Shown: piece after piece, positions 1-64,000 of the stretch
How the letters are laid out: every line of letters begins with the position of its first letter
Position numbering within the stretch: the first letter of the stretch is position 1
Assembly: GCF_013315695.1 (NCBI RefSeq)
Contig: NZ_CP054353.1
Source: Escherichia coli
GTDB lineage: Bacteria > Pseudomonadota > Gammaproteobacteria > Enterobacterales > Enterobacteriaceae
DNA: 64,000 nucleotides
Strand: one strand, 5' to 3'
Program-made: the position numbers and the translations under genes
Notes under the pieces: model-generated
Told to the model about the DNA's origin: nothing
Databases searched by the model: none
Seen by the model: only the letters and a program-made list of their open reading frames with translations

Positions 1-48
1 GCCAAAGCAATAAGTCCCAAACTAAACCCGGGGAGTTTTTTCAGTTTC
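1..48 (-). CDS. Partial ORF start at window edge, product unknown
   Basis: ATG (reverse complement) at 46-48 reading out of the window; only 16 codons (MKLKKLPGFSLGLIAL...) visible; not recognised. Confidence 0.2.
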
Positions 49-449
49 ATAGATTAACCATCCATTCATTGGATTAACAAACATTCCTGGTCAAATAACC
101 TATGAGTTCAGATTACCAAAACGGAGGGTAAAGACAAAAACAAAAGCACAAGAAATTTAAATAGATAAACAGCGACAATACATAAATGATAAATAAGTCA
201 GCATTATCATTTTTCACCTTATTTTCATGACATTGATCACTTTGGAGTGACGAATTTGTTTAACAAATAACTCTTCGACATCAAAATTATTAATAGTTGC
301 CATTGGAATTATTTCGATGATATATAAAAACAACTGTGATAACACCAGGGTTGACAACTATTTGCGCAATAATACCTTTCCTTCAATGATCCAGGCGTTC
401 ACTGCCAGCAACCCATTCAGCCGCATACTGACAGTGAGAAACTGAAAGT

Positions 450-553
450 TTAGTGCTGATCCCTGTGGCTGACGAGTCTTTCCCTTAATCGATTAACCAG
501 ATTGATCGCCAGCCAAACAAGGGCATTAAGCAAATTTATCGTCACAAGCACTT
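450..553 (-). pseudogene. ymgF: ymgF 3' fragment (codons 41-72), separated from the 5' part by IS2
   Basis: Minus-strand translation (E)[33 protein letters not shown] continues in frame from the fragment at 1871-1990; together they give a 72-aa small membrane protein matching recalled YmgF. Confidence 0.7.
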
Positions 554-1456
554 TGGATTTGCCCCTATATTATCACTTAACCCATTACAAGCCCGCTGCC
601 GCAGATATTCCCGTGGCGAGCGATAACCCAGCGCACTATGCGGATGCCATTCGTTATAATGCTCGAACGCCTCTGCAAGGTTCTTTGCTGCCGTTAACCC
701 GTCTGGTTTGGGCATGATACTGATGTAGTCACGCTTTATCGTTTTCACGAAGCTCTCTGCTATTCCGTTACTCTCCGGACTCCGCACCGCCGTGTTCTTC
801 GGTTCAAGTCCCAACATCCGGGCGAACTGGCGTGTTTCATTAGCCCGGTAGCATGAACCATTATCCGTCAGCCACTCCACTGGAGACGACGGAAGATCGT
901 TGCCGAAGCGGCGTTCCACCGCTCCCAGCATGACGTCCTGTACTGTTTCACTGTTGAAGCCGCCGGTAGTGACCGCCCAGTGCAGTGCCTCACGATCACT
1001 GCAGTCCAGCGCGAACGTGACACGCAGTCTCTCTCCGTTATCACAGCAGAACTCGAACCCGTCAGAGCACCATCGCTGATTGCTTTCTTTCACGGCCACT
1101 CTGCCTGTATGTGCCCGTTTCGATGGCGGTACAGCAGGTTTTCGCTCAAGCAACAGCGCATTCTGGCGCATGATCCGGTAAACACGTTTGGCATTGATCG
1201 CAGGCATACCATCAAGTTCTGCCTGTCTGCGAAGCAGCGCCCATACCCGACGATAACCATACGTGGGCAGCTCTCCGATAACATGGTGTATACGGAGAAG
1301 CACATCCGTATCATCAGTGTGACGACTGCGGCGGCCATCCATCCAGTCATCGGTTCGTCTGAGAATGACGTGCAACTGCGCACGCGACACCCGGAGACAA
1401 CGGCTGACTAAGCTTACTCCCCATCCCCGGGCAATAAGGGCGCGTGCGCTATCCAC
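542..1456 (-). CDS. insD: IS2 transposase InsD (OrfB), variant C-terminus; ORF terminates 12 bp outside the IS end
   Basis: 304-aa ORF matching recalled IS2 InsD except the tail ...[12 protein letters not shown] (canonical recalled as ...LSDNRCLEI). Confidence 0.85.
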
Positions 1457-1870
1457 TTTTTTGCCCGTCCATATTCAACGGCTTCTTTGAGGAGTTCATT
1501 TTCCATCGTTTTCTTGCCGAGCAGGCGCTGGAGTTCTTTAATCTGCTTCATGGCGGCAGCAAGTTCAGAGGCAGGAACAACCTGTTCTCCGGCGGCGACA
1601 GCAGTAAGACTTCCTTCCTGGTATTGCTTACGCCAGAGAAATAACTGGCTGGCTGCTACACCATGTTGCCGGGCAACGAGGGAGACCGTCATCCCCGGTT
1701 CAAAGCTCTGCTGAACAATTGCGATCTTTTCCTGTGTGGTACGCCGTCTGCGTTTCTCCGGTCCTAAGACATCAATCATCTGCTCTCCAATGACTAGTCT
1801 AAAAACTAGTATTAAGACTATCACTTAAATAAGTGATACTGGTTGTCTGGAGATTCAGGGGGCCAGTCTA
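554..1870 (-). mobile_element. IS2: IS2 insertion sequence, 1317 bp, flanked by 5-bp direct target duplication CACTT (549-553 and 1871-1875)
   Basis: Terminal sequences TGGATTTGCCCC (554 onward) and GGGGGCCAGTCTA (ending 1870) match IS2 ends; insC and insD ORFs inside; identical 5-bp flanks. Confidence 0.9.
1414..1779 (-). CDS. insC: IS2 InsC (OrfA) transposase regulatory subunit
   Basis: Track ORF contains [26 protein letters not shown]...; start adjusted to conserved Met (121 aa). Confidence 0.9.
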
Positions 1871-1990
1871 CACTTCTCCCAGCCCGGTACTGGGTTTTGC
1901 AATAAGGATGACCAGGAGAGTGATCAGCATAAATGCAATGGAAAAGATGATATAGAGAGTGAAATAATCCAGATTATTACTATTGTTCAT
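1871..1990 (-). pseudogene. ymgF: ymgF 5' fragment (codons 1-40) truncated by the IS2 insertion
   Basis: Manual minus-strand translation MNNSNNLDYFTLYIIFSIAFMLITLLVILIAKPSTGLGEV ends at the IS2 left end. Confidence 0.7.
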
Positions 1991-2121
1991 GCTACTAATG
2001 GCAATCCTGTCAAAACTTTCAAACAATTATAGCAAACAAAATAATGAACAATAGTAACAAGAGGCAACGAGCTAATTAGCTGTCTATAATTACACCGCAC
2101 CATGGCCTTACTGATCAATTT

Positions 2122-3645
2122 TCACTCAACCACAACCTTCACCTTCGGTTTAGAAAGGATAATTTTGACCAGGTCGATGTATGTAACAGGTTTATAGAAA
2201 TAATAACCCTGCTGAAATGTGATATTATTTTGGTTCAGATAATCAAGTTGTTCTTTCGTTTCGACACCTTCAGCGACGATACTGATCGAAAGTTTACGCG
2301 CCAGATCCAATACACAATCCAGAATTCGGGTTGATTCTGGGTCTGCGTTGACGCGGCCAACGAAACTGTGATCAATTTTGATATAATCAATATGCAGGTC
2401 ATGCAGATAAGAAAGCCCTGAGTAGCCAGTACCGAAATCATCCAGCGCGATGACAAAACCATTTTCATGCAGAATGTTCAACCGCTGAACCAGACTTTCA
2501 TCAACATTTAATGGCTCACGCTCGGTGACTTCCAGAACGAGGTTTAAATCGCGGCGGGTAAAACTGTCACGGTAATTTAAGCACTCGTCGACAAACGTCG
2601 GCGAAATAATATGCGAGGCGCTAAAATTAATTCCAATATGAAAACCTTCCGGCAGTTTACTCGAGATAGCGTTCATCTGTCTGGCAACCTGATTCATCAG
2701 GCTTTGCGTAAGCGGAACGATTAATCCGGATTTTTCAGCAAGTGGAATAAATGCCGCGGGTGATATATATCCACCGTGAAGTTGTTTCCAGCGGGCTAAC
2801 ACCTCAACTCCCCGCAATGTCCCTTCCCGACCATTTACCACAGGTTGGTAAAAAGGGACGATCTCCCCATTATTTATTGCCCGTCGCAGGATCTCTTCAG
2901 GCGTTGCGCATTTATTGAAATACCTATCAAGCAGCAAAGCAGCGGCGCAGGCGATTAACAGAATAAATATCAAAATCCCAAAGCCTTTATCGATAAGTCT
3001 GTAGAAGCTAAAGAGTGGCGGCGGGTTAAAGATAATAGTGAAATGATATTTTGTGGAGTGAACCTTCTCGGTATAGGGATAATGTCCATTAAGCGTCATC
3101 ACATCACCCGTTGGTCCAATAATGTCATCCGCCACGCGTAATACATACCTTACCCCTTTCAAGGGTACATTAAGCGCCCCGCGAATATGCTGATCACTTA
3201 TCGTAACCAAAATGCGCGTATCTGCAAATTGGCTCTGATAGAGCAGGATAGGTAATCTATTAACGGTGTCGATTGCCGGAGCCAACAGTAAATTACTGTC
3301 CGGGACAACAGGAATACGAGACAGCAGGACCCGATTCCCCGGTAAGGATGTACACCAGACCGTTCCCTGTTTGAGAATGATGATTGTGCGCAGGTGAGGT
3401 TTCAGAGCTGCTTCAGTGCCAAGCTGATATTGCTCCTCGAGGTCGCATTCCTTCCCGGCAATGTTAACCGCTGTTTGAGTCGCCTGTGACGCTTCTTCAA
3501 GTATATGATTGATATTGTTGGCGGCATATCTCGCTCCTGCCAGGTACTCTGCTTTTGCGGAATACCAGAGCTGGATGTTCAAAATAGCGACACCGGTTAT
3601 AAACAAGCATATCGCAACGAGGATGGGTATGAGTGTATTGCGCAT
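2122..3645 (-). CDS. pdeG: CSS-domain cyclic di-GMP phosphodiesterase (EAL domain) PdeG/YcgG
   Basis: Track ORF 2122..3687; N-terminal TM, periplasmic CSS region, C-terminal EAL domain; start set at MRNTLIPILV (507 aa). Confidence 0.85.
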   Translation of the reverse strand: MRNTLIPILVAICLFITGVAILNIQLWYSAKAEYLAGARYAANNINHILEEASQATQTAVNIAGKECDLEEQYQLGTEAALKPHLRTIIILKQGTVWCTSLPGNRVLLSRIPVVPDSNLLLAPAIDTVNRLPILLYQSQFADTRILVTISDQHIRGALNVPLKGVRYVLRVADDIIGPTGDVMTLNGHYPYTEKVHSTKYHFTIIFNPPPLFSFYRLIDKGFGILIFILLIACAAALLLDRYFNKCATPEEILRRAINNGEIVPFYQPVVNGREGTLRGVEVLARWKQLHGGYISPAAFIPLAEKSGLIVPLTQSLMNQVARQMNAISSKLPEGFHIGINFSASHIISPTFVDECLNYRDSFTRRDLNLVLEVTEREPLNVDESLVQRLNILHENGFVIALDDFGTGYSGLSYLHDLHIDYIKIDHSFVGRVNADPESTRILDCVLDLARKLSISIVAEGVETKEQLDYLNQNNITFQQGYYFYKPVTYIDLVKIILSKPKVKVVVE

Positions 3646-3828
3646 TTGCTTGTCCCGGCCAAAGGGTTTAATACATGAAAATGCCATTCATTCGCTCGCG
3701 CTGGCATCTACAGAGAGCATGGTAGAGAGCATAAGAAATATCCACGCCGAAGATAAAATTTTCTCCATCTTGATCTAACCCATTAATTATTGAGCATAAT
3801 GTAGATAGAATAAAATAAATTAGGCGGG

Positions 3829-3882
3829 ATATCAGGTGTCAAGAATGGAGAGCGAGAACTCTCCATTCTTGACACCTGATAT
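3829..3882. repeat. Perfect 24-bp inverted repeat with 6-nt loop; probable bidirectional terminator or protein-binding palindrome between ymgC and pdeG
   Basis: ATATCAGGTGTCAAGAATGGAGAG-cgagaa-CTCTCCATTCTTGACACCTGATAT read directly. Confidence 0.8.
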
Positions 3883-3976
3883 TGCGGACATATTAAGAAA
3901 GCATAACGCCTGAAATGCTCACTTTGCACCAGCATGGTAATACAGCTGATGTTTATTCTATAACCTTACTCAAGTT

Positions 3977-4225
3977 CTAAGAGATCACGGATTCCCTGTC
4001 ATTAATAATGATATCCGTTAGTGTAGTCTTATGCATTTCAATGTACTGCAATATTTGCAGATAGAGATCAGAAAGAATCACACTGGTTTCATCTTTTAAA
4101 CGCAAGCGTAAAGCCTGATCAATAATATAACTATCAACATACCCATGCGTCATGAACACCTCCCTCTCGAGATTTTTAAACAAAGCACATTGCAAAATAA
4201 ATCTCTCTGGGATTGAATTATTCAT
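3977..4225 (-). CDS. ymgC: YmgC small protein (ycgZ-ymgA-ariR-ymgC operon)
   Basis: 82-aa ORF MNNSIPERFILQCALFKNLERE... matches recalled YmgC. Confidence 0.85.
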   Translation of the reverse strand: MNNSIPERFILQCALFKNLEREVFMTHGYVDSYIIDQALRLRLKDETSVILSDLYLQILQYIEMHKTTLTDIIINDRESVIS

Positions 4226-4337
4226 GTCAGCCTCGTAGAAATATTAACCCAATAAAATTATGCTGTGTATAGTCTAAAGCGACAGACAAAAATAAGATGA
4301 ATGAGTTTTCTATAAATTTATACTTAATAATTAAAAG

Positions 4338-4604
4338 TCACATATCATCCGCTGTGTATCGCAACACGATTTCCAGTGTTTTTCTGATCACATCAGCTTT
4401 GAGGATATCATTTGTTGTTTCCAGGGAGTGTATCAGACTTAAGATAATATTTTTATTATTAACATTATCGCCTGAAAGCATTAAATTGGTGACAGCCTGC
4501 CCTAACACAGCTGACTCTTCTTCTAACAAATTACCCGAACTGCGAAAGTAACTTGATAACGCTTTATCAGCTATTGCATTATGAATAGTAGTATCTTCAA
4601 GCAT
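4338..4604 (-). CDS. ariR: AriR/YmgB, biofilm and acid-resistance regulator
   Basis: 88-aa [23 protein letters not shown]... matches recalled AriR. Confidence 0.85.
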
Positions 4605-4632
4605 AGTAACCTCTCATCTTACTTATGAAATT

Positions 4633-4905
4633 TTAATGTATTCTGTTTATTTTCTTACCATTGAAAATACTTTTATTGTCAGTTATCGCTGTTCTTCTGT
4701 TTGGCCCTCCTGTATCACTGTTACTAAAATCACGAATTATGCTGTCAATTAAATCTCGTCGGAAAGCATTTTCCTCAACAGATTTCATTACGAGTAATTG
4801 CTTAATAAGAGTCTGCAACGAAAAATTTATCTTCATGCGCAGTATCTGGAGCACCGCCTGGCCAGTAATTTCATATTTTGTACTTTCATTATCAGATGTC
4901 TTCAT
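4633..4905 (-). CDS. ymgA: YmgA small regulatory protein
   Basis: 90-aa ORF MKTSDNESTKYEITGQAVLQ... matches recalled YmgA. Confidence 0.85.
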   Translation of the reverse strand: MKTSDNESTKYEITGQAVLQILRMKINFSLQTLIKQLLVMKSVEENAFRRDLIDSIIRDFSNSDTGGPNRRTAITDNKSIFNGKKINRIH

Positions 4906-4947
4906 AACGACTTCATAGCTAACCTGTTAAATAATCAGGCTGTTGCA

Positions 4948-5184
4948 TTATTCAAAAAGCAACCCAATTAGTGCATTATAATGTTTCTGTTCCTCTTCCC
5001 CTGTCGCTTGTTCCAGTCTGCCTAGAAGTTTGGCACAAAGCGACTTTCGACTCAGATTACGTCCATCTTTCAAAATCTCAGTCACAATTTCCCCGAGAGT
5101 TTCCTGCTGAGTAGGCAAGTTAGCTTTTGCAAAGTAACGAGTGATTGCTCCCGCAGAATCTAAAGTCACTGAATTTTGATGCAT
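4948..5184 (-). CDS. ycgZ: YcgZ small regulatory protein
   Basis: 78-aa ORF MHQNSVTLDSAGAITRYFAK... matches recalled YcgZ. Confidence 0.85.
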   Translation of the reverse strand: MHQNSVTLDSAGAITRYFAKANLPTQQETLGEIVTEILKDGRNLSRKSLCAKLLGRLEQATGEEEQKHYNALIGLLFE

Positions 5185-5497
5185 GCTACGCCTCTGTTAA
5201 AAATGTTAATCAATGTTAAGTAAGGTAACAATAGCAAACTTGTACGAAATATGTGTACAAAATGATAAATTAATTTTTTGCATTTAGTGCTAATACATAC
5301 AAAACAACAGGTTATGATAAAAAATATTGCATCATTTAAATAACAACCTATACAAGAATTTTCGCCAACTCATCTTCAACTTTTTCCATTTTTTATCAAT
5401 GTAAAGAAACAGTTATGTTTTGGTATTAAAAGAAAGACACCGGAAGATATGTCTGTTACCGTCTTACTCTCGCCTCTCCCATTACCCTGGACAGTTA
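5185..5497. promoter_or_regulatory. Divergent ycgZ / bluF promoter region (expected BluR-repressed ycgZ promoter)
   Basis: AT-rich 313-bp intergenic region between divergent operons; operator not located. Confidence 0.4.
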
Positions 5498-6709
5498 ATG
5501 CTTACCACCCTTATTTATCGTAGCCATATACGTGACGACGAACCTGTCAAAAAAATCGAAGAAATGGTTTCGATAGCAAATCGCAGGAACATGCAGTCTG
5601 ACGTAACAGGGATCTTACTGTTTAATGGTTCTCATTTTTTCCAGCTTCTGGAAGGTCCGGAAGAACAGGTTAAAATGATATATCGGGCTATATGCCAGGA
5701 TCCACGGCACTATAATATTGTTGAGCTGATGTGCGATTACGCGCCTGCTCGCCGTTTTGGCAAAGCGGGAATGGAATTATTTGATTTGCGCCTGCACGAG
5801 CGAGATGACGTTTTACAGGCCGTATTCGACAAAGGCACATCAAAATTTCAGCTAACTTATGATGACAGAGCGCTACAATTTTTTCGTACTTTTGTCCTTG
5901 CAACCGAACAAGCAACCTATTTCGAGATCCCTGCCGAAGACTCCTGGCTTTTTATCGCTGACGGATCTGATAAAGAACTTGATTCCTGTACCCTTTCACC
6001 AACTATAAACGACCACTTTGCCTTTCATCCTATTGTCGATCCCTTATCGCGGCGGATAATCGCTTTTGAAGCCATTGTGCAAAAAAATGAAGATAGCCCA
6101 TCAGCTATAGCGGTTGGGCAGCGTAAAGACGGGGAAATCTATACAGCGGATCTCAAAAGTAAGGCGCTTGCATTCGCGATGGCACACGCACTTGAGCTCG
6201 GTGATAAAATGATTTCAATCAATCTATTACCTATGACCCTGGTTAACGAACCTGACGCAGTCTCTTTTTTACTTGATGAAATAAAGGCCAATGCTCTGGT
6301 GCCTGAACAAATCATCGTTGAATTTACTGAAAGTGAAGTCATATCTCGGTTTGATGAGTTTGCAGAAGCGATTAAATCGCTTAAGGCTGCCGGTATCAGT
6401 GTAGCAATTGATCATTTTGGCGCAGGTTTTGCCGGTTTGTTACTCCTGTCACGCTTCCAGCCTGACAGAATTAAAATCAGTCAGGAATTGATTACCAATG
6501 TTCATAAAAGCGGGCCACGGCAGGCAATTATTCAAGCGATCATAAAATGCTGTACATCACTTGAAATTCAAGTCTCTGCTATGGGTGTGACAACACCAGA
6601 AGAGTGGATGTGGCTTGAATCTGCAGGAATTGAGATGTTTCAGGGAGATCTGTTTGCGAAAGCTAAATTGAATGGTATCCCTTCAGTTGCGTGGCCGGAG
6701 AAAAAATAA
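5498..6709 (+). CDS. bluF: Blue-light sensor BluF/YcgF (BLUF domain plus degenerate EAL domain)
   Basis: Track ORF 5420..6709; start set at MLTTLIYRSHIRDDEP (403 aa). Confidence 0.85.
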   Translation: MLTTLIYRSHIRDDEPVKKIEEMVSIANRRNMQSDVTGILLFNGSHFFQLLEGPEEQVKMIYRAICQDPRHYNIVELMCDYAPARRFGKAGMELFDLRLHERDDVLQAVFDKGTSKFQLTYDDRALQFFRTFVLATEQATYFEIPAEDSWLFIADGSDKELDSCTLSPTINDHFAFHPIVDPLSRRIIAFEAIVQKNEDSPSAIAVGQRKDGEIYTADLKSKALAFAMAHALELGDKMISINLLPMTLVNEPDAVSFLLDEIKANALVPEQIIVEFTESEVISRFDEFAEAIKSLKAAGISVAIDHFGAGFAGLLLLSRFQPDRIKISQELITNVHKSGPRQAIIQAIIKCCTSLEIQVSAMGVTTPEEWMWLESAGIEMFQGDLFAKAKLNGIPSVAWPEKK

Positions 6710-6913
6710 TTTTCAGCACATTATTTCGTATGATTTCTGAAAATCATCGTGAAAATGAATACGTTATGTTTAAATTTAATCCACATTAAAAATAATGTTT
6801 CATTCAATTTAGCTGAAATCTTATTTATACTTTGTACAATTTTAGCGTATATTGTACAAAGTATTATTGGGTCGTGTACAGGCGACGGAGATTTGTGACC
6901 GCAAGGAGGAATT

Positions 6914-7645
6914 GTGGCTTATTACAGCATTGGTGATGTTGCTGAACGTTGCGGGATTAATCCTGTCACTCTCCGGGCCTGGCAACGCCGCTACGGTTTG
7001 TTAAAACCACAGCGCAGTGAAGGCGGACACCGACTCTTTGATGAAGAAGACATACAACGCATCGAAGAGATCAAGCGTTGGATAAGTAATGGCGTCCCTG
7101 TAGGCAAAGTTAAAGCATTACTGGAAACCACCAGCCAGGATACGGAAGATGACTGGAGCCGCCTGCAAGAAGAGATGATGTCAATTCTTCGTATGGCTAA
7201 TCCTGCCAAACTACGCGCGAGAATTATTTCACTGGGTCGAGAGTACCCAGTAGATCAATTGATTAATCATGTTTACCTTCCTGTTCGCCAGCGTCTCGTG
7301 CTTGATCACAACACCTCCCGCATTATGAGCAGTATGTTTGACGGCGCATTAATTGAATACGCAGCAGCCTCGCTTTTCGAAATGCGCCGTAAGCCCGGTA
7401 AAGAAGCCATTCTGATGGCGTGGAATGTTGAAGAGAGAGCACGATTGTGGCTGGAAGCATGGCGTTTATCATTGTCAGGATGGCACATTTCTGTTCTTGC
7501 TGATCCCATTGAATCGCCGCGCCCGGAACTGTTCCCGACGCAAACATTGATTGTCTGGACAGGCATGGCACCAACGAGAAGGCAAAACGAACTTTTACAA
7601 CACTGGGGTGAGCAAGGTTATAAAGTCATCTTCCATGCCCCCTAA
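6914..7645 (+). CDS. bluR: MerR-family repressor BluR/YcgE
   Basis: 243-aa ORF with N-terminal MerR HTH ([30 protein letters not shown]). Confidence 0.85.
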
Positions 7646-7865
7646 TTTCACCTTTATCCCGCCCCTTAGACAGAATGTTATAATCTGAACCCACAACAGC
7701 GTTTGTACCGGAGCTGGTCCATTACAAAATGCTCACCGGGAGAATTCAGGTAATCCCCCTTTCACACTTTGTACATATCACAGCCAAAGGACAGACCAGA
7801 TTGAAGTGGTAAAACCGATCGTGCACACTACGCAGTCTCACAACTAACAAGAGGTTATTATCCTG

Positions 7866-8270
7866 ATGGATCAGGTCGTTGTTTTTCAAAAGATGTTTGA
7901 GCAAGTGAGAAAAGAGCAAAACTTCTCCTGGTTTTATTCAGAATTAAAACATCACCGTATTGCACATTACATTTATTATCTAGCTACGGATAACATCAGA
8001 ATTATTACTCACGATGACACGGTTTTGTTATTAAGAGGAACCAGGAACCTGTTAAAAGTTAGTACGACCAAGAACCCTGCTAAAATAAAAGAGGCCGCAT
8101 TGCTTCATATTTGCGGAAAATCTACATTTCGGGAATACTGTTCAACACTGGCAGACGCGGGCGTTTTCCGGTGGGTTACTGATGTTAATCATAACAAACG
8201 CAGTTACTACGCCATTGATAATACGCTTTTATATATTGAAGATGTAGAAAACAATAAACCATTAATCTAG
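7866..8270 (+). CDS. ycgX: YcgX, DUF1398-like protein
   Basis: 134-aa ORF MDQVVVFQKMFEQVRKEQNF... matches recalled YcgX. Confidence 0.8.
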   Translation: MDQVVVFQKMFEQVRKEQNFSWFYSELKHHRIAHYIYYLATDNIRIITHDDTVLLLRGTRNLLKVSTTKNPAKIKEAALLHICGKSTFREYCSTLADAGVFRWVTDVNHNKRSYYAIDNTLLYIEDVENNKPLI

Positions 8271-8481
8271 CTAAAGTTGGATGCTTAAAAAATGCTTCAT
8301 AATTCAGTAAGGCATTAGCATAATGGAAATAAAAGTGCAGAGACTATTCATATGGATGAGTAATACTATCTTTTTATTGCCACCCATAAATAATCACCAG
8401 ATCAATACTATCAACTTGATATTTGAAATGTGATCACTTGACTTTTGATACGTTATTTTATAGCGGTTAACATATTTATAA

Positions 8482-8530
8482 AAAACAATGGGCGTGCCAT
8501 ACGCCCGTTTCAATACTTAACGCACATGTG
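8482..8530. repeat. Hairpin-containing ~50-bp repeat, copy A (GGGCGTGCCATACGCCCG stem-loop followed by TTTCAATACTTAAC), homologous to the icd terminator region
   Basis: About 85% identical to 9343-9395 by eye; possible ycgX terminator. Confidence 0.6.
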
Positions 8531-8974
8531 TTTTGGTTTAGTCATCATCCGGTTATATGTATTTTAGCCAGGAATGGGTTAAACCATTCCTATATAACTA
8601 AAAAATTGAAACCTTATTCTCATGTCATGCTTATATTCGTCATTATCGTTATATAAAAAGGCCAACCATAATGTTTAGCAAATTGGCACAAAGTAGTATA
8701 AAGGCTATGTTTTAATTACAGGATGTTCAGTCATTTGAATGTATAACATTTTAGCTAAACAAATCTAAAACGAAGTGAATAATTTAATGTTTTCACTAAA
8801 TCTCATTTTGTTTAATATCTATTGAGATTTCTTGCTTTAAATTTTGTTTTATATAAACAATGGTTTTAATTTTTAATTAATTTGTTTTTTGAGGGGGTAA
8901 TATACTCATATGCAAAATCAAGAAATAAAAATCCTAATGAACCATATTAAATACCGTGGGATAAGACATAACAA

Positions 8975-9298
8975 ATGAAGTGGATAGTAATTGACACGGT
9001 AATTCAACCTACATGCGGTATATCTTTTTCAGCCATATGGGGTGATATGAAAATGATCATCTGGTATCAATCCACTATATTTCTTCCTCCTGGCAGGATA
9101 TTTACACCGGTTAAGTCTGGTATTATCCTTAAGGATAAAGAATATCCTATTACTATTTATAACATCGCACCATTCAACAAGGATTTATGGAGTTTACTCA
9201 AAAGCAGTCAAGAGTGTCCTCCAGGAGAAAGCAAAATAACAAATAAATGTTTGCATAATAGTTGCATTATAAAAATATGCCCATATGGGCTCAAGTAA
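8975..9298 (+). CDS. iraM: Anti-adaptor protein IraM (RssB inhibitor, stabilises RpoS; PhoP-regulated)
   Basis: 107-aa [26 protein letters not shown]... matches recalled IraM/YcgW. Confidence 0.9.
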
Positions 9299-9342
9299 TG
9301 GGCTTCATATAAATATTCTCGACATGCTATTAATAATATCCA

Positions 9343-9395
9343 CATAAATAAAACAACGGGCGTGTTATACGCCCGTTTCAATATTTAACACATGT
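9343..9395. terminator. Hairpin, repeat copy B; probable bidirectional intrinsic terminator shared by iraM and icd
   Basis: GGGCGTGTTATACGCCCG stem-loop between the iraM stop (9298) and the icd stop (9401), flanked by T/A-rich runs. Confidence 0.6.
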
Positions 9396-9400
9396 AGAGA

Positions 9401-10651
9401 TTACATGTTCTTGATGATTGCATCACCAAACTCTGAACATTTCAGCAGTTTAGCGCCTTCCATCAGACGTTCGAAGTCATAGGTTACGGTCTTGGCATTG
9501 ATTGCGCCTTCCATACCTTTAACAATCAAGTCTGCGGCTTCAGTCCAGCCCATATGGCGTAACATCATCTCAGCGGAGAGAATAATAGAGCCTGGGTTTA
9601 CTTTGTCCTGACCGGCATATTTCGGCGCAGTACCGTGGGTGGCTTCAAACAGGGCGCATTCGTCACCGATGTTTGCGCCAGGGGCGATACCGATACCGCC
9701 AACCTGCGCTGCCAGGGCGTCAGAAATGTAGTCACCGTTCAGGTTCATACAGGCGATAACATCATATTCAGCCGGACGCAGCAGGATCTGTTGCAGGAAT
9801 GCATCAGCAATCACGTCTTTAATGACGATCTCTTTGCCGGTGTTCGGGTTTTTAACTTTCAGCCACGGGCCGCCGTCGATCAGTTCACCGCCAAACTCTT
9901 CACGCGCCAGCTGGTAGCCCCAGTCTTTAAACGCGCCTTCGGTGAACTTCATGATGTTGCCTTTGTGCACCAGGGTCACAGAGTCACGATCGTTAGCAAT
10001 TGCGTATTCGATCGCTGCACGAACCAGACGTTTGGTGCCTTCTTCAGAACACGGCTTAATACCGATACCGCAATGTTCCGGGAAGCGAATTTTCTTCACG
10101 CCCATCTCTTCACGCAGGAATTTAATCACTTTCTCAGCGTCGGCAGAGTCTGCTTTCCATTCGATACCCGCATAAATGTCTTCCGAGTTTTCACGGAAGA
10201 TAACCATATCGGTCAGTTCAGGGTGTTTAACCGGGCTTGGAGTGCCCTGATAGTAACGTACCGGACGCAGGCAGATGTAGAGATCCAGTTCCTGGCGCAG
10301 AGCAACGTTGAGAGAGCGAATACCGCCACCAACCGGAGTGGTCAGCGGGCCTTTGATGGCAACGCGATATTCACGAATCAGATCAAGGGTTTCAGCAGGT
10401 AGCCAGACATCCTGACCATAAACCTGTGTGGATTTTTCACCGGTGTAAATTTCCATCCAGGAGATTTTACGCTCGCCTTTATAGGCTTTCTCGACTGCAG
10501 CGTCGACCACTTTCAGCATGGCTGGGGTTACATCTACACCGATTCCATCACCTTCAATGTAAGGGATAATCGGATTTTCAGGAACGTTGAGTTTGCCGTT
10601 TTGCAGGGTGATCTTCTTGCCTTGTGCCGGAACAACTACTTTACTTTCCAT
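9401..10651 (-). CDS. icd: Isocitrate dehydrogenase (NADP)
   Basis: 416-aa [41 protein letters not shown]...; full length, not interrupted by prophage. Confidence 0.97.
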
Positions 10652-10822
10652 TCACCTCTCCTTCGAGCGCTACTGGTTTGCTCGTCTGCCACCACGTTGC
10701 ATATGCGTTTGCGTCCTGCGATACGGATGCGTTAGAGCAATTTTTTGTTAATGATTTGTAATTGGCTTGTCAATACTACCCTATTGTTTGCCGTCATGAA
10801 AGATGCGCGTTATTAGGCTATA
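10652..10822. promoter_or_regulatory. Divergent icd / original rluE promoter region
   Basis: 171-bp region between the icd start and the K-12-like rluE start codon at 10823. Confidence 0.5.
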
Positions 10823-10897
10823 ATGCGGCAATTCATAATCTCTGAAAATACCATGCAAAAAACTTCTTTTAGACCAAAGACAGTATTTTTCTGACCT
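10823..10897 (+). pseudogene. rluE: Remnant of the original rluE 5' end (17 K-12-like codons MRQFIISENTMQKTSFR, then out-of-context PKTVFF*)
   Basis: Read directly: ATGCGGCAATTCATAATCTCTGAAAATACCATGCAAAAAACTTCTTTTAGA; homology to recalled K-12 RluE N-terminus ends at 10873. Confidence 0.7.
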
Positions 10898-11112
10898 TCA
10901 AATAAGGTATTAAATATCAATAATTTATATCAGATTTTAAGCAATAAAAAAAACCACCAGAGATAACTAACAAGGTGCTATTTGGTCAAAATTTGACATT
11001 ACTCGATTCAGCGACTATCTCACTTTGAGCACTATTGGGAAAATTATCAAAAGTCATAGTTGAAGCGACAAGCAACGAGTAAATTATGGCATCCCCCCTT
11101 TTTGAGGTTCAC

Positions 11113-11199
11113 ATGAAACGCTTTGCACTGATAGCTGTGAAACTCGTTGCCTTTACTGGTTCTGCATCTGCTGCAACCGAAGAAATCAACTTCAAGTAA
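11113..11199 (+). CDS. Small ORF (28 aa) with signal-peptide-like N-terminus, inside the inserted segment
   Basis: MKRFALIAVKLVAFTGSASAATEEINFK*; GAGGT Shine-Dalgarno 5 nt upstream of the ATG. Confidence 0.35.
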   Translation: MKRFALIAVKLVAFTGSASAATEEINFK

Positions 11200-11232
11200 C
11201 AGAAACACTATATAACAATGGAGTGTTGACAA

Positions 11233-11682
11233 ATGGATACTACCGAAGAACGCAATGGAACATATTTCTACAGAGGACACCCGAACCTGTCCAAAATAGA
11301 ACTACTCAACGTCATATTCCTTGAAGAATTCTGTAAGGAATTGGGGATTGATTCGGTATCAGGTGCAGCAATCTTATCTGGTCAACCGTGGCTGGGTACA
11401 AGAGCGAAGCCGCAAGGGGCAACCCTGGGAACAAGTGTTGTCTCAAAGTATGCGCGTATACTGATGAGAGATGCACGCATGCCTTTTGGTATTTCTGTTC
11501 ATACACCAGTGGGTGTAAGGATGCAGAAATCTAATAAGCTTGCTGCAATTATCGCTCGTTGGGTCCCGTGGATTGGTTGGGCTTCACTGTCGATGAGTCT
11601 TTACAGGGTTTCGACTCGTACCCAGGAAAAATACAATCTGATTGCCAAACCTCAAGACCGTATTAAGTGGACTTCCTTCTAA
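11233..11682 (+). CDS. Hypothetical basic protein (149 aa), first gene of an inserted two-gene cassette; candidate toxin or effector
   Basis: Track ORF; GGAGTG upstream; net charge about +9 by residue count; no signal peptide or TM segment; not recognised. Confidence 0.6.
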   Translation: MDTTEERNGTYFYRGHPNLSKIELLNVIFLEEFCKELGIDSVSGAAILSGQPWLGTRAKPQGATLGTSVVSKYARILMRDARMPFGISVHTPVGVRMQKSNKLAAIIARWVPWIGWASLSMSLYRVSTRTQEKYNLIAKPQDRIKWTSF

Positions 11683-12017
11683 TGGCGACAACAATCACAG
11701 ACGAAGTTTTAGCACTGTTCCGTGATGAGATTCCAGGTTATCAGGATGACCACGGGAAGGAAATTCCGTTAGAACTGGACTCTGATTTGTTCGACTATCC
11801 ACGAGATGATTTAGAGGACGCTATACGGAAATACAAAGAGAGGTTTGGGATTAACCTGGATAATCTGGACTGGTCTTTGTACCTTCCATGGGAGTCTGCA
11901 CCATTGCTTCAACGATGGTTCAAGCTCAAGCGGGAAGAGGTAGAAACAACACGTTTACCGTTAACTGTACGGATGTTTGCAGAATCAGCAGAAGCGGGAA
12001 AATGGCTGTATCAGTAG
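11682..12017 (+). CDS. Hypothetical acidic protein (111 aa), second gene of the cassette; candidate immunity protein or antitoxin
   Basis: ATG overlaps the upstream stop (TAATG at 11680-11684); net charge about -10 (24 D/E versus 14 K/R); an in-frame ATG at 11667 is an alternative start. Confidence 0.6.
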   Translation: MATTITDEVLALFRDEIPGYQDDHGKEIPLELDSDLFDYPRDDLEDAIRKYKERFGINLDNLDWSLYLPWESAPLLQRWFKLKREEVETTRLPLTVRMFAESAEAGKWLYQ

Positions 12018-12036
12018 AATAAAAAAGAAGGCTGCG

Positions 12037-12099
12037 ATGCCCCTCTTATTACTGCTGATGATGGTAGTGGTAAAGCATCATCCTAAACTTGAACAGTGA
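12037..12099 (+). CDS. Tiny hydrophobic ORF (20 aa, MPLLLLLMMVVVKHHPKLEQ), speculative
   Basis: ATG preceded by GAAGG at appropriate spacing; located 20 bp after the cassette stop. Confidence 0.2.
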   Translation: MPLLLLLMMVVVKHHPKLEQ

Positions 12100-12349
12100 A
12101 GTGCTGTCACCCATCAGTAATACAGAAACACTATTTTTCATACCAGTATTTATTCAATTCATCAATGTAAAATGTGTTCATTGGGCCATATTTATCACCA
12201 TGCAGCCACACAACCGCTGCTCACTAACCCAGGTATTGATGAAACCGCGCTGAAGAGCCTGAACCCTGAACCTCTAACGAGTACCTTAAAAGTCCAATGC
12301 AATCCGACACTGTGCTACCCTCTGCGTAAAGCTCTATTTGGAATTTACC

Positions 12350-12988
12350 ATGAAATACTTTAGCGATTCTAAATCTTCTTTTAGAAAAAAACAGGTTAGT
12401 CGACTAAACTCGCAACACTCCACTAAGCGTAAACCTGAAAACCAGCCCACGCGTGTGATCCTGTTCAATAAACCCTACGATGTTCTTCCGCAGTTCACCG
12501 ATGAAGCCGGACGCAAAACATTAAAAGAATTCATCCCGGTTCAGGGCGTTTATGCAGCAGGTCGTCTTGACCGCGATAGCGAAGGGTTACTGGTGCTGAC
12601 CAATAACGGCGCGTTGCAGGCGCGTTTAACCCAGCCGGGTAAACGCACCGGAAAAATCTATTATGTGCAGGTGGAAGGTATTCCCACACAAGACGCACTT
12701 GAAGCCTTGCGCAATGGCGTAACCTTAAATGATGGCCCTACCCTGCCCGCAGGCGTAGAGCTGGTTGACGAACCCGCGTGGTTATGGCCGCGGAATCCAC
12801 CAATTCGTGAACGCAAAAGTATTCCCACCAGCTGGCTTAAGATCACCTTATATGAAGGACGTAATCGCCAGGTGCGCCGCATGACCGCCCATGTTGGTTT
12901 CCCCACGCTGCGACTGATTCGCTATGCGATGGGTGATTACTCTTTGGATAATCTTGCCAACGGCGAATGGCGAGAAGCGACAGATTAA
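12350..12988 (+). CDS. rluE: 23S rRNA pseudouridine2457 synthase RluE, mosaic allele with divergent N-terminus
   Basis: Track ORF 12338..12988 (TTG); ATG at 12350 gives [39 protein letters not shown]...; body matches recalled RluE from PENQPTRV onward. Confidence 0.85.
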
Positions 12989-12997
12989 GGACGCAAA

Positions 12998-14619
<1,622 letters not shown>

Positions 14620-14654
14620 TTATTATCTTTACTTAAAACAAGGAAGCAGTGAAC

Positions 14655-15296
14655 GTGGCAAAGAATTACTATGACATCACCCTCGCCCTGGCCGGTATTT
14701 GTCAGTCGGCACGCCTGGTGCAACAACTCGCTCACCAGGGGCATTGTGATGGCGATGCGCTACACGTCTCACTCAACAGTATTATCGATATGAACCCCAG
14801 CTCAACGCTGGCGGTTTTTGGCGGCAGCGAAGCCAACCTGCGCGTCGGGCTGGAAACCTTGCTCGGCGTACTCAATGCCAGCAGTCGCCAGGGCTTAAAC
14901 GCCGAATTAACCCGCTACACACTCAGTCTGATGGTGCTTGAGCGCAAACTCTCCTCAGCGAAAGGTGCGCTCGACACTCTGGGCAACCGGATCAACGGCC
15001 TGCAACGCCAGCTCGAACACTTCGATTTACAGTCCGAAACGCTGATGAGCGCGATGGCTGCTATCTATGTTGATGTGATTAGCCCGCTTGGCCCACGCAT
15101 TCAGGTCACCGGTTCCCCTGCTGTACTGCAAAGTCCACAGGTACAGGCGAAAGTCCGCGCTACCCTGCTGGCAGGCATTCGCGCCGCCGTGCTCTGGCAC
15201 CAGGTCGGCGGCGGTCGTCTGCAACTGATGTTTTCTCGTAATCGCCTGACCACTCAGGCAAAACAAATTCTTGCTCATTTAACCCCGGAGTTGTGA
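14655..15296 (+). CDS. hflD: High-frequency lysogenization protein HflD
   Basis: Track ORF 14649..15296; GTG start giving (M)[20 protein letters not shown] (213 aa). Confidence 0.88.
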
Positions 15297-16670
<1,374 letters not shown>

Positions 16671-16761
16671 ACTCGTATCAGTGCCGGATAGCGATGCTGT
16701 CCGGCCTGCTTATTAAGATTATCCGCTTTTTATTTTTTCACTTTACCTCCCCTCCCCCGCT

Positions 16762-16778
16762 GGTTTATTTAATGTTTA
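16762..16778 (+). promoter_or_regulatory. PhoP box (direct hexamer repeat GGTTTA-N5-TGTTTA) of the autoregulated phoPQ promoter
   Basis: GGTTTATTTAATGTTTA about 60 bp upstream of the phoP start; fits the established PhoP-box pattern. Confidence 0.75.
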
Positions 16779-16838
16779 CCCCCATAACCACATAATCGCG
16801 TTACACTATTTTAATAATTAAGACAGGGAGAAATAAAA

Positions 16839-17510
16839 ATGCGCGTACTGGTTGTTGAAGACAATGCGTTGTTACGTCACCACCTTAAAGTTCAGATTCA
16901 GGATGCTGGTCATCAGGTCGATGACGCAGAAGATGCCAAAGAAGCCGATTATTATCTCAATGAACATTTACCGGATATTGCGATTGTCGATCTCGGATTG
17001 CCTGACGAGGATGGTCTGTCACTGATTCGCCGCTGGCGTAGCAATGATGTTTCACTGCCGATTCTGGTATTAACCGCCCGTGAAAGCTGGCAGGACAAAG
17101 TCGAAGTATTAAGTGCCGGTGCTGATGATTACGTGACTAAACCGTTTCATATTGAAGAGGTGATGGCGCGAATGCAGGCATTAATGCGGCGTAATAGCGG
17201 TCTGGCTTCACAGGTCATTTCGCTACCACCGTTTCAGGTTGATCTCTCCCGCCGTGAATTATCTATTAATGACGAAGTGATCAAACTGACCGCGTTCGAA
17301 TACACCATTATGGAAACGTTGATACGCAATAATGGCAAAGTGGTCAGCAAAGATTCGTTAATGCTACAACTCTACCCGGATGCGGAGCTGCGGGAAAGCC
17401 ATACCATTGATGTACTGATGGGACGTCTGCGCAAAAAAATTCAGGCACAATATCCGCAAGAAGTGATTACCACCGTTCGCGGCCAGGGCTATCTGTTCGA
17501 ATTGCGCTGA
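16839..17510 (+). CDS. phoP: Response regulator PhoP
   Basis: 223-aa [43 protein letters not shown]... Confidence 0.97.
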
Positions 17511-18970
17511 TGAAAAAATTACTGCGTCTTTTTTTCCCGCTCTCGCTGCGGGTACGTTTTCTGTTAGCAACGGCAGCAGTAGTATTGGTGCTTTCGCTTG
17601 CCTACGGAATGGTTGCGCTGATCGGTTATAGCGTCAGTTTCGATAAAACCACGTTTCGGCTGTTACGTGGCGAGAGCAATCTGTTCTATACCCTTGCGAA
17701 GTGGGAAAACAATAAGTTGCATGTCGAGTTACCCGAAAATATCGACAAGCAAAGCCCCACCATGACGCTAATTTATGATGAGAACGGGCAGCTTTTATGG
17801 GCGCAACGTGACGTGCCCTGGCTGATGAAGATGATCCAGCCTGACTGGCTGAAATCGAATGGTTTTCATGAAATTGAAGCGGATGTTAACGATACCAGCC
17901 TCTTGCTGAGTGGAGATCATTCGATACAGCAACAGTTGCAGGAAGTGCGGGAAGATGATGACGACGCGGAGATGACCCACTCGGTAGCGGTAAACGTCTA
18001 CCCGGCAACATCGCGGATGCCAAAGTTAACCATTGTGGTGGTGGATACCATTCCGGTGGAGCTAAAAAGTTCCTATATGGTCTGGAGCTGGTTTATCTAT
18101 GTGCTCTCAGCCAATCTGCTGTTAGTGATCCCGCTGCTGTGGGTCGCCGCCTGGTGGAGTTTACGCCCCATCGAAGCCCTGGCAAAAGAAGTCCGCGAAC
18201 TGGAAGAACATAACCGCGAATTGCTCAATCCAGCCACAACGCGAGAACTGACCAGTCTGGTACGAAACCTGAACCGATTGTTAAAAAGTGAACGCGAACG
18301 TTACGACAAATATCGTACAACGCTCACCGACCTGACCCATAGTCTGAAAACGCCACTGGCGGTGCTGCAAAGTACGCTGCGTTCTCTGCGTAGTGAGAAG
18401 ATGAGCGTCAGTGATGCTGAGCCGGTAATGCTGGAGCAAATCAGCCGCATTTCACAGCAAATTGGCTACTACCTGCATCGTGCCAGTATGCGCGGCGGGA
18501 CATTGCTTAGCCGCGAGCTGCATCCGGTCGCCCCACTGTTGGACAATCTCACCTCGGCGCTGAACAAAGTGTATCAACGCAAAGGGGTCAATATCTCTCT
18601 CGATATTTCGCCAGAGATCAGCTTTGTTGGTGAGCAGAACGATTTTGTCGAGGTGATGGGCAATGTGCTGGATAATGCCTGTAAATATTGCCTCGAGTTT
18701 GTCGAAATTTCTGCAAGGCAAACCGACGAGCATCTCTATATTGTGGTCGAGGATGATGGCCCCGGTATTCCATTAAGCAAGCGAGAGGTCATTTTCGACC
18801 GTGGTCAACGGGTTGATACTTTACGCCCTGGGCAAGGTGTAGGGCTGGCGGTAGCCCGCGAAATCACCGAGCAATATGAGGGTAAAATCGTCGCCGGAGA
18901 GAGCATGCTGGGCGGTGCGCGGATGGAGGTGATTTTTGGTCGCCAGCATTCTGCGCCGAAAGATGAATAA
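17510..18970 (+). CDS. phoQ: Sensor histidine kinase PhoQ
   Basis: 486-aa [43 protein letters not shown]...; start overlaps the phoP stop. Confidence 0.97.
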
Positions 18971-19045
18971 ATATGTCCATACTTCACGCATTACGTTAAG
19001 CATCCGTTATAATCGGTTGCAGATACCAGCCTGTGGATGCTTAAC

Positions 19046-20167
19046 ATGGAATACCAACTCACTCTTAACTGGCCCGATTTTCTTGAACGTCACTGGCAGA
19101 AACGCCCGGTGGTGTTAAAACGCGGCTTTAATAATTTTATTGACCCGATCTCTCCAGACGAGTTGGCGGGTCTGGCGATGGAAAGCGAAGTCGACAGTCG
19201 ACTGGTCAGTCATCAGGATGGCAAATGGCAGGTCAGCCACGGTCCATTCGAAAGCTACGATCATCTCGGTGAAACTAACTGGTCATTGTTAGTGCAAGCA
19301 GTGAACCACTGGCATGAGCCGACCGCCGCGCTAATGCGACCGTTCCGTGAACTACCGGACTGGCGTATTGATGATCTGATGATCTCTTTTTCTGTACCGG
19401 GCGGCGGCGTCGGCCCGCATCTCGATCAGTACGACGTGTTTATCATTCAGGGTACCGGACGTCGTCGCTGGCGAGTGGGCGAAAAGCTGCAAATGAAACA
19501 GCACTGCCCGCACCCGGATCTGTTACAGGTCGATCCGTTCGAAGCCATCATCGATGAAGAGCTGGAGCCTGGCGATATTCTTTATATTCCGCCAGGATTC
19601 CCGCATGAAGGCTACGCGCTGGAAAATGCGATGAACTATTCCGTAGGTTTTCGCGCGCCAAATACGCGGGAACTGATTAGCGGATTTGCCGATTATGTGC
19701 TGCAACGTGAACTGGGCGGCAACTACTACAGCGATCCTGATGTTCCACCTCGCGCTCATCCTGCGGATGTTCTGCCGCAAGAGATGGATAAACTGCGTGA
19801 GATGATGCTCGAATTGATCAACCAGCCGGAACACTTTAAGCAATGGTTTGGGGAGTTTATATCCCAGTCACGTCATGAACTGGATATCGCGCCGCCAGAG
19901 CCGCCTTATCAGCCGGATGAAATCTACGATGCGCTGAAACAAGGTGATGTGCTGGTGCGCCTGGGTGGTCTACGCGTATTGCGCATTGGCGACGACGTGT
20001 ATGCCAATGGTGAGAAGATCGATTCCCCGCACCGTCCGGCACTGGATGCACTCGCCAGCAACATTGCGCTGACTGCGGAGAATTTTGGCGATGCGCTGGA
20101 AGATCCGTCATTCCTCGCGATGCTCGCGGCGCTGGTCAATAGCGGATACTGGTTCTTCGAAGGGTAA
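19046..20167 (+). CDS. roxA: Ribosomal protein uL16 arginine hydroxylase RoxA/YcfD (JmjC/cupin oxygenase)
   Basis: Track ORF 19037..20167; start set at MEYQLTLNWPDFLERHWQKRP (373 aa). Confidence 0.88.
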   Translation: MEYQLTLNWPDFLERHWQKRPVVLKRGFNNFIDPISPDELAGLAMESEVDSRLVSHQDGKWQVSHGPFESYDHLGETNWSLLVQAVNHWHEPTAALMRPFRELPDWRIDDLMISFSVPGGGVGPHLDQYDVFIIQGTGRRRWRVGEKLQMKQHCPHPDLLQVDPFEAIIDEELEPGDILYIPPGFPHEGYALENAMNYSVGFRAPNTRELISGFADYVLQRELGGNYYSDPDVPPRAHPADVLPQEMDKLREMMLELINQPEHFKQWFGEFISQSRHELDIAPPEPPYQPDEIYDALKQGDVLVRLGGLRVLRIGDDVYANGEKIDSPHRPALDALASNIALTAENFGDALEDPSFLAMLAALVNSGYWFFEG

Positions 20168-20178
20168 GTTTGGATTTA

Positions 20179-20250
20179 AGCCGGATGCGGCGCTGATTGC
20201 GCCTTATCGTGCCTACATGCACTGAACGCCTGTAGGCACGATAAGTATGT
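20179..20250. repeat. REP (repetitive extragenic palindromic) element cluster
   Basis: GCCGGATGCGGCG...GCGCCTTATC and CCTGTAGGCACGATAAG motifs between roxA and pepT. Confidence 0.7.
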
Positions 20251-20312
20251 GGACCAGTGTCAATATAAAGGTTTCATCCCGGTAATTGGCAGTCCACATA
20301 CGCATCGGGCAA

Positions 20313-21539
20313 TCACGACTTCCGTTGCGCCGTCAACTCGGCAATACGGACGATCACCTGCACCGCTTTTTCCATACCTTCCAGAGTCACAAACTCATGC
20401 TTACCATGATAGTTGTAACCGCCAGTGAACAGGTTCGGGCACGGTAATCCCATAAACGACAACTGCGCGCCGTCGGTACCGCCGCGGATCGGTTTCAGTT
20501 CCGGTTCAATATCGCAGTCACGCATCGCCTGCTGGGCGATATCGAGAATATGCGGATGCTCAACCACTTTCTCGCGCATATTGTAGTAACTGTCTTCAAT
20601 CACCAGTTCAATGTAGCAATCAGGATGTAACCCTTTGCCCACTTTTTTGGCGATCTCCATCATTTTACGTTTACGCGCTTCAAACTGTTTACGGTCGAAA
20701 TCACGGATGATGTAGTGCATATCGGCCCGTTCAACGGTGCCTTTCATGCTCGCCAGGTGATAGAAACCTTCATAGCCTTCTGTCATTTCCGGGCTTTCAT
20801 CCGCCGGAACTTCCGCATGAATACGTGCCGCCAGCGACAGCGCATTTACCATCACGCCTTTCGCCGTGCCCGGGTGAACATTGTTACCGACAATTTTGAT
20901 ATTGACCGACGCGGCGTTGAAGTTTTCAAACTCCAGTTCGCCTACGCCACCACCATCAACGGTGTAAGCCCAGCGGGCATCGAAGGCGTCAACATCAAAA
21001 TGCTTCGCCCCTTTGCCCACTTCTTCATCCGGGGTAAAGGCGACGCGAATATCACCATGCGGAATGTTTTTTTGTTGCAATACCGCCAGCGCGGTCATGA
21101 TTTCTGCAATACCTGCTTTGTCATCGGCACCTAACAAGGTTTTACCATCGGTGGTAATCAGCGTCTGACCCAGTAGCTGATGCAGCACCGGGAACATAAC
21201 CGGTGATAAAACTTCATCGCCGATACCCAGCGCAATATCGCCACCGCGATAGTTTTCAACAATTTGCGGATTCACATTTTTGCCGCTGCAATCCGGTGAG
21301 GTATCCACATGAGAAATAAAGCCAATCGCCGGGATATCGCCAGGGACGTTAGCCGGTAACGTCGCCATCAAAGTGCCCTTCTCACTTAAGGTCACATTGA
21401 TAAGCCCCATCTCTTCGAGCTGCTCTTTCAGCAGATGCAATAACTTCCATTGGCCTTCCGTGCTGGGAACCTGTCTCACCCCTGCCTTTGATTGGGTATC
21501 CAGAGACACGTAGTTCAAAAATCGCTCAAGTAGTTTATC
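20313..21539 (-). CDS. pepT: Peptidase T (tripeptide aminopeptidase)
   Basis: Track ORF 20313..21584; start set at [21 protein letters not shown] (408 aa). Confidence 0.93.
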
Positions 21540-21791
21540 CATGTAGTCACCCTCACTTTTTGTGACAACATTATTAAGAAGCAAGAAAAGACAAATATTG
21601 CGTCAGGTCACTTTTACCCCTGCAAGCGGGAATATTTATCAGCATTACCTTAATGAATATAAAGCTAAGCCAGTAATTCACAACAAAGATTGGCGATTCA
21701 AGCGGTTTGCCGTAGAATTACCGCCCTCATTAAGAGTCACCAAGGTGGTTAACCACAAACCCCGCATCGGTAAGCCATCCGTTGCGTTTAC

Positions 21792-22928
21792 ATGGGACAG
21801 AGTAAAAAATTGAATAAACAACCGAGTTCGCTTTCACCGCTGGTGCAATTGGCGGGAATTCGCAAATGCTTTGATGGTAAAGAGGTCATTCCCCAGCTGG
21901 ATCTGACTATCAACAATGGCGAGTTCCTCACGCTGCTTGGCCCTTCTGGCTGCGGTAAAACAACCGTTCTTCGCCTGATTGCAGGTCTGGAAACTGTTGA
22001 TTCCGGACGCATCATGCTGGATAACGAGGACATCACCCACGTTCCGGCGGAAAACCGCTATGTGAATACTGTTTTCCAAAGCTACGCACTTTTCCCCCAC
22101 ATGACCGTGTTCGAAAATGTGGCCTTTGGGTTGCGCATGCAAAAAACCCCCGCTGCTGAAATTACGCCCCGCGTGATGGAAGCCCTGCGGATGGTGCAGT
22201 TGGAAACCTTCGCTCAACGCAAACCGCATCAGCTCTCTGGTGGTCAACAGCAACGCGTCGCCATTGCTCGCGCGGTGGTTAACAAGCCTCGTCTGTTGTT
22301 GCTGGATGAGTCGCTCTCAGCGCTGGATTACAAACTGCGCAAGCAAATGCAGAACGAGCTGAAAGCGTTACAGCGTAAGCTTGGCATTACATTCGTGTTC
22401 GTAACTCACGACCAGGAAGAAGCACTTACCATGTCGGACAGGATCGTGGTGATGCGCGATGGTCGCATTGAGCAAGACGGCACGCCGCGTGAAATCTACG
22501 AAGAGCCGAAAAACCTGTTTGTTGCTGGGTTTATTGGCGAAATCAATATGTTTAACGCCACTGTCATCGAACGTCTCGACGAGCAGCGCGTACGCGCCAA
22601 CGTTGAAGGCCGCGAATGTAATATCTACGTTAACTTCGCCGTTGAACCGGGGCAAAAACTGCATGTTCTGCTGCGCCCGGAAGACTTACGTGTTGAAGAG
22701 ATTAACGACGACAACCACGCTGAAGGGCTGATTGGTTACGTTCGCGAGCGTAACTACAAAGGCATGACGCTGGAGTCGGTTGTTGAACTGGAAAATGGCA
22801 AGATGGTGATGGTCAGCGAATTCTTCAATGAAGACGATCCTGACTTTGACCACTCTCTCGACCAAAAAATGGCCATTAATTGGGTAGAAAGCTGGGAGGT
22901 CGTACTGGCTGATGAAGAACACAAGTAA
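21792..22928 (+). CDS. potA: Spermidine/putrescine ABC transporter ATPase PotA
   Basis: 378-aa ORF with Walker [10 protein letters not shown] and ABC signature LSGGQQQR. Confidence 0.96.
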
Positions 22929-23769
22929 GTTCCAGAATGTAGTGATTGTCACTATTGTCGGTTGGCTTGTGTTGTTTGTCTTTCTGCCCAACCTGATGAT
23001 CATTGGCACCAGCTTTTTGACCCGCGACGACGCCAGTTTCGTCAAAATGGTCTTTACGCTGGATAACTACACGCGTCTGCTCGATCCGCTCTATTTTGAA
23101 GTGCTATTGCACTCGCTGAATATGGCGCTGATCGCCACCCTCGCCTGCCTGGTGCTTGGCTATCCGTTTGCCTGGTTTCTGGCGAAGCTGCCACACAAGG
23201 TGCGTCCGCTGCTGCTGTTTCTGCTGATTGTTCCGTTCTGGACCAACTCATTGATTCGTATCTACGGGCTGAAAATTTTCCTCAGCACCAAAGGCTATCT
23301 CAACGAGTTTTTGCTCTGGCTGGGCGTTATTGATACACCAATTCGCATCATGTTCACGCCCAGTGCGGTGATTATCGGTCTGGTTTACATTCTGCTACCG
23401 TTTATGGTGATGCCGCTGTACTCCAGTATCGAAAAACTGGATAAGCCGTTGCTTGAGGCGGCGCGCGATCTCGGTGCCAGCAAGTTACAGACTTTTATCC
23501 GCATCATTATTCCACTGACGATGCCGGGGATTATTGCCGGATGTCTGCTGGTGATGCTGCCAGCGATGGGCCTGTTCTATGTGTCCGACCTGATGGGCGG
23601 TGCGAAAAACCTGCTGATCGGTAACGTCATCAAAGTACAGTTCCTCAATATTCGTGACTGGCCGTTTGGTGCAGCCACCAGCATTACGCTGACTATCGTA
23701 ATGGGCCTGATGTTGCTGGTTTACTGGCGCGCTTCTCGTCTGCTGAACAAAAAGGTGGAACTCGAATGA
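22912..23769 (+). CDS. potB: Spermidine/putrescine ABC transporter permease PotB
   Basis: 285-aa track ORF; the annotated K-12 start may be an internal GTG near 22942 (275 aa). Confidence 0.92.
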
Positions 23770-24560
23770 TCGGTCGACTGCTTCGCGGCGGTTTTATGAC
23801 CGCTATCTACGCGTACCTGTATATCCCAATCATTATTTTGATTGTGAACTCCTTTAACAGCTCGCGCTTTGGCATCAACTGGCAAGGTTTTACCACCAAA
23901 TGGTATAGCCTGCTGATGAACAACGACAGCCTGTTACAGGCAGCGCAGCATTCACTAACAATGGCGGTGTTTTCGGCGACGTTTGCTACGCTTATCGGTT
24001 CACTGACGGCAGTTGCGCTGTACCGTTATCGCTTTCGTGGTAAGCCGTTCGTTAGCGGAATGCTGTTTGTGGTGATGATGTCACCAGATATCGTGATGGC
24101 GATTTCGCTGCTGGTGCTGTTTATGCTGCTGGGTATTCAGCTTGGCTTCTGGTCGCTGCTGTTCTCGCATATCACCTTCTGCCTGCCATTTGTGGTAGTG
24201 ACAGTGTATTCGCGCCTGAAAGGTTTTGACGTGCGAATGCTGGAAGCGGCGAAAGATCTCGGTGCCAGCGAATTTACCATTCTGCGAAAAATCATTCTGC
24301 CACTGGCAATGCCAGCGGTAGCGGCGGGCTGGGTGTTAAGCTTTACCCTGTCGATGGACGACGTGGTGGTTTCTTCGTTTGTCACCGGGCCGAGTTATGA
24401 AATTCTGCCGTTAAAAATTTATTCGATGGTCAAAGTCGGCGTATCGCCGGAAGTTAACGCGCTGGCAACCATATTACTGGTGCTGTCGCTGGTGATGGTA
24501 ATTGCCAGCCAGCTTATTGCTCGTGATAAAACGAAAGGTAACACAGGGGACGTTAAATGA
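23766..24560 (+). CDS. potC: Spermidine/putrescine ABC transporter permease PotC
   Basis: 264-aa ORF; start overlaps the potB stop. Confidence 0.95.
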   Translation: MIGRLLRGGFMTAIYAYLYIPIIILIVNSFNSSRFGINWQGFTTKWYSLLMNNDSLLQAAQHSLTMAVFSATFATLIGSLTAVALYRYRFRGKPFVSGMLFVVMMSPDIVMAISLLVLFMLLGIQLGFWSLLFSHITFCLPFVVVTVYSRLKGFDVRMLEAAKDLGASEFTILRKIILPLAMPAVAAGWVLSFTLSMDDVVVSSFVTGPSYEILPLKIYSMVKVGVSPEVNALATILLVLSLVMVIASQLIARDKTKGNTGDVK

Positions 24561-25603
24561 AAAAATGGTCACGCCACCTGCTCGCGGCGGGTGCTCTGGC
24601 ACTGGGCATGAGCGCCGCTCACGCCGATGACAACAACACGCTGTATTTCTACAACTGGACCGAGTACGTGCCGCCAGGACTGCTTGAACAGTTCACCAAA
24701 GAAACCGGTATTAAGGTTATCTATTCGACTTACGAGTCGAACGAAACCATGTATGCCAAGCTGAAAACGTACAAAGACGGTGCCTATGACCTGGTGGTTC
24801 CTTCAACCTATTACGTCGATAAAATGCGTAAAGAAGGGATGATCCAGAAGATCGACAAGTCGAAGTTAAGCAATTTCAGCAACCTCGATCCAGACATGCT
24901 CAACAAGCCGTTTGACCCGAATAACGACTACTCCATTCCGTATATCTGGGGTGCGACGGCGATTGGCGTTAACGGTGATGCGGTGGATCCGAAATCTGTC
25001 ACCAGCTGGGCCGATCTGTGGAAACCTGAGTACAAAGGCAGCCTGCTGCTGACCGACGATGCCCGTGAAGTGTTCCAGATGGCGCTGCGCAAACTGGGCT
25101 ACTCCGGTAACACTACCGATCCGAAAGAGATTGAAGCTGCATATAACGAGCTGAAAAAACTGATGCCAAACGTCGCAGCGTTTAACTCCGATAACCCGGC
25201 TAACCCGTACATGGAAGGCGAAGTTAACCTCGGCATGATCTGGAACGGTTCTGCTTTCGTTGCACGGCAGGCGGGTACGCCAATTGACGTGGTGTGGCCG
25301 AAAGAAGGCGGCATTTTCTGGATGGACAGCCTGGCGATCCCGGCAAATGCCAAAAACAAAGAAGGTGCGCTGAAATTGATCAACTTCCTGCTGCGCCCCG
25401 ATGTGGCAAAACAGGTTGCTGAAACTATCGGTTATCCAACGCCAAACCTTGCGGCGCGTAAGCTGTTAAGTCCTGAAGTGGCGAACGACAAAACGCTCTA
25501 CCCGGATGCTGAAACCATTAAAAATGGTGAATGGCAGAATGACGTTGGCGCAGCCAGCAGCATTTATGAAGAGTATTATCAGAAGCTGAAAGCAGGACGT
25601 TAA
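24557..25603 (+). CDS. potD: Spermidine/putrescine periplasmic binding protein PotD
   Basis: 348-aa ORF MKKWSRHLLAAGALALGMSAAHADDNNTLYFYNW... with signal peptide. Confidence 0.96.
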   Translation: MKKWSRHLLAAGALALGMSAAHADDNNTLYFYNWTEYVPPGLLEQFTKETGIKVIYSTYESNETMYAKLKTYKDGAYDLVVPSTYYVDKMRKEGMIQKIDKSKLSNFSNLDPDMLNKPFDPNNDYSIPYIWGATAIGVNGDAVDPKSVTSWADLWKPEYKGSLLLTDDAREVFQMALRKLGYSGNTTDPKEIEAAYNELKKLMPNVAAFNSDNPANPYMEGEVNLGMIWNGSAFVARQAGTPIDVVWPKEGGIFWMDSLAIPANAKNKEGALKLINFLLRPDVAKQVAETIGYPTPNLAARKLLSPEVANDKTLYPDAETIKNGEWQNDVGAASSIYEEYYQKLKAGR

Positions 25604-25612
25604 TTCAGCAAG

Positions 25613-25640
25613 CGGGCGGTGGTATTACCGCCCGTTTTTT
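25613..25640 (+). terminator. Intrinsic terminator of the potABCD operon
   Basis: CGGGCGGT-ggtatt-ACCGCCCG stem-loop followed by TTTTTT. Confidence 0.75.
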
Positions 25641-25660
25641 ATTTAGCAAGGATGTGGCTA

Positions 25661-26122
25661 ATGAGTCAGGACAGTAAAGTTTTCTTTCGTATATTCTTCG
25701 GTATCGGTCTGGTACTGATCCTCATTTCTGTTGTTATCTTTTATAACCAGTTCACCTATAGCAAAGACGCGATTCATACTGAAGGCGTCATTGTTGATAC
25801 CGTCTGGCACTCCAGTCATTCTCATCGCACGGGTAAAAATGGTTCGTGGTATCCCGTCGTTGCCTTTCGTCCGACGCCAGATTACACGCTAATTTTCAAT
25901 TCGAGTATTGGCAGCGATTTTTATGAAGACAGCGAAGGCGATAAAGTTAATGTTTATTATTCTCCAGGACATCCTGAAAAGGCTGAGATAAATAACCCGT
26001 GGGTTAATTTTTTTAAATGGGGGTTTATCGGCATTATGGGCGTTATTTTTATCGCCGTCGGTTTATTAATCAGTATGCCCTCCTCTAAAAAGACACGCAG
26101 GAAACGGAAGTCCCGCCCATGA
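25661..26122 (+). CDS. ymfA: Inner membrane protein YmfA (DUF3592)
   Basis: Track ORF 25619..26122; start set at [20 protein letters not shown] (153 aa). Confidence 0.85.
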
Positions 26123-26907
26123 AAAAAATCATGATACTGCTCAGTTTACTGATGTTCCTGCCTCTGACGGCAATCAGTAAGCCCTTAATTCCAATAATGA
26201 AGACACTTTTTACGGATGTTACCGGTACCGTACCAGATGCTGAAGAGATCGCGCATAAAGCCGAACTTTTTCGCCAACAAACCGGAGTTGTACCGTTTAT
26301 TGTGGTTTTACCCGACATTAATAATGAAGCCAGTCTCAGGCAAAATGGCAAAGCGATGCTGGCGCATGCGGCATCTTCAATGAGTAATGTAAAAGGAAGT
26401 GTTCTGTTACTCTTTACTACCCGCGAGCCACGGTTAATTATGATAACCAACGGCCAGGTCGAAAGCAGTATGGACGATAAACATCTCGGCCTTCTGGTAG
26501 AAAATCACACTCTGGCTTATTTACATGTAGATCTCTGGTATCAGGGAATCAATAATGCATTGGCTGTTTTACAAGCACAGATATTAAAACAACCGACGCC
26601 ACCACTGACATATTATCCGCATCCCGGACAACAGCAGGAGAATGATCCTCCCGGCAGTACCACGACATTAGGCCTTTTTGCCTGGGCGGTTGCATTCATC
26701 GTCTTTACGGCATTTTTTAACTACACGACGCGCCTTAATTATGCATTAAAGTTTGCAGTGGCGATGACTGTTGCCAATATGGGCTATCAGGCTTTATGCC
26801 TGTATATCGATAATAGCTTTGCAATTACCAGAATATCGCCGCTCTGGGCAGGGCTGATTGGTGTCTGTACGTTTATTGCCGCGTTGTTATTGACGAGTAA
26901 ACGGTAA
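26119..26907 (+). CDS. ycfZ: Inner membrane protein YcfZ
   Basis: 262-aa [31 protein letters not shown]... Confidence 0.85.
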
Positions 26908-26934
26908 AAGAGGCAGTAAAGTGTGCGTCTATTA

Positions 26935-27034
26935 TGCCGGATGCGGCGCGAACGCCTTATCTGGCCCACAAAACCCGCAAATTCAATTAATTGCGTCCCC
27001 TTGTAGGCCTGATAAGCGTAGCGCATCAGGCAAT
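26935..27034. repeat. REP element cluster
   Basis: GCCGGATGCGGCGCGAACGCCTTATC and TGTAGGCCTGATAAGCGTAGCGCATCAGGC motifs between ycfZ and cobB. Confidence 0.8.
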
Positions 27035-27044
27035 GCTTCCCGCT

Positions 27045-27866
27045 TTATAAGCCCTTCAGCAACTTTTCAACAAATTCTGGCACCACCTGGCTTGCCGGGC
27101 CGTAATATTTCTCGGCGAATTCATTACCGACCTGACTTGGTTCAAGATTCAGTTCCACGGTGTGCGCGCCATGCAGTTTCGCTTCGTGAACAAACCCAGC
27201 CGCTGGATAAACATGCCCCGAAGTACCAATGGCAATGAAAATATCGGCCATCGACAACGCCATATAAATTTCATCCATGCCGAGTGGCATTTCGCCAAAC
27301 CACACTACGTGCGGTCGCAAGGGTGCCGGGAACTGGCAGCAATGGCATTTATCTTCTGGGGTAACGTCTCCGGTCCAGTCGAGAACCTGACCACTTTGTG
27401 AACAACGAACTTTCAGCAGTTCCCCATGCATATGAATAACATTGGTGTTACCGGCACGCTCATGAAGGTTGTCGATATTCTGCGTCACCAGCAAAAAGCG
27501 ATCGCCGAGGGCGTCTTGCAGTTTAGCCAGCGCAAGATGCGCGGCGTTAGGCTGAATTTCTGGCTGCTGCAGCTGTCGGCGACGGGCGTTATAAAACGCT
27601 TGTACCAGTTCAGGATCGCGATCGAAACCTTCCGGCGTTGCCACATCTTCAACCCGATGTTCTTCCCACAGGCCATCTGCGGCGCGAAAGGTACGAATAC
27701 CTGATTCCGCAGAAATCCCTGCCCCTGTCAGTACGAGTACTCTTGGTTTTTCCATTGCTTCCGGCACCACTTTATCTCTGAAAAAAATACGCTGACGCAA
27801 ACGCTCGCGCAGACGGCGTTTATTTTTACGAAAACGACTTAACCGATGACCCCGACGCGACAGCAT
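27045..27866 (-). CDS. cobB: NAD-dependent protein deacylase CobB (sirtuin), long isoform with arginine-rich N-terminus
   Basis: 273-aa [59 protein letters not shown]... Confidence 0.93.
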
Positions 27867-27881
27867 AGCAACCTCTGTTGA

Positions 27882-28793
27882 TTAATCGGTTAGATGTAGG
27901 AAGGCCGCACCACGCATTCCCCCCGCATCACCGTGGCGCGCGCGTTCAATGCGCGGAACACGAGCTACAGGTAAGAGATGACGAGGCAGCCTGTCCGCCA
28001 GTTGCGTTGTGATTGCCGGGAAATTCGATAAGCCACCACCAATGACAACCAGGTCAGGGTCAACAATGGTCAGGATATTTCCCAGACAAACCGCTAATAA
28101 ATCCAGATAACGCTCAACGTGCGCCCTTGCCTGCTCATCTCCTTGATCATAAAGCGCAATGATCTCAGGAGCCTGCAACGGTTGATGATAATAGTGTTGA
28201 TACAGCCACGCAAAACCGCGACCAGACAGATAATTTTCAATGCAGCCATGCTGACCACAGCCGCAGCGGCGTAACGGGAAATCCAACCCCATCATGGTTA
28301 ACGCATCAACCGGCAGACGCATATGGCCAAACTCGCCGGTAATGTAGCTTTTACCGGTAATTGGTTTACCGTTGAAAATCAGCCCACCGCCAACGCCGGT
28401 GCCGAGAATCAACCCCATCACCAGTGGATATTGAGTAAATTCATCATCCCAGGCTTCTGAAAGGGCAAAACAGTTGGCATCGTTATCAAGGCGTACATCG
28501 CGATCAAGACGTGCGCTCAGGTCGGCACGCAGCGGTTTACCGCTGGCAGCGGGGACATTGGCGGCATACAGCGTACCATCTTCTGTTTCCGGCATTCCCG
28601 GAATACCGATGCCGACAGAGCCTTTACAGCCAAAACGTTGGTCAGCTTCAGCTACCAGCTCAGACACTGCATCTAAAAATGCGTCATAGCTGTCACGCGG
28701 TGTCGGCACCCGCTTTTCCCACTGCAACTGCCGACCGCTATCAAACACGCCTAGCGCAATTTTTGTTCCACCAATATCAAACCCGTAATACAT
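27882..28793 (-). CDS. nagK: N-acetyl-D-glucosamine kinase NagK
   Basis: Track ORF 27882..28853; start set at [18 protein letters not shown] (303 aa). Confidence 0.93.
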
Positions 28794-28821
28794 TGCCGCT
28801 CCTTGTTTTAATGTACTGCCT

Positions 28822-32070
<3,249 letters not shown>

Positions 32071-32219
32071 TCAATCGACTAAAGGGCCTCATTATCTCAT
32101 TGGCCTTGTGGCCTGATCTTTATCTGAAAAATAACCAAATACAGACAGATACGCATTACACCACGCGACTGGCCCCTCAGGATCAACAGCATGTTAAATA
32201 AAAAGAGCGTGTTGTCCTG

Positions 32220-33293
32220 ATGAAACAAAAAGAGCTATGGATTAACCAGATCAAAGGGTTATGTATTTGTCTGGTGGTGATTTATCACTCGGTCATTACC
32301 TTTTATCCGCATCTCACCACTTTTCAGCATCCGTTATCGGAAGTCCTGAGCAAATGCTGGATCTATTTCAATCTTTACCTTGCCCCCTTTCGTATGCCGG
32401 TTTTTTTCTTTATTTCCGGCTATTTGATTCGCCGCTATATCGACAGCGTACCGTGGGGAAATTGTCTCGATAAACGCATCTGGAACATCTTCTGGGTGCT
32501 GGCGCTTTGGGGCATGGTGCAGTGGCTGGCGTTAAGTGCGCTGAACCAGTGGCTGGCACCTGAGCGCGATTTAAGCAATGCCTCCAATGCCGCGTATGCC
32601 GATTCCACCGGTGAGTTCCTGCACGGGATGATCACCGCCAGCACCAGCTTGTGGTATCTGTATGCGTTAATTGTCTATTTCGTGGTATGTAAAATTTTTA
32701 GCCGTCTGGCGCTGCCACTATTCGCCTTGTTTGTACTGCTGAGTGTGGCAGTTAATTTCGTTCCCACGCCGTGGTGGGGAATGAACAGTGTGATCCGCAA
32801 TTTGCCTTATTACAGCCTTGGCGCATGGTTTGGCGCAACAATAATGACCTGTGTTAAAGAGGTGCCGTTGCGCCGCCATCTGCTGATGGCTTCTTTGCTT
32901 ACCGTTCTGGCGGTCGGTGCCTGGTTGTTTACTATCTCGCTGCTGTTGTCGCTGGTATCGATTGTGGTGATCATGAAGCTGTTTTATCAATACGAGCAAC
33001 GATTCGGTATGCGCTCCACCAGCCTGCTGAATGTGATTGGTTCCAACACCATTGCTATCTACACCACCCATCGCATTCTGGTTGAAATATTCAGCTTAAC
33101 TCTGCTTGCGCAAATGAACGCAGCACGCTGGTCGCCGCAAGTCGAACTGACACTCCTGCTGGTTTACCCCTTTGTTAGTTTGTTCATCTGTACTGTTGCG
33201 GGCTTGCTGGTAAGAAAACTTTCACAGCGCGCATTCAGCGATCTGTTGTTCTCCCCGCCTTCTCTGCCCGCGGCCGTCAGTTACTCCCGCTAA
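32220..33293 (+). CDS. ycfT: Inner membrane acyltransferase-family protein YcfT
   Basis: 357-aa polytopic membrane ORF MKQKELWINQIKGLCICLVVIYHSVITFYP... Confidence 0.85.
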   Translation: MKQKELWINQIKGLCICLVVIYHSVITFYPHLTTFQHPLSEVLSKCWIYFNLYLAPFRMPVFFFISGYLIRRYIDSVPWGNCLDKRIWNIFWVLALWGMVQWLALSALNQWLAPERDLSNASNAAYADSTGEFLHGMITASTSLWYLYALIVYFVVCKIFSRLALPLFALFVLLSVAVNFVPTPWWGMNSVIRNLPYYSLGAWFGATIMTCVKEVPLRRHLLMASLLTVLAVGAWLFTISLLLSLVSIVVIMKLFYQYEQRFGMRSTSLLNVIGSNTIAIYTTHRILVEIFSLTLLAQMNAARWSPQVELTLLLVYPFVSLFICTVAGLLVRKLSQRAFSDLLFSPPSLPAAVSYSR

Positions 33294-33420
33294 GCCATCG
33301 CCCCAGCCGGGGCGATTCAATTTGCTAAACCATGTCGATTACGGATAATGAACAGCATTGCTTATCAGAGATATGCCCCCATATGTTGAGGCATATCCTA
33401 ACGAGAATCTGACAACCGTT

Positions 33421-36400
33421 ATGCCTGAACAATATCGTTATACGCTGCCCGTCAAAGCGGGTGAGCAGCGTCTGCTGGGCGAGTTAACCGGCGCTGCCTG
33501 CGCGACGCTGGTGGCGGAAATTGCCGAACGTCACGCCGGTCCGGTGGTACTCATTGCACCAGATATGCAAAATGCTCTGCGTTTGCATGATGAAATCAGC
33601 CAGTTCACCGATCAGATGGTGATGAATCTGGCGGACTGGGAAACCCTCCCTTACGACAGTTTTTCGCCTCATCAGGACATTATCTCCTCGCGCCTTTCCA
33701 CCCTTTACCAGCTACCGACGATGCAGCGTGGCGTACTGATTGTTCCGGTGAATACGCTTATGCAGCGCGTTTGCCCACACAGTTTTCTCCACGGTCATGC
33801 GCTGGTGATGAAAAAAGGTCAGCGCCTGTCACGAGATGCATTACGAACCCAACTGGACAGCGCCGGTTATCGCCATGTTGACCAGGTGATGGAGCACGGC
33901 GAATACGCCACGCGCGGCGCGTTGCTGGATCTCTTCCCGATGGGGAGTGAGCTGCCTTATCGTCTTGATTTTTTTGATGATGAAATCGACAGCCTGCGGG
34001 TGTTTGACGTCGACAGCCAGCGCACGCTGGAGGAAGTAGAAGCGATCAATCTGCTGCCCGCGCACGAATTTCCGACCGATAAAGCGGCAATTGAACTGTT
34101 CCGCAGCCAGTGGCGCGATACCTTCGAAGTGAAGCGCGATCCGGAACATATTTACCAGCAAGTGAGTAAAGGCACATTACCTGCCGGGATCGAGTACTGG
34201 CAGCCGCTATTCTTCAGCGAACCGCTGCCGCCACTGTTCAGTTATTTCCCTGCCAATACGCTGTTGGTGAATACTGGCGATCTGGAAAACAGTGCCGAAC
34301 GTTTCCAGGCTGACACGCTGGCGCGTTTTGAAAATCGCGGCGTCGATCCGATGCGCCCACTGTTGCCACCACAATCGCTCTGGCTGCGGGTAGACGAGCT
34401 CTTTTCAGAGCTGAAAAACTGGCCGCGTGTGCAGCTAAAAACTGAACATTTACCGACAAAAGCCGCGAATGCCAATTTAGGTTTCCAGAAACTGCCAGAC
34501 CTGGCCGTTCAGGCACAACAAAAAGCACCGCTGGATGCGCTGCGTAAGTTCCTCGAGTCTTTCGACGGTCCGGTGGTGTTCTCGGTAGAAAGTGAAGGTC
34601 GCCGTGAAGCGCTGGGTGAACTGCTCGCGCGAATTAAAATTGCTCCGCAACGCATTATGCGTCTTGATGAAGCCAGCGACCGTGGGCGTTATTTGATGAT
34701 TGGCGCTGCCGAACATGGTTTTGTCGATACGGTACGTAATCTGGCGCTGATTTGCGAAAGCGATCTGCTCGGTGAACGCGTTGCCCGTCGTCGTCAGGAT
34801 TCTCGCCGCGCCATCAACCCCGATACACTGATCCGTAACCTTGCGGAGCTGCATATTGGTCAGCCGGTGGTCCATCTGGAGCACGGTGTCGGTCGTTATG
34901 CAGGAATGACCACGCTCGAAGCTGGCGGCATTACTGGCGAGTACCTGATGCTCACCTATGCCAACGACGCCAAACTGTATGTTCCGGTGTCATCACTGCA
35001 TCTGATTAGCCGTTACGCAGGTGGCGCGGAAGAAAACGCCCCGCTGCATAAACTTGGCGGCGATGCGTGGTCACGCGCGCGGCAGAAAGCGGCGGAAAAA
35101 GTGCGTGATGTGGCAGCAGAATTGCTGGATATCTACGCGCAACGCGCCGCCAAAGAGGGCTTCGCGTTTAAACACGATCGTGAGCAGTATCAGTTGTTCT
35201 GCGACAGCTTCCCGTTTGAAACCACGCCGGATCAAGCACAGGCCATTAATGCGGTGCTTAGCGACATGTGTCAGCCGCTGGCAATGGATCGTCTGGTGTG
35301 CGGCGATGTTGGCTTTGGTAAAACAGAAGTGGCGATGCGCGCCGCTTTCCTGGCGGTAGATAACCACAAACAGGTGGCGGTGCTGGTGCCTACCACCCTT
35401 CTCGCGCAGCAGCATTACGACAACTTCCGCGACCGTTTCGCCAACTGGCCGGTACGTATCGAAATGATCTCCCGTTTCCGCAGCGCCAAAGAGCAGACGC
35501 AAATCCTTGCGGAAGTGGCGGAAGGGAAAATCGATATTCTGATCGGTACGCACAAACTGCTGCAAAGTGACGTCAAGTTTAAAGATTTAGGCCTGCTGAT
35601 TGTCGATGAAGAACACCGCTTCGGGGTGCGTCATAAAGAGCGCATTAAAGCGATGCGCGCGAACGTGGATATTCTGACGCTTACTGCAACGCCGATCCCA
35701 CGTACGCTGAATATGGCAATGAGCGGAATGCGTGACCTGTCGATTATCGCCACGCCGCCCGCCCGTCGTCTGGCAGTTAAAACCTTTGTCCGTGAGTATG
35801 ACAGCCTGGTGGTCCGGGAGGCGATCCTGCGTGAAATTTTGCGCGGAGGACAGGTTTATTATCTCTACAATGATGTGGAAAACATTCAGAAAGCCGCCGA
35901 ACGGCTGGCAGAACTGGTGCCAGAAGCGCGGATCGCCATCGGTCACGGACAGATGCGTGAGCGCGAACTGGAACGGGTGATGAATGATTTCCATCATCAA
36001 CGTTTCAACGTGCTGGTTTGTACCACCATTATCGAAACCGGGATCGACATCCCGACAGCCAACACCATTATCATTGAACGCGCGGATCACTTCGGTCTGG
36101 CGCAGCTGCACCAGTTACGCGGTCGCGTCGGACGTTCGCATCATCAGGCATATGCATGGTTGCTGACACCGCATCCAAAAGCGATGACTACCGATGCACA
36201 AAAACGTCTTGAAGCGATTGCCTCGCTGGAAGATCTCGGGGCAGGTTTTGCGCTGGCAACGCACGATCTGGAGATTCGCGGCGCGGGTGAACTGCTTGGC
36301 GAAGAACAAAGCGGCTCAATGGAAACCATCGGTTTCTCGCTGTATATGGAGTTGCTGGAAAACGCCGTCGATGCACTGAAAGCCGGACGCGAGCCGTCGC

Positions 36401-36867
36401 TGGAAGATCTCACCAGCCAGCAAACAGAAGTCGAGCTGCGGATGCCGTCGCTATTGCCAGATGATTTCATCCCTGACGTGAACACGCGTCTGTCGTTCTA
36501 CAAACGTATTGCCAGCGCCAAAACGGAAAACGAACTGGAAGAGATCAAAGTCGAGCTTATCGATCGCTTCGGCCTGCTGCCGGATCCGGCGCGTACCCTG
36601 CTGGATATTGCCCGTCTGCGCCAGCAAGCGCAGAAACTGGGGATCAGGAAGCTGGAAGGTAATGAGAAAGGCGGCGTGATCGAATTTGCCGAGAAGAATC
36701 ACGTTAATCCGGCCTGGTTGATTGGTTTGCTGCAAAAACAGCCGCAGCATTACCGCCTTGATGGTCCGACGCGCCTGAAGTTTATTCAGGATTTGAGTGA
36801 GCGGAAAACGCGTATCGAATGGGTACGCCAGTTTATGCGTGAACTGGAAGAGAACGCGATCGCTTGA
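33421..36867 (+). CDS. mfd: Transcription-repair coupling factor Mfd
   Basis: Track ORF 33358..36867; start set at MPEQYRYTLPVKAGEQRLLG (1148 aa). Confidence 0.97.
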   Translation: MPEQYRYTLPVKAGEQRLLGELTGAACATLVAEIAERHAGPVVLIAPDMQNALRLHDEISQFTDQMVMNLADWETLPYDSFSPHQDIISSRLSTLYQLPTMQRGVLIVPVNTLMQRVCPHSFLHGHALVMKKGQRLSRDALRTQLDSAGYRHVDQVMEHGEYATRGALLDLFPMGSELPYRLDFFDDEIDSLRVFDVDSQRTLEEVEAINLLPAHEFPTDKAAIELFRSQWRDTFEVKRDPEHIYQQVSKGTLPAGIEYWQPLFFSEPLPPLFSYFPANTLLVNTGDLENSAERFQADTLARFENRGVDPMRPLLPPQSLWLRVDELFSELKNWPRVQLKTEHLPTKAANANLGFQKLPDLAVQAQQKAPLDALRKFLESFDGPVVFSVESEGRREALGELLARIKIAPQRIMRLDEASDRGRYLMIGAAEHGFVDTVRNLALICESDLLGERVARRRQDSRRAINPDTLIRNLAELHIGQPVVHLEHGVGRYAGMTTLEAGGITGEYLMLTYANDAKLYVPVSSLHLISRYAGGAEENAPLHKLGGDAWSRARQKAAEKVRDVAAELLDIYAQRAAKEGFAFKHDREQYQLFCDSFPFETTPDQAQAINAVLSDMCQPLAMDRLVCGDVGFGKTEVAMRAAFLAVDNHKQVAVLVPTTLLAQQHYDNFRDRFANWPVRIEMISRFRSAKEQTQILAEVAEGKIDILIGTHKLLQSDVKFKDLGLLIVDEEHRFGVRHKERIKAMRANVDILTLTATPIPRTLNMAMSGMRDLSIIATPPARRLAVKTFVREYDSLVVREAILREILRGGQVYYLYNDVENIQKAAERLAELVPEARIAIGHGQMRERELERVMNDFHHQRFNVLVCTTIIETGIDIPTANTIIIERADHFGLAQLHQLRGRVGRSHHQAYAWLLTPHPKAMTTDAQKRLEAIASLEDLGAGFALATHDLEIRGAGELLGEEQSGSMETIGFSLYMELLENAVDALKAGREPSLEDLTSQQTEVELRMPSLLPDDFIPDVNTRLSFYKRIASAKTENELEEIKVELIDRFGLLPDPARTLLDIARLRQQAQKLGIRKLEGNEKGGVIEFAEKNHVNPAWLIGLLQKQPQHYRLDGPTRLKFIQDLSERKTRIEWVRQFMRELEENAIA

Positions 36868-37011
36868 TGGTTAGATTAGGGGCGTTTCTGCGCCCCCATC
36901 TGCAACATTTACAAATTCTTTGCACTTCCCTGCACTATCCGACACTGTCACCATCCATAATTCAGGCTTATCTGTTTATTACAATAACCTTATATTTATT
37001 ATGGATTTTTG

Positions 37012-37974
37012 GTGATGATCAAAACGCATTTTTCTCGCTGGCTAACGTTTTTTACGTTCGCCGCTGCCGTGGCGCTGGCGCTACCGGCAAAAGCCAACAC
37101 CTGGCCGCTGCCGCCAGCGGGCAGTCGTCTGGTTGGTGAAAACAAATTTCATGTTGTGGAAAATGACGGTGGTTCTCTGGAAGCCATCGCCAAAAAATAT
37201 AACGTCGGCTTTCTCGCGCTGTTACAGGCTAACCCCGGCGTTGATCCTTACGTACCGCGCGCGGGTAGCGTGTTAACGATCCCGTTGCAAACCCTACTTC
37301 CAGACGCGCCGCGTGAAGGCATTGTGATCAACATTGCGGAGCTGCGTCTCTATTACTACCCGCCGGGTAAAAATTCGGTAACCGTGTATCCCATCGGCAT
37401 TGGTCAGTTAGGTGGTGACACGCTGACGCCAACGATGGTGACTACCGTTTCAGACAAACGTGCAAACCCAACCTGGACGCCAACGGCAAACATCCGCGCC
37501 CGTTATAAAGCACAGGGAATTGAGTTGCCTGCGGTAGTGCCGGCTGGACCGGATAACCCAATGGGCCATCATGCGATTCGTCTGGCGGCCTATGGCGGCG
37601 TTTATTTGCTTCATGGTACGAACGCCGATTTCGGCATTGGCATGCGGGTAAGTTCTGGCTGTATTCGTCTGCGGGATGACGATATCAAAACACTCTTTAG
37701 CCAGGTCACCCCAGGCACCAAAGTGAATATCATCAACACTCCGATAAAAGTCTCTGCCGAACCAAACGGTGCGCGTCTGGTTGAAGTACATCAGCCGCTG
37801 TCTGAGAAGATTGATGACGATCCGCAACTGCTGCCAATTACGCTGAATAGCGCAATGCAATCATTTAAAGATGCAGCACAAACTGACGCTGAAGTGATGC
37901 AACATGTGATGGATGTCCGTTCCGGGATGCCGGTGGATGTCCGCCGTCATCAAGTGAGCCCACAAACTCTGTAA
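37012..37974 (+). CDS. ldtC: L,D-transpeptidase LdtC/YcfS (anchors Braun lipoprotein to peptidoglycan)
   Basis: Track ORF 37009..37974 (TTG); signal peptide, LysM-like region and catalytic HG...SSGCIRL motif. Confidence 0.92.
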   Translation: MMIKTHFSRWLTFFTFAAAVALALPAKANTWPLPPAGSRLVGENKFHVVENDGGSLEAIAKKYNVGFLALLQANPGVDPYVPRAGSVLTIPLQTLLPDAPREGIVINIAELRLYYYPPGKNSVTVYPIGIGQLGGDTLTPTMVTTVSDKRANPTWTPTANIRARYKAQGIELPAVVPAGPDNPMGHHAIRLAAYGGVYLLHGTNADFGIGMRVSSGCIRLRDDDIKTLFSQVTPGTKVNIINTPIKVSAEPNGARLVEVHQPLSEKIDDDPQLLPITLNSAMQSFKDAAQTDAEVMQHVMDVRSGMPVDVRRHQVSPQTL

Positions 37975-37991
37975 AGCACGGATAAAAAAAT

Positions 37992-38016
37992 CCCCGCGAC
38001 ACGGCATGTCGCGGGG
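37992..38016. terminator. Intrinsic terminator hairpin between convergent ldtC and bhsA
   Basis: CCCCGCGAC-acggcat-GTCGCGGGG flanked by A7 runs on both sides. Confidence 0.75.
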
Positions 38017-38056
38017 AAAAAAATCAGCAGTAGCAGGCATTAATGAGGGTTAATGC

Positions 38057-38314
38057 TTATTTATAAATTACTGCTGTTCCATGGAGGGTATTCGGACCGG
38101 TTACAGAAGTAATACGGAAAGATTTTGCGCCCATCTCATCCGCTTTTTGCGCCAGCTGCTCTTCCAACGATCCCAGATTTGTCCCCGCGTTAGCACTGAT
38201 AGTACCGACTTTTTGTTGGCCTTCTGGCGTTGACTGAACTTCGACAGCCGCAAAGCTGGCAAATGACATGGAGCTTAAAATCGCCGCAGCGATGAGGGTT
38301 TTTACGTTTTTCAT
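38057..38314 (-). CDS. bhsA: Stress-resistance and biofilm protein BhsA/YcfR (YhcN family)
   Basis: 85-aa ORF MKNVKTLIAAAILSSMSFASFAAVEVQS... with signal peptide. Confidence 0.9.
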   Translation of the reverse strand: MKNVKTLIAAAILSSMSFASFAAVEVQSTPEGQQKVGTISANAGTNLGSLEEQLAQKADEMGAKSFRITSVTGPNTLHGTAVIYK

Positions 38315-38554
38315 AATAGTGGCCTTATGCAGATGAATGGCGTCGCAAGCAATTACTTAACGATCGATAACTAAATGATAGATGTGATCTGGATCACATA
38401 CAAGATATTTTTTATAACAATCATTAATTAATTTAAAAATCTTTAAATTTCAGTTAAATAGAAAGCAATTATTTTTATGGTTTGTGGACTGGTGAACGGA
38501 GGTGATTATTTTTATAATAACCTTTCATTCACAGTCACCAGGTACAACGGCATC

Positions 38555-39187
38555 ATGGCAACTGACTCAACACAATGTGTAAAAAAAAGCCGCGGCCGCC
38601 CAAAAGTGTTCGACAGGGATGCCGCGCTTGATAAGGCCATGAAATTGTTCTGGCAACACGGTTATGAAGCGACTTCTCTTGCGGACCTCGTTGAAGCGAC
38701 CGGAGCTAAAGCGCCCACGCTATACGCGGAATTTACCAACAAAGAGGGGTTATTCCGCGCCGTACTCGACCGCTATATCGATCGTTTTGCCGCTAAGCAT
38801 GAAGCACAGCTGTTTTGTGAAGAGAAAAGCGTGGAGTCTGCGCTGGCTGACTATTTTGCTGCCATCGCCAACTGCTTTACCAGCAAAGACACCCCGGCTG
38901 GCTGCTTTATGATCAACAACTGCACCACCCTCTCCCCGGATTCCGGAGATATCGGCAATACGCTGAAATCACGCCATGCGATGCAAGAGCGCACTTTGCA
39001 GCAGTTTTTATGTCAACGACAAGCGCGCGGGGAAATCCCGACCCACTGTGACGTGACGCATCTGGCAGAATTCCTTAATTGTATTATTCAGGGGATGTCG
39101 ATCAGCGCACGCGAAGGTGCATCGCTGGAAAAACTGATGCAGATTGCCCGAACGACTTTGCGTTTATGGCCCGAACTGGTGAAATAA
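38555..39187 (+). CDS. comR: TetR-family repressor ComR/YcfQ (represses bhsA)
   Basis: Track ORF 38477..39187; start set at MATDSTQCVKKSRGRPKVFD (210 aa); TetR HTH. Confidence 0.88.
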   Translation: MATDSTQCVKKSRGRPKVFDRDAALDKAMKLFWQHGYEATSLADLVEATGAKAPTLYAEFTNKEGLFRAVLDRYIDRFAAKHEAQLFCEEKSVESALADYFAAIANCFTSKDTPAGCFMINNCTTLSPDSGDIGNTLKSRHAMQERTLQQFLCQRQARGEIPTHCDVTHLAEFLNCIIQGMSISAREGASLEKLMQIARTTLRLWPELVK

Positions 39188-39199
39188 GGCGCAAAAAAT

Positions 39200-39226
39200 G
39201 CCCCTCAGCCTGAGCGAATGAGGGGC
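39200..39226. terminator. Intrinsic terminator hairpin between convergent comR and ycfJ
   Basis: GCCCCTCA-gcctgagcgaa-TGAGGGGC stem-loop with adjacent A/T runs. Confidence 0.7.
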
Positions 39227-39248
39227 CAAATTGCAGAGTACAGCCTTG

Positions 39249-39788
39249 TTATACTTTGTTATTCAAAATCAGTTGCCCGTTGCTATCTAGCGGGATCTGC
39301 GTACCCGGATCGCGGTCCATGCGGATTTTGCCCTGCTGATCGCCAATCTTATAGGTCACATCATAACCGAGCATTTTTTCTGACTTGTCATACACCGTTT
39401 TACAACGCTGTTGCGTAGTCGTGTAAGTATCGCTTTCCTGGAGAGAGCCCTGGATCTGGTTACCGGCATATCCACCACCCAGCGCCCCCACAACAGTGGC
39501 GACATCTTTACCGCGACCACCACCAAACTGATGCCCTATCACGCCACCAGCAACAGCGCCGAGCACCGACCCGGTAATGCGATTTTCATCCTGCACCGGT
39601 CGACGATGGGTCACTGTGACGTTGCGACACTCCTGACGCGGTGTTTTAACCGTTTCCTTGATTGGGATTGCAGAAACAACCTGAGCGTATTGCGGGCCAC
39701 GTTCAAACACGTTCAGACTGGCCACTGCCGCTACGCCCAGCGCAGCTGCGACACCAATCCCGATACCCGCCAACATTGATTTATTCAC
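39249..39788 (-). CDS. ycfJ: Glycine-zipper membrane protein YcfJ
   Basis: Track ORF 39249..39926; GTG start giving (M)NKSMLAGIGIGVAAALGVAA (179 aa). Confidence 0.82.
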   Translation of the reverse strand: MNKSMLAGIGIGVAAALGVAAVASLNVFERGPQYAQVVSAIPIKETVKTPRQECRNVTVTHRRPVQDENRITGSVLGAVAGGVIGHQFGGGRGKDVATVVGALGGGYAGNQIQGSLQESDTYTTTQQRCKTVYDKSEKMLGYDVTYKIGDQQGKIRMDRDPGTQIPLDSNGQLILNNKV

Positions 39789-39997
39789 GGGAACACCTCC
39801 TTCTTTGCTGTTATGCCAATCATGCAAGCGAAGGAGAAAAGCAGCTATCAGACAGAAGATGAAAAGCGCGGGAAGAGCAGAAAAAACTGAGGGATTCAGA
39901 AGAGTCTGAAAGGATGCCTGATACAACGCGGCTACCCATCGCGCTGTTCCTCAAGGGCGGATGAGGCGTTTATGCCCCATCCGCCAGTACAAGCCGA

Positions 39998-41302
39998 TTA
40001 ATGCAACTTCAAACGTGGGCGGATAACGCGGTTAATACTCCCCACCAGCATCATTAATCCGGTTTTAAAGTAACCATGCAGCGCAATCTGGTGCATTCGG
40101 TACAACGAGATGTATACAAAGCGCGCAATTCGTCCTTCAATCATCATTGAGCCGCGCGTCAGGTTACCCATCAGGCTACCGACGGTGGAAAAGTTCGACA
40201 GCGATACCAGCGAACCGTGATCTTTATACTGATAATTTTTCAGCGGCTTACCGTTCATCTGCGCCAGAATGTTGTTCATTGCGCAAGTTGCCATCTGGTG
40301 TGCAGCCTGAGCGCGCGGCGGAACAAAGCCCCCTTCCGGACGCGGGCATGACGCGCAATCGCCAATAGCGTAAATGTCTGGATCGCGGGTGGTTTGCAGC
40401 GTCGGTTCCACCACCAGCTGGTTGATACGGTTGGTTTCAAGACCACCAATATCTTTCAGGAAGTCTGGCGCTTTGATCCCGGCTGCCCACACCATCAGAT
40501 CAGCCTCAATATATTCGCCATCTTTAGTGTGCAGGCCGCCTTCATCAGCACTGGTGACCATGGTTTGCGTCAGCACGCGAACGCCAAGTTTCGTTAGCTC
40601 GTTGTGTGCCGCAGCAGAGATACGTGGCGGTAATGCAGGCAAAATACGTTCTCCCGCTTCTACCAGCGTTACGTTCAGGGCTTCGTTGGTCAGACCTTTA
40701 TAACCGTAACTGTGCAGTTGCTTGACCGCGTTGTGCAATTCAGCGGAGAGTTCTACACCCGTCGCGCCGCCGCCGACAATCGCAATGTTTACTTTGCCAT
40801 TCGCGCCCAGGTTGGCGGAGTATTTCAGGAACAGATTCAGCATCTCCTGGTGGAAGCGACGCGCCTGGTGCGGGTTATCGAGGAAAATGCAGTTCTCTTT
40901 GACACCTGGTGTATTGAAATCGTTAGAGGTGCTACCCAGCGCCATTACCAGAGTGTCATAGGCGATTTTACGTTCCGGAACCAGCAGTTCACCTTTCTCG
41001 TCGCGCAGTTCTGCAATAGTGATTGTTTTCGCTTCACGATCAATATCAATGACGGAACCCAGCTGGAACTGGAAACCATGATTACGCGCATGGGCCAGAT
41101 AGCTCAACGCATCGACGCCTTCATCAAGCGAGCCAGTCGCCACTTCGTGCAGCAGCGGTTTCCACAGGTGGCTGTGGTTACGATCGACCAGCGTGATTTT
41201 GGCTTTTTTCTTGCGTCCCAGCTTATGCCCCAGCTGTGTTGCCATTTCCAGCCCACCAGCACCGCCGCCGACAATCACAATTTTTTTCAATGGCGTAGTC
41301 AA
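39998..41302 (-). CDS. ndh: Type II NADH:quinone oxidoreductase NDH-2
   Basis: Track ORF 39998..41329; TTG start giving (M)[20 protein letters not shown] (434 aa); two GxGxxG dinucleotide-binding motifs. Confidence 0.95.
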
Positions 41303-41571
41303 CGTGACCCCCTTAAATTTATTAACCAATTGTTAATTAATGGTTATTAACATAGCTCTTAATTAACAACAGGTTACAGTAATGAAAATGTTCTTCGCTA
41401 ATGAGAATAACATGAATGGTGCATTGGTCATACCAAAATTGATGTTAATCAAGTTTTGTTGCTGAAAAGATAGGCGACTTTACCGGGTGAGATCAAAAAA
41501 CAGAGTTTGTTGTTTATTATTTGAGCTGATTTGTGAGAATGATATAGAGTGAGGTGTGTATGGAGGGCGTT

Positions 41572-41695
<124 letters not shown>

Positions 41696-41701
41696 GGGCA
41701 T

Positions 41702-42244
41702 TTACCCGAGGGTTTTGAACGCTTTAATGCGCTGTAAATGCGGGGAGATATTCTTGAATTTGTGCGTCTGCTCTTCGTCCCAGACAATCTCGTAATAATG
41801 ATGCAACTCTTCAGATGTCCGCTGGCTGTTAAGCGCTTCATCATTACGCGACAAAATCACCAGGCAACGATCGCGATTCTTTTCGCGGAAGTTGGTCACA
41901 CACTTAGTGGCAATATCGGCATACTCTTCCGGGCGATCAATCTTGCCTTCCATGTTCTCATAAGGGAACAAATTAGGGTTGAAGATCACCTGCCGGATAT
42001 CACAGAGAAAACCAATCCGCTCAGCCCAATAACCGCCCAGACCAACACCACAAATGAGCGGGCGCTCGTCGACGTTCAGTTGCAACATTTTGTCCACTTC
42101 TTTGAGCAAATGCTGCATATCATGTTTCGGATGCCGCGTACTGTAGCTTATTAGCCGTACATCCGGGTCAATAAACTGCAATTGTAAGACTTTCTCGTGG
42201 TTACCCGGACTGTTAGAGTCAAAACCGTGCAAATAGATAATCAT
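41702..42244 (-). CDS. ycfP: UPF0227 alpha/beta-hydrolase-like esterase YcfP
   Basis: Track ORF 41702..42301; start set at [18 protein letters not shown] (180 aa). Confidence 0.88.
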
Positions 42245-42266
42245 CGCTTCCTCACATAAGCCAGGG

Positions 42267-44107
<1,841 letters not shown>

Positions 44108-44127
<20 letters not shown>

Positions 44128-44749
44128 CTTTACCTGACCAGATAATTTCGCCCGTCTGCACCAGCATCAGCTGCATTTGTAGGGTCGGAGCGTTAACGTT
44201 GCCAGAGGCGCTGGAGTACAGCACGTAATGAGCGCCAACATTGCGGGCAATGCCTATGGCTTTACTACGGGTGCCTAAACTGTCCTGCGGCGACAAACCT
44301 AATTGTTGCTTAGCCATCGACAGCTGCTGGGCGGAAACCAGGGTAAATTTACCGTTATTAGCCAGCGCATTTCGCAGCGTTTCGGTCGCTTCTGCGGCAT
44401 TCAGCGAACCGTTAGTACGGTTGTTAACGCTATCAACCAGAAGGACGCTACCCGCAGTCACGCCATCAGCCCCAAGCATCTTACTGACCATCGGCTGCAT
44501 TGCGCCATTCCAGTCATAATGGCGAATATGCGGCGCAGGCGGTGCAGTTTGATCTTCGTGCTCAATTGGGCCTGGCTGCTGCGGTATCGTCGGCACCGAT
44601 GGCACTGTGGGGACAGGCTGTTGTGGCTCGGCAGGTTGTTCCGGCGCTGGTTTCACTTCTTCTACCGGTGCAGGTTCACGTTGCCCCACACACCCGGCGA
44701 GAAACATCGCCAGCGCGGTAATCAAGGCGTAGCGACTCATTTTTGTCAT
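44108..44749 (-). CDS. lpoB: Outer-membrane lipoprotein LpoB (activator of PBP1B)
   Basis: Track ORF 44108..44752; [20 protein letters not shown] lipobox; proline-rich linker. Confidence 0.9.
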
Positions 44750-44762
44750 CAAGATTCACCCC

Positions 44763-45140
44763 TTACAAATATAGATAAAGTCTGACTTTGTGCGCCCCCA
44801 GAAAATTGGCGCTGCCGTACAGCGTTACCGCCGAATGTGCGGGAATGGTAACGCTGCGTGGCCTTTCCAGAGGATGCATCTCCAGCCCTCTGGCGTCATA
44901 CCAGTAAAAACGATAATGAACGGTAACGGGTTCTTGCCTTTCGTTATAAAGCGTTGAGGATGCTGAAGGTTGAATATCAGATGTCGAAAGGACGGGCTTT
45001 TCTGCACTGATGCCCGCAGCCAATAAAGATGACTCCATCACCAGCGATTGCTCATCATTCACCGGAATTTCCGGATGTGAACGACAGCCCACCAGCACTA
45101 ACAACGCCAGAGACACCAGCCCAAAGCATCCTTTTCTCAT
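44763..45140 (-). CDS. ycfL: Lipoprotein YcfL
   Basis: 125-aa ORF MRKGCFGLVSLALLVLVGC... Confidence 0.85.
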   Translation of the reverse strand: MRKGCFGLVSLALLVLVGCRSHPEIPVNDEQSLVMESSLLAAGISAEKPVLSTSDIQPSASSTLYNERQEPVTVHYRFYWYDARGLEMHPLERPRSVTIPAHSAVTLYGSANFLGAHKVRLYLYL

Positions 45141-45142
45141 CG

Positions 45143-45502
45143 TTACAGACCTTTATGCGCCAGCATTGGTCCAAGCGGACGGCCACCCAACAAGTGCATA
45201 TGGATGTGGTAAACCTCTTGTCCGCCGTGGCGGTTGGTGTTCATGATCAGACGATAGCCATCTTCGGCAATACCTTCTTGCTCAGCAATTTTTGCCGCTA
45301 CGGTGATCATGCGTCCCAGCGCCTGCTCATGCTCAGCAGACACGTCGTTCACAGTCGGAATGAGGATATTCGGAATGATCAGAATATGCGTTGGCGCTTG
45401 CGGCGAAATATCGCGAAACGCCGTTACCAGATCATCCTGGTAGACGATATCGGAGGGGATCTCACGACGAATAATTTTGCTGAATATAGTTTCTTCTGCC
45501 AC
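45143..45502 (-). CDS. hinT: Purine nucleoside phosphoramidase HinT (HIT family)
   Basis: Track ORF 45143..45520; GTG start giving (M)[17 protein letters not shown]; HIT motif HIHMHLL. Confidence 0.9.
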
Positions 45503-45779
45503 GACATTTTCCTTTTTCAAATAGCCATGCGTTGCGCCATGCTACGCCGCGCCACACTGCGAGTATAGAGTATGGTCGAGTTAAACCTGCTCTTTCAACC
45601 TTAACTCACGATTTCTTAAGCAAAAAATCGTTTTGCTGCCGTATATATCGCCATTATTCCCATTTCTGCCTGCGAATGCGCTGAAAAGACATTCTCTGTT
45701 TGGTTTACACACTAAATATAACCGCTCATCACCCTGCTCCGGCATGAGCCTGACGCCAACATAAACCAAGAGATTTCAA

Positions 45780-47969
45780 ATGCTTTCGACACAATTTAAC
45801 AGGGATAATCAACATCAAGCCATCATCAAACCGTCACTCCTTGCCGGTTGCATAGCACTGGCACTATTACCTTCCGCCGCTTTTGCTGCACCAGCCACTG
45901 AAGAAACGGTGATTGTTGAGGGTTCAGCCACAGCCCCAGATAATGGCGAAAATGATTACAACGTAACGTCTACCTCTGCGGGTACAAAAATGCAGATGAC
46001 TCAACGTGATATTCCTCAGTCGGTCACTATTGTTAGCCAGCAGCGGATGGAAGATCAGCAGTTACAAACGCTGGGCGAAGTGATGGAAAACACGCTGGGG
46101 ATCAGCAAAAGTCAGGCGGATTCCGATCGTGCTCTTTATTATTCCCGCGGATTCCAGATCGATAACTATATGGTTGATGGTATCCCCACCTATTTTGAAT
46201 CGCGCTGGAATCTGGGCGACGCACTTTCTGATATGGCACTGTTTGAACGCGTAGAAGTAGTGCGTGGCGCGACAGGACTCATGACCGGGACGGGTAATCC
46301 ATCTGCGGCAATTAATATGATTCGAAAACACGCGACCAGTCGTGAATTTAAAGGCGATGTCTCGGCGGAATACGGTAGCTGGAACAAAGAACGGTATGTG
46401 GCGGATTTACAAAGCCCACTCACCGAAGATGGTAAAATCCGCGCGCGAATTGTCGGCGGCTACCAGAATAACGACTCATGGCTGGACCGCTACAACAGTG
46501 AAAAAACCTTCTTCTCCGGCATTGTCGATGCTGATTTAGGCGATCTTACGACGCTTTCAGCCGGTTACGAATATCAGCGCATTGATGTTAATAGCCCAAC
46601 CTGGGGCGGTTTACCGCGCTGGAATACTGATGGCAGCAGCAACAGTTACGATCGCGCACGCAGTACCGCACCTGACTGGGCGTATAACGATAAAGAGATC
46701 AACAAGGTCTTTATGACCCTCAAGCAGCGGTTTGCTGATACCTGGCAAGCGACACTGAATGCCACCCACTCCGAAGTCGAATTTGACAGTAAAATGATGT
46801 ATGTCGATGCCTATGTAAACAAAGCGGATGGTATGCTGGTTGGGCCATACAGTAATTATGGACCTGGTTTTGATTATGTCGGCGGCACCGGTTGGAACAG
46901 CGGCAAACGTAAAGTTGATGCGCTGGATTTGTTTGCTGACGGTAGTTATGAATTGTTTGGTCGTCAGCACAATCTAATGTTTGGTGGCAGTTACAGCAAA
47001 CAAAACAATCGTTACATCAGTTCATGGGCCAACATCTTCCCGGATGAAATTGGCAGTTTCTACAACTTTAATGGCAATTTCCCACAAACCGACTGGTCAC
47101 CACAGAGCCTGGCGCAGGACGATACCACACATATGAAATCGTTATATGCTGCCACTCGTGTCACCCTTGCCGATCCGCTGCATCTGATCCTCGGCGCTCG
47201 TTATACCAACTGGCGGGTTGATACGCTGACTTACAGCATGGAGAAAAACCACACCACGCCTTATGCTGGTCTGGTGTTTGACATCAATGACAACTGGTCG
47301 ACCTACGCCAGCTATACCTCTATTTTCCAGCCGCAAAATGATCGTGACAGTTCAGGCAAATATCTGGCTCCAATCACCGGTAACAACTACGAGTTGGGTC
47401 TGAAATCGGACTGGATGAATAGCCGTCTGACCACCACGTTAGCCATCTTCCGTATTGAGCAGGATAATGTCGCTCAGTCCACCGGTACACCTATCCCCGG
47501 CAGCAACGGCGAAACCGCCTATAAAGCGGTGGATGGGACAGTCAGTAAAGGTGTGGAATTTGAACTCAACGGCGCAATTACCGACAACTGGCAGCTGACG
47601 TTTGGCGCAACGCGCTATATTGCAGAAGATAACGAAGGAAACGCCGTTAATCCTAATCTGCCACGCACCACGGTTAAAATGTTCACCAGCTATCGGTTGC
47701 CTGTCATGCCAGAGTTGACGGTCGGCGGTGGTGTTAACTGGCAAAATCGCGTGTATACCGACACCGTGACACCGTATGGCACCTTCCGCGCCGAGCAAGG
47801 TAGCTACGCGCTGGTGGATCTCTTCACCCGCTACCAGGTGACGAAAAACTTCTCGTTACAGGGGAACGTCAATAACCTGTTCGACAAAACCTACGATACC
47901 AACGTGGAAGGTTCTATCGTCTACGGCGCACCTCGTAATTTCAGCATTACCGGCACGTATCAATTCTGA
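45780..47969 (+). CDS. fhuE: TonB-dependent outer membrane ferric siderophore (coprogen/rhodotorulate) receptor FhuE
   Basis: 729-aa ORF with signal peptide, TonB box and C-terminal ...TGTYQF. Confidence 0.95.
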   Translation: MLSTQFNRDNQHQAIIKPSLLAGCIALALLPSAAFAAPATEETVIVEGSATAPDNGENDYNVTSTSAGTKMQMTQRDIPQSVTIVSQQRMEDQQLQTLGEVMENTLGISKSQADSDRALYYSRGFQIDNYMVDGIPTYFESRWNLGDALSDMALFERVEVVRGATGLMTGTGNPSAAINMIRKHATSREFKGDVSAEYGSWNKERYVADLQSPLTEDGKIRARIVGGYQNNDSWLDRYNSEKTFFSGIVDADLGDLTTLSAGYEYQRIDVNSPTWGGLPRWNTDGSSNSYDRARSTAPDWAYNDKEINKVFMTLKQRFADTWQATLNATHSEVEFDSKMMYVDAYVNKADGMLVGPYSNYGPGFDYVGGTGWNSGKRKVDALDLFADGSYELFGRQHNLMFGGSYSKQNNRYISSWANIFPDEIGSFYNFNGNFPQTDWSPQSLAQDDTTHMKSLYAATRVTLADPLHLILGARYTNWRVDTLTYSMEKNHTTPYAGLVFDINDNWSTYASYTSIFQPQNDRDSSGKYLAPITGNNYELGLKSDWMNSRLTTTLAIFRIEQDNVAQSTGTPIPGSNGETAYKAVDGTVSKGVEFELNGAITDNWQLTFGATRYIAEDNEGNAVNPNLPRTTVKMFTSYRLPVMPELTVGGGVNWQNRVYTDTVTPYGTFRAEQGSYALVDLFTRYQVTKNFSLQGNVNNLFDKTYDTNVEGSIVYGAPRNFSITGTYQF

Positions 47970-47986
47970 ATAACACCTGTAAAAAA

Positions 47987-48006
47987 GGCAGCCATCTGGC
48001 TGCCTT
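47987..48006. terminator. Intrinsic terminator hairpin between convergent fhuE and ptsG
   Basis: AGGCAGCC-atct-GGCTGCCT preceded by A6 (a T-run on the ptsG strand). Confidence 0.75.
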
Positions 48007-48028
48007 AGTCTCCCCAACGTCTTACGGA

Positions 48029-49462
48029 TTAGTGGTTACGGATGTACTCATCCATCTCGGTTTTCAGGTTATCGGATTTAGTACCGAAAATCGCCTGAAC
48101 ACCAGAACCAGCAACCACTACGCCCGCTGCGCCCAGTTTCTTCAGGCCAGCCTGATCCACTTTAGACACATCAGCAACGCTGACGCGCAGACGGGTAATA
48201 CATGCGTCGAGGTTAGTAATGTTTTCTTTACCACCAAATGCAGCAACCAGAGCCGGTGCCATTTCGCTGGTACCTGTCGCTTTTGCATCTTCAGTCGCAT
48301 CTTCACGACCCGGCGTTTTCAGATCCAGTGCTTTAATCAGCACGCGGAAGATGGTGTAGTAAACAATCGCATAACCGATACCGACGATCGGGAACAGCCA
48401 CAGTTTGCTGCTGTTACCAGACAGAACGATGAAGTCGATCAGACCGTGCGAGAACGACGTACCGTCACGCATCCCCAAAAGAATACAGATTGGGAATGCC
48501 AGGCCTGCCAGAATCGCGTGGATGATGTACAGGATCGGCGCAACGAACATGAAGGAGAACTCGATCGGCTCGGTGATACCGGTCAGGAACGAGGTCAGCG
48601 CTGCGGAGATCATAATACCGCCCACTTTCGCGCGGTTTTCTGGTTTAGCAGAGTGCCAGATAGCAATTGCGGCAGCTGGCAGACCGTACATTTTGAACAG
48701 GAAGCCACCAGACAGTTTACCCGCAGTCGGGTCACCCGCCATATAACGCGGAATGTCGCCGTGGAAAACCTGACCTGCTGCGTTGGTGTATTCACCAATT
48801 TGCATCTGGAAAGGTACGTTCCAGATGTGGTGCAGACCAAACGGTACCAGGCAACGTTCGATGAAACCGTAAATGCCAAACGCAACTACCGGGTTCTGGT
48901 AAGCAGCCCACTGAGAGAAGGTCTGGATTGCAGAACCAATCGGCGGCCAAATGAAGGACAGCACAACGCCAGTAAAGATGGCAGCCAGGCCAGAAATGAT
49001 CGGCACAAAGCGTTTACCGGCAAAGAAGCCAAGATACTCAGGCAGCTTAATACGGTAGAAACGGTTAAACATATACGCTGCAATCGCACCGGAGATAATC
49101 CCTCCGAGTACGCCAGTATCCGCCAGGTGTTTAGAGGCGATTTCTTCAGCAGGTAAATGCAGTACCAGTGGCGCAACCACGGCCATGGTTTTAACCATGA
49201 TGCCATAGGCAACAACTGCGGCCAGCGCGGATACGCCATCGTTATTGGTAAAGCCGAGGGCGACACCGATCGCAAAAATCAGTGGCATGTTTGCAAAGAC
49301 GGAACCGCCTGCTTCTGCCATAACATGCGATACAACGGCGGGCAGCCAGCTGAAATTCGCGGAACCGACGCCCAGCAGAATACCTGCGATAGGCAGTACG
49401 GATACCGGCAGCATCAGCGATTTACCGACCTTTTGCAGGTTAGCAAATGCATTCTTAAACAT
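48029..49462 (-). CDS. ptsG: Glucose-specific PTS enzyme IICB PtsG
   Basis: 477-aa [36 protein letters not shown]... Confidence 0.97.
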
Positions 49463-49565
49463 AATTGAGAGTGCTCCTGAGTATGGGTGCTTTTTTTACG
49501 TTCTCACGCGTGGCAAGGGGGGAGAGCCTCGCCGTGTACAGGGCATCTAAGCGCCCTTTATTTAT
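49463..49565 (-). promoter_or_regulatory. ptsG 5' untranslated leader (established site of SgrS sRNA base-pairing around the ribosome-binding site)
   Basis: Position immediately upstream of the ptsG start; pairing site itself not mapped here. Confidence 0.5.
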
Positions 49566-49756
49566 TACACAGAGTAAAATAATTCAGTGCCAATTTGTTT
49601 GACGGCTATCACGTTTCAACTTCAGATCATTGGAGAAGTTGCACATTTTGACAAAACATATGTCACAATATTTCAAACGTGGTTATTCACCGCCCAATTT
49701 TCGGCGGTGAACTTTACTCGTTTTAGCAATTAATTACGAGCTTTAAAAAAACTCAT

Positions 49757-50554
49757 TCAACGGATGGATTGAAGGCGGGAAGCGTCGATGTGAAACAGAC
49801 GGGCGAAGTTATCGGTGGTTACCTGCGCCAGTTCTTCAACGGCAACACCTTTCAACACAGCCATGTATTCTGCAACGTCACGAACCATCGCAGGTTGATT
49901 CTCTTTTCCTCGATGCGGTACCGGCGCAAGGTAAGGTGAGTCAGTTTCCACCAGTAACCGATCCAGGGGGACATAACGCGCAGCATCGCGCAGTTGCTCC
50001 GCATTACGGAAGGTCACAATGCCGGAAAAGGAGATGTAAAATCCGAGATCCAGTAATTTACCCGCCGTTTCTCTGTCCTCTGTAAAACAGTGTAGTACGC
50101 CACCGCAATCCGTCACTTTTTCTTCGCGCAGAATTGCCAGCGTATCGGCGCGGGCGTCACGGGTGTGGACGATAACCGGCTTGTTCAGTTCACGACCAAT
50201 CTGGATATGATGGATGAAGGACTCTTGCTGACGTACTTTAGTTTCCGGCGTGTAATAATAATCCAGCCCGGTTTCACCCAGCGCAACAACGCCCTCTTCT
50301 GCCGCCAGACGGCGTAAATCTTCTACATCGTAGGGATCATTCTGGTTGAGTGGATGCACGCCACAAGAAAATACGACGTTGTCACGTTCGCCTACCAGAT
50401 CCCGCATGTGTAAATAACCCGGTAATGTTGTGGCGACTGCCAGACAAAATTTCACATCGCGTGCGGCGGCTTTCGCCAGAACGTCATCCACGTCCTTATG
50501 CAAAGATTCATAATCCAGACCATCGAGATGGCAGTGTGAGTCGACTAAAAACAT
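49757..50554 (-). CDS. ycfH: TatD-family metal-dependent nuclease YcfH
   Basis: Track ORF 49757..50614; start set at [18 protein letters not shown] (265 aa). Confidence 0.9.
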
Positions 50555-50564
50555 GATGTCTCTC

Positions 50565-51569
50565 TTAAAGATGAGGAACCGGTAGCACAACGCCCGGTTG
50601 CAGGTAATGCTCAATACGCAGTAAAAGATCGGTGATGAGAAGCTCGCGGTTAATACCTGTGACAGACATTAACTGTTCACGAATGTGGCAAACATCCCCC
50701 AGTATAGCCTGCAGGCGCGAGGGAGAAAGATGGTTTGCCAGTTCGACGACCAGGCCCGGCACATCAACATTGGTCACCTGCGCAGCGCCATGATGGCGTT
50801 TTAGCGCATCCATCAGCAACGTTGCCAACCAGTGTAAACGCGCCGGAGCTTGTTCATGATTAAGGGCCGCCAGCAGCGAATACCAGTCGCCCGATTGCAC
50901 GCTATATGCCAACGCCTGACACAATGTTTCACGAGCCTGCCAGTTATCTCCCTGAAACAACGCCAGTGCCGCGCCAGGCGAACCGGCGCTTAAACGCAAT
51001 GCGGCAAGTAATGCATCCTGTGACATTGTCACTTCGCGTGAAAGCCAGGTCACGGCGTACTGTTCCGGCGGCGGCGCAAGGTAATGTAACCGACAACGAC
51101 TACGTAATGTTGCCAGTAAACGTTCAGGCTCGCGGGTAGCAAGGAAAAACCAGGTTTCTGCTGGTGGCTCTTCAAGCGTTTTCAGCAATGCGTTAGCCGC
51201 GGCGTCAGTCAGTAAGGCAGCATCGGTTACCCAGACAACTTTCGCACCACCTAAGCGTGCGTGCTCATTTAACTTTTCGGTGACTTCACGTACCGCATCA
51301 ATGCCCAGCGCATTTTTCCCTTTCTCGGGAGCCAGGGTGTAATAATCGGGATGCGTGCCAGCCTGCATCAACTGACATCCACGACAGTGACCGCAACTTT
51401 TGTGGCCCTGCGGTTGTTGGCAGAGTAAATAACGGCTCAGGGCGTAGATTAAAGCATCCTCGCCCATACCCGGTAACGCCTGAATGAGTAGCGCATGGTG
51501 ACCTCTTCCGGCCTGATAGCTGGCTACCAGTTTTTCGAAATCAGGTCGTAACCATGGATACCATCTCAT
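50565..51569 (-). CDS. holB: DNA polymerase III delta-prime subunit HolB
   Basis: Track ORF 50565..51590; start set at [28 protein letters not shown] (334 aa). Confidence 0.94.
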
Positions 51570-52207
51570 GCGTCCAACTCCTTCACCCAATTGGTCACGG
51601 TAGTGCGGATTGCATCCATCACGGACTCCAGCGGCTGGGTGGCATCAATGGTATGAATGCTTTTATCTTGTGCTGCCAGTTCCAGATAGCGGGCGCGGGT
51701 GCGATTAAAGAAATCGAAAGACTCTTGCTCAATACGATCCAGCTCGCCGCGAGCACGCGCACGTTTTAAGCCAACTTCCGGGGTAACATCGAGATAGAGC
51801 GTTAAGTCGGGGCGAAAATCCCCGAGAACAGCATCACGCAATGTTGCCAGCATATGTTGGTCAATACCACGTCCGCCGCCCTGATACGCCTGAGTGGAGA
51901 GATCGTGGCGATCGCCAATCACCCAGGTGCCGTTAGCCAGCGCTGGTTTGATGACCGTTTCTACCAGTTGAACGCGCGCGGCATAAAACATCAGAACTTC
52001 GGCTTTATCGGTAATGACTTCATCGCCTACCGATTTGATATCCAGCACCAGGCTTCTTAACTTTTCGGCAAGTTGCGTACCGCCAGGTTCCCGAGTGAAA
52101 ACCATGTCGCGGATACCCAGTTGCTCGAGCGTCTCAACCACCACATTACGCGCGGTAGTTTTGCCTGCGCCTTCCAGCCCCTCAATGACGATATACTTAC
52201 TGCGCAT
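51566..52207 (-). CDS. tmk: Thymidylate kinase Tmk
   Basis: 213-aa [34 protein letters not shown]... Confidence 0.96.
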
Positions 52208-53219
52208 TTTTTTCCTTAAGCACTTTCAGATAATCCTGCACAGACTTGTTATGACTGGCAAGATTGGTATTAAACGTGTGACCACCTTTACCATCGGCCA
52301 CAAAATAGAGATACGGCGTTTTTGCCGGATGCGCAGCAGCCTTCAGCGAATCCGCCCCCGGCGTCGCTATCGCACCTGGCGGCAAACCGGTAATGGTATA
52401 GGTGTTATACGCTGTCGGCGTTTCCAGGTCTGCACGAGAAAGTTTGCCATTATAACGCTCTCCCATCCCGTAAATCACGGTCGGGTCGGTCTGCAGGCGC
52501 ATACCAATGCGTAACCGGTTGATAAATACCGAGGCCACCTGATCGCGTTCACTGGCAACGGCGGTTTCTTTTTCGATAATTGATGCCATCGTCACCAGCT
52601 GGTTTTTATCTTTATAGGGCAGACCGTCCGCACGCCCTTCCCAGGCGCTATCGACCGCTTTCACCATTTTCTTGTGCGCTCGCTTGAGTAACGCGACATC
52701 GGTGGTATTGGCGGTATACATCCAGGTGTCTGGCCAGAACCAACCTTCAATCCACTCCGGGTTTTCCAGTTCAAGTGCCTGCGCTACGGTGGCGTACTTA
52801 TCGTCGCTCAGCGTATGCTTGATATACGGGGCCTCACGCAATTGCTTGAGGTAATCGCTCAGACGCATCCCTTCTACCAGTCGCAGAGGGAACTGTGCTT
52901 CTTTACCGCTTTCCAGCAATTTCAGCATCTCGCGCACGGTCATCTGCGGTGTAAAGCGGTAAGTCCCGGCTTTAAAGTGAGAAAGATCCGGTTCGATACG
53001 CAGCAGCCATTGAAAAACCCGTGGGCGATTGATGATCTTATCGGCATAAAGCTGTTCACCTAGCGCCAGACGTCCGGTCCCTGGCTTCAGGGTAAATATC
53101 GTCTCTTCTTTGATAAGCAATTTGCTGTCGGCAAGATGGCGAACCTTCCAGACGCCCACACCAGCGGCGATACCCAGTACCACCAGTAATAACAAGATAA
53201 TCAATAACACTTTTTTCAT
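52197..53219 (-). CDS. mltG: Endolytic murein transglycosylase MltG/YceG
   Basis: 340-aa [39 protein letters not shown]... Confidence 0.93.
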
Positions 53220-53221
53220 GA

Positions 53222-54031
53222 CTAATTCGGGCGCTCACAAAGTGGGGCTAAATATTCATATAACGTTGCTGACGAAAAGGAGACATCGCCACAGGCACGT
53301 ACGGGCATCACTGGCATTAACGCATTACAAATAACCATCTCATCTGCCTGCAACGCCTCTTCCAGAGAGGCTTGCACTTCGACAAGCTGATAAGAGGATT
53401 GTGCCAGCAAACGGATACAGAATTGTCGCATAATGCCGTTAACACCTGCCTGATCCAGTCGCGGCGTATAAACTACGTTGCCCTTCCGCCAGAACAAATT
53501 AGCCGCACAGCATTCCGTAACCCACCCTTCGCTGTCAAGGACCAGCGCCTCATCAGCGTTTGTCTGCTCAAGATGAGAGCGGATCAATACTTGCTCAAGC
53601 CGATTAAGATGTTTAATACCTGCAAGATGAGGATTGCGCCCCAGCCGCACCGGGCTTAGCGCCAACGTCATCCCCTCGTTACGCAAACGGTCGTAATGTG
53701 CGGGATAAACCGTAACGGAGAGAATCCGCGTTGCCGGTCCGCTGTTCAATGTGCTGTATCCTCGCCCGCCACTACCGCGACTGATCACCACTTTCAGCAC
53801 ACCATTTTGCTGTTCTGCTGTCAGCGTTTTCATCTCTAGTTCAAGCTGAGGCCAGAAGTCACAGGAAATCATCAACCGCTGACAAGCATCCTGTAGTCGC
53901 TGGATATGCGCCGATAACAAACTGACTTTACCGTCGATAACTCTGGCGGTGGTAAAACAACCATCACCAAACTGCGTTGCCCGATCGCTTACTGCCAGCG
54001 ATTCCTGCTTATGACCGTTAATTAAGAACAT
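53222..54031 (-). CDS. pabC: Aminodeoxychorismate lyase PabC
   Basis: 269-aa [34 protein letters not shown]... Confidence 0.94.
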
Positions 54032-54150
54032 ACTGGCTCCTTATCAGAGAATTGTTAGTGTGGCAGCATGTTCACTACGGAACAAGTCGGAATAAAAGCT
54101 AAGAAAAAAGGCCCGCAAGCGGACCTTTTATAAGGGTGGGAAATGACAAC

Positions 54151-55422
<1,272 letters not shown>

Positions 55423-55445
55423 CTAGTGGGACAAAAAGATAAAAC

Positions 55446-55467
55446 TCAGGCGGTCGAACGACCGCCT
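55446..55467 (-). terminator. Intrinsic terminator downstream of acpP
   Basis: CAGGCGGTCG-aa-CGACCGCCTG stem-loop 13 bp after the acpP stop, followed by a T-rich run on the minus strand. Confidence 0.7.
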
Positions 55468-55479
55468 GGAGATGTTCAC

Positions 55480-55716
55480 TTACGCCTGGTGGCCGTTGAT
55501 GTAATCAATGGCAGCCTGAACGGTGGTGATTTTCTCAGCTTCTTCGTCCGGAATCTCAGTATCAAACTCTTCTTCCAGAGCCATTACCAGCTCAACGGTG
55601 TCAAGAGAATCCGCGCCCAGGTCTTCAACGAAAGAAGCATTGTTGGTAACTTCTTCCTGCTTAACGCCCAGCTGTTCGCCGATAATTTTCTTAACGCGTT
55701 CTTCGATAGTGCTCAT
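55480..55716 (-). CDS. acpP: Acyl carrier protein AcpP
   Basis: 78-aa [54 protein letters not shown]... Confidence 0.98.
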
Positions 55717-55926
55717 ACTCTTAAATTTCCTATCAAAACTCGCTTTCGCGATGGTTTTCGTAGTGTATAAAATGTTGAAAAATTTGCAACTAAATCCCGG
55801 CAGGTCTTACCACGATTTTACGTTATTTTGAGGCCTTACCCCCCAATAACGCAAATCATTTTGCACTAATTATTACTCATAACCACGCAGACTGCGCGCA
55901 ACATGAGCATTTTGTGCAAATCGCGG

Positions 55927-56661
55927 TCAGACCATGTACATCCCGCCGTTCACATGCAAAGTTTCACCCGTGATGTAAGCTGCTTCGTCGGATGCCAGGA
56001 ATGCAACCGCGTTGGCGATTTCCTGTGCGCCGCCGAGGCGACCCGCAGGAACCTGCGCCAGGATACCCGCACGCTGGTCATCGCTCAGCGCACGTGTCAT
56101 GTCCGTTTCAATAAAGCCCGGAGCAACAACGTTTACAGTAATACCGCGTGACGCAACTTCGCGCGCCAGTGATTTACTGAAGCCGATCAAGCCCGCTTTC
56201 GCCGCAGCGTAGTTGGCCTGACCGCCATTTCCCATGGTACCAACCACAGAACCGATAGTGATAATACGACCATGACGCTTTTTCATCATAGCGCGCATTA
56301 CCGCTTTTGACAGACGGAAAACAGATGAAAGGTTGGTTTCGATAATATCGTTCCACTCTTCATCTTTCATTCGCATTAACAGGTTATCACGAGTGATACC
56401 GGCATTATTGACCAGGATATCCACTTCACCAAATTCTGCGCGAATTTTTTCCAGAACAGATTCGATAGATGCCGGGTCGGTCACATTCAACATCAGACCT
56501 TTGCCGTTGGCACCTAAATAATCACTGATCGCCTGAGCGCCATTTTCACTGGTCGCAGTGCCAATAACTTTCGCGCCACGGGCTGCGAGCGTTTCAGCAA
56601 TTGCGCGGCCAATTCCGCGGCTTGCACCGGTTACCAGTGCGATTTTTCCTTCAAAATTCAT
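55927..56661 (-). CDS. fabG: 3-oxoacyl-ACP reductase FabG
   Basis: 244-aa ORF MNFEGKIALVTGASRGIGRAIAETLAARGAKVIGTATSENG... Confidence 0.97.
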   Translation of the reverse strand: MNFEGKIALVTGASRGIGRAIAETLAARGAKVIGTATSENGAQAISDYLGANGKGLMLNVTDPASIESVLEKIRAEFGEVDILVNNAGITRDNLLMRMKDEEWNDIIETNLSSVFRLSKAVMRAMMKKRHGRIITIGSVVGTMGNGGQANYAAAKAGLIGFSKSLAREVASRGITVNVVAPGFIETDMTRALSDDQRAGILAQVPAGRLGGAQEIANAVAFLASDEAAYITGETLHVNGGMYMV

Positions 56662-56673
56662 GATTTTCCTCTT

Positions 56674-57603
56674 TTAAAGCTCGAGCGCCGCTGCCATCGC
56701 TGAAGGTTCGTTCAGCGCCGAGGCGGTCAGGGTGTCGACAATGCGTTTCGTCAGGCCAGTAAGCACTTTGCCCGGGCCGACTTCATAGAGATGTTCTACG
56801 CCTTGCGCTGCCATGTATTCAACAGACTTCGTCCACTGAACCGGGTTATACAACTGACGTACCAGTGCGTCACGGATGGCATCACCATTGGTTTCGCATT
56901 TCACATCAACGTTATTCACAACAGGAACTGTTGGTGCGTTAAAGGTGATTTTCGCTAATTCTACTGCCAGTTTGTCGGCTGCTGGTTTCATCAGCGCACA
57001 GTGAGACGGTACGCTCACTGGTAACGGTAGAGCGCGTTTTGCGCCCGCAGCTTTACAGGCAGCGCCAGCACGCTCAACTGCTTCTTTATGACCGGCAATA
57101 ACCACCTGTCCCGGAGAGTTAAAGTTTACCGGAGAAACGACCTGACCTTCTGCAGCTTCTTCACACGCTTTCGCAATAGACGCATCATCCAGACCGATGA
57201 TTGCCGCCATAGCGCCCGTTCCTTCCGGTACGGCTTCTTGCATAAACTTACCGCGCATCTCAACCAGACGCATCGCATCAGCGAAATCAATCACGCCAGC
57301 GCATACCAGCGCGGAGTATTCCCCCAGGCTGTGACCGGCCATCATTGCCGGTGCTTTACCGCCCTGCTGCTGCCATACGCGATACAGCGCAACAGATGCA
57401 GTCAACAGCGCTGGCTGGGTTTGCCAGGTTTTATTCAGTTCTTCAGCTGGCCCCTGCTGGGTCAGCGCCCACAGGTCGTAGCCCAGCGCCGCAGAAGCTT
57501 CAGCAAACGTTTCTTCGACAATTGGATAGCTCGCCGCCATATCAGCCAGCATTCCAACGGTTTGAGAACCCTGTCCAGGGAACACAAATGCAAATTGCGT
57601 CAT
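56674..57603 (-). CDS. fabD: Malonyl-CoA:ACP transacylase FabD
   Basis: 309-aa ORF MTQFAFVFPGQGSQTVGMLADMAASYPIVEETF... Confidence 0.97.
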   Translation of the reverse strand: MTQFAFVFPGQGSQTVGMLADMAASYPIVEETFAEASAALGYDLWALTQQGPAEELNKTWQTQPALLTASVALYRVWQQQGGKAPAMMAGHSLGEYSALVCAGVIDFADAMRLVEMRGKFMQEAVPEGTGAMAAIIGLDDASIAKACEEAAEGQVVSPVNFNSPGQVVIAGHKEAVERAGAACKAAGAKRALPLPVSVPSHCALMKPAADKLAVELAKITFNAPTVPVVNNVDVKCETNGDAIRDALVRQLYNPVQWTKSVEYMAAQGVEHLYEVGPGKVLTGLTKRIVDTLTASALNEPSAMAAALEL

Positions 57604-57618
57604 GTTTTAATCCTTATC

Positions 57619-58572
57619 CTAGAAACGAACCAGCGCGGAGCCCCAGGTGAATCCACCGCCAAAGGCTTCAAGCAGAACCAACTGCCCCGGCTTAATGCGC
57701 CCGTCGCGTACAGCTTCATCCAGAGCGCACGGGACAGAGGCCGCAGAGGTATTACCGTGGCGATCCAGCGTCACCACGACATTGTCCATCGACATACCGA
57801 GTTTTTTCGCCGTTGCACTGATAATACGCAGGTTAGCCTGATGCGGAACCAGCCAGTCCAGTTGAGAACGGTCAAGATTATTCGCCGCCAGCGTCTCATC
57901 AACGATGTGCGCCAGTTCTGTTACCGCAACCTTGAAGACTTCGTTGCCCGCCATCGTCAGATGAATTGAATTCTCTGGATTCACACGGTCAGCATTAGGC
58001 AGCGTCAGCAACTCACCATAGCTACCGTCGGCATGCAGATGGGTGGAGATGATTCCCGGCTCTTCAGAGGCAGCCAGCACCGCAGCGCCCGCGCCATCGC
58101 CAAAAATAATAATAGTCCCACGATCTGTTGGATCGCAGGTGCGCGCCAGTACATCGGAACCGACGACCAGAGCATACTTCACCGCCCCAGATTTCACGTA
58201 TTGATCGGCTACGCTTAATGCATAGGTGAAACCTGCGCAGGCTGCTGCAACGTCAAATGCCGGGCAACCTTTAATGCCCAGCATGCTTTGAATCTGACAA
58301 GCTGCGCTCGGGAAAGCGTGCGTCGCAGAAGTCGTTGCCACAACGATCAGGCCAATCTGGTCTTTCTCAATACCCGCCATCTCAATTGCGCGTGTCGCCG
58401 CTTCAAAGCCCATGGTTGAAACGGTTTCGTTTGGCGCGGCAATGTGGCGTTCGCGGATACCGGTACGAGTGACAATCCACTCGTCAGAGGTGTCCACCAT
58501 TTTTTCCAAATCGGCGTTTGTCCGCACTTGTTCGGGCAGATAGCTGCCAGTACCAATAATCTTCGTATACAT
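57619..58572 (-). CDS. fabH: 3-oxoacyl-ACP synthase III FabH
   Basis: 317-aa [46 protein letters not shown]... Confidence 0.97.
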
Positions 58573-58639
58573 GTACGCTCAGTCACTTTTCGGTTATATA
58601 CCGTCACTTGCAAACTGCGAGTTCGCTGGCAGCGTCCTG

Positions 58640-59710
58640 CTACCGCAGAGTTCCGCTTTTGCCACCGTCCAGCAGCTCAAAACCAGCTGGGTATACAGAT
58701 TCCAGGCGAGCGGCAATTCGCTGAGGAACTTGTCGCTGCACCGCCTGCACTGCCTGTTCAATCGCGACCGCAAAAGCTCGCTGATTGGCTGCACCATGAC
58801 TTTTTATCACCGTGCCGCGCAATCCTAACAGACAGGCGCCGTTATACTGGTCGGGGTTGAGGTGACTGAATCGCCTCGTCAGGCTCTTTTGTAGCCAACG
58901 CTTTAATAACAGTAGCCACCACGACCGTTTTTTCCCTTCACCCTGAGATTTCAGCAGAGAAAGGAACATCCTGACAACACCTTCCATCGTCTTTAATGTG
59001 ACATTTCCTATAAAGCCGTCACAAACCAGCACATCTGTCTTGCCAGTTAACAACTCATTGGCTTCAAGATAGCCGATATAATTGATAGAAGGGATTGTTT
59101 TAAGCACCGCTGAGGCATCCCGAATACTGTCGAGACCCTTTACTTCTTCTTCACCAATATTGAGCAACGCCACGCGAGGATTAGGAATTTCCACCACCTC
59201 TTCAGCCAGAACTGAGCCCATAATGGCAAATTGCACCAACATTGTACTGTCACAATCGACGTTGGCCCCTAAATCGAGGACCACCGTTTTGCCCTTTTGC
59301 TGATGCGGTAATACCGTCACCAGCGCCGGACGCTCAATCCCCTCCAGGGGCTTGAGTAATAATTTTGCCAGCCCCATCAGCGCCCCGGTATTACCGGCAC
59401 TGACACAGGCTTGCGCTCGACCTTCTTTCACCAGCTCCAGGGCCACGCGCATTGAACTCCCACGACTGGCGCGGATAGCTTGCGAAGGCCGGGCATCACT
59501 GGCGATAACTGACTGCGCAGGAATAATCTGCAGACGCGAACGTTGTTCAAAGTCAGCTTTAGCAAGTAATGGCGTGATGGCGTCGGGATTGCCGACTAAA
59601 AGAAGAGTGAGTTGCGAATTAGAATTCAGTGCCTGCAATGCTGCAGGCACTGTCACGGAAGGGCCAAAATCCCCTCCCATGACATCTAACGCCAGGGTTA
59701 GACGTGTCAA
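58640..59710 (-). CDS. plsX: Phosphate acyltransferase PlsX
   Basis: 356-aa [43 protein letters not shown]... Confidence 0.95.
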
Positions 59711-59790
59711 GGTATCGTCGCCGCCCGGTTTGGTCTTTCCCCAGTTGCCTGGGGAAAATCCTCACTAAGCTTCATCACGCAGACGCGTGA

Positions 59791-59976
<186 letters not shown>

Positions 59977-60015
59977 TCAATTACGGTTTATCCCCGATCC
60001 AACGGGGAGCACCAA

Positions 60016-60735
<720 letters not shown>

Positions 60736-61320
60736 ATGCCTAAACTTATTTTAGCCTCCACTTCGCCCTGGCGTCGCGCTCTTCTGGAAAAACTGCAAAT
60801 CTCTTTTGAATGTGCAGCACCAGAGGTCGACGAAACCCCACGCAGCGACGAATCACCGCGACAGTTGGTGCTTCGACTGGCACAAGAAAAAGCGCAATCT
60901 CTGGCGTCACGTTATCCGGATCATTTAATTATTGGTTCAGACCAGGTATGTGTTCTTGATGGCGAAATCACCGGTAAACCGTTAACGGAAGAAAATGCCC
61001 GTCTGCAATTACGCAAAGCCAGCGGCAATATCGTCACCTTCTATACTGGACTGGCGTTGTTTAATTCGGCGAATGGGCATCTGCAAACAGAAGTGGAGCC
61101 TTTTGACGTCCATTTCCGTCACCTGAGCGAGGCGGAGATTGATAATTACGTGCGTAAGGAGCATCCCCTGCACTGCGCGGGTAGCTTTAAGAGTGAAGGA
61201 TTTGGCATTACGCTGTTTGAGCGTTTAGAGGGGCGAGATCCTAACACGCTGGTTGGTTTACCGCTAATCGCGCTGTGTCAGATGTTACGTCGGGAAGGGA
61301 AAAACCCGCTGATGGGATAG
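60736..61320 (+). CDS. yceF: Maf-like nucleoside triphosphate pyrophosphatase YceF
   Basis: Track ORF 60697..61320; start set at [21 protein letters not shown] (194 aa). Confidence 0.9.
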
Positions 61321-61327
61321 TTGTTTG

Positions 61328-61405
61328 CGCCGGATGCGGTTACGTCGCATCCGGCAATCGGTGCTGGCGGCCTGATGCGGCGTAAACGCCTTATCAGGCC
61401 AACCG
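61328..61405. repeat. REP element pair
   Basis: GCGCCGGATGCGGTTACGTCGCATCCGGC and GCCTGATGCGGCGTAAACGCCTTATCAGGC between yceF and rluC. Confidence 0.8.
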
Positions 61406-61431
61406 CCCATTATCAGGTTTATATGCTTGTA

Positions 61432-62391
61432 TTAGCGCGCGTTACGCAGCTTTTGCAAACAACGCTTCAAACCTTCATCCATCGGCGCTTCGATACGCAT
61501 CACCTCTCCGGTCCCCGGATGGGTAAATTTCAACGCTGCGGCGTGCAGGAACAGACGATTTAATCCCGTGCCGGCTTCAGTGAGCTGTCTGTCAAATTCA
61601 CGGTCACCGTAGCGATCGTCAAAGGCAATCGGATGACCCGCATACTGTGTATGCACACGGATCTGATGAGTACGCCCTGTTACCGGGCTACAACGCACCA
61701 GGGTGGCAAATGCATAGCGTTCTTCCACTTTAAAGCGTGTTTCCGACGGTTTGCCTTCCTGACTGACACGCACGATACGTTCGCCGCTTTGCAGAATATT
61801 TTTCAATAACGGCGCTTGAACGCTCTTCACATGCGACTGCCACTGACCGCGCACCAGCGCCAGGTAATCTTTTTGCATCCCTTTTTCACGTAATTGCTCA
61901 TGCAGAGAACGCAACGCCGAGCGTTTTTTCGCTACCAGCAACACACCTGAAGTGTCCCGGTCGAGACGATGAACCAGTTCAAGGAACCGCGCTTCCGGGC
62001 GCAACGCCCGCAAACCTTCGATAACGCCGAAGCTTAAACCACTGCCGCCATGTACCGCCGTACCGGAAGGTTTATTCAGCACCAGGATATGGTCATCTTC
62101 ATATAAGATGACGTCCGCCAGCGCTGCCACCTTTTGCAGATGTGGCGAAACCGCCTCTTCTTCCCGTTCAGCAACGCGAACCGGTGGGATGCGTACCTCA
62201 TCACCCGCTTCGAGTTTATATTCAGGCTTAATACGTTTTTTGTTCACCCGCACTTCGCCTTTACGCAAAATACGGTAAATCATACTTTTTGGTACACCTT
62301 TCAATTGGGTACGCAAAAAGTTATCGATACGTTGCCCCGCTTCGTCAGCGGTGATAGCAACAATTTTTACGGATGGAGTCTCTGTTTTCAT
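61432..62391 (-). CDS. rluC: 23S rRNA pseudouridine955/2504/2580 synthase RluC
   Basis: 319-aa ORF MKTETPSVKIVAITADEAGQRIDNFLRTQLKGVPKSMIYRILRKGEVRVN... Confidence 0.95.
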   Translation of the reverse strand: MKTETPSVKIVAITADEAGQRIDNFLRTQLKGVPKSMIYRILRKGEVRVNKKRIKPEYKLEAGDEVRIPPVRVAEREEEAVSPHLQKVAALADVILYEDDHILVLNKPSGTAVHGGSGLSFGVIEGLRALRPEARFLELVHRLDRDTSGVLLVAKKRSALRSLHEQLREKGMQKDYLALVRGQWQSHVKSVQAPLLKNILQSGERIVRVSQEGKPSETRFKVEERYAFATLVRCSPVTGRTHQIRVHTQYAGHPIAFDDRYGDREFDRQLTEAGTGLNRLFLHAAALKFTHPGTGEVMRIEAPMDEGLKRCLQKLRNAR

Positions 62392-62963
62392 GGTGGGCGA
62401 TTCTAATTAGCCAACAGGATTCGCGCCACTCATTTTTCTATGCTTATATTTAGTTTTGCACCTTATTACTTCACTACGTGATCACTTTATTGATGGTTAT
62501 TAAACCAATCACCAGCAAGAAGTGAAAAAACTGTGAGTAAGCAGGTGATAAATGGTAAAAGTCATCTTGCTATAACAAGGCTTGCAGTGGAATAATGAGG
62601 CCGTTTCCGTGTCCATCCTTGTTAAAACAAGAAATTTTACGGAATAACCCATTTTGCCCGACCGATCATCCACGCAGCAATGGCGTAAGACGTATTGATC
62701 TTTCAGGCAGTTAGCGGGCTGCGGGTTGCAGTCCTTACCGGTAGATGGAAATATTTCTGGAGAGTAATACCCAGTCTGTTTCTTTGATAATTGCGCTGTT
62801 TTTCCGCATGAAAAACGGGCAACCGACACTCTGCGCCTCTTTGAGCTGACGATAACCGTGAGGTTGGCGACGCGACTAGACACGAGGCCATCGGTTCACA
62901 CCCGGAAAGGCGTTACTTTGCCCGCAGCTTAGTCGTCAATGTAAGAATAATGAGTAAGTTACG
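62392..62963 (+). promoter_or_regulatory. rne promoter region and long structured 5' UTR (established site of RNase E autoregulation)
   Basis: 572-bp non-coding region upstream of the rne ATG; transcript start not mapped. Confidence 0.55.
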
Positions 62964-64000
62964 ATGAAAAGAATGTTAATCAACGCAACTCAGCAGGAAG
63001 AGTTGCGCGTTGCCCTTGTAGATGGGCAGCGTCTGTATGACCTGGATATCGAAAGTCCAGGGCACGAGCAGAAAAAGGCAAACATCTACAAAGGTAAAAT
63101 CACCCGCATTGAACCGAGTCTGGAAGCTGCTTTTGTTGATTATGGCGCTGAACGTCACGGTTTCCTCCCACTAAAAGAAATTGCCCGCGAATATTTCCCT
63201 GCTAACTACAGTGCTCATGGTCGTCCCAACATTAAAGATGTGTTGCGTGAAGGTCAGGAAGTCATTGTTCAGATCGATAAAGAAGAGCGCGGCAACAAAG
63301 GCGCGGCATTAACCACCTTTATCAGTCTGGCGGGTAGCTATCTGGTTCTGATGCCGAACAACCCGCGCGCGGGTGGCATTTCTCGTCGTATCGAAGGCGA
63401 CGACCGTACCGAATTAAAAGAAGCACTGGCAAGCCTTGAACTGCCGGAAGGCATGGGGCTTATCGTGCGCACCGCTGGCGTCGGCAAATCTGCTGAGGCG
63501 CTGCAATGGGATTTAAGCTTCCGTCTGAAACACTGGGAAGCCATCAAAAAAGCCGCTGAAAGCCGCCCGGCTCCGTTCCTGATTCATCAGGAGAGCAACG
63601 TAATCGTTCGCGCATTCCGCGATTACTTACGTCAGGACATCGGCGAAATCCTTATCGATAACCCGAAAGTGCTCGAACTGGCACGCCAGCATATCGCTGC
63701 ATTAGGTCGCCCGGATTTCAGCAGCAAAATCAAACTGTACACCGGCGAGATCCCGCTGTTCAGCCACTACCAGATCGAGTCACAGATTGAGTCCGCCTTC
63801 CAGCGTGAAGTTCGTCTGCCATCCGGTGGTTCCATTGTTATCGACAGCACCGAAGCGTTAACCGCCATCGACATCAACTCCGCACGCGCGACCCGCGGCG
63901 GCGATATCGAAGAAACCGCGTTTAACACCAACCTCGAAGCTGCCGATGAGATTGCTCGTCAGCTGCGCCTGCGTGACCTCGGCGGCCTGATTGTTATCGA
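62964..64000 (+). CDS. rne: Ribonuclease E, N-terminal catalytic region (partial, runs off the window end)
   Basis: Manual translation from the ATG at 62964: [61 protein letters not shown]...; no stop within window. Confidence 0.96.

Follow-up and report, generated by a model that had tools for sequence, protein, structure and literature searches.

The window, that is the whole stretch of 64,000 nucleotides of Escherichia coli DNA analysed here, carries between icd and rluE a small cassette of two genes on the plus strand. Gene A (11233..11682, 149 aa, pI 10.0) encodes a predicted toxin (effector) domain of the STM2901 family (Pfam DUF8209), and gene B (11682..12017, 111 aa, pI 4.5) a predicted cytoplasmic immunity protein of the DUF1493 family (Pfam PF07377). 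Both genes are joined by a TAATG stop/start overlap on the plus strand at 11680..11684 (TAA 11680-11682, ATG 11682-11684), a layout of translational coupling, and a Shine-Dalgarno-like GGAG can be read in the sequence at 11220..11223 of the same strand, 9 nt before the ATG of gene A. The initial annotation had described this two-ORF arrangement with exact coordinates and had judged the ribosome-binding sites of both ORFs reasonable. Its charge counts were also exact on recount, with 20 K+R against 11 D+E in protein A and 24 D+E against 14 K+R in protein B. This charge complementarity is family-wide: in 58 non-redundant pairs, the A proteins have a median pI of 9.76 and the B proteins one of 4.66. 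Each gene shows a dN/dS of 0.04-0.14 relative to its counterparts in other genera; the two genes are under purifying selection and, as their RefSeq annotation also indicates, both ORFs are real genes.

The cassette lies on an inserted segment of 1,497 bp (10874..12370) that is absent from E. coli K-12, whose sequence is colinear with the window up to 10873 and again from 12371. This break in the alignment and a GC content of 33-46%, compared to ~52% in the flanks, agree with the earlier description of an insertion into core genome. Apart from the two genes, the insert consists of ~360 bp of non-coding sequence upstream and ~350 bp downstream. Its boundaries are marked by a 15-bp imperfect direct repeat, the left copy (AAAACTTCTTTTAGA) at 10859..10873 and the right copy (AAATCTTCTTTTAGA), identical at 14/15 positions, at 12371..12385; bases 585-599 of the K-12 segment align to both. 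A stranded K-12-type 5' remnant of rluE, severed by the insert and ending in PKTVFF*, is found at 10823..10894 on the plus strand. Escherichia sp. E1V33 carries the full insert, 96.4% identical, at this icd-rluE site as well, and homology in other genera is restricted to 11233-12011. According to RefSeq annotation, 374 of 5,426 complete E. coli genomes (about 7%) contain both genes, and two E. coli genomes exhibit IS elements inside or adjoining gene A. An Rfam scan of 10500-12500 returned no RNA family, and a promoter and terminator scan gave nothing above shuffled expectation. Two candidates were discarded: a second DUF1493-like match at 43170-43346 of the window, which is a junk reading frame, and a phage origin of the E. 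coli copy, suggested by the 100% identical "phage" record ON470584. The latter is an e14-like prophage record that runs into host genes, from icd to hflD, and thus provides no evidence for phage carriage.

Neither protein had been recognized at first, a statement that does not hold, since both fall in named families, albeit of no known function. Protein A matches NCBIfam NF045926 (STM2901 family) with 156 bits (cut-off 110, E 5.7e-46), residues 8-142 of 149 covering the full profile (1-140/140). Its assignment to Pfam PF26636 (DUF8209) is near-certain, as the 99%-identical cluster P0001 and all 66 homologues carry this model in precomputed annotation; a local Pfam-A scan of protein A gave no match, the copy used being one without the PF26636 model. 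Protein B matches Pfam PF07377 (DUF1493) over residues 4-110 (model 3-107/108; E 1.3e-29, 103 bits). No ordinary metabolic family was matched by either protein, in keeping with the initial proposal of a toxin and its neutralizing partner, and comparison of A with the known toxin-antitoxin toxin families in Pfam, NCBIfam and the PDB gave no match. The literature searched makes no mention of DUF8209, PF26636 or "STM2901 family", and that on DUF1493 and STM2901 is without functional data.

Protein A of E. coli is free-standing, with its own start codon and ribosome-binding site and a conserved N-terminus (MDTxEExNGTYFY). Throughout the family S71, R109 and P112 are invariant, and T67-S68, within the G-T-S of residues 66-68, are nearly so among 67 sequences. 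The most conserved stretch is a polar loop, T-R-x-K-x-x-G-A-T-x-G-T-S-x-x-S, complemented by R109, and the conserved patch can be summarized as T-S-x-x-S / R-x-x-P; none of the columns holds an invariant Asp, Glu, His, Cys or Lys. The AF2 model (pLDDT 78) presents a long helical hairpin with short beta hairpins, the two long helices making up about half of the 149 residues, and structure searches matched it to no known enzyme fold. Two helical segments (approximately residues 24-50 and 103-125) are moderately hydrophobic, with a maximal KD19 of 1.24. The absence of transmembrane segments, as initially stated, is therefore only roughly right: the equivalent segments reach the usual threshold of 1.6 in 26 of 58 non-redundant homologues. 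Many A homologues are named "membrane protein" in public records. A sequence profile search of the PDB yielded a single local match of 32 residues to a phage tape-measure protein (8vjh_Q 765-796, E 2e-4), which hints at a membrane-active helix but is not long enough to be retained as a lead.

No signal peptide was detected in protein B, and no hydrophobic N-terminus in the B proteins of the 58 non-redundant pairs. Searched against PDB sequences, the B-family profile retrieves almost only acyl carrier proteins (ACPs; best E 4.9e-4), and hhalign against E. coli AcpP gives a probability of 63%; these profile comparisons weakly suggest that B is remotely ACP-like at the fold level. The profile similarity spans the ACP helix I to helix II (recognition-helix) region, and size and acidity are similar as well. 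Nevertheless, B differs from ACPs in three respects. The phosphopantetheine serine (DSL) falls opposite a D-x-D-D stretch that is not conserved in the B family and reads LDSDL in the window and LDYDL or LDTDL in close relatives (Y or T replacing S36); B has an additional conserved C-terminal segment, P-L-T-x-x-M-x-x-E-S-A-K-A-G-x-W-L-Y-D; and its partner is always the predicted toxin gene, not a gene of lipid or polyketide synthesis. Matches were limited to DUF1493 and ACP-like profiles, with no DNA-binding domain. Some B homologues are recorded as "acyl carrier protein" in databases.

The pair is conserved as such. A genome scan with alignment A2, which is narrower than the diverse alignment A1 and hence retrieves Enterobacterales only, provided 80 species-level loci with 94 A ORFs, at least 84 of which are directly followed by B according to ORF calling; the others lie at contig ends or reflect ORF-calling artefacts, so that the co-conservation expected of a functional pair was recovered. 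In 77 of 82 homologous pairs the stop codon of A shares bases with the start codon of B, and B follows A in 23 of 25 viral-contig loci. Full-length A without a DUF1493 partner was never seen in the loci examined; conversely, lone or extra B genes and truncated A genes occur in L022, L038, L064, L068, L076, L085, L086 and L088, an asymmetry typical of toxin/immunity systems.

The genomic neighbourhood of these pairs points to secretion. Among the 80 Enterobacterales loci, hcp adjoins the pair in 54, at a distance of 10-30 nt in 50 and nearby on the opposite strand in 4; the identity of Hcp rests on TIGR03344 (TssD/Hcp), matched with ~140 bits for a cut-off of 58.9. In the clade nearest to the E. 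coli protein A (22 loci, L012-L033), hcp is found upstream of A in 17 loci, directly upstream and on the same strand in 16. No other gene recurs beside the pair, the remaining neighbours at these loci being housekeeping genes. The linkage expected of an Hcp-dependent cargo effector is thus seen in the family but not in the window copy, beside which neither hcp nor an hcp remnant was found, nor was any hcp present in the 64 kb. A phmmer search with A against 1.84 billion representatives gave 179 matches, and in the longer homologues the A match ends 0-2 residues from the C-terminus, with the exception of P0165, where 17 residues come after it. In such proteins, the A domain is preceded by an Rhs core-end motif, e.g., '...YYVRARWYDPKTRRF...DPDGL', and the precomputed Pfam architecture of the fusions combines TEN_YD-shell or RHS_repeat with DUF8209. 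Similarly, 9 of the best 50 AFDB structural matches to the A model are "RHS repeat-associated core domain" proteins. The carriers of these Rhs tips belong to Bacteroidota, Myxococcota-like and other lineages outside Enterobacterales, and DUF1493 genes directly follow the Rhs-fused A domains in L005, L006 (two copies), L008 and L009. Linkage to T6SS or Rhs genes, which the initial annotation had put forward as a check, was hence found in both forms.

Conserved pairing, Rhs fusion and hcp linkage together favour the effector/immunity branch of the initial reading, and we consider it probable, on the grounds of sequence and gene neighbourhood, that the cassette is a polymorphic toxin plus immunity module, mainly an Hcp-linked T6SS effector. 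Gene A would encode a small basic antibacterial toxin domain and gene B its cognate acidic, cytoplasmic, ACP-like immunity protein, made by coupled translation and presumably neutralizing A through direct 1:1 binding. An AlphaFold model of the linker fusion A-(GGGGS)6-B, built on a 43-row paired alignment (pTM 0.52, pLDDT 71.5), did not sharpen the conserved loop of A; with such a pTM it gives direct A-B binding no structural support and says nothing either way. Foldseek of this model against the PDB returned nothing significant, an ACP appearing at rank 28. In Enterobacterales, A may act as a small T6SS cargo encoded in three-gene islets with an orphan hcp, the product of which would load A and carry it out. 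In Bacteroidota, Myxococcota-like bacteria and others, the A domain would rather sit at the C-terminus of Rhs/YD-repeat toxins as a cleavable tip. The E. coli copy would be an hcp-less descendant of the hcp-linked clade on an islet of 1.5 kb, and its protein A might be loaded on an Hcp from another locus of the genome; alternatively, the pair might persist mainly for the protection that B would confer against neighbours firing the same toxin.

A known system of comparable layout is Tse2/Tsi2 of Pseudomonas aeruginosa, an Hcp1-dependent T6SS cargo effector with a cytoplasmic immunity protein. Tse2 (~17 kDa) acts in the cytoplasm of the target cell and is exported via Hcp, not through fusion to VgrG or PAAR, and Tsi2 is a small, acidic, all-helical, cytoplasmic protein encoded directly downstream of tse2. 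The likeness lies in the combination of a small toxin of ~17 kDa, which in the case of A is predicted and would likewise be exported through Hcp to act inside the target cell, with a small acidic helical cytoplasmic partner encoded downstream. No sequence or fold relationship was detected between the two systems: Tse2 has an ADP-ribosyltransferase-like fold whereas A is modelled as a helical hairpin, and Tsi2 forms a helical-hairpin dimer whereas B is ACP-like. Moreover, tse2/tsi2 is confined to one species, as part of its H1-T6SS regulon, whereas DUF8209/DUF1493 is spread over islets with hcp, tips of Rhs proteins, plasmids and phage morons.

Outside Enterobacterales, the family resembles known Rhs toxins (RhsA/RhsB, Dickeya, Enterobacter; Tse5/RhsP1, P. 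aeruginosa), DUF8209 being likewise placed right after DPxGL with DUF1493 next, and L006 and L008 carry similar arrays of orphan toxin-tip/immunity cassettes. Unlike these, protein A of E. coli is free-standing and is neither an Rhs tip nor a displaced orphan tip. The Enterobacterales islets can also be compared to orphan hcp islets and to evolved Hcp (Hcp-ET), in which an hcp outside the T6SS core cluster likewise goes with genes for a toxin and its immunity protein; however, A is a separate gene next to hcp and not fused to it as in Hcp-ET, and the window copy, contrary to orphan hcp islets, is without hcp. Orphan Hcps have been described in Salmonella and Pantoea (PMC2907695, PMC3942780), in papers that make no mention of an STM2901/DUF8209 toxin family.

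The cytoplasmic location of B in every lineage leads us to infer that the site of toxin action must be the cytoplasm or the cytoplasmic face of the inner membrane. As to how it kills, we offer a tentative guess, held with low confidence: the two hydrophobic, small-residue-rich helices of A could insert in the inner membrane and dissipate its potential, a phosphate-bearing head group serving as the ligand of the conserved basic T-S-x-x-S / R-x-x-P patch. A non-membrane target in the cytoplasm is about equally possible. Immunity to membrane-acting T6SS toxins and colicins is normally provided by membrane or periplasmic proteins and not by soluble cytoplasmic ones, and the pore-forming guess is weakened by the solubility of B. 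The pore-forming Rhs tip Tse5-CT, for instance, has a membrane immunity protein, in contrast to soluble B.

Copies without hcp are also found in other settings. They are common on plasmids, with 153 records, IncFII conjugative plasmids among them, and in Salmonella lie next to SPI-1. In the P2-like phage EtG and similar prophages, the pair forms a moron on the opposite strand, lodged between the genes for tail-fibre assembly and for the sheath, a site where anti-phage genes tend to cluster in P2-like phages and at which a defence role is possible. Among the 25 viral-contig copies, hcp is nearby in only 2. Plasmids, phages and the side of SPI-1 are settings that also house addiction or anti-phage modules.

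The alternative that stands up best would make the pair a self-contained toxin-antitoxin-like module that stays in the cell, serving plasmid addiction or, in prophages, abortive infection or superinfection exclusion. B would keep A inactive, and loss of B upon phage infection or plasmid loss would free A to insert into the inner membrane from the cytoplasmic side and to cause death or arrest, an action from inside that would suit a toxin with hydrophobic helices and a cytoplasmic neutralizer. The plasmid-borne copies, the moron position and the rarity of hcp on viral contigs are in favour of such a module, as is the lack of any hcp, Rhs or secretion gene beside the E. coli copy. However, a purely intracellular role leaves unexplained the Rhs C-terminal fusions and the hcp linkage in 54 of 80 loci, and the nearest relatives of the E. 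coli protein are hcp-linked. In addition, the toxin gene comes first, and B is ACP-like and devoid of the DNA-binding domain usual in type II antitoxins. Searches of PADLOC-DB v2 matched neither protein to any family at E up to 1. We therefore regard a module confined to the cell as unlikely, and the toxin-antitoxin and defence branch of the initial annotation as less well supported than its effector/immunity branch.

Another explanation concerns the killing mechanism alone, delivery still being by T6SS or Rhs: A could be a cytoplasmic enzyme or a stoichiometric inhibitor of ACP or of another phosphate-bearing acidic target, which B would mimic. The almost exclusive match of the B-family profile to ACPs in the PDB, across the recognition-helix region, would fit such mimicry, as would the ACP-like acidity of B facing an A that is strongly basic family-wide, and the immunity protein is indeed cytoplasmic. 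The polar Gly/Ser/Thr/Arg/Lys loop of A, with R109, also looks more like a ligand-binding site than a pore lining. On the other side, the similarity of B to ACP is weak (best E and hhalign probability as given above), its phosphopantetheine serine is not conserved, and there are many small acidic helical immunity proteins without mimicry; as for A, it offers no invariant Asp, Glu, His, Cys or Lys as a catalytic residue and devotes about half of its length to two long helices. Altogether, a target-mimicry mechanism appears improbable. More specifically, the DUF8209 toxin might seize or modify ACP, or another phosphopantetheine- or phosphate-bearing acidic carrier, and stop lipid synthesis, DUF1493 being an ACP-derived decoy; this version is in our view very improbable and would, if true, give T6SS and Rhs toxins a way of killing and a principle of immunity that are both new.

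Finally, we give practically no credence to the initial speculation that would place A among the small ADP-ribosyltransferases, with R / S-T-S / E as its active-site layout; it is rejected because of column counts and predicted fold: T67-S68 is nearly invariant and one arginine is invariant, but that arginine is R109 and not the proposed R14, which is present in 9 of 67 sequences, Q131 is present in 29 of 67, E132 is outside the six commonest residues of its column (the top one, T, counting 9), so that only the G-T-S of the layout is conserved, and a helical hairpin with short beta hairpins is not the split beta-sandwich of these enzymes, no match to which was obtained in structure searches with the A model.

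With the polymorphic toxin and immunity module as the preferred reading, a concrete and testable role is proposed for two widespread families, DUF8209/STM2901 and DUF1493, which range over Enterobacterales including Salmonella, many plasmids and prophages, and the Rhs toxins of other phyla. If confirmed, the module would enlarge the T6SS/Rhs arsenal by a toxin fold that is new and by an ACP-like fold for immunity, account for a number of orphan hcp islets and supply a small, easily cloned toxin. In E. coli, the cassette may influence competition in the gut. Within the species, it is a marker of IAI39-like/ST648-type genomes.

The initial annotation had described a translationally coupled pair of basic and acidic ORFs on an inserted segment. 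The coordinates of both genes on the plus strand (A, 11233-11682, 149 aa; B, 11682-12017, 111 aa), the TAATG that joins them at 11680-11684 and the inserted nature of the segment, which spans 1,497 bp and is low in GC, were all confirmed, and the charge counts of the two proteins matched exactly. A GGAG lies 9 nt ahead of the A start. Protein A scored 156 bits against the NCBIfam 'STM2901 family' (NF045926, cut-off 110) and Pfam PF26636 (DUF8209) is the precomputed annotation of the database cluster that is 99% identical to it; B matched Pfam DUF1493 with an E-value of 1.3e-29. RefSeq applies both family names in 374 of the 5,426 complete E. coli genomes; 373 of these carry the pair with an identity of 99% or more, and 371 carry it intact. 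Against homologues from other genera, dN/dS ranges from 0.04 to 0.14 for both genes. A and B are real genes, named but uncharacterised: no functional data on these families were found in the searchable literature, where DUF8209 is unmentioned, DUF1493 occurs in three papers and STM2901 appears, only in passing, in nine. A further DUF1493-like signal at 43170-43346 (profile E 5e-5) falls in a frame without a credible protein and is a chance match.

Homologues of the two genes are co-conserved as a pair. A genome scan with one genome per species yielded 80 loci, which the scan pattern confined to Enterobacterales, and at least 84 of their 94 A-type ORFs are followed directly, on the same strand, by a B-type ORF; the seeming exceptions are contig ends, ORF-calling artefacts and decayed copies. 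B also follows A in 23 of 25 viral-contig loci. In most of the extracted pairs (77/82), the two genes overlap by 1-16 nt, from the start codon of B to the end of A. Among 58 non-redundant pairs, A proteins have a median pI of 9.76 and B proteins one of 4.66, and no B has a signal-peptide-like N-terminus. Additional lone B genes and truncated A genes were also found among the 80 Enterobacterales loci, in which no full-length A without B was seen.

The A domain occurs in larger proteins as well. An exhaustive phmmer search with A against 1.84 billion representatives gave 179 matches, which include proteins of about 150 aa and others of 220-612 aa. In the longer ones the match stops 0-2 residues short of the C-terminus (17 residues follow it in a single exception, P0165), and an Rhs core-end motif is found immediately ahead of the A domain, as in the homologue P0186 ('...YYVRARWYDPKTRRFMVEDP...NDPINLSDPDGL'). 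TEN_YD-shell and RHS_repeat co-occur with DUF8209 in precomputed Pfam annotation, and Foldseek against AFDB50 matched 'RHS repeat-associated core domain-containing proteins', one of them a Flavobacterium protein of 1,128 aa. DUF1493 is the next gene in four Rhs-type metagenomic or genomic contexts (twice in locus L006). Polymorphic toxin/immunity systems are defined by just this pattern, a toxin domain present in free-standing genes and at Rhs tips with the same small gene always after it; on sequence grounds, the A domain is such a polymorphic-toxin tip.

Six longer fusions of Bacteroidota type (P0099, P0122, P0128, P0155, P0156 and P0176) form one subfamily with a conserved cysteine just ahead of the toxin domain (…PC-x-F/Y-x-Y…) and a second one in the last few residues (…GC, …TC, …CS, …CV, …CL). 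These paired cysteines suggest that a disulfide staples the domain and hence that the carrier is extracytoplasmic and not Rhs. The N-terminus of P0155 bears a lipoprotein-like signal.

When every neighbouring ORF was clustered across the 80 Enterobacterales loci, the single recurrent neighbour of A-B pairs was TssD/Hcp, the T6SS tube protein (NCBIfam about 140 bits, cut-off 58.9). The order is hcp-A-B in 24 loci, hcp ending 10-15 nt before A, and A-B-hcp in 26, hcp starting about 25 nt after B; hcp lies nearby on the other strand in 4, is lacking in 18 and has its status cut off by contig ends in 8. As the remaining neighbours are unrelated housekeeping genes, these loci represent small orphan hcp-effector-immunity islets at varied chromosomal sites. 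Linkage to T6SS and to Rhs, envisaged for such a pair, was found in the family, and what is observed is a toxin-tip domain that has its own cytoplasmic partner and is associated with hcp and with Rhs. Two Mangrovibacter loci, L038 and L040, are small effector/immunity arrays, in which A-B and hcp units follow one another several times in a 7-kb span, accompanied by decayed fragments of A and additional lone B genes.

In the proposed mechanism, A would be toxic, B would neutralise it through binding and Hcp would export it. Tse2/Tsi2, in which a small cytoplasmic toxin depends on Hcp and is paired with an immunity protein that is acidic and helical, would be the closest functional analogue; no homology of A or B to this pair was found in the present analysis. 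The family shares its architecture with Rhs toxin-tip/immunity pairs and with orphan hcp islets, and is a new, uncharacterised family inside a well-known kind of system rather than a new kind.

The AlphaFold2 model of A, obtained with a 67-sequence alignment (pLDDT 78, pTM 0.59), opens with short beta strands at the N-terminus and continues through a long helix (residues 21-50), a loop (51-68), a short helix and a beta hairpin (89-100) to a second long helix (103-137). The loop is highly conserved yet modelled with low confidence. Residues S71, R109 and P112 are invariant, and Y13, L24, G38, G50, T67, S68 and G115 nearly so. The helix ends beside the conserved loop are hydrophobic, in 26 of 58 homologues enough to reach the threshold for transmembrane segments, and A homologues are often labelled 'membrane protein' in databases. 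The only PDB match of the A profile is a local one of 32 residues to a phage tape-measure protein (8vjh_Q 765-796, E 2e-4), aligning the last helix (about 108-140, G-R-x-V-P-x-x-G-W-x-x-L-x-Y-D...) with TRLIPIVGWALLAYDIGAIMYDQ..., and may be composition-driven; A, as putative Hcp cargo, and the tape-measure protein would both be carried inside a contractile or tail tube. For the B family profile, nearly all PDB matches are acyl carrier proteins (ACPs; best E 4.9e-4), and hhalign of B with E. coli AcpP gave a probability of 63%; B does not conserve the serine to which phosphopantetheine is attached in ACP. Modelling A and B as a linker-joined fusion gave low confidence (pTM 0.52). The family is widespread and easily tested, and its ACP-like immunity protein is of note.

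Since B is cytoplasmic everywhere, the toxin's site of action would be the cytoplasm or the cytoplasmic side of the inner membrane, and two modes of killing fit about equally well. The hydrophobic hairpin of A may insert into the membrane, as its hydrophobic segments, its invariant small residues and its lack of catalytic-type invariant residues suggest, although the immunity protein is soluble. Alternatively, A may bind or modify an acidic, phosphate-bearing cytoplasmic target, which is consistent with its conserved polar basic loop and with the ACP-like acidic character of B.

In most of the nearest relatives of the E. coli pair in other genera (65-88% identity), hcp immediately precedes A. 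Of the 22 loci L012-L033, 16 are arranged in this way, and one more, L030, has hcp on the other strand, about 1.5 kb upstream. Neither hcp nor a remnant of it was found in the E. coli insert, and the rest of the 64-kb window likewise contains no hcp. As, moreover, homology of the insert to other genera ends at the ORF boundaries, the E. coli cassette is an hcp-less descendant. Copies without hcp are common elsewhere too: they are found in 153 plasmid records, next to invH at the SPI-1 edge in Salmonella (the original STM2901) and as an opposite-strand moron in the tail-fibre-assembly/sheath interval of the P2-like phage EtG and similar prophages. Such locations keep alive a rival explanation, that A-B is a toxin-antitoxin or abortive-infection module, but the pair has no PADLOC match and B has no DNA-binding domain. 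The small ADP-ribosyltransferase layout tentatively read in A by the initial annotation is rejected, R14 being present in 9 of 67 sequences, E132 lying outside the six commonest residues of its column (commonest T, nine times) and the predicted fold being wrong.

Two database records call for comment. A Salmonella Senftenberg 'plasmid 2' record of 728 kb (L095) has the STM2901/DUF1493 pair directly after invH and, 1.2 kb past it, a DUF1778 and GNAT (TacAT-like) pair; because it carries SPI-1 genes, it is probably chromosomal DNA mislabelled as plasmid. Similarly, 'Escherichia phage vB_EcoM-689R6' (ON470584.1) passes from an e14-like integrase/excisionase region into host chromosome with icd, the A-B pair, rluE, nudJ, mnmA and hflD, so that phage-database matches to the cassette can be host-flank contamination.

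The window is chromosomal, and in it the E. coli cassette lies between icd (9401-10651, minus strand) and the plus-strand genes rluE, nudJ, mnmA, hflD and purB, in this order from about 12350. The icd-rluE spacer measures 171 bp in K-12 versus about 1.7 kb in the window, and BLAST comparison found K-12 colinear up to 10873 and again from 12371, which delimits the 1,497 bp of the insert. Its GC content is 33-46%, against about 52% in the flanks, and it is shared entirely, at the identical site and with 96.4% identity, by Escherichia sp. E1V33. The K-12-type rluE coding region is interrupted after codon 17 (10823-10894 and 12350-12440), leaving a stranded stub of the old start and 17 codons at 10823-10894, and rluE acquires a new start, at 12350, from the right end of the insert. 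The insert is flanked by an imperfect direct repeat of 15 bp, which encodes K-T/S-S-F-R. This arrangement is like that left by integration that provides a surrogate gene end, but no integrase is present. Just 5' of gene A, a 28-codon ORF (11114-11200) encodes the signal-peptide-like sequence MKRFALIAVKLVAFTGSASAATEEINFK; indels break the frame of the matching stretch in Escherichia sp. E1V33, and this ORF is probably a remnant, not a gene.

Directly after icd come ycgX, iraM and their neighbours (7866-9298), which indicates that the strain, unlike K-12, is without prophage e14 at the icd 3' end. A-B pairs are located just past the icd 3' end, the side of e14 integration in K-12, in Pantoea sp. 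IMH and in Rosenbergiella gaditana, the latter with two pairs alongside tail-fibre-like fragments. The icd neighbourhood thus seems to gather A-B cassettes repeatedly, at differing sub-sites.

Follow-up and report, generated by a model that had tools for sequence, protein, structure and literature searches.

A probable large serine recombinase island, now decayed, lies at the start of rluE in Escherichia coli and accompanies a mosaic rluE allele

In 374 of 5,426 complete Escherichia coli genomes a 1,512-bp insertion lies between icd and rluE, and a variant 5' end of rluE always accompanies it. We analysed this arrangement in a 64,000-nucleotide stretch of one E. coli assembly (GCF_013315695.1, NZ_CP054353.1), here called the window, to which all coordinates refer. 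The explanation that we find likely is that the insertion is a decayed island of a large serine recombinase (LSR) family that targets the start of rluE, that its right attachment junction (attR) put a new tip on the gene, and that codons 13-26 were imported from another host. The divergence at 12350-12450 has two separate causes: the arm of the element and an rluE tail of foreign-host type.

A first-pass annotation of the window had described rluE as a mosaic, with its first ~28 codons markedly more divergent from K-12 than the rest and with a 5' end of foreign origin. The divergence is confirmed when the gene is compared, base by base and codon by codon, with rluE of K-12 MG1655, and the mosaic structure and the foreign 5' end are supported. 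In codons 1-26 (12350-12427) 29 of 78 nucleotides differ, against 11 of 558 (2.0%) and two of 186 amino acids in codons 27-212, which are of E. coli type. The break in divergence at 12427/12428 is sharp, and three distinct blocks precede it. Codons 1-8 are unrelated to K-12 (15 of 24 nucleotides and seven of eight amino acids differ). Codons 9-12, the common core SSFR, differ at one of 12 nucleotides and one of four amino acids, while codons 13-26 form a divergent tail with 13 of 42 nucleotides (31%) and seven of 14 amino acids changed. An ungapped comparison gives the same picture: similarity to K-12 stops abruptly after 10873, returns imperfectly at 12371, and is near-perfect from 12428 to the rluE stop.

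The gene order in the window is icd on the minus strand, 1.7 kb, and then rluE-nudJ-mnmA-hflD-purB, in conserved synteny. In a 100%-identical complete genome (isolate AF3, blood culture, UK) RefSeq annotates the 212-aa ORF from 12350 as rluE, and the interval before it holds an STM2901-family protein and a DUF1493 protein. The features discussed below are collected in Table 1.

Table 1. Features around the start of rluE, in window coordinates; the crossover dinucleotides are predicted.
Feature	Coordinates	Strand	Description and basis
icd, divergent neighbour of rluE	9401..10651	-	416-aa ORF; annotated icd in 100%-identical genome
Native icd/rluE intergenic region	10652..10822		Complete, 171 nt; 170/171 identical to K-12
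Displaced native rluE 5' stub	10823..10894	+	K-12-type codons 1-17 to 10873, then six element codons and a stop (MRQFIISENTMQKTSFR followed by PKTVFF and stop)
attL	10841..10888		Host B arm, core CTTCTTTTAGA (10863-10873), putative crossover TT 10864-10865, element P' arm
Decayed integrative island	10865..12376	+	1,512 bp between the two putative crossover dinucleotides; ends homologous to ends of intact LSR islands
Truncated left-end cargo gene	11113..11199	+	28 codons, signal peptide and ATEEINFK; compared with 125-aa ORF of L025 and 117-aa ORF of L015
STM2901-family (DUF8209) protein	11233..11682	+	149 aa; NCBIfam NF045926, E = 5.7e-46
DUF1493 protein	11682..12017	+	111 aa; Pfam PF07377, E = 1.3e-29
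LSR pseudogene stub	12214..12310	-	~35 codons; two collinear tblastn segments against P0124, P0125 and P0126; DNA alignment to 5' end of L022 LSR
attR	12353..12400		Element P arm, core CTTCTTTTAGA (12376-12386), putative crossover TT 12376-12377, target-gene arm
Mosaic rluE	12350..12988	+	212 aa; codon table against K-12, NCBIfam RluE equivalog, PDB 2OLW/2OML
rluE segment: translated element arm	12350-12376	+	MKYFSDSKS; junction and codon table
rluE segment: core	12377-12386	+	Codon table
rluE segment: foreign-type tail	12387-12427	+	31% divergent; codon table
rluE segment: E. coli-type	12428-12988	+	2% divergent; codon table
nudJ	12998..13459	+	9 nt 3' of rluE; ORF list, annotation

To see how the allele is distributed, we matched 12330-12470 against the 5,426 complete E. 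coli genomes. At an identity of at least 95% there are 376 matching genomes, and in 374 of these the match spans at least 80% of the query. Another 5,051 genomes match at 80-90%, over 12371-12470 only, and no genome among the 5,426 has an identity between the two classes. The native rluE start stretch is found in 5,425 of the 5,426 genomes as the normal start of rluE, and the insertion is missing from K-12 and from about 5,050 E. coli genomes, which have an empty site. The carriers include IAI39 and strains labelled ST38 and 405. The first-pass annotation had allowed for the N-terminal divergence being within the normal allelic variation of E. coli rluE, but the distribution is dimorphic. Beyond that caveat nothing speaks for ordinary allelic variation, or for an artefact of annotation or assembly; the genome counts, the bimodality without intermediates, the codon table and the occurrence of the same junctions in 374 independent complete genomes refute it, and we give it next to no probability.

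The original start of rluE had been said to lie about 1.5 kb upstream, truncated together with the icd/rluE promoter region. This holds for the rluE ORF, of which a 17-codon stub is left, but not for the promoter region: in K-12 MG1655 only 171 nt separate icd and rluE, and all 171 are present in the window with one SNP. The natively annotated ATG is at 10823 and a second ATG at 10853, 1.5 kb 5' of the new start, and identity to K-12 rluE continues to 10873 (codon 17), where it ends. The displaced native fragment (10823-10873) is thus at the far end of the insertion, and an in-frame substitute start (12350) is at the near end. RluE is taken to begin at the second ATG (MQKTSFR) by many annotations in RefSeq and by the NCBIfam model of 206 positions, and the best -10 hexamer overlaps the ATG annotated in K-12. 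Should the second ATG be the true one, the crossover would fall at true codon 4/5, and the ribosome-binding site and the start codon would both be within attB.

Judged from the sequence, 12350-12450 would be the attR junction of an LSR island, with att sites and a crossover dinucleotide that can be predicted. The 11-nt direct repeat CTTCTTTTAGA, at 10863-10873 and again at 12376-12386, is the core common to attB and attP. We rejected a target-site duplication of the transposon type as the source of this repeat; the length of the shared repeat varies with the element type (11, 15 and 16 nt), and it forms the centre of a dyad site beside a serine recombinase gene. The P' arm of attL carries AGTATTT (10882-10888), the P arm of attR carries AAATACT (12353-12359) and TCTAAA, and the attL junction is also found in L003, L021, L015, L019, L025 and L028.

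We reconstructed attP by joining the element arms of both junctions, scored its symmetry over 30 positions and assessed the score by a permutation test. For the window, 15 of 30 positions agree with dyad symmetry (p = 0.0095). The attP sites of L015 and L025 reach 18 of 30, with p of 0.0003 or less (down to 0.0001), while that of L028 is weakly symmetric (13/30, p = 0.09). The reconstructed attB sites score 8-10 of 30, the one of the window 8. The attP motifs are an inner TCTAAA and an outer AAATACT around the centre CT/TC, which gives a non-palindromic TT. Counted from the centre, AAATAC has its first base at -24 in each P arm and at -19 in the B arm. This is so in E. coli, Enterobacter and Citrobacter-like sites; it was noticed post hoc, and the B' arm has no AAATAC-like motif. 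In serine integrases the motif for the zinc-ribbon domain lies 5 bp nearer the centre in attB than in attP (PMC3783163). The 5-bp shift of AAATAC appears to fit this rule; seen post hoc and in one attB half-site, it is supportive but not decisive.

The P arm is also coding sequence. Codons 1-9 (12350-12376) are this arm read in frame, and the recognition motif AAA TAC becomes Lys-Tyr. The new ATG at 12350 lies within the element arm, and the insertion supplies both the start codon and the ribosome-binding region. Across the family the N-termini vary on the pattern M-K-Y-x-x-D-S-K, with MKYDSNSK, MMKYYNDGR and MSNARKYYNDSK as examples and MQSK in the E. coli element.

Related insertions occupy the same site in other enterobacteria. 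The N-terminus is also replaced in a few Citrobacter proteins from the 120 best RluE clusters; it is similar there to the one of the window (MSNARKYSSDSKTSFR, MRYYNDSKSSFR), and host-type sequence comes after SFR. Their Citrobacter-like contigs hold icd, an intact intergenic region, a native stub ending in AAAACTTCTTTTAGA, foreign DNA and a new rluE start. The junction AAAACTTCTTTTAGA, with the native stub beside icd, is present in the Citrobacter-like contigs L015 and L019, in Enterobacter cancerogenus (L025) and in an E. coli assembly (L028). The foreign DNA of L019 encodes a 120-aa secreted protein, Hcp, a DUF8209 protein of the STM2901 family and a DUF1493 protein; in L015-L018, IS elements and 66 codons from the start of a recombinase gene are part of it.

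The recombinase itself is intact in L022, where a 555-aa LSR with Resolvase and Recombinase domains begins 39 nt 5' of the new rluE ATG, on the opposite strand. A search with this protein returned relatives at 48-94% identity. Those examined are encoded next to rluE in E. cancerogenus (L025-L027), in the E. coli assembly and metagenome contigs L028-L030, and in the enterobacterial contigs L031 and L033. The intact LSRs are 555-579 aa long with Resolvase, Recombinase and Zn-ribbon domains, and in all five LSR clusters examined the gene is divergent from rluE and lies 39-52 nt upstream of it. In L022, L025, L028, L031 and L033 the intact gene occupies the position of the stub in the window. In L025 (6.6 kb) and L028 (7.6 kb) the element is complete, its two junctions are present, and the native stub adjoins icd. 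Three genera have identical junctions, at element lengths of 1.5-7.6 kb.

No LSR of type B or type C, and no intact member of the family, is present in the 5,426 complete E. coli genomes, and IMG/VR contains no relative of the LSR. The closest phage LSRs are YbcK-like proteins of lambdoid phages, 26% identical. We found no literature on rluE with a serine recombinase, or on rluE with icd and an island. Events of this kind are known, but the insertion site at the rluE start appears to be undescribed.

We propose the following order of events. A member of the LSR family would insert into a site of ~50 bp that spans the ribosome-binding region and the first codons of rluE, and would split the gene at the TT within AAAACT/TCTTTTAGA. 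Together with the native promoter, the original start and first codons would be left at the icd end as a stub (10823-10873), and the P arm would give rluE a new ribosome-binding region, an ATG and first codons in frame (MKYFSDSKS). In the lineage of the window the island would have lost its recombinase, except for the stub of ~35 codons, together with the Hcp gene, and would have kept the STM2901-family/DUF1493 pair. The integration would have taken place in another enterobacterium, from which the island and a short piece of rluE would have entered Escherichia by homologous recombination, with a right crossover near 12428 and a left crossover within the conserved start of rluE.

The decay of the island in the window is plain. 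No intact LSR is encoded next to the att site, only a frameshifted stub, which has a GTG start at 12308-12310, LSR residues about 1-36, a frameshift and then stops (QRGFINTWVSEQR is one of its tblastn segments). On the minus strand the ribosome-binding site of the recombinase is kept, and weak similarity to the LSR may extend to about 12135. The island is a relic, decayed and immobile, and not an active member of the family. All decayed copies examined retain a 5' stub of the LSR gene, with ~35 codons in the window, 66 in L015-L018 and about 20-25 in L019. At the left end, 11113-11199 is the remnant of a secreted protein of 117-125 aa found at the left end of intact islands. At window 11213, exactly on the Hcp stop codon, homology to contig L019 returns, and Hcp has therefore been deleted from the window island.

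The remaining cargo is the STM2901-family/DUF1493 pair. PADLOC gave no match for the proteins of the island or for the cargo of the intact elements, the Pfam library used gave no significant match for the STM2901-family protein, and Rfam found nothing in 10500-13100. In a scan of one genome per bacterial species with the STM2901-family protein as query, the pair occurs in 12 species, and the two genes are always paired. Among these it sits between icd and rluE in Escherichia sp. E1V33 only; in the 11 other species the pair is unlinked to rluE or, in the contexts checked, to Hcp, and the homology is confined to the two coding sequences. These 11 species were rejected as donors of the island since only the two coding sequences are homologous.

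In L019 the STM2901-family homologue directly follows the Hcp gene, and relatives of the DUF1493 gene adjoin Hcp in other E. coli. Orphan T6SS effector/immunity modules linked to Hcp are a known system, in which the arrangement of L019, with a pair of small proteins directly 3' of the Hcp gene, would fit. The STM2901-family protein may thus be an orphan T6SS effector and the DUF1493 protein its cognate immunity protein, and we flag the pair as a candidate T6SS effector/immunity module. It differs from the known modules in that no Hcp gene is left in the window and that both roles are candidate roles. The literature that we found on DUF1493 and STM2901 consists of incidental mentions, with no work on function.

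The second cause of divergence, the tail of codons 13-26, has to be considered separately from the element. These codons are on the host side of the crossover and therefore were not brought by the serine recombinase. In L028 (E. coli), in L019 and L015 (Citrobacter-like) and in the Enterobacter element the sequence after the core is of the local host type, which shows that the foreign tail is special to the allele of the window and not encoded by the element. Most likely codons 13-26 come from the rluE of a previous enterobacterial host and were imported with the island by homologous recombination. The tail has no match among the 120 best RluE clusters and is closest to the E. coli type. A degenerate pattern for an empty donor site gave nothing in the JGI metagenomes, and a protein search with the 45-aa variant N-terminus returned three fragments only.

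Transfer of the island by its flanks is directly visible in contig L021. Its icd is 82-93% (about 88%) and its rluE body ~75% identical to the window, yet the stretch 10601-12450, including an E. coli-type intergenic region, is 91-100% identical (mostly at least 97%). L021 was rejected as the donor, since this identity profile is that of a recipient of an E. coli-type segment. On the left flank of the island no foreign tract is found. E. coli and Citrobacter-like sequences have ~32 identical nt in the rluE start, and the left crossover would therefore have fallen within this stretch of identity between the genera, or the flank was repaired later.

Alternatively, codons 13-26 could have changed where they are once the island had inserted, by relaxed evolution or by adaptation to the new N-terminus. 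We consider this unlikely. The 13 changes in 42 nt lie beside 2% divergence elsewhere with a knife-edge boundary, and although seven of the nine changed codons are non-synonymous, purely synonymous changes occur too (TCT to TCC, ACC to ACT). In favour of this reading, the tail is basic, variable between genera and missing from a truncated crystal construct, and no donor was found in the RluE clusters and metagenomes searched. However, the carriers of related elements (L019, L015, L025 and L028) keep host-type tails, so that no compensatory change is needed, and the near identity of the tail in E. coli, Escherichia sp. E1V33 and L021 means that it has not been evolving fast since.

It could also be asked if the arrangement is ancestral in Escherichia and was lost from K-12-like genomes by precise excision of the island. 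Escherichia sp. E1V33 has the same icd-island-rluE arrangement at 96% identity, and island copies within E. coli differ by up to about 2%, which makes the insertion old. However, precise excision by the LSR would leave the variant tail behind, and 5,051 E. coli genomes have the K-12-type tail. This tail is further common to the closest RluE clusters, and it resembles that of Citrobacter and Enterobacter (NH[QR]V[KE]RFSS). An ancestral island is thus very improbable, and import with the island is the origin of the tail that we retain.

How rluE is transcribed behind the insertion is a separate question. Earlier it had been argued that the native promoter is replaced and that transcription of the gene has to begin in DNA that the insertion brought. 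The start codon and the ribosome-binding region are indeed new, but the promoter region is complete 1.5 kb upstream. We scanned for sigma-70-like promoters by consensus and position weight matrix (PWM), with shuffled sequences as control. The best promoter-like site in 10652-12400 is ATGAAA-17-TATAAT at 10796-10824 on the plus strand (PWM 11.5). In 12018-12349 no sigma-70-like site exceeds chance (best PWM 6.2, against a median maximum of 7.8 in shuffles), so a dedicated promoter directly upstream of 12350, also considered in the first-pass annotation, does not show up as such a site. All genes of the island are co-oriented with the native promoter over 1.5 kb. On the plus strand, from the native promoter to rluE, no convincing intrinsic terminator is present, and the sole hairpin with a T-run is inside the STM2901-family coding sequence. 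That rluE must be transcribed from the insertion does not follow from an intact, co-oriented native promoter region with no convincing terminator behind it, and read-through from this promoter is a possible and live alternative on these sequence features.

The opposite case is that the native promoter no longer serves rluE, which would then be transcribed from the insertion alone, by an outward promoter at its right end or by one inside the island. We put its chances somewhat below even. In the intact relatives the antisense LSR gene starts 39-52 nt from the rluE ATG, and there an outward promoter near the 5' end of the LSR gene seems necessary; yet in L022, L025 and L028 the homologous positions hold only weak sites and no convincing rluE promoter. 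Conservation between E. coli and the Citrobacter-like L019 is unusually high over the 103 nt that precede the ATG (88% identity, against 69% at the left end and 76% in the rluE body), and all decayed copies examined keep the 5' stub of the LSR gene. In type B elements the new ATG is preceded by a strong ribosome-binding site, GGAGGG. In the 332-nt untranslated gap C exceeds G (C/G 1.4-2.0), so Rho could stop read-through. Against these points stand the absence of an above-chance sigma-70-like site in 12018-12349 and the intact native promoter described above. Between read-through and a weak proximal promoter, outward and within the final ~100 nt of the island, we see roughly even chances, and both may contribute. 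Whatever serves rluE probably also serves nudJ, on the same transcript.

A further suggestion, which we make tentatively and with more doubt than confidence, is that attP could double as a translation-initiation cassette and that integration would be a reciprocal exchange of promoters, in which the co-oriented left-end cargo of the island gets the rluE promoter while an outward promoter in the 5' coding region of the LSR gene drives rluE-nudJ. The P arm may in that case combine a ribosome-binding region and an ATG with codons that also serve the recombinase as recognition motifs (AAATAC = Lys-Tyr). If this is true, insertion into a conserved rRNA-modification gene would be phenotypically silent, and the retention of the recombinase stub in decayed copies would be explained.

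By its sequence, the product of the mosaic gene is a full RluE, the 23S rRNA pseudouridine-2457 synthase. It scores 469.6 bits against the RluE equivalog NF008487 (cutoff 284), with residues 8-212 on model positions 2-206, and the ORF is intact in the 374 genomes. In the catalytic core (residues 27-212, aligned to 2OLW and 2OML) two amino acids differ from K-12. The replaced segment is very nearly the N-terminal tail missing from 2OML, a truncated crystal construct that starts at K-12 residue 29, equal to residue 24 of the variant. The tail is still basic, with nine Lys/Arg residues against eight in the K-12 tail. A recent review, with reference to Tillault et al. 2018, describes the RluE N-terminus as contributing to rRNA recognition and substrate contacts. 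A modest functional effect of the new tail is therefore possible, as far as the sequence can tell.

Elements that restore the end of the gene into which they insert are well known, with e14 and phage 21 in icd and SCC at rlmH as examples. SCC elements (SCCmec) integrate at the 3' end of rlmH/orfX in staphylococci by the Ccr large serine recombinases. As with SCC, the target of the LSR is one end of a conserved gene for 23S rRNA modification, whose ORF the element completes; the cargo is variable, and decay in situ is frequent. Unlike SCC, it is the 5' end of rluE that is targeted, so that the element must replace the ribosome-binding site, the start codon and possibly the promoter. There is a single LSR, and the hosts are Enterobacteriaceae.

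Both e14 and phage 21 integrate into the 3' end of icd, the neighbour of rluE, and e14 is annotated in the record of K-12 MG1655. Here too a gene end is restored, a diverged substitute is provided by the element, the native fragment is found at the far end, and a mosaic allele is linked to the element. However, e14 has a tyrosine integrase, and its DNA takes the place of ~165 nt at the 3' end of icd, whereas the rluE island has a serine recombinase and brings only ~27 nt, while the divergent 41 nt (12387-12427) are on the host side of the crossover.

LSR elements inside ORFs are also known, namely A118/phi10403S in comK, SPbeta in spsM and skin in sigK. With these the rluE family shares an LSR gene beside attP, a dyad-symmetric attP of ~50 bp and a non-palindromic central dinucleotide. 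Those elements disrupt their target until they are excised, whereas rluE would stay an ORF with a new tip, to judge by its reading frame. LSR elements further have the outer motif for the zinc-ribbon domain 5 bp nearer the centre in attB (rules from PMC3783163), which the shift of AAATAC on the one B arm resembles. What sets this case apart from the known ones is the targeting of a 5' end, a new start codon inside attP and a short foreign-host tract in the allele.

With this, a lineage-specific rluE allele, present in ~7% of complete E. coli genomes and now annotated without comment, finds an explanation. The allele is the scar of a mobile element and not the result of point divergence, which matters for typing or recombination analysis based on icd and rluE. 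The copy in the window is a dead relic, and its biological impact is probably small and limited to the expression of rluE-nudJ and to the changed N-terminal tail of RluE. The island would have moved between species by two routes, site-specific integration and homologous recombination through its flanks. Finally, the E. coli chromosome appears to offer a natural, conserved attB of ~50 bp, which together with intact cognate LSRs (P0124, P0126) may provide candidate tools for integration.

The native start region of rluE bears on how the gene is annotated. The best -10 hexamer, TATAAT, is overlapped by the rluE ATG annotated in the K-12 style, while a second ATG, which opens the reading frame MQKTSFR, is the start used in the NCBIfam RluE model and in many RefSeq orthologues. 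At 217 residues, the K-12 annotation probably overshoots the true length by 10 codons. A strong hairpin followed by TTTT (see the table) is the sole terminator-like feature that the plus strand carries from the native promoter to rluE.

Coordinates of features in the window and in related contigs.
Feature	Sequence	Position	Remark
Best -10 hexamer	window	10819-10824	TATAAT
rluE ATG, K-12 style	window	10823	
Second rluE ATG	window	10853	MQKTSFR
Hairpin then TTTT	window	11445-11490	plus strand; -15.3 kcal/mol; within STM2901-family coding sequence
Exact 13-mer copies	window	11199-11211; 12122-12134	ACAGAAACACTAT
Weaker relative of 13-mer	window	10877-10896	
STM2901-family (DUF8209)/DUF1493 pair	window	11233-12017	
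STM2901-family/DUF1493 pair after Hcp	L019	8571-9867	Citrobacter-like
312-aa ORF	L021	7473-8411	inserted between rluE and nudJ
Gene pair, 358 + 311/312 aa	L022	188-2257	intact type B island
Gene pair, 358 + 311/312 aa	L025	11927-13997	intact type B island; Enterobacter cancerogenus
IS2 copy in ymgF	L002	1785-3339	window about 436-1990
icd 3' end	window	9208-9400	
Tyrosine-integrase element	L028	19144-20512	at icd 3' end
Phage_integrase gene	L021	76-753	about 3 kb past icd 3' end

The island holds two exact copies of the 13-mer ACAGAAACACTAT, against a chance expectation of 0.08 matches, and a weaker third relative is also present. Island genes have been lost in two stretches, one comprising the truncated left-end ORF and the lost Hcp gene, the other where the recombinase stub has its far end; at or next to each stretch is one of the exact copies.

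In the Citrobacter-like contig an Hcp gene directly precedes the STM2901-family/DUF1493 pair, and in other E. coli genomes Hcp is adjoined by relatives of DUF1493. This adjacency suggests that the two genes are a candidate orphan T6SS effector/immunity pair. PADLOC gave no match to the pair, and a literature search found a published function for neither family.

The intact type B islands share a conserved gene pair with no match in Pfam or PADLOC. By eye, the 358-residue protein contains an FVEVKN motif resembling PD-(D/E)xK nucleases, and the two genes are possibly an uncharacterised defence pair. The 312-aa ORF had no match in Pfam; it belongs to L021, the enterobacterial contig into which the E. 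coli-type island was transferred.

In the genome 100% identical to the window, ymgF is interrupted by an IS2 copy. In IAI39 (NC_011750.1) the island is rearranged or interrupted, since its matches fall in two separate places, the best of them with 52% coverage.

The icd 3' end is a second, independent integration site at which the end of the gene is restored, of the e14/phage 21 type. It is filled in L028, an E. coli assembly with a complete element at rluE, and L021 has an integrase gene beyond it. In the window it is unoccupied, and iraM is the next gene after icd. The divergent icd/rluE pair is therefore flanked by two different integrase target sites.
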